Positions 1-28,189 of a stretch of DNA of 28,189 nt are shown piece by piece. The notes beneath the pieces are model-generated. The model did not search any database. It was not told where the DNA came from and saw nothing but the letters and a program-made list of their open reading frames with translations. Positions within the stretch are counted from its first letter, which is position 1, and each line of letters starts with the position of its first letter. Location of the stretch: NCBI RefSeq assembly GCF_006345805.1, contig NW_021834039.1, positions 1 to 28,189 of the forward strand, read 5' to 3'. The translations under genes and the position numbers were made by a program. The DNA comes from Octopus sinensis (taxonomy: Eukaryota).

Positions 1-12465: not shown

Positions 12466-12629
12466 TCCTTACATGTGTAAAATATGTCTGAAAATCTAAT
12501 ATATTAAAAAGAGCAGAGTGCAGGTAGAAGAGCGAATCCGGCAGCACACCTGCGAAAGTCGAGTCTCGAACGTTGCAAGCGGGAGGTATGTTGCCGGGTG
12601 TGGCGGATGTGGTGGCAATTGATGAGACA

Positions 12630-13050
12630 AGTGTGGTGGTGTCGAGGGTGGTTTCGAGGGTGGTGATGGTGGTGGTAGTGGTGGTGGTGGAGCTGATGCC
12701 GATTGAAGTAGTGGTGATGTTTGTAGTGGAGTGACGATATCGGAGGTGTTGTTGGTGGTTGTGGAATTGCCATCTTGTAGGTTGTAGTAGGGCAGGTGGT
12801 AATACCCGAGGAAGGTGTGATAGTGTTTCTTAAAGCTATCGTATTTGGAATGGAAGCTAAGGTGGTGCAAGTGGAGGTTGTAGTGGCACTGGTGGAGGTG
12901 GTGATAGGGATGGTGGAAGTCGTACAGGAAATGCTGGAGGTCGTGGTAGTGCTGTTGGAGGCGGTCGTCGTGGCGTTGGATGTCGAGCTGTTGCTGCTGG
13001 CGGTCATGACCGAGGTCGTGGTCTTCATTGTAGGAGATGTGGTTGTGAGA
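12630..13050. repeat. GTG/GTN-rich degenerate trinucleotide low-complexity region
   Basis: It yields poly-Thr/His/Pro and poly-Val ORFs, and lies directly downstream of the PLE ORF on the minus strand. Confidence 0.75.
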
Positions 13051-13157
13051 TAAGGATGCCGGAGATCAGGACAGGTGGGAAAATGAGAGGTAGAATAAAG
13101 TCATTATCGTTGCTCAGACATGTGGGAATGGATAGTGACATGCGCAGACTTGTGTTG

Positions 13158-13885
13158 CTATAGTAACCAGTCTGTTTCGTGTAGTTCTTTGCTGTTGCTT
13201 AATGATGGTTTCAGGATAGACCCCTTGATTCGTAGGTTGCGTGTGTCACGTTCCGTGGATCTGATGGAAGCAGTAAAGGTCCGAGTTTGGCGCTTCTGCA
13301 GGTGTTTATGCACTGAAGTGTGCATGCAGACTTGTTCTTTGATGCGGATGTGCAGTTTCCTGATGATGTTCTCAACGTAGGACGCATAATATTTGTTGAA
13401 TTCCATCTCACATACCATGTAGGCACTTGAGCACATTCTAAAGCTTTTCATGGAACAACTGGACAGTGGACGCCCCACAATGCTGCTTGTAGTTCGATTT
13501 CTAGACGTAAATTTCCTCAAGGGTGGACCGACGTGCACCATTTGCATGTTTAGTCCCTCCCATCCTGAAGATCGCGTGACAGACTGCAGCGGTGGTTCTG
13601 TCATCGGCGTAGGGGAGTTTCAAAAAGTAGGTGTCAGTCATGGAAATATGAGCCTTCTTATCAAATTTATTAACCTTAGCGTTTTTATGTGCTGTTGTTT
13701 GGTGAAAGATTGTTGGAAGCCGTTGTTTTTTAGGATCTTATGGAACCGTTTGGTGTCAGCAGCTTTGTCAACTGTGTCGTTTTATCAGTCACTTATTCGT
13801 GAGATTTCATTTCGTATGTAGGTGGCTTTAGTTCAAGTGGGCAGCGGTGGTTTGTAGTGCACAAAGACAGTCATACTGGATTAAA
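13158..13885 (-). mobile_element. Penelope-like retroelement 3' fragment (RT thumb, linker and GIY-YIG endonuclease), pseudogenised and 5'-truncated
   Basis: Minus-strand frames give FVHYKPPLPT*TKATYIRNEISRI, FHKILKNNGF and FLKLPY. ORF 13158..13604 then reads MVCEMEFNKYYASYVENIIRKLHIRIKEQ..SVHKHL..ERDTRNLRIKGSI..PSL, matching the PLE pattern VVY..C..C...YVG.T.R.L..RI.EH....L.IKEAI.I...P.LN. Confidence 0.85.
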
Positions 13886-14841
13886 ATAGCCGTTATGTAT
13901 CATAATTTATCAATCGTTTATAATATCTACCATGGGCGTGCTGTGTTGTAAGTTAGCCTATGATGATGTATTCACATTAAGCATGATATATAAGTTGCTA
14001 TTTTAATCTAATACTACTTTTGTTGCATTTAACAGATTTTTATTCAATCGAACGGCTTTCCTATACATCATTTGTTAAGAATGTCAGTTAAGCATGCTGG
14101 ATGTGAGCAGACGCTATTGAAAATGTCCGACGAGAAAGAAATGCAATGGCATTCTCGCTCGCTGCAGTAAATATTTTCTTTTAAGCGGAACCCGTCCACA
14201 AGAGATATCATCTCCGGACGAATACCGCAGTAAATTTGCCTTTCACAATGTATTTACATTAAGTACGATACATAAACGACTGTTTAATTTAATACAACTC
14301 CTGCTGTACATAACAACTTTTTGTATTTATTATGTACGTTGCGCCATACATTTCAGGTAAATTGATATATTTATTAGCTGTGTCAAAAAAGCAGACACAA
14401 CTGTTGCTCTAAGCTGGTGGAATCTCACTTCTTGACTGGATTACAACCAACGATACTCTGCGTATATATGTACATTAATATGTATGCGTATACAAACACA
14501 CACACATACACATATATAAATATATGCGCATCCCACATAAATCTAACTAAAATAGAAGCTTACTTACACATCGCAAAATGCATTTAGACAGACCTTAAAG
14601 AGACGACTGCTTTGCTTGTTTATGTCTATGTATTTTAATTTGTATGTGTGTGTGTGTGTTTGTGTATTTACTATATATATTTTGTATGTTTTGTTTTCCT
14701 TTTAAAGTATTGTATGTTTAGGCTAACCCATGTTTGAAAGTACCTTATCAGTTGCCTACTTAGATTCGTGCGCTATAAAGTACTGCAGAGATAATATGGT
14801 ATGACACCAGCAGCCGCCGTATGGCCGGTTAAATTAATATA

Positions 14842-14844
<3 letters not shown>

Positions 14845-14922
<78 letters not shown>

Positions 14923-15000
14923 GACATACATATATATACTCTCTCTCTCTATATATATATATATATACATACATACATTCATACATATATATGTATATAT
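14845..15000. repeat. CT/TCTA/TA microsatellites
   Basis: Directly visible. Confidence 0.9.
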
Positions 15001-15020
15001 GCATATAATTATATATGCTA

Positions 15021-15314
15021 TGTTACGGGGACGTAAACATAGCAGCTCCGGTTATCAAGGTTGTCAAGCGGTAGTGTGGGACAAACACAGACAAAAATAC
15101 ATACAAATACAAATACACACAAGCACATACACACACACACACACACACATACATACACACACACAAACATATATACATATATGACGGGCTTCTTTCAGTT
15201 TCCATCTACCAAATCCACTCACAAAGCTTTGGCTGACCCGAGGCTATAGTAGAAGACACTTGCTCAAGGTGCTACAAAGTAGAACTGAACCTGGAACCAA
15301 GTGGTTGGGAAGCA
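15021..15314 (-). mobile_element. SINE family B (5'-truncated head 15181-15314, internal CA tract, probable 3' module 15021-15095)
   Basis: The reverse complement has ggttccaggttcagttc (B-box-like), caccttgagcaagtgtcttctactatagcctcggg and gtgagtggatttggtagatggaaactgaaagaagcccgtc. It is homologous to 3137-3292 and 16452-16554. Confidence 0.8.
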
Positions 15315-16451
15315 CAGATCAATAAACCCATAATCTCACAGATCAATAAACCTATAATCGAATTCAAAAGTTTCCCACTCGCCACAGTCCCATCTTTTAA
15401 CACATAATCCAGATCTTTTAACCTCAGATCTTAACAACATTGCCATAATTTTCCATAGTGTCCCTTTTTTTATTATTAAATAAAGAAGAAAACACTATAA
15501 AAAAACTCGATCATGCTGTGTGCCATGGCGCCAATTACTGTAAAAGAGATAATCACTTCCAGATTAATTATGTCGGCTGAGAAGCTTCAATTTTAAATCG
15601 AAGAGTAACAAAAAAGAGCTACAGAATATACATATTAAATATATATATTTTTCCACTCATTGCGAAAGCTCTTAAATTTTGCAGTCATAGAAAGTCATGT
15701 ATTGTGCCGTTTCATCCATGTCTGAAATTGTCAGCGTGACATAACCCTAGGTTAATAGATTACACCAAATCAAATATTTTACGAAGCGAGACAGCTTAGT
15801 AAGATGTTACAAGAAGACGGGATGCTGGTGGCTGGAAATGATGCTGATTGTAAATCAACTCAGTCATCGCCAGCCCGGAGTTAAAAACAAAACAAAACAA
15901 AAGAATAGCAACAACAACAACAACAACAGTGACTAATGTTTTAATCATTGCGGTCTCCGCCCAAATGAAGTCTATAAAGTGAAGTTTATAAAGGCGGGTG
16001 GGATTGAGATTGCAAGCATTTTAAAGCCGAGTTTGATCTCGTTTATCACGAAGGAGGCGGACAACTCCGTTATGTTTCTGGTGTCTTGAGTTTGCAAGAA
16101 TATTGTAAGACGAAGCCCAAATCTGACAACAGAGTCAGCCCTTATGATTAGTGTCACATCAAACTGGCTCTGGATGGAAGTCTTTACAGAACAAACAGCA
16201 ACAACAAGAACAACAACATATACCAGAAGGTAATAAAGAAGTAGTAAAGAGACGAGCAGGGTTTGACAAGAGCGAAATACAAGCAATTGAAAGAGATGGC
16301 GACCGCGAAGCCAGTCTGCTCTATGGGAATACAGCGCATGCGTACGTGCGTGCGTGTGTATGAGCGCGCGCACCCGTGTTGTGTGTGTTGTAAGATTATT
16401 CACATACGCACACATAATTTATAGATTAGAAACACACACACACACACACAC

Positions 16452-16554
16452 ATACGACGGCCTTCTTTCAGTTCCAGTCTATTCAATCCACTCACAAGGC
16501 TTCGGTCTGACACTTGTTCGGGGACTGAACCAGGAACCATCTGGTTGGAAAGCA
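16452..16554 (-). mobile_element. SINE family B, internally deleted copy
   Basis: gacggccttctttcagttcc..aatccactcacaaggcttcgg..gactgaaccaggaaccatctggttggaaagca aligns to 15181-15314. Confidence 0.8.
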
Positions 16555-17056
16555 GTATGTATGTATGTATGTATGTATGTATGTATGTATATATATTGTA
16601 TGACTGAGCGCCCTCGCGTCGTTTCGTTTCTTTTCTTTTCTTCAAGTAAGTTTTTATATATAATTATGACGCGAAACTCTGTAACCCTTTGCTTGACCTT
16701 TCCTTCCTTCCTATCTGTCTTCCCCTTTGCCTGTCTCTCTCCTTCTTATTTTTCACCCTTTCTGGTTTCCTTTCCTCTCAACATATATCTCTCTCACTGC
16801 CGACCAACTTCCTTTCACTCCAGCCTTCTACAAATCAACACGACTTTTTTCCTTGCGCTCTGAATTTTTCCATCGTCTAGGCTTAAAAAAAGGCCCTCAA
16901 TGTTGGTTTCTTTGTCCTGTTTTTATTCTTTATGTGTACTGTATTTTTTTGTATTTGTATTTTTATTTTGTATTCGTATTTTTATTTGTATTTTTATTTG
17001 TATTGCTTTTACGTCCTGTTCTTGTCACATTTTTTTCTTCCCTTGTTTTTACCCCT

Positions 17057-17088
17057 CTGCAAAGGAATTTTATTTAATTCCTTTGCAG
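17057..17088. other. Perfect 13-bp hairpin
   Basis: ctgcaaaggaatt (17057-17069) / ttattt loop / aattcctttgcag (17076-17088). Confidence 0.9.
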
Positions 17089-17094
17089 GAAGGG

Positions 17095-17170
17095 CCAGTT
17101 CGACGGGTCGTGTTCTGTCCTTACCTTCGAAACACGCATGGAGTCGAACCGGGGACAGCTGATGAAGAGG
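17095..17170 (+). ncRNA. Candidate non-circularly permuted (pseudoknotted) hammerhead ribozyme
   Basis: CUGAUGA 17159-17165, GAAA 17129-17132, GUU cleavage triplet 17112-17114. Stem I is ctgtcctt 17115-17122 / ggggacag 17151-17158. Stem III is cgtgt 17109-17113 / acacg 17132-17136. Stem II is cttc 17125-17128 / gagg 17167-17170. An extra helix is gttcgac 17098-17104 / gtcgaac 17143-17149. Confidence 0.65.
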
Positions 17171-17289
17171 AATGTTCCTTGTGTTGTTTGTCTTGTGCTC
17201 TGTTTTTTCGTTGTTAAAAAAAGTCCGTTTCCATGTTTTTATGTTTTCGTTTCTCATTGAGTTCTACGTCTATTTGTGGGTGTCCTGTA

Positions 17290-17292
<3 letters not shown>

Positions 17293-17364
<72 letters not shown>

Positions 17365-17505
17365 TATACATGTATACATTTTTTAACACATACATGCACG
17401 CAACACACAATACATACATACCTACATACATACATACATAAATACATACATACATACATACATACATACATACATACATACATACATACATACATACATA
17501 CATAC
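17293..17505. repeat. TA and (ACAT)n microsatellites
   Basis: Directly visible. Confidence 0.9.
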
Positions 17506-17908
17506 AATAATGTATACGATTGAAATAATTCGCTGTTTGCAGCAGATCGCAAACAAATCTCAAAATTTGGGAGAAAACCGTTCAAAGAATTTCTTTCACC
17601 ATTTCCATCCAAGACATTTCTGCTATATTTACTTCTCTTCATTTTTTCCTTTTGACACGTTCAGTTCGTGTTTTTTGTTGTTTTTTTCTTTGTTATTGCT
17701 GTTGTTGTTATAGTTGTCTTTGATTTATTTTATTTATATTTTCCTTCTTTCTTTTGTTTTTTTTTTTATTCTATTCTATTTCGCTTTCTTCCTATTAAAT
17801 CTTTTGTATATGAAATAAGCGTTTTTTATCGGGCAAATTACTTTTCCAGTAACAACGAACTGTCTGAAGTGTTTTTTTTTTCTTCAGATTTTATAGAGAA
17901 CTTAAGGA

Positions 17909-17911
<3 letters not shown>

Positions 17912-17957
<46 letters not shown>

Positions 17958-18058
17958 ATGAGGTAGAGATGGGGAGAGAGAGAAGGGGGTGGCTCTGGCT
18001 ACTTCACCTAACTTCGAGATTTTATATACGAGTGGTAGCTGTATACATTCTCTGTCTG

Positions 18059-18129
<71 letters not shown>

Positions 18130-18132
18130 GTC

Positions 18133-18167
<35 letters not shown>

Positions 18168-18198
18168 GTCTGTCTGTCTTTCTGTCTATTTATCTACA

Positions 18199-18242
<44 letters not shown>

Positions 18243-18260
18243 CATACATACATACACACA
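17912..18260. repeat. (GA)n and (TCTA/TCTG)n microsatellites
   Basis: Directly visible. Confidence 0.9.
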
Positions 18261-18289
18261 TCCATTGCTAGAAAGGATCATTGAAATGA

Positions 18290-18505
18290 GTCAATGTGGA
18301 TGCAATGTGAGTCCCTTGTATGACTCTTGAGTCCGGCGAAAGTTTTTCACATTCTATTACGTAATGCACAGCTGTCCTGACTGGCAGAAGGTAAAGGTGC
18401 CACAGCATGAACTCTTTTGACATGCCTTTTCAAGACTCCACCTGAGAGGCACACCTTTCCACAAGGTTCCACAAGGTTCTGTTGTGAACTATAGCCATAT
18501 CACAA
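18290..18505 (-). mobile_element. RTE-clade LINE 3' end fragment with decayed C2H2 finger
   Basis: The minus strand gives NRTLW..LWKGV followed by [21 protein letters not shown], resembling the terminal C-x2-C..GLxSHxRxH finger of RTE ORFs. Confidence 0.6.
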
Positions 18506-18519
18506 TTCACCATGGTGTG

Positions 18520-18550
<31 letters not shown>

Positions 18551-18848
18551 TGTGTGTGTGTGTAATCCTCACTTGGAGGAAAGAAATTCCCTATTGGTTA
18601 TTCGCTGAAGGAGAGAAGGTACTGTAACTGTTTCTAGCATTTGTTTATGAAATGAAGGTGGTTTTATTTGCGCTGGCGAATTGAAGTTTTTAAAAGTTAA
18701 GAGAATATAAAGAAATGTTTTCGGAGAAATTTTATTAATATAATAAATTTAAAAGATATATATTTTCTCTGTTTAAATTGTGGTGAAACACAAGTTGAAG
18801 AGAAACGGGGAGGTTTATGTAACAGCGGGTAAATATTTTAGTTAAAAA

Positions 18849-19211
18849 GACCCGAAATTCTGGGGGAGGGGGCCAGTCGATTAGCTCGACACCAGTTCGC
18901 AACTGGTACTTAATTTATCGATCCTGAAAGGATGAAAGGCAAAATCGACCTCGGCGGAATTTGAACCCAGAACGTAAAGGTAGACGAAATACCTATTTCT
19001 TTACTACCCATAAGGGGCTAAACACAGAGGGGACAAACAAGGACAGACACACGGATTAAGTCGATTATATCGACTCCAGTGCGTAACTGGTGCTAATTTA
19101 TCGACCCCGAAAGGATGAAAGGTAAAGTCGACCTCGGCGGAATTTGAACTCAGAACGTAGCGGCAGACGATATACCGCTCGGCGTGCTAACCACTCTGCC
19201 ACCTCGCCGCT
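18849..19211 (-). mobile_element. tRNA-derived SINE family A, dimeric, best-preserved copy
   Basis: The reverse complement starts gcggcgaggTGGCAGAGTGGttagc (A box) with gaGTTCAAATTCC (B box). It has two copies of gaggtcgac/attttgcctttcatcctttc.g..tcgataaatta..accag, which resembles the Nin/Deu central SINE domain. Confidence 0.9.
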
Positions 19212-20093
19212 TTATGAACTTCAACAATTATAACTCCCCCTCGTCTTATTGTGACTTAATATGGCGTGTCCACTTTATCATAAAATTATATATCAATATG
19301 CTTGTGCGCAGATGTGAGCATGATAACTGATATATGCGTCAACGGGAATAAAAGTGTTTGAACCTCGTAAGCAGATGTAAACTAGGTTATTTTACCACCA
19401 GGAGCATATATGGAGGTCAATGGTTTGTAAGTAAAGGATGTGTAAAACCAGCCCACGTGATCTGTAGTATTCGTCTTTTTCTCTTTACATCTGCCATTCA
19501 TTTTCATTTGTGTTCATAAACATACGTGTGTGTATGGACATCAGCAGCTGTATGTTTGTGTATGTGAGTATATTTTGAGTGTTGTTCGGTCGGTGTATAC
19601 GCATCTGTATATAAGTTCATGTTTGTTTTTTCGTTTTTGGTTTTTCCTTATAATTACTTGAATAATTAGCATCCAAACGCCTGTATCTTAGTGGGAGTAT
19701 GGATGCGTGTGCACTTGCTTTAATTGGCTAATTTTTAGGTCGATTCGTATGTAAACAGAATGGGAGTTCCCGTCAATATGTGCAAGCGTGCATCCTGTGT
19801 GATTACAATGGTAAATAAAAGATGCAAATATAAACGATACTTTATCAAAATCCCTTAAATAATCATTATCAATGATCTCCCTTCAACAATTCATTCTTTC
19901 AAAATAATTCAAGGTTAAGTCTAAGAATCACTTCCGGCGTAAACATATTCCATAAATTGCTCTAAAATACTTACCTTCCACGCAATTTCATTTTTATAGA
20001 AACATTTTTCTTGTTGTATTGCATCAAAAGGTCTCCATGCAGTTATTTAGGAACCTTCAGTAATTCTTTTTGGGAACAGTGAATCTGGAAATG

Positions 20094-20225
20094 GAGGTCG
20101 ACTTTGCCTTTCATCCCTATTTCGGAGTCGATGGAATAAGGATCAGTCAAGTACTGGGGTCGATATAATCGATTCGCTCCCTCCGCCCAAATTTCAGGCC
20201 ACGTGCCTATAGTAGAAAGGATTAA
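20094..20225 (+). mobile_element. SINE family A, 5'-truncated
   Basis: gaggtcgactttgcctttcatcc..gtcgat..gtactggggtcgatataatcga..caaatttcagg matches the 18849-19211 element. Confidence 0.8.
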
Positions 20226-20236
20226 GTTATCTGTAC

Positions 20237-20440
20237 GGCGACGGCGCCGGAAAATGGGCAAAGCGCTATTTCTTTCGTCCATACGTTCTGTGTTCAAGTT
20301 CCGCCACAGTCGACTTTACCTTTCACCCCTTTCAGGGTCGATAAAGCAAGTGCCAGTTGAGCATTAGAGTCGGTGTAACCAACCAGCCACTCCGCCCCCA
20401 AATTTCGGACCTTGTGCTTATAATAGAAACAATTATTGTT
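20237..20440 (+). mobile_element. SINE family A, second adjacent copy, followed by (TATT)n
   Basis: tacgttctgtgttcaagttccgcc..gtcgactttacctttcacccctttcagggtcgataaa..ccagttg..caaatttcggaccttgtgc. Confidence 0.8.
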
Positions 20441-20467
20441 TATATTTATATTTTTACTTATCTATAT

Positions 20468-20510
<43 letters not shown>

Positions 20511-21450
20511 TTGTCTGCACAAACCGTTATTTTCTCGCCTCCAAACTTTAACAAAAAGAAAAAATCTTTTGGGGTTATTTTTCGAAATTATGCTGATCCA
20601 GATCTTGTTTCTCATTGGCGAAAATTCTATCTTTATTTCTTTTCCTCTTTTTTCTTTTGTTTTTTCTTTCATTTACAAGCAAATTTCTCGTTCTGCCTTG
20701 TTTTACTAAAGTTTTAAAAAGTATTCTTTTCTTTACAACGAAAAATTTCTAATTCTTGCCTGGTTTCATTGAAGTTTGCTCTTAAAATGTTATTTTTTGC
20801 AGAAAGTTTCTGAGATGTGACAGTTGAATACGACAGAAACATGTAACATGATCTATCAACTCAAGTGGTACGAGGTGGAAGAAATCTTAGATATTTTTTA
20901 TTTTGAATTCTTACATGTTGTGTAATTTGTTTTCCCGTGTGTGTATACGTGTATGTATGTATGTATGTATGTATGTATGTATGTATGTATGTATGTATGT
21001 ATGTAGTATGTATGTATGTATGTATGTACGTTTCTATGAATGCATACACACACACACTCACATGAAATGAATATATGTATATATTCTAATGTTCTTGAAA
21101 GAACTCAATACATTTTGTAGAGTATATCATTTATTTAAACTAAATACTTTTTCTTGCGATTCTGGTGTCACACCACTGTAGGACTGCAAGATAAAAAAAC
21201 GATTTACACATACAAGCCACACACAAGTCACACACATACACATACACACGCACAAATACAGATCTTTATGAATGTATGTGTGCATTCGGCCATCATCGGA
21301 CAATGATGGGTAACCGGCCAAAATTTTGAAATTACTGTCAACACTATTTTTGTTAAAGAATAAATTTGTACTCTACAATAGTTTGGAATAATTCTTCAGA
21401 TTAAGTTAAAATTACTTTTATTATAACTAAACGTAAAAACAAGCATTGTA

Positions 21451-21501
<51 letters not shown>

Positions 21502-21509
21502 ACACAGAC

Positions 21510-21722
21510 TTATGTGGTAAAGACGCGTGGTCTATTAGTTAGGCTGTTGTACTTACGATCGATACCTAGACCGGGCGACGCGAGTAAAACACTTCACGTT
21601 GCTCCAGGGTGAGGAACGTTGGCCAATTCACCCGCCCCCAGCCAGCGGGGTGGCGTCATTCGAAGGCTAAATGCTACAAAGAGCATTGTGACAACATCTG
21701 ACCGTCTGGTTGGTCACGTGAT
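21510..21722 (+). mobile_element. Probable third tRNA-derived SINE family, internally deleted
   Basis: A-box-like gcgtggtctattagttagg, remnant B box tcgatacc, GC-rich body and a (TCTA)n tail. Family recognition is from memory of cephalopod repeats only. Confidence 0.5.
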
Positions 21723-21725
21723 ATC

Positions 21726-21757
<32 letters not shown>

Positions 21758-21759
21758 AT

Positions 21760-21796
<37 letters not shown>

Positions 21797-22332
21797 ATAT
21801 ATATATAATATATTATATATATATATATATATAGATATATATATATAATATAATATATATATATGTAAACATGTATGTATGTGTGCATAATGTATATATG
21901 GTGTGGGCTCCTCGATCATAAACGACAGATGGAGATTCTGCCAGTTTATTGTCGAACATACTGGGCGAGCGATTAGTTTATTGTAGTGAAATGCTTATGT
22001 TGTACATTAGTTTAGTTCAGCCGTTCCATCAAATCGACATTAACTCTGCTGATGCACAAGTGTGCCACGTATCAGTTGTCGAAGTGATTGCAGAATAGAT
22101 TGGAAATATTAGGCTTAGCCTACCTCAATTACATCGATCCCAGTGCTCAAACGGTGCACGCACATACAAAAATACAAAGTAAAACAATTCCATATATTTA
22201 GTCTGCTGGAATGAATAGATAAGTCAACAGGTAAGTTTTTAATGTCAAACTTTTCCCCGGCCATATTTGGCTCGTAACTTATAAATGAAAATTTACTGCA
22301 TAAATTTGTAATTCATTTATTGAGCATTCATG

Positions 22333-22352
22333 GAAACAGCTGTAGGGAGAAA
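22333..22352 (+). other. 3' half of a PLE-type hammerhead (GAAAC-agct-GTA-gggag)
   Basis: Same GAAACAGCTGT as at 8447 and 10369; no intact CUGANGA upstream. Confidence 0.35.
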
Positions 22353-22544
22353 GGATTATCAAGTTATTAATAAATAAACATTCACCACCAACTCTTCCTT
22401 TTCTTCTCTTAATTTAATAAGGATTAAATACTTATTACATACCTACTTTATAAGCGAAATTATATTTCCCAAAGACATAAGGGATAGAACCAGGGGTTCC
22501 TTGAATGTAATCGTCCCTTTAAGAGGTTAATATATCCTCTAATT

Positions 22545-22579
22545 AACTTATATATATATATATGTATGTACGTATGTGC

Positions 22580-22611
<32 letters not shown>

Positions 22612-23122
22612 GTGCGCGTTGAGTGTGAGTGTATATATGTATATATATATATACATATACATATATATATATTTATAGTTATATTTATATTTATATGTAT
22701 GTATGTATACACACATACACACACACACACACGCACATATATGTATGTATGTGGACACAAGTATAAGTTTACATGTATGCGTGCGTGAGTGCATGTGTAT
22801 GTGTGTTTACAGAGGAATTCCTTTTTTTTCCACTTTGTCTTTGTTGATATGTTGGTTTGTTGCTGTTCTCTAAAACCCGTCAAGACTATTCTAACGGCTA
22901 CAATATGGCATCAATTAAAAAAATGTTTCTAATTTACTTGAAGTGGTTCTCATTATTGGCATAGATTCTTCTTCTTCTTCTTCTTCTTCTTCTTCTTCTT
23001 CTTCTTCTTCTTCTTCTTCTTCTTCTTCTTCTTCCTTCTTCTTCTTCTTCTCCCTCTTCTCCTTCTTCTCCTCCTCCTCCTTCTTCTCCTTTTTCTCCTT
23101 ATCCTTCGCCTTCTCCTCATCT
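22545..23122. repeat. TA/CA and (TTC)n microsatellites
   Basis: Directly visible. Confidence 0.85.
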
Positions 23123-23443
23123 TGAATAGATGTGTATTCGAGGTGCAGCGAATAAATCGTTTACTTGGAAAAGAGATTTCGTTGTTGAATCTAATGTTAG
23201 TGTTTCGGGTTTTTTTATTTTAAGGCGTGTAGACTTATAACCATCTCAGCCGTGATCATCTCATCTGTCACTTATTCAGACATAATTCATCTTTATTCTG
23301 TTCTTGTTTTAAGACTACACCATACCCTCACTGTAAGACCATCCACCCCACCGCCCACGAAAAACAGACAAAGAAATAAAGAATAAGAAAACCAAGTGCG
23401 TAGCGGTACCAAAGTTTTAATTTTTGAAAAAATTCAGTTGTAA

Positions 23444-23506
<63 letters not shown>

Positions 23507-24596
23507 CAGGGCGCGTTGTGTAAATTGTTGTCACCATTTTATATTTTTAATTTCGCGCATGCACTTTCTTTGTTTTTGATTTTGTCGACTACACAGCTTA
23601 GTGGGGTCAGTTGGGCACCGTCTCTGGGAAAAACAGCACCATGACACAATTCGATTCGCTCTGCCAGAAATTTGGAAATGACATGCTGTACTGTTTGGCA
23701 TTTGTGCTGGAAGCTTCAATACGAACATTTCAGAGTGTTTAGGTGTCAATGTGAAGACAGTGCAGAAGATTCGGATTGAGTTGGATGAGTCTGTTGGTGA
23801 TTACAAAGGTAGGGCAGCTCGGAAAGTGCACTCTGATTGTTCTGATGAGAAAATAACTCCTGAATTTGCTGGTGAGATCCAGGCCATTATTGACAACGAT
23901 TCCTCCAAGTCAGTCAGGTCCATCGCCAGGGACATGGTGGTGTCTGTGTTTCTTATCAAGTAGGTTCTACATGAAGACATTCGCTATTCCTCCTACGAGA
24001 TGAGAAAGGGACAATTTTTATCCCATCCCGTCAAGAACTAGAAGTAAGACCGCACTACGAAGCTTTTGAATAAACTGAAGCACCCCCTCCAACCGAACAT
24101 CCCAAAGCAGTGTCCCCCAAAGCATGTCCTGAGAGTGATAAAAATCAAACACTCAGTCAACATCATGGTGTTTGGGATGATCACTAGTGATGGCCACGTT
24201 ATGCCTCCATTTAACCCTCCCACACGGTCTCAGACATAAATGTACGGAGGAGGAAATGCTGCCTTGGGTGAAGAGGATGGCTGCTGGAAGACCCTATGTC
24301 TGGCAACAGGACTCTGCACCATGCCACACAAGCAAGAGAACCCAGTCATGGCTGTCAGACAAGAGGGTTGCAGTCTGGGAGTTAGGTGGCCAGATGTTAG
24401 GGGTGAAATTGTCTGATAGCCATGACTGGGTTCTCCTTTCCGAATTTCTGGCAGAGTGAATTGCGCCATAGTGTTGATTTTTTCATAGACGGTGCCCAAC
24501 TGACTCTTCTATACTGTGTAGTCGAAAAAATAAAAAAAACAAAGAATGCGCGAAATTAAAAATATAAAATAGCAACAATTTACCCACCGCACCCTG
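23507..24596 (+). mobile_element. Tc1/mariner (maT/DD37D-like) transposon, rearranged, TA-flanked, with ~170-bp terminal inverted repeats
   Basis: TA|CAGGGCGCG at 23507 and CGCACCCTG|TA at 24596. The decayed transposase reads IQAIIDNDSSKSVRSIARDM, EDIRYSSY, MVFGMITSDGHVMPP and GRPYVWQQDSAPCHTSKRTQSWLSD. A WPPNS(P)DCNPL motif lies on the opposite strand at 24361-24400. Confidence 0.92.
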
Positions 24597-24813
24597 TAAA
24601 TACTCCTCGGGAAATAATCATTGCCGATTGGATTTGCTGGGTTTCAACTGCAAAGGGGATTCTACATTACCCCCGTCTGTATTGATTTACAATGTGGTTT
24701 GCAGCCTGGCCCACGAAAGAAGCCTTTTTGTGATCACCACCGATTTAGTTAAATCCTTAAATTGTGCATCAAATATATTTATATATGTATACAATTATAT
24801 ATTTATATGTGCA

Positions 24814-24864
<51 letters not shown>

Positions 24865-24949
24865 ATGTATGTATGCATGTATAGATAGACAGATAGATAG
24901 ATAAACTTAAGAGGACAGTGTATGAATGTAGAGTAGTAATGTATAGTGT

Positions 24950-25210
24950 CTAACGACATATCTCAATCTATTTGCACTTCTATGACATGTCTTAATCTCT
25001 AATGCTATAATGTCCACATTCCTAATCTGCAACGAATGCACCTCTATGACATGTCTTAATTCGAAAGATTTCGTTCCTATGACACATTTTAATCTGTAAC
25101 ATTTACACTCTAATGACACGTCTTAACCTGTAACGTCTACGTTCAAATTTTACATCTTATACTGTACTAATGTTGAGTTATTGCGTCTTCACGCCTCTGA
25201 CATGTCTTAC
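24950..25210. repeat. Degenerate ~32-33-bp minisatellite
   Basis: The core ctatgacatgtcttaat recurs at ~24950, 24980, 25044, 25077 and 25110, with weaker units at ~25012 and ~25197. Confidence 0.8.
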
Positions 25211-25239
25211 GTCTTATGTCTTACAGCTGATATTATATG

Positions 25240-25254
25240 TCACCAGATGGCGCT
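25240..25254 (+). promoter_or_regulatory. CTCF-like binding motif
   Basis: TCACCAGATGGCGCT matches the CCASYAGRKGGCRS consensus except at the first base; motif match only. Confidence 0.4.
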
Positions 25255-25526
25255 TTCGGCTGACAAATTATTGGCTTCAAGCAGTTATGAAGCACAAAAC
25301 CTGACTGACAGCGAAAGTCTTAAAGTGCACGGTCAATCGCTTTGCCTTTCCTTTCCTCTTCTGCTCACAATAAAATGGCTGCGACGGCGGCTCCGAACCT
25401 ACTTGTTGAGGATGGTGGAGATGGTAAGGAGGAGAGGTGACGTGTTGATGACGATGGTGATGGAGGTGACAGGTGATGAGGGTGGTGTCGACAGCTATAG
25501 GCAAGAAAGAATTGGTGTGAAATTGT

Positions 25527-25601
25527 GTCACATACATACATACATACATACACATACACACATATATATATAGATAGATACATACATACATACGTACGTA
25601 A

Positions 25602-25646
<45 letters not shown>

Positions 25647-25831
25647 CACACACATATATATAGATACATACACACACAACCACATATATATCAATCTACT
25701 CATCCCACTCCCCAGTAACCAGAAGACTGTCTGCCTGGCTTTTTGCTTGCTTTTCTGCCAATGTGTCTTTGTGTCTTTCTCTCTCCTTTAATATACATAT
25801 ATATGTATGTCTATATGTGTGTGCGTGTGTG

Positions 25832-25885
<54 letters not shown>
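25527..25885. repeat. ACAT/CA/TA microsatellites
   Basis: Directly visible. Confidence 0.9.
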
Positions 25886-25887
<2 letters not shown>

Positions 25888-26016
25888 GTAGTGCAGGAGC
25901 ATAAATCAAAAAAGTTGAATTAAATTTAAACAGGGCAAAGCCTCTCTGTGGATGAAATAAGAATGTAAACTTATCTATTTTATGTCAATGAATATGCGGA
26001 AAAAAAGAGAGCAGAA

Positions 26017-26066
26017 GTCTCCTGACGGACTGTTTTACATTTTGTTGGCCTTTCCTCAGAGAAGAC
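26017..26066 (-). ncRNA. Decayed type I hammerhead ribozyme
   Basis: Minus strand gtcttct-CTGAGGA-aaggccaacaaaatgt-AAAAC-agtcc-GTC-aggagac. Stem I is 7 bp in exact register with a GUC triplet, but G12 is mutated to A and stem II is lost. Confidence 0.5.
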
Positions 26067-26414
26067 GTTCCCAACTTCCTTCCCTAATCAATAACATAGA
26101 TGAAGTGATACATGAAAAAAAACATCTTAAATTTAGTTTACCACTGTAGTGAGTGGCCTAATTTACATATTTGTGCTTTCAACAGTTTGTTATTAATTAA
26201 ACAATATATGTTTTATTCACAACAGTGTAACTTAATCTACGGATTTTCCTACTACAGATTTACACTAAACCGTTTATTAAAAAGAAATAGGTTTTAAAAG
26301 AAAATGATGTAAAAATAATCTAAAATATGGAGCTTTACTCCCTAAAAGGTTGGCGCCAAGAAAAAGGCTTTGTATAGCATCTTGATATCTCTTCCATTCA
26401 TAAAAGTATAATGA

Positions 26415-26745
26415 CTTATCGAACACTTTCGAAGGTCGCTTTAACCATCAGTTGTTCAATAACTCGTTCCACCATCAACAATTAGAAATCAGAGCACTTT
26501 CCAAAAACATTTCTTTCAATGTACTGCGGAACTCTTACGTCACTCACCAGTGAGTTTTTGACTTAGTAAAGTTCAGCGAAAGAAATGCTTTCGACCGTGT
26601 CTGGCACACAAGTCTCCAAACTTTCGGTCTACGAGCTTCATCCATTTCTCATGACGTGGAACGGTTGCTCTATCAGATCGCACCGGTTGCCCTGTGTCAG
26701 AACTCACTCCGCCTCACCCTCAATCAGCTCCAGTGTTCTCCACAG
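26415..26745 (+). mobile_element. Decayed LINE reverse transcriptase fragment (CR1/Jockey-group-like)
   Basis: Frameshifted motifs in RT order: NTFEGRFNHQL, SYVTHQ, NAFDRVWHTSL (KAFDRVWH motif), SKLSVYELHPFLMTW, LSDR. Confidence 0.7.
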
Positions 26746-27097
26746 GAGGTGGGGACCAAAGAAGCGTTACAAGGGCTGCCTGAAGCAGTCCCTTGGTGTT
26801 TGTGACATTGATTATCGTGTATGGTCCACTCTAACAGCTGACCACGCTGCTTGGCGCCATACCATCAGCGATGCTGTTTCTTCCTTTGAGATCTCTCGCA
26901 GTGATTCTCTCGAAGACAAACGTCAGGGGCGAAAAAATAATGCAGCTGCATCATAAGATCCTGGACAATCATAGCTCTGTCATCTTTGCAATTGGATATA
27001 TCGATCCAACATCAGCCTTACCAGCCATGAACGAGCGTGCAGACAACGTGGACAAAAGCCTTCCTGATTTTCGTCAGCGAAGCGAAGCCAAGAAGGG
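26746..27097 (+). mobile_element. RTE-clade LINE 3' end (5'-truncated)
   Basis: GPKKRYKGCLKQSLGVCDIDYRVWSTLTADHAAWRHTISDAVSSFE..LEDKRQGRK, then CHLCNWIYRSNISLTSHERAC finger and a short 3' tail gaagcgaagccaagaag; typical RTE C-terminus. Confidence 0.85.
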
Positions 27098-27599
27098 AGA
27101 TTCGATATAAATCGATGTAATGTAGTCAAATCTATTGACCGCATTGGTAAAATTTCTGCAGAAAAATTTACAAAACATGTTACGACTGTTTCGTTCAAGA
27201 ATACAACACACCGCTCAGTCTAAGAATCGAAACAACAACCTCGCAACCAGTAGACCAGCCACCTTCCCAACTATCTTGTTGACCAACAGAATTAAATTCC
27301 TCTCATTGAAAAATCTTATCTAAAGGTAACTAAAGCGAATATAATCTACGATAAAAAAAAACTGCACTGCCTAGGAGCCATTTTTAAACGCATCTTTTAT
27401 ATTTCTTATCTCTCTGCCTCTCTACTCAACCAATTTTATACTTTGTGATATCTGAAAATGTAGCGAAAACCTGGTGCTGTTCAATGAGCTGAACTACATT
27501 GGATCTGGTCAAGAATTGGCTGCGCAAAGAATAAAGGTGGTCGAGGAAGGTAAACGTTAAGACTATTACTCACCCAGAAACGTGGGTGATGATATCTCT

Positions 27600-27688
27600 C
27601 ACTTTCTCTGTCTCTGTTTTTCTCTTTCTTTCCCTCTCTCTCTGTTTTTCTCTTTCTTTCCCTCTCTCTCTGTTTTTCTCTTTCTTTC

Positions 27689-27753
<65 letters not shown>

Positions 27754-27775
27754 AATGTATAAATATATATACAAG
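27600..27775. repeat. 28-bp CT-rich unit x~3 grading into (CT)n(TA)n
   Basis: tctctctctgtttttctctttctttccc repeated. Confidence 0.85.
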
Positions 27776-27814
27776 CACATAAACATACATAGACGCAGAC
27801 ATGAGCACAACAGT

Positions 27815-28100
27815 ATAGATGTTGGGTAGACCGGAGTGGCGAACCCGCTGGGTGGTCTCTAACGTACCTACACTAAGCAGTTTAGCAAACGATGTACAGG
27901 TAGATTACCGCGCTTCTTCTGTACCACCCTGGGACCAGGCATACTCCATGCACCAGTAGAACCACGCATCTCATAATGGTTATCACAGACAACAGATACA
28001 GATACCTTTCTACGGGAATCATTCACTGCCTCTGCACTGATTGCGCGGCTGGGACTTACTCTTTGTATACCTGCACATATCTGTGTGAGCGAGTATATAA
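27815..28100 (-). mobile_element. Possible 5' region of an RTE-like LINE
   Basis: GC-balanced segment between microsatellites. The minus translation GPRVVQKKRGNLPVHRLLN resembles the leader preceding the RTE endonuclease, but no definitive motif is present. Confidence 0.3.
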
Positions 28101-28189
28101 TCATATACATACATACATACATACATACATACATACATACATACATACATACACATACGTACATACATACATACACATACATACATATA

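What the first reader, a model, noticed from the sequence alone, without database searches (positions are those of the whole stretch)
17095..17180. Hammerhead ribozyme with non-circularly permuted (pseudoknotted) strand order
Seen in sequence: every conserved hammerhead core base is present. C3-A9 = CUGAUGA 17159-17165, G12-A15.1 = GAAA 17129-17132, U16.1 = 17113, H17 = U17114. Stem I (17115-17122/17151-17158, 6 WC + 2 GU) and stem III (17109-17113/17132-17136, 5 WC) abut the core in exact register. Stem II is a weaker 4 bp (17125-17128/17167-17170) after one extra A, an insertion common in PLE-type hammerheads. The linear order is [III'-UH-I][II'-GAAA-III][I'-CUGAUGA-II]. Established: types I, II and III are the three circular permutations, and this is the opposite cyclic order, which forces pseudoknots and is missed by standard descriptors. 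A further 7-bp perfect helix (gttcgac/gtcgaac) extends stem III. From memory, non-circularly permuted hammerheads have been reported only rarely (Xenopus). Inference: this is a rearranged self-cleaving ribozyme family carried by a cephalopod-type repeat, cutting after 17114, in cis or as a dimer.
Basis: partly seen in the sequence, partly recalled or inferred. Interest (0 to 1): 0.92.

Follow-up and report, generated by a model that had tools for sequence, protein, structure and literature searches.

The report
Split-core permuted hammerhead in animal retrotransposons
A jumping-gene family with thousands of copies in this animal genome carries what looks like a self-cutting hammerhead RNA whose parts are strung in an order not described before, with the catalytic core itself interrupted, and the same fold appears in related Naiad retrotransposons that were thought to lack such an RNA.

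Summary
The window holds one ~820-bp unit of a non-coding tandem/inverted repeat; a core pattern in this order matches 9,798 places versus 167 in the control. Stems I and III covary between subfamilies. Stem II pairs with an upstream strand (17089-17093), not the strand after CUGAUGA: at least 4 Watson-Crick pairs in 74-92% versus 0-4% of copies. The core is thus opened between A9 and G10.1, where two extra helices sit. This lies outside the six permutations of Eckert et al. 2023, which assume that junction is unbroken. The fold recurs beside Naiad reverse-transcriptase genes in this genome (18 of 30 loci) and in 6 of 80 protein-selected metagenome loci, although Naiads were published as lacking canonical hammerheads. 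Copies' 5' ends pile up just after the predicted cut (17 versus 4.3 expected; 11 versus 2.5 in a second family), indirect evidence of cleavage in vivo. Cleavage is untested, no autonomous partner was found, and this copy has a mismatch in one extra helix.

The parts
16555..17376 (+). One unit (~820 bp) of a non-coding, Penelope-like tandem/inverted repeat (family A), bounded by (TATG)n and (TA)n microsatellites
   Evidence: BLAST of 30 genomic copies covers 16555-17379, head-to-tail and inverted; ribozyme spacing in tandems 774-921 nt, n=6
16644..16651 (+). AAGTAAGT, splice-donor-like motif near which other copies end at their 3' side (inferred pseudo-LTR boundary)
   Evidence: Sequence; 3' ends of L003, L019, L021; splicing not shown
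17052..17056 (+). P5, 5' strand (CCCCT); closes the ribozyme
17057..17088 (+). P0 hairpin, 13 WC pairs; its last base abuts G10.1
   Evidence: 13/13 WC, pair probability 0.98; covarying base of the hairpin in subfamilies and Naiads
17089..17093 (+). Stem II strand starting at G10.1 (GAAGG), separated from CUGAUGA
17098..17104 (+). P4, 5' strand; with 17143-17149 it joins the distal ends of stems II and I (inferred equivalent of the I-II helix of type-SGC ribozymes)
   Evidence: matched mean 6.6 WC vs 4.0 swapped; at least 6 WC in 9 of 15 vs 16 of 210
17109..17113 (+). Stem III, 5' strand ending in U16.1
17114..17115 (+). H17 (U) and predicted scissile bond 17114/17115 (GUU triplet)
   Evidence: pile-up of copy 5' ends from 17114 on
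17115..17122 (+). Stem I strand 3' of the cut (6 WC + 2 GU), running into a 1-3 nt link to stem II
17124..17128 (+). Stem II strand ending in C11.1 (CCTTC)
17129..17136 (+). G12-A13-A14-A15.1 and stem III 3' strand
17143..17149 (+). P4, 3' strand
17151..17158 (+). Stem I strand preceding the core
17159..17165 (+). C3-U4-G5-A6-U7-G8-A9
17166..17170 (+). P5, 3' strand directly after A9; this copy has A at 17168 (C-A mismatch), most copies G
   Evidence: 38 of 42 G; 67 of 70 G; duplex -1.5 vs -7.4 kcal/mol for a G copy

Best explanation
The site is a self-cleaving hammerhead ribozyme of a new topology in a non-autonomous Penelope-like retroelement. Strand order: P5a - P0 hairpin - stem II (G10.1 strand) - P4a - stem III, U16.1, H17 | stem I - short link - stem II (C11.1 strand) - GAAA - stem III' - P4b - stem I' - CUGAUGA - P5b. 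Stems I, II and III+P4 cross each other (double pseudoknot), as in type-SGC ribozymes. But the chain is opened inside the core between A9 and G10.1, where hairpin P0 and closing helix P5 abut with no unpaired bases; the RNA's ends leave through P5. Shown: sequence, helices, covariation, copy number, link of the same fold to Naiad RT genes. Inferred: transcripts of tandem units fold in cis and cut after H17 (5'-OH and 2',3'-cyclic phosphate, standard hammerhead chemistry), releasing ~800-nt unit RNAs; a PLE reverse transcriptase/endonuclease acting in trans copies them into (TA)n microsatellites and often runs off at the cleaved 5' end. Circularisation by a host ligase, as shown for animal retrozymes (PMC7229834), is possible but untested.
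For: (1) Core conserved: 11 changes in 773 core bases vs 274 in 6,040 3'-flank bases among 88 copies chosen only by a 3'-flank 21-mer (Fisher p=9e-6). (2) Stems I+III: 8.0 WC pairs in matched copies (96 kept of 119) vs 2.4 in 6,086 cross-subfamily swaps; at least 7 pairs in 74% vs 1.8%. (3) Upstream stem II: at least 4 WC in 92% of 75, 74% of 27, 86% of 14 copies, vs 0-15% in cross-family swaps and 0-4% for the downstream strand. (4) P5 with no freedom of register once P0 is fixed: 4.6, 4.5 and 3.6 WC of 5 in 39, 13 and 12 copies. In 16 hand-picked representatives every non-core position of I, II, III, P0, P5 shows 2-4 WC pair types, while G10.1-C11.1 and U16.1-A15.1 are invariant. (5) Independent loci: of 80 metagenome loci selected only by similarity to Naiad proteins, 6 have the split-core order and 2 (identical) the CSG order, all sense and outside the ORF. 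L245, L246, L251 and L253 have all six helices in unrelated sequence. An order-agnostic scan found only these two orders and no hit in 417 kb of ORF and antisense control. (6) In this genome a sister form lies downstream of Naiad RT remnants, same strand, in 18 of 30 RT-selected loci; 343 motif copies vs 0 control; full-length homologs have an N-terminal GIY-YIG domain. (7) 5' ends of copies: 17 of 88 fall in 17114-17136, 4.25 expected; this is the best 23-nt window of the whole unit and starts at the predicted cut (scan p = 1/2000). Family C, window fixed beforehand: 11 of 40 vs 2.5 expected, p=6e-5. (8) Related type-SGC and CSG ribozymes cleave in vitro at 0.004-0.19 per min (PMC10085705).
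Against: No cleavage assay and no RNA-end data. No autonomous partner of families A-C was found: all Naiad ORFs seen here are decayed, and the unit shares only a 26-nt core match with Naiad 3' ends (E=0.035), so the Naiad link rests on shared architecture and targeting. 72 of 80 Naiad-like metagenome loci gave no hit (68 of 80 had at least 150 nt downstream), and three bivalve Naiad 3' ends show no core by eye: the fold is not universal. P5 scored poorly in the decayed Naiad family (2.0 of 5, n=6), P5 swaps among families A-C drop only to 3.3-3.6 because they share most bases, and a slid register reaches 3.9 in family A. P0/P5 are unclear in L307 and L312. An unbiased mutual-information scan on a plain MAFFT alignment was noisy and recovered only two of the modelled pairs in its top 30. 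Family C ends begin at +7, not +1; 5' ends come from local alignments next to microsatellites; copies are not fully independent. This copy has a C-A mismatch in P5, and only 21 of 50 full-length copies pass a strict score. Nested-fold prediction gives P5 and stem II no probability in this copy (it cannot model pseudoknots).
Confidence: 0.8

Rival explanations
1. Plain type-SGC hammerhead: stem II forms from the strand right after CUGAUGA plus one bulged A; the upstream strand is a decoy or an alternative (off-state) pairing.
For: A G10.1-C11.1 pair plus 3 further pairs (mostly GU) can be drawn in all octopus families (last column); HRIMA-1 also has one extra base after A9; PLE hammerheads commonly have a 9.1 base (PMC4209133).
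Against: At least 4 WC pairs in 0-4% of copies vs 74-92% upstream; no specificity in swaps; duplex -1.0 or 0.0 vs -4.6 kcal/mol; the downstream pairing is absent in all five metagenome representatives, where the same bases pair in P5.
Confidence: 0.06
2. The helices are right but the active core assembles in trans or between neighbouring tandem units (dimer), as described for minimal PLE hammerheads.
For: Units occur in tandem; covariation cannot tell cis from trans; dimeric action is reported for PLE variants (title of Lunse et al. in a reference list; paper not held).
Against: All helices are 4-13 bp and lie within 120 nt; Naiad loci carry a single motif per 3' region; no conserved palindromic stem III loop is present because stem III has no loop.
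Confidence: 0.06
3. A hammerhead-derived structure kept for another job (recognition by the PLE protein, 3' end protection) that no longer cleaves; the 5' end pile-up reflects reverse transcriptase stalling in the pseudoknot.
For: No natural hammerhead with a long interruption at A9/G10.1 was known to Eckert et al.; many Naiads thrive without it; RNA data are uninformative.
Against: Every catalytic base, the NUH triplet and G10.1-C11.1 are kept across unrelated elements. Stalling should begin at the 3' edge of the fold, yet 17137-17170 holds only 4 ends and +23 to +70 holds 3 vs 6.6 expected; the excess stops at the predicted cut.
Confidence: 0.08

Closest known systems
Type-SGC hammerhead (HRIMA-1 and variant), Eckert et al. 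2023, PMC10085705 (read: abstract, sections 13-16, first part of 18, passages, one supplement part)
   Same: Cyclic order S-G-C, double pseudoknot, about 3-nt link from stem I into stem II, a helix joining distal stems I and II, often G at the third stem I position.
   Different: There CUGAnGA continues into stem II (block C assumed uninterruptible) and the ends lie at stem III and the I-II helix. Here the ends lie inside block C with two extra helices. Known examples come from metatranscriptomes/metagenomes; 'Octopus', 'Metazoa' and 'Eukaryota' occur 0 times in its supplement text.
Type-CSG hammerhead (two sequences in Eckert et al. 2023)
   Same: Same cyclic order; found here in Naiad-like loci L303/L304 and by eye in six passages of published Naiad consensus.
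   Different: Block C intact; not the form at this locus.
Naiad Penelope-like elements, Craig et al. 2021, PMC8557442 (read: passages, metadata sheet, two consensus parts, motif look-ups)
   Same: (TA)n targeting, tandem and inverted insertions; the published Naiad_Obim and Naiad_Ovul 3' ends hold the same split-core fold by eye; Naiad_Ovul was flagged 'HHR_half_core'.
   Different: The paper reports no canonical hammerhead in Naiads and did not resolve these cores. The window's element has no ORF and no detectable homology to Naiads outside the ribozyme.
Minimal type I hammerheads of PLEs (Cervera and de la Pena 2014, PMC4209133; read: passages) and animal non-LTR retrozymes (PMC7229834 and bioRxiv 10.64898/2026.07.22.740005; read: passages)
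   Same: Ribozyme in the pseudo-LTR or tandem unit of PLE-derived non-coding repeats; proposed role in cutting multimeric transcripts to unit length.
   Different: These are circularly permuted type I folds with at most one base between A9 and G10.1. Such a canonical family also exists in this genome (L095, L097, L098, L117).

Membership tests
Hammerhead ribozyme | Core C3-A9, G12-A15.1, U16.1, H17 | tested here: met
Hammerhead ribozyme | Stems I, II, III abutting the core, with covariation | tested here: met
   (stem II with the upstream strand)
Hammerhead ribozyme | G10.1-C11.1 pair | tested here: met
   16 of 16 representatives (a starting G was required by the scan); G17089 in 51 of 51 and C17128 in 68 of 68 flank-selected copies
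Hammerhead ribozyme | Site-specific self-cleavage after H17 | not testable with these tools
   only indirect: 5' end pile-up
Type I/II/III (circular permutations) | Cyclic order C-G-S, pseudoknot-free three-way junction | tested here: not met
   order S-G-C; no Rfam hammerhead match
Type-SGC (Eckert 2023) | Block order S, G, C | tested here: met
Type-SGC (Eckert 2023) | Block C uninterrupted: CUGAnGA runs into stem II with at most 1-2 inserted bases | tested here: not met
Type-SGC (Eckert 2023) | Short stem I to stem II link and a helix joining distal I and II | tested here: met
   link 2-5 nt; P4
Naiad PLE | Single ORF with N-terminal GIY-YIG, CxC and C-terminal RT | tested here: not met
   the unit is non-coding; met only for relatives of the sister family
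Naiad PLE | (TA)n targeting, tandem and inverted insertions | tested here: met
Naiad PLE | 3' sequence homology to an autonomous Naiad | tested here: inconclusive
   only a 26-nt core match; same six-helix layout, and the stem I of subfamily L130 equals that of the Naiad form
Non-LTR retrozyme | Non-coding tandem units each with a hammerhead | tested here: met
Non-LTR retrozyme | Type I hammerhead | tested here: not met
Non-LTR retrozyme | Abundant circular unit RNAs | not testable with these tools
   a circle would reproduce the tandem DNA sequence; only contigs were available

The most novel reading that the evidence does not exclude
The hammerhead core has a fourth natural break point, between A9 and G10.1. 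An active ribozyme opened there and braced by two extra helices is a permutation outside the six thought possible. It occurs in Naiad retrotransposons and their non-coding derivatives across cnidarians, crustaceans and cephalopods, while other Naiads use the rare CSG order, so many Naiads do have hammerheads and animal genomes hold thousands of non-circularly permuted ribozymes that all type I-III searches miss.
Probability: 0.72. Interest if true: 0.92.

Novelty: new variant of a known kind. Interest (0 to 1): 0.86.

Why it matters
It changes the rules for the best-studied small ribozyme: the published permutation scheme assumes the CUGAnGA-stem II joint cannot be broken. It moves non-circular permutations from a few hundred environmental sequences to high-copy elements in animal chromosomes. 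It offers a concrete answer to why Naiad retrotransposons seemed to lack hammerheads, and gives a ~125-nt RNA that can be tested in a day. The 5' end pile-up would be rare genomic evidence that a PLE ribozyme defines the template end in retrotransposition, a role so far only hypothesised. A core with both RNA ends at the 9/10.1 junction is also a new attachment point for engineered RNA switches.

Tried and rejected
Rfam: whole window (150 of 242 rows shown, microsatellite noise), the site and 10 loci gave no hammerhead match. Mutual information on a MAFFT alignment of 50 copies was noisy because subfamilies were mis-registered; it gave the lead for the upstream stem II but is not used as proof. 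A 10-sequence alignment had one row on the wrong strand and was not used. In one search the window row was mis-registered by relaxed thresholds; searches give the right pairs. Sequencing runs: no RNA holder listed on record; four runs were contigs only and showed no splice joint and nothing on RNA ends. Splice acceptor at 17082-17088: rejected, because several subfamilies have CGG there and it is the base of P0. A helix between the strand after A9 and the 3' arm of P0: rejected in favour of P5. Autonomous partner: the top 30 of 147 GIY-YIG loci and three young C-terminal-GIY ORFs show no such ribozyme of their own; family C copies lie at the 3' end of two of them. The first protein search with a 141-aa piece found nothing; viral contigs held no Naiad relative. 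The 5' end test was not run for family B. Darwinula and Paralithodes Naiad cores could not be parsed by eye. Supplement sequences were read by eye only, not computed on. Earlier findings of this scan: three look-ups, nothing. Literature: searches found no report of permuted hammerheads in Naiads or animals, nor of a break at A9/G10.1. Weinberg et al. 2015 and Lunse et al. 2017 are not held; the former is cited for hammerhead variants with additional helices, and where those helices sit I could not check.

Full report
Observation. The window is a whole 28-kb contig of a 2.72-Gb genome; that it is an octopus is my inference from 343 exact matches to a motif of published octopus Naiad elements. 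The site lies in one unit of a repeat, 16555-17376, with 2,849 first-look candidates, of which 40 were scored at 92-100% identity. Copies occur head-to-tail and inverted and end in (TA)n or near AAGTAAGT, the arrangement described for Penelope-like elements. The unit has no ORF of note. A pattern demanding GAAA before CUGAnGA matches 9,798 places against 167 for the reversed control. Of 71 motifs cut from 70 loci (the first 30 listed plus 40 of the next 70, chosen by me for diversity), 4 belonged to a canonical type I family and 1 looked unrelated.

Stems I and III. A diverged sister family next to one copy led to several subfamilies with different helix sequences. I swapped the strand carrying the cut site between subfamilies, with the same freedom of register. 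Matched copies gave 8.0 Watson-Crick pairs, swapped ones 2.4; at least 7 pairs in 74% against 1.8% (96 of 119 motifs kept, 23 dropped as 5'-truncated or abutting microsatellite; 6,086 swaps).

Stem II is not where it was drawn. The order S-G-C is the published type-SGC (PMC10085705), and I first read the site that way. But the strand before GAAA changes between families (CCTTC, TGCTC, GGTGTC), and a strand about 35-43 nt upstream changes with it (GAAGG, GAGCA, GACACC). It gives at least 4 WC pairs in 92% of 75, 74% of 27 and 86% of 14 copies (116 of 146 motifs kept), and in 0-15% of cross-family swaps; the strand after CUGAUGA does so in 0-4%. G10.1 is therefore 17089. Directly 5' of it is a hairpin (P0, 17057-17088). 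Directly 5' of that is a strand that pairs with the bases directly after A9 (P5): 4.6, 4.5 and 3.6 WC pairs of 5 in 39 of 47, 13 of 19 and 12 of 20 copies with a clear P0, but only 2.0 in 6 of 11 decayed Naiad copies; slid controls gave 1.3-3.9. The fold is thus the type-SGC architecture reopened inside the core. Eckert et al. derive their six permutations by assuming that this joint cannot be interrupted. A descriptor for the fold hits this one site in the window and none in 60 shuffled windows.

Link to Naiads. Craig et al. 2021 report that Naiads lack canonical hammerheads but flag cores they could not fold, including Naiad_Ovul. By eye, the published 3' ends of Naiad_Obim and Naiad_Ovul, three Acropora Naiads, one element in the Clytia part of the file, two in the Morbakka/Pomphorhynchus part and one following the Eulimnadia header (names partly inferred from file order) show the split-core fold. 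Six passages in the nematode part show the CSG order. Three bivalve 3' ends and Naiad_Omin show no core. I saw only passages and two parts of the 54 consensus sequences. Computed tests: in this genome 18 of 30 loci chosen by Naiad RT DNA carry the sister ribozyme downstream on the same strand, and 4 of 20 more diverged RT hits do. A 320-aa RT piece retrieved 38 longer proteins; the three scanned have an N-terminal GIY-YIG domain. With their alignment I fetched 80 metagenome loci, selected by protein alone. Six have the split-core order and two identical ones the CSG order, all on the sense strand outside the ORF; 72 gave no hit. L245, L246, L251 and L253 have all six helices in unrelated sequence; L248 holds a copy cut off before the core. 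An order-agnostic scan returned only these two orders, with no hit in 417 kb of ORF and antisense sequence. Across 16 hand-picked representatives each non-core helix position shows 2-4 WC pair types. The window's own family remains without an identified autonomous partner, so I file it as a non-autonomous PLE-type element with a Naiad-type ribozyme, not as a Naiad.

Is it active? Nothing here shows cleavage directly; the runs offered were contigs. Two indirect tests used copies picked only by a 3'-flank word (782 such places; 88 copies analysed from 90 loci). The core carries fewer changes than the flank (11 of 773 vs 274 of 6,040). The 5' ends of copies crowd into 17114-17136: 17 against 4.25 expected, with 5 against 3.5 in the 23 nt before the cut; the best window of the whole unit starts at the predicted cut, and 1 of 2,000 simulations matched it. 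In family C (first 40 of 2,173 places) 11 ends fall at 0 to +22 against 2.5 expected, 3 against 1.9 before the cut and 3 against 6.6 at +23 to +70. This fits reverse transcriptase running off a cleaved template and fits stalling at the fold's 3' edge poorly. Caveats: ends are alignment estimates beside microsatellites, family C ends start at +7, and some copies are related. This copy itself has a C-A mismatch in P5 (duplex -1.5 vs -7.4 kcal/mol) and may be slow; 21 of 50 full-length copies pass a strict score.

Mechanism. Shown: helices, covariation, distribution. Inferred from hammerhead chemistry and retrozyme work: tandem transcripts fold in cis, cut after H17 and yield ~800-nt unit RNAs that a PLE enzyme inserts at (TA)n; ligation to circles is possible. 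That a break at A9/G10.1 is tolerated is plausible because natural single-base insertions occur there, and P5 and P0 may stack to hold the junction; this is inference, not shown.

Novelty and verdict. Nine searches found no report of this topology or of permuted hammerheads in animals; a 2026 preprint on animal retrozymes uses type I models only (passages). Weinberg et al. 2015, cited for variants with additional helices, could not be read, which leaves open whether an extra helix at this junction has a precedent; bioRxiv supplements were not seen. Verdict: a real feature, a new variant of a known kind, interest 0.86. It works like a type-SGC hammerhead but fails that type's defining uninterrupted block C.

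Noticed in passing
L095, L097, L098, L117; many rows: A second, very abundant repeat family in this genome carries a canonical minimal type I hammerhead with a palindromic stem III.
   Followed up: partly
L303 and L304 (about 900 nt past the ORF); published Naiad consensus, file parts 13-16: Type-CSG hammerheads, known so far from two sequences, sit in Naiad-like elements with a clear I-II helix.
   Followed up: partly
L072 ~2800-3264 and L082 ~2690-3100 (oriented to the ORF): Family C elements lie at the 3' end of two of 30 C-terminal GIY-YIG PLE copies, one fused directly; shared (TA)n targeting or a hint at the mobilising enzyme.
   Followed up: partly
L217-L219, L067, L068: Young PLE families with C-terminal GIY-YIG and long open frames (up to 781-883 aa) show no hammerhead in their 3' regions by my scans; one has repeated CCAAT-like boxes.
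   Followed up: partly
L252, L257; proteins P0025-P0037: Several Naiad-like ORFs carry an extra ubiquitin C-terminal hydrolase domain (PF00443); in L252 and L257 the frame continues past the RT.
   Followed up: no
L307 ~3100-3190, L312 ~200-290: Split-core ribozymes in which P0 and P5 are not clearly formed; possibly a simpler variant.
   Followed up: no
Published bivalve Naiad 3' ends: No hammerhead core, but a short GC-rich block with similar wording in two species follows the stop codon; perhaps another structured RNA.
   Followed up: no
window ~5600-8050: Direct duplication with a period of about 1.19 kb (repeated ORF texts and tandem rows); real duplication or assembly artefact.
   Followed up: no
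window 23682-24460: Decayed Tc1/mariner-like transposase pieces (my reading of the translation; not searched against a library).
   Followed up: no
window 15017-15319, 16400-16550, 18846-19218, 20094-20446: Other high-copy interspersed repeats, SINE-like; 18846-19218 holds two tandem copies.
   Followed up: no
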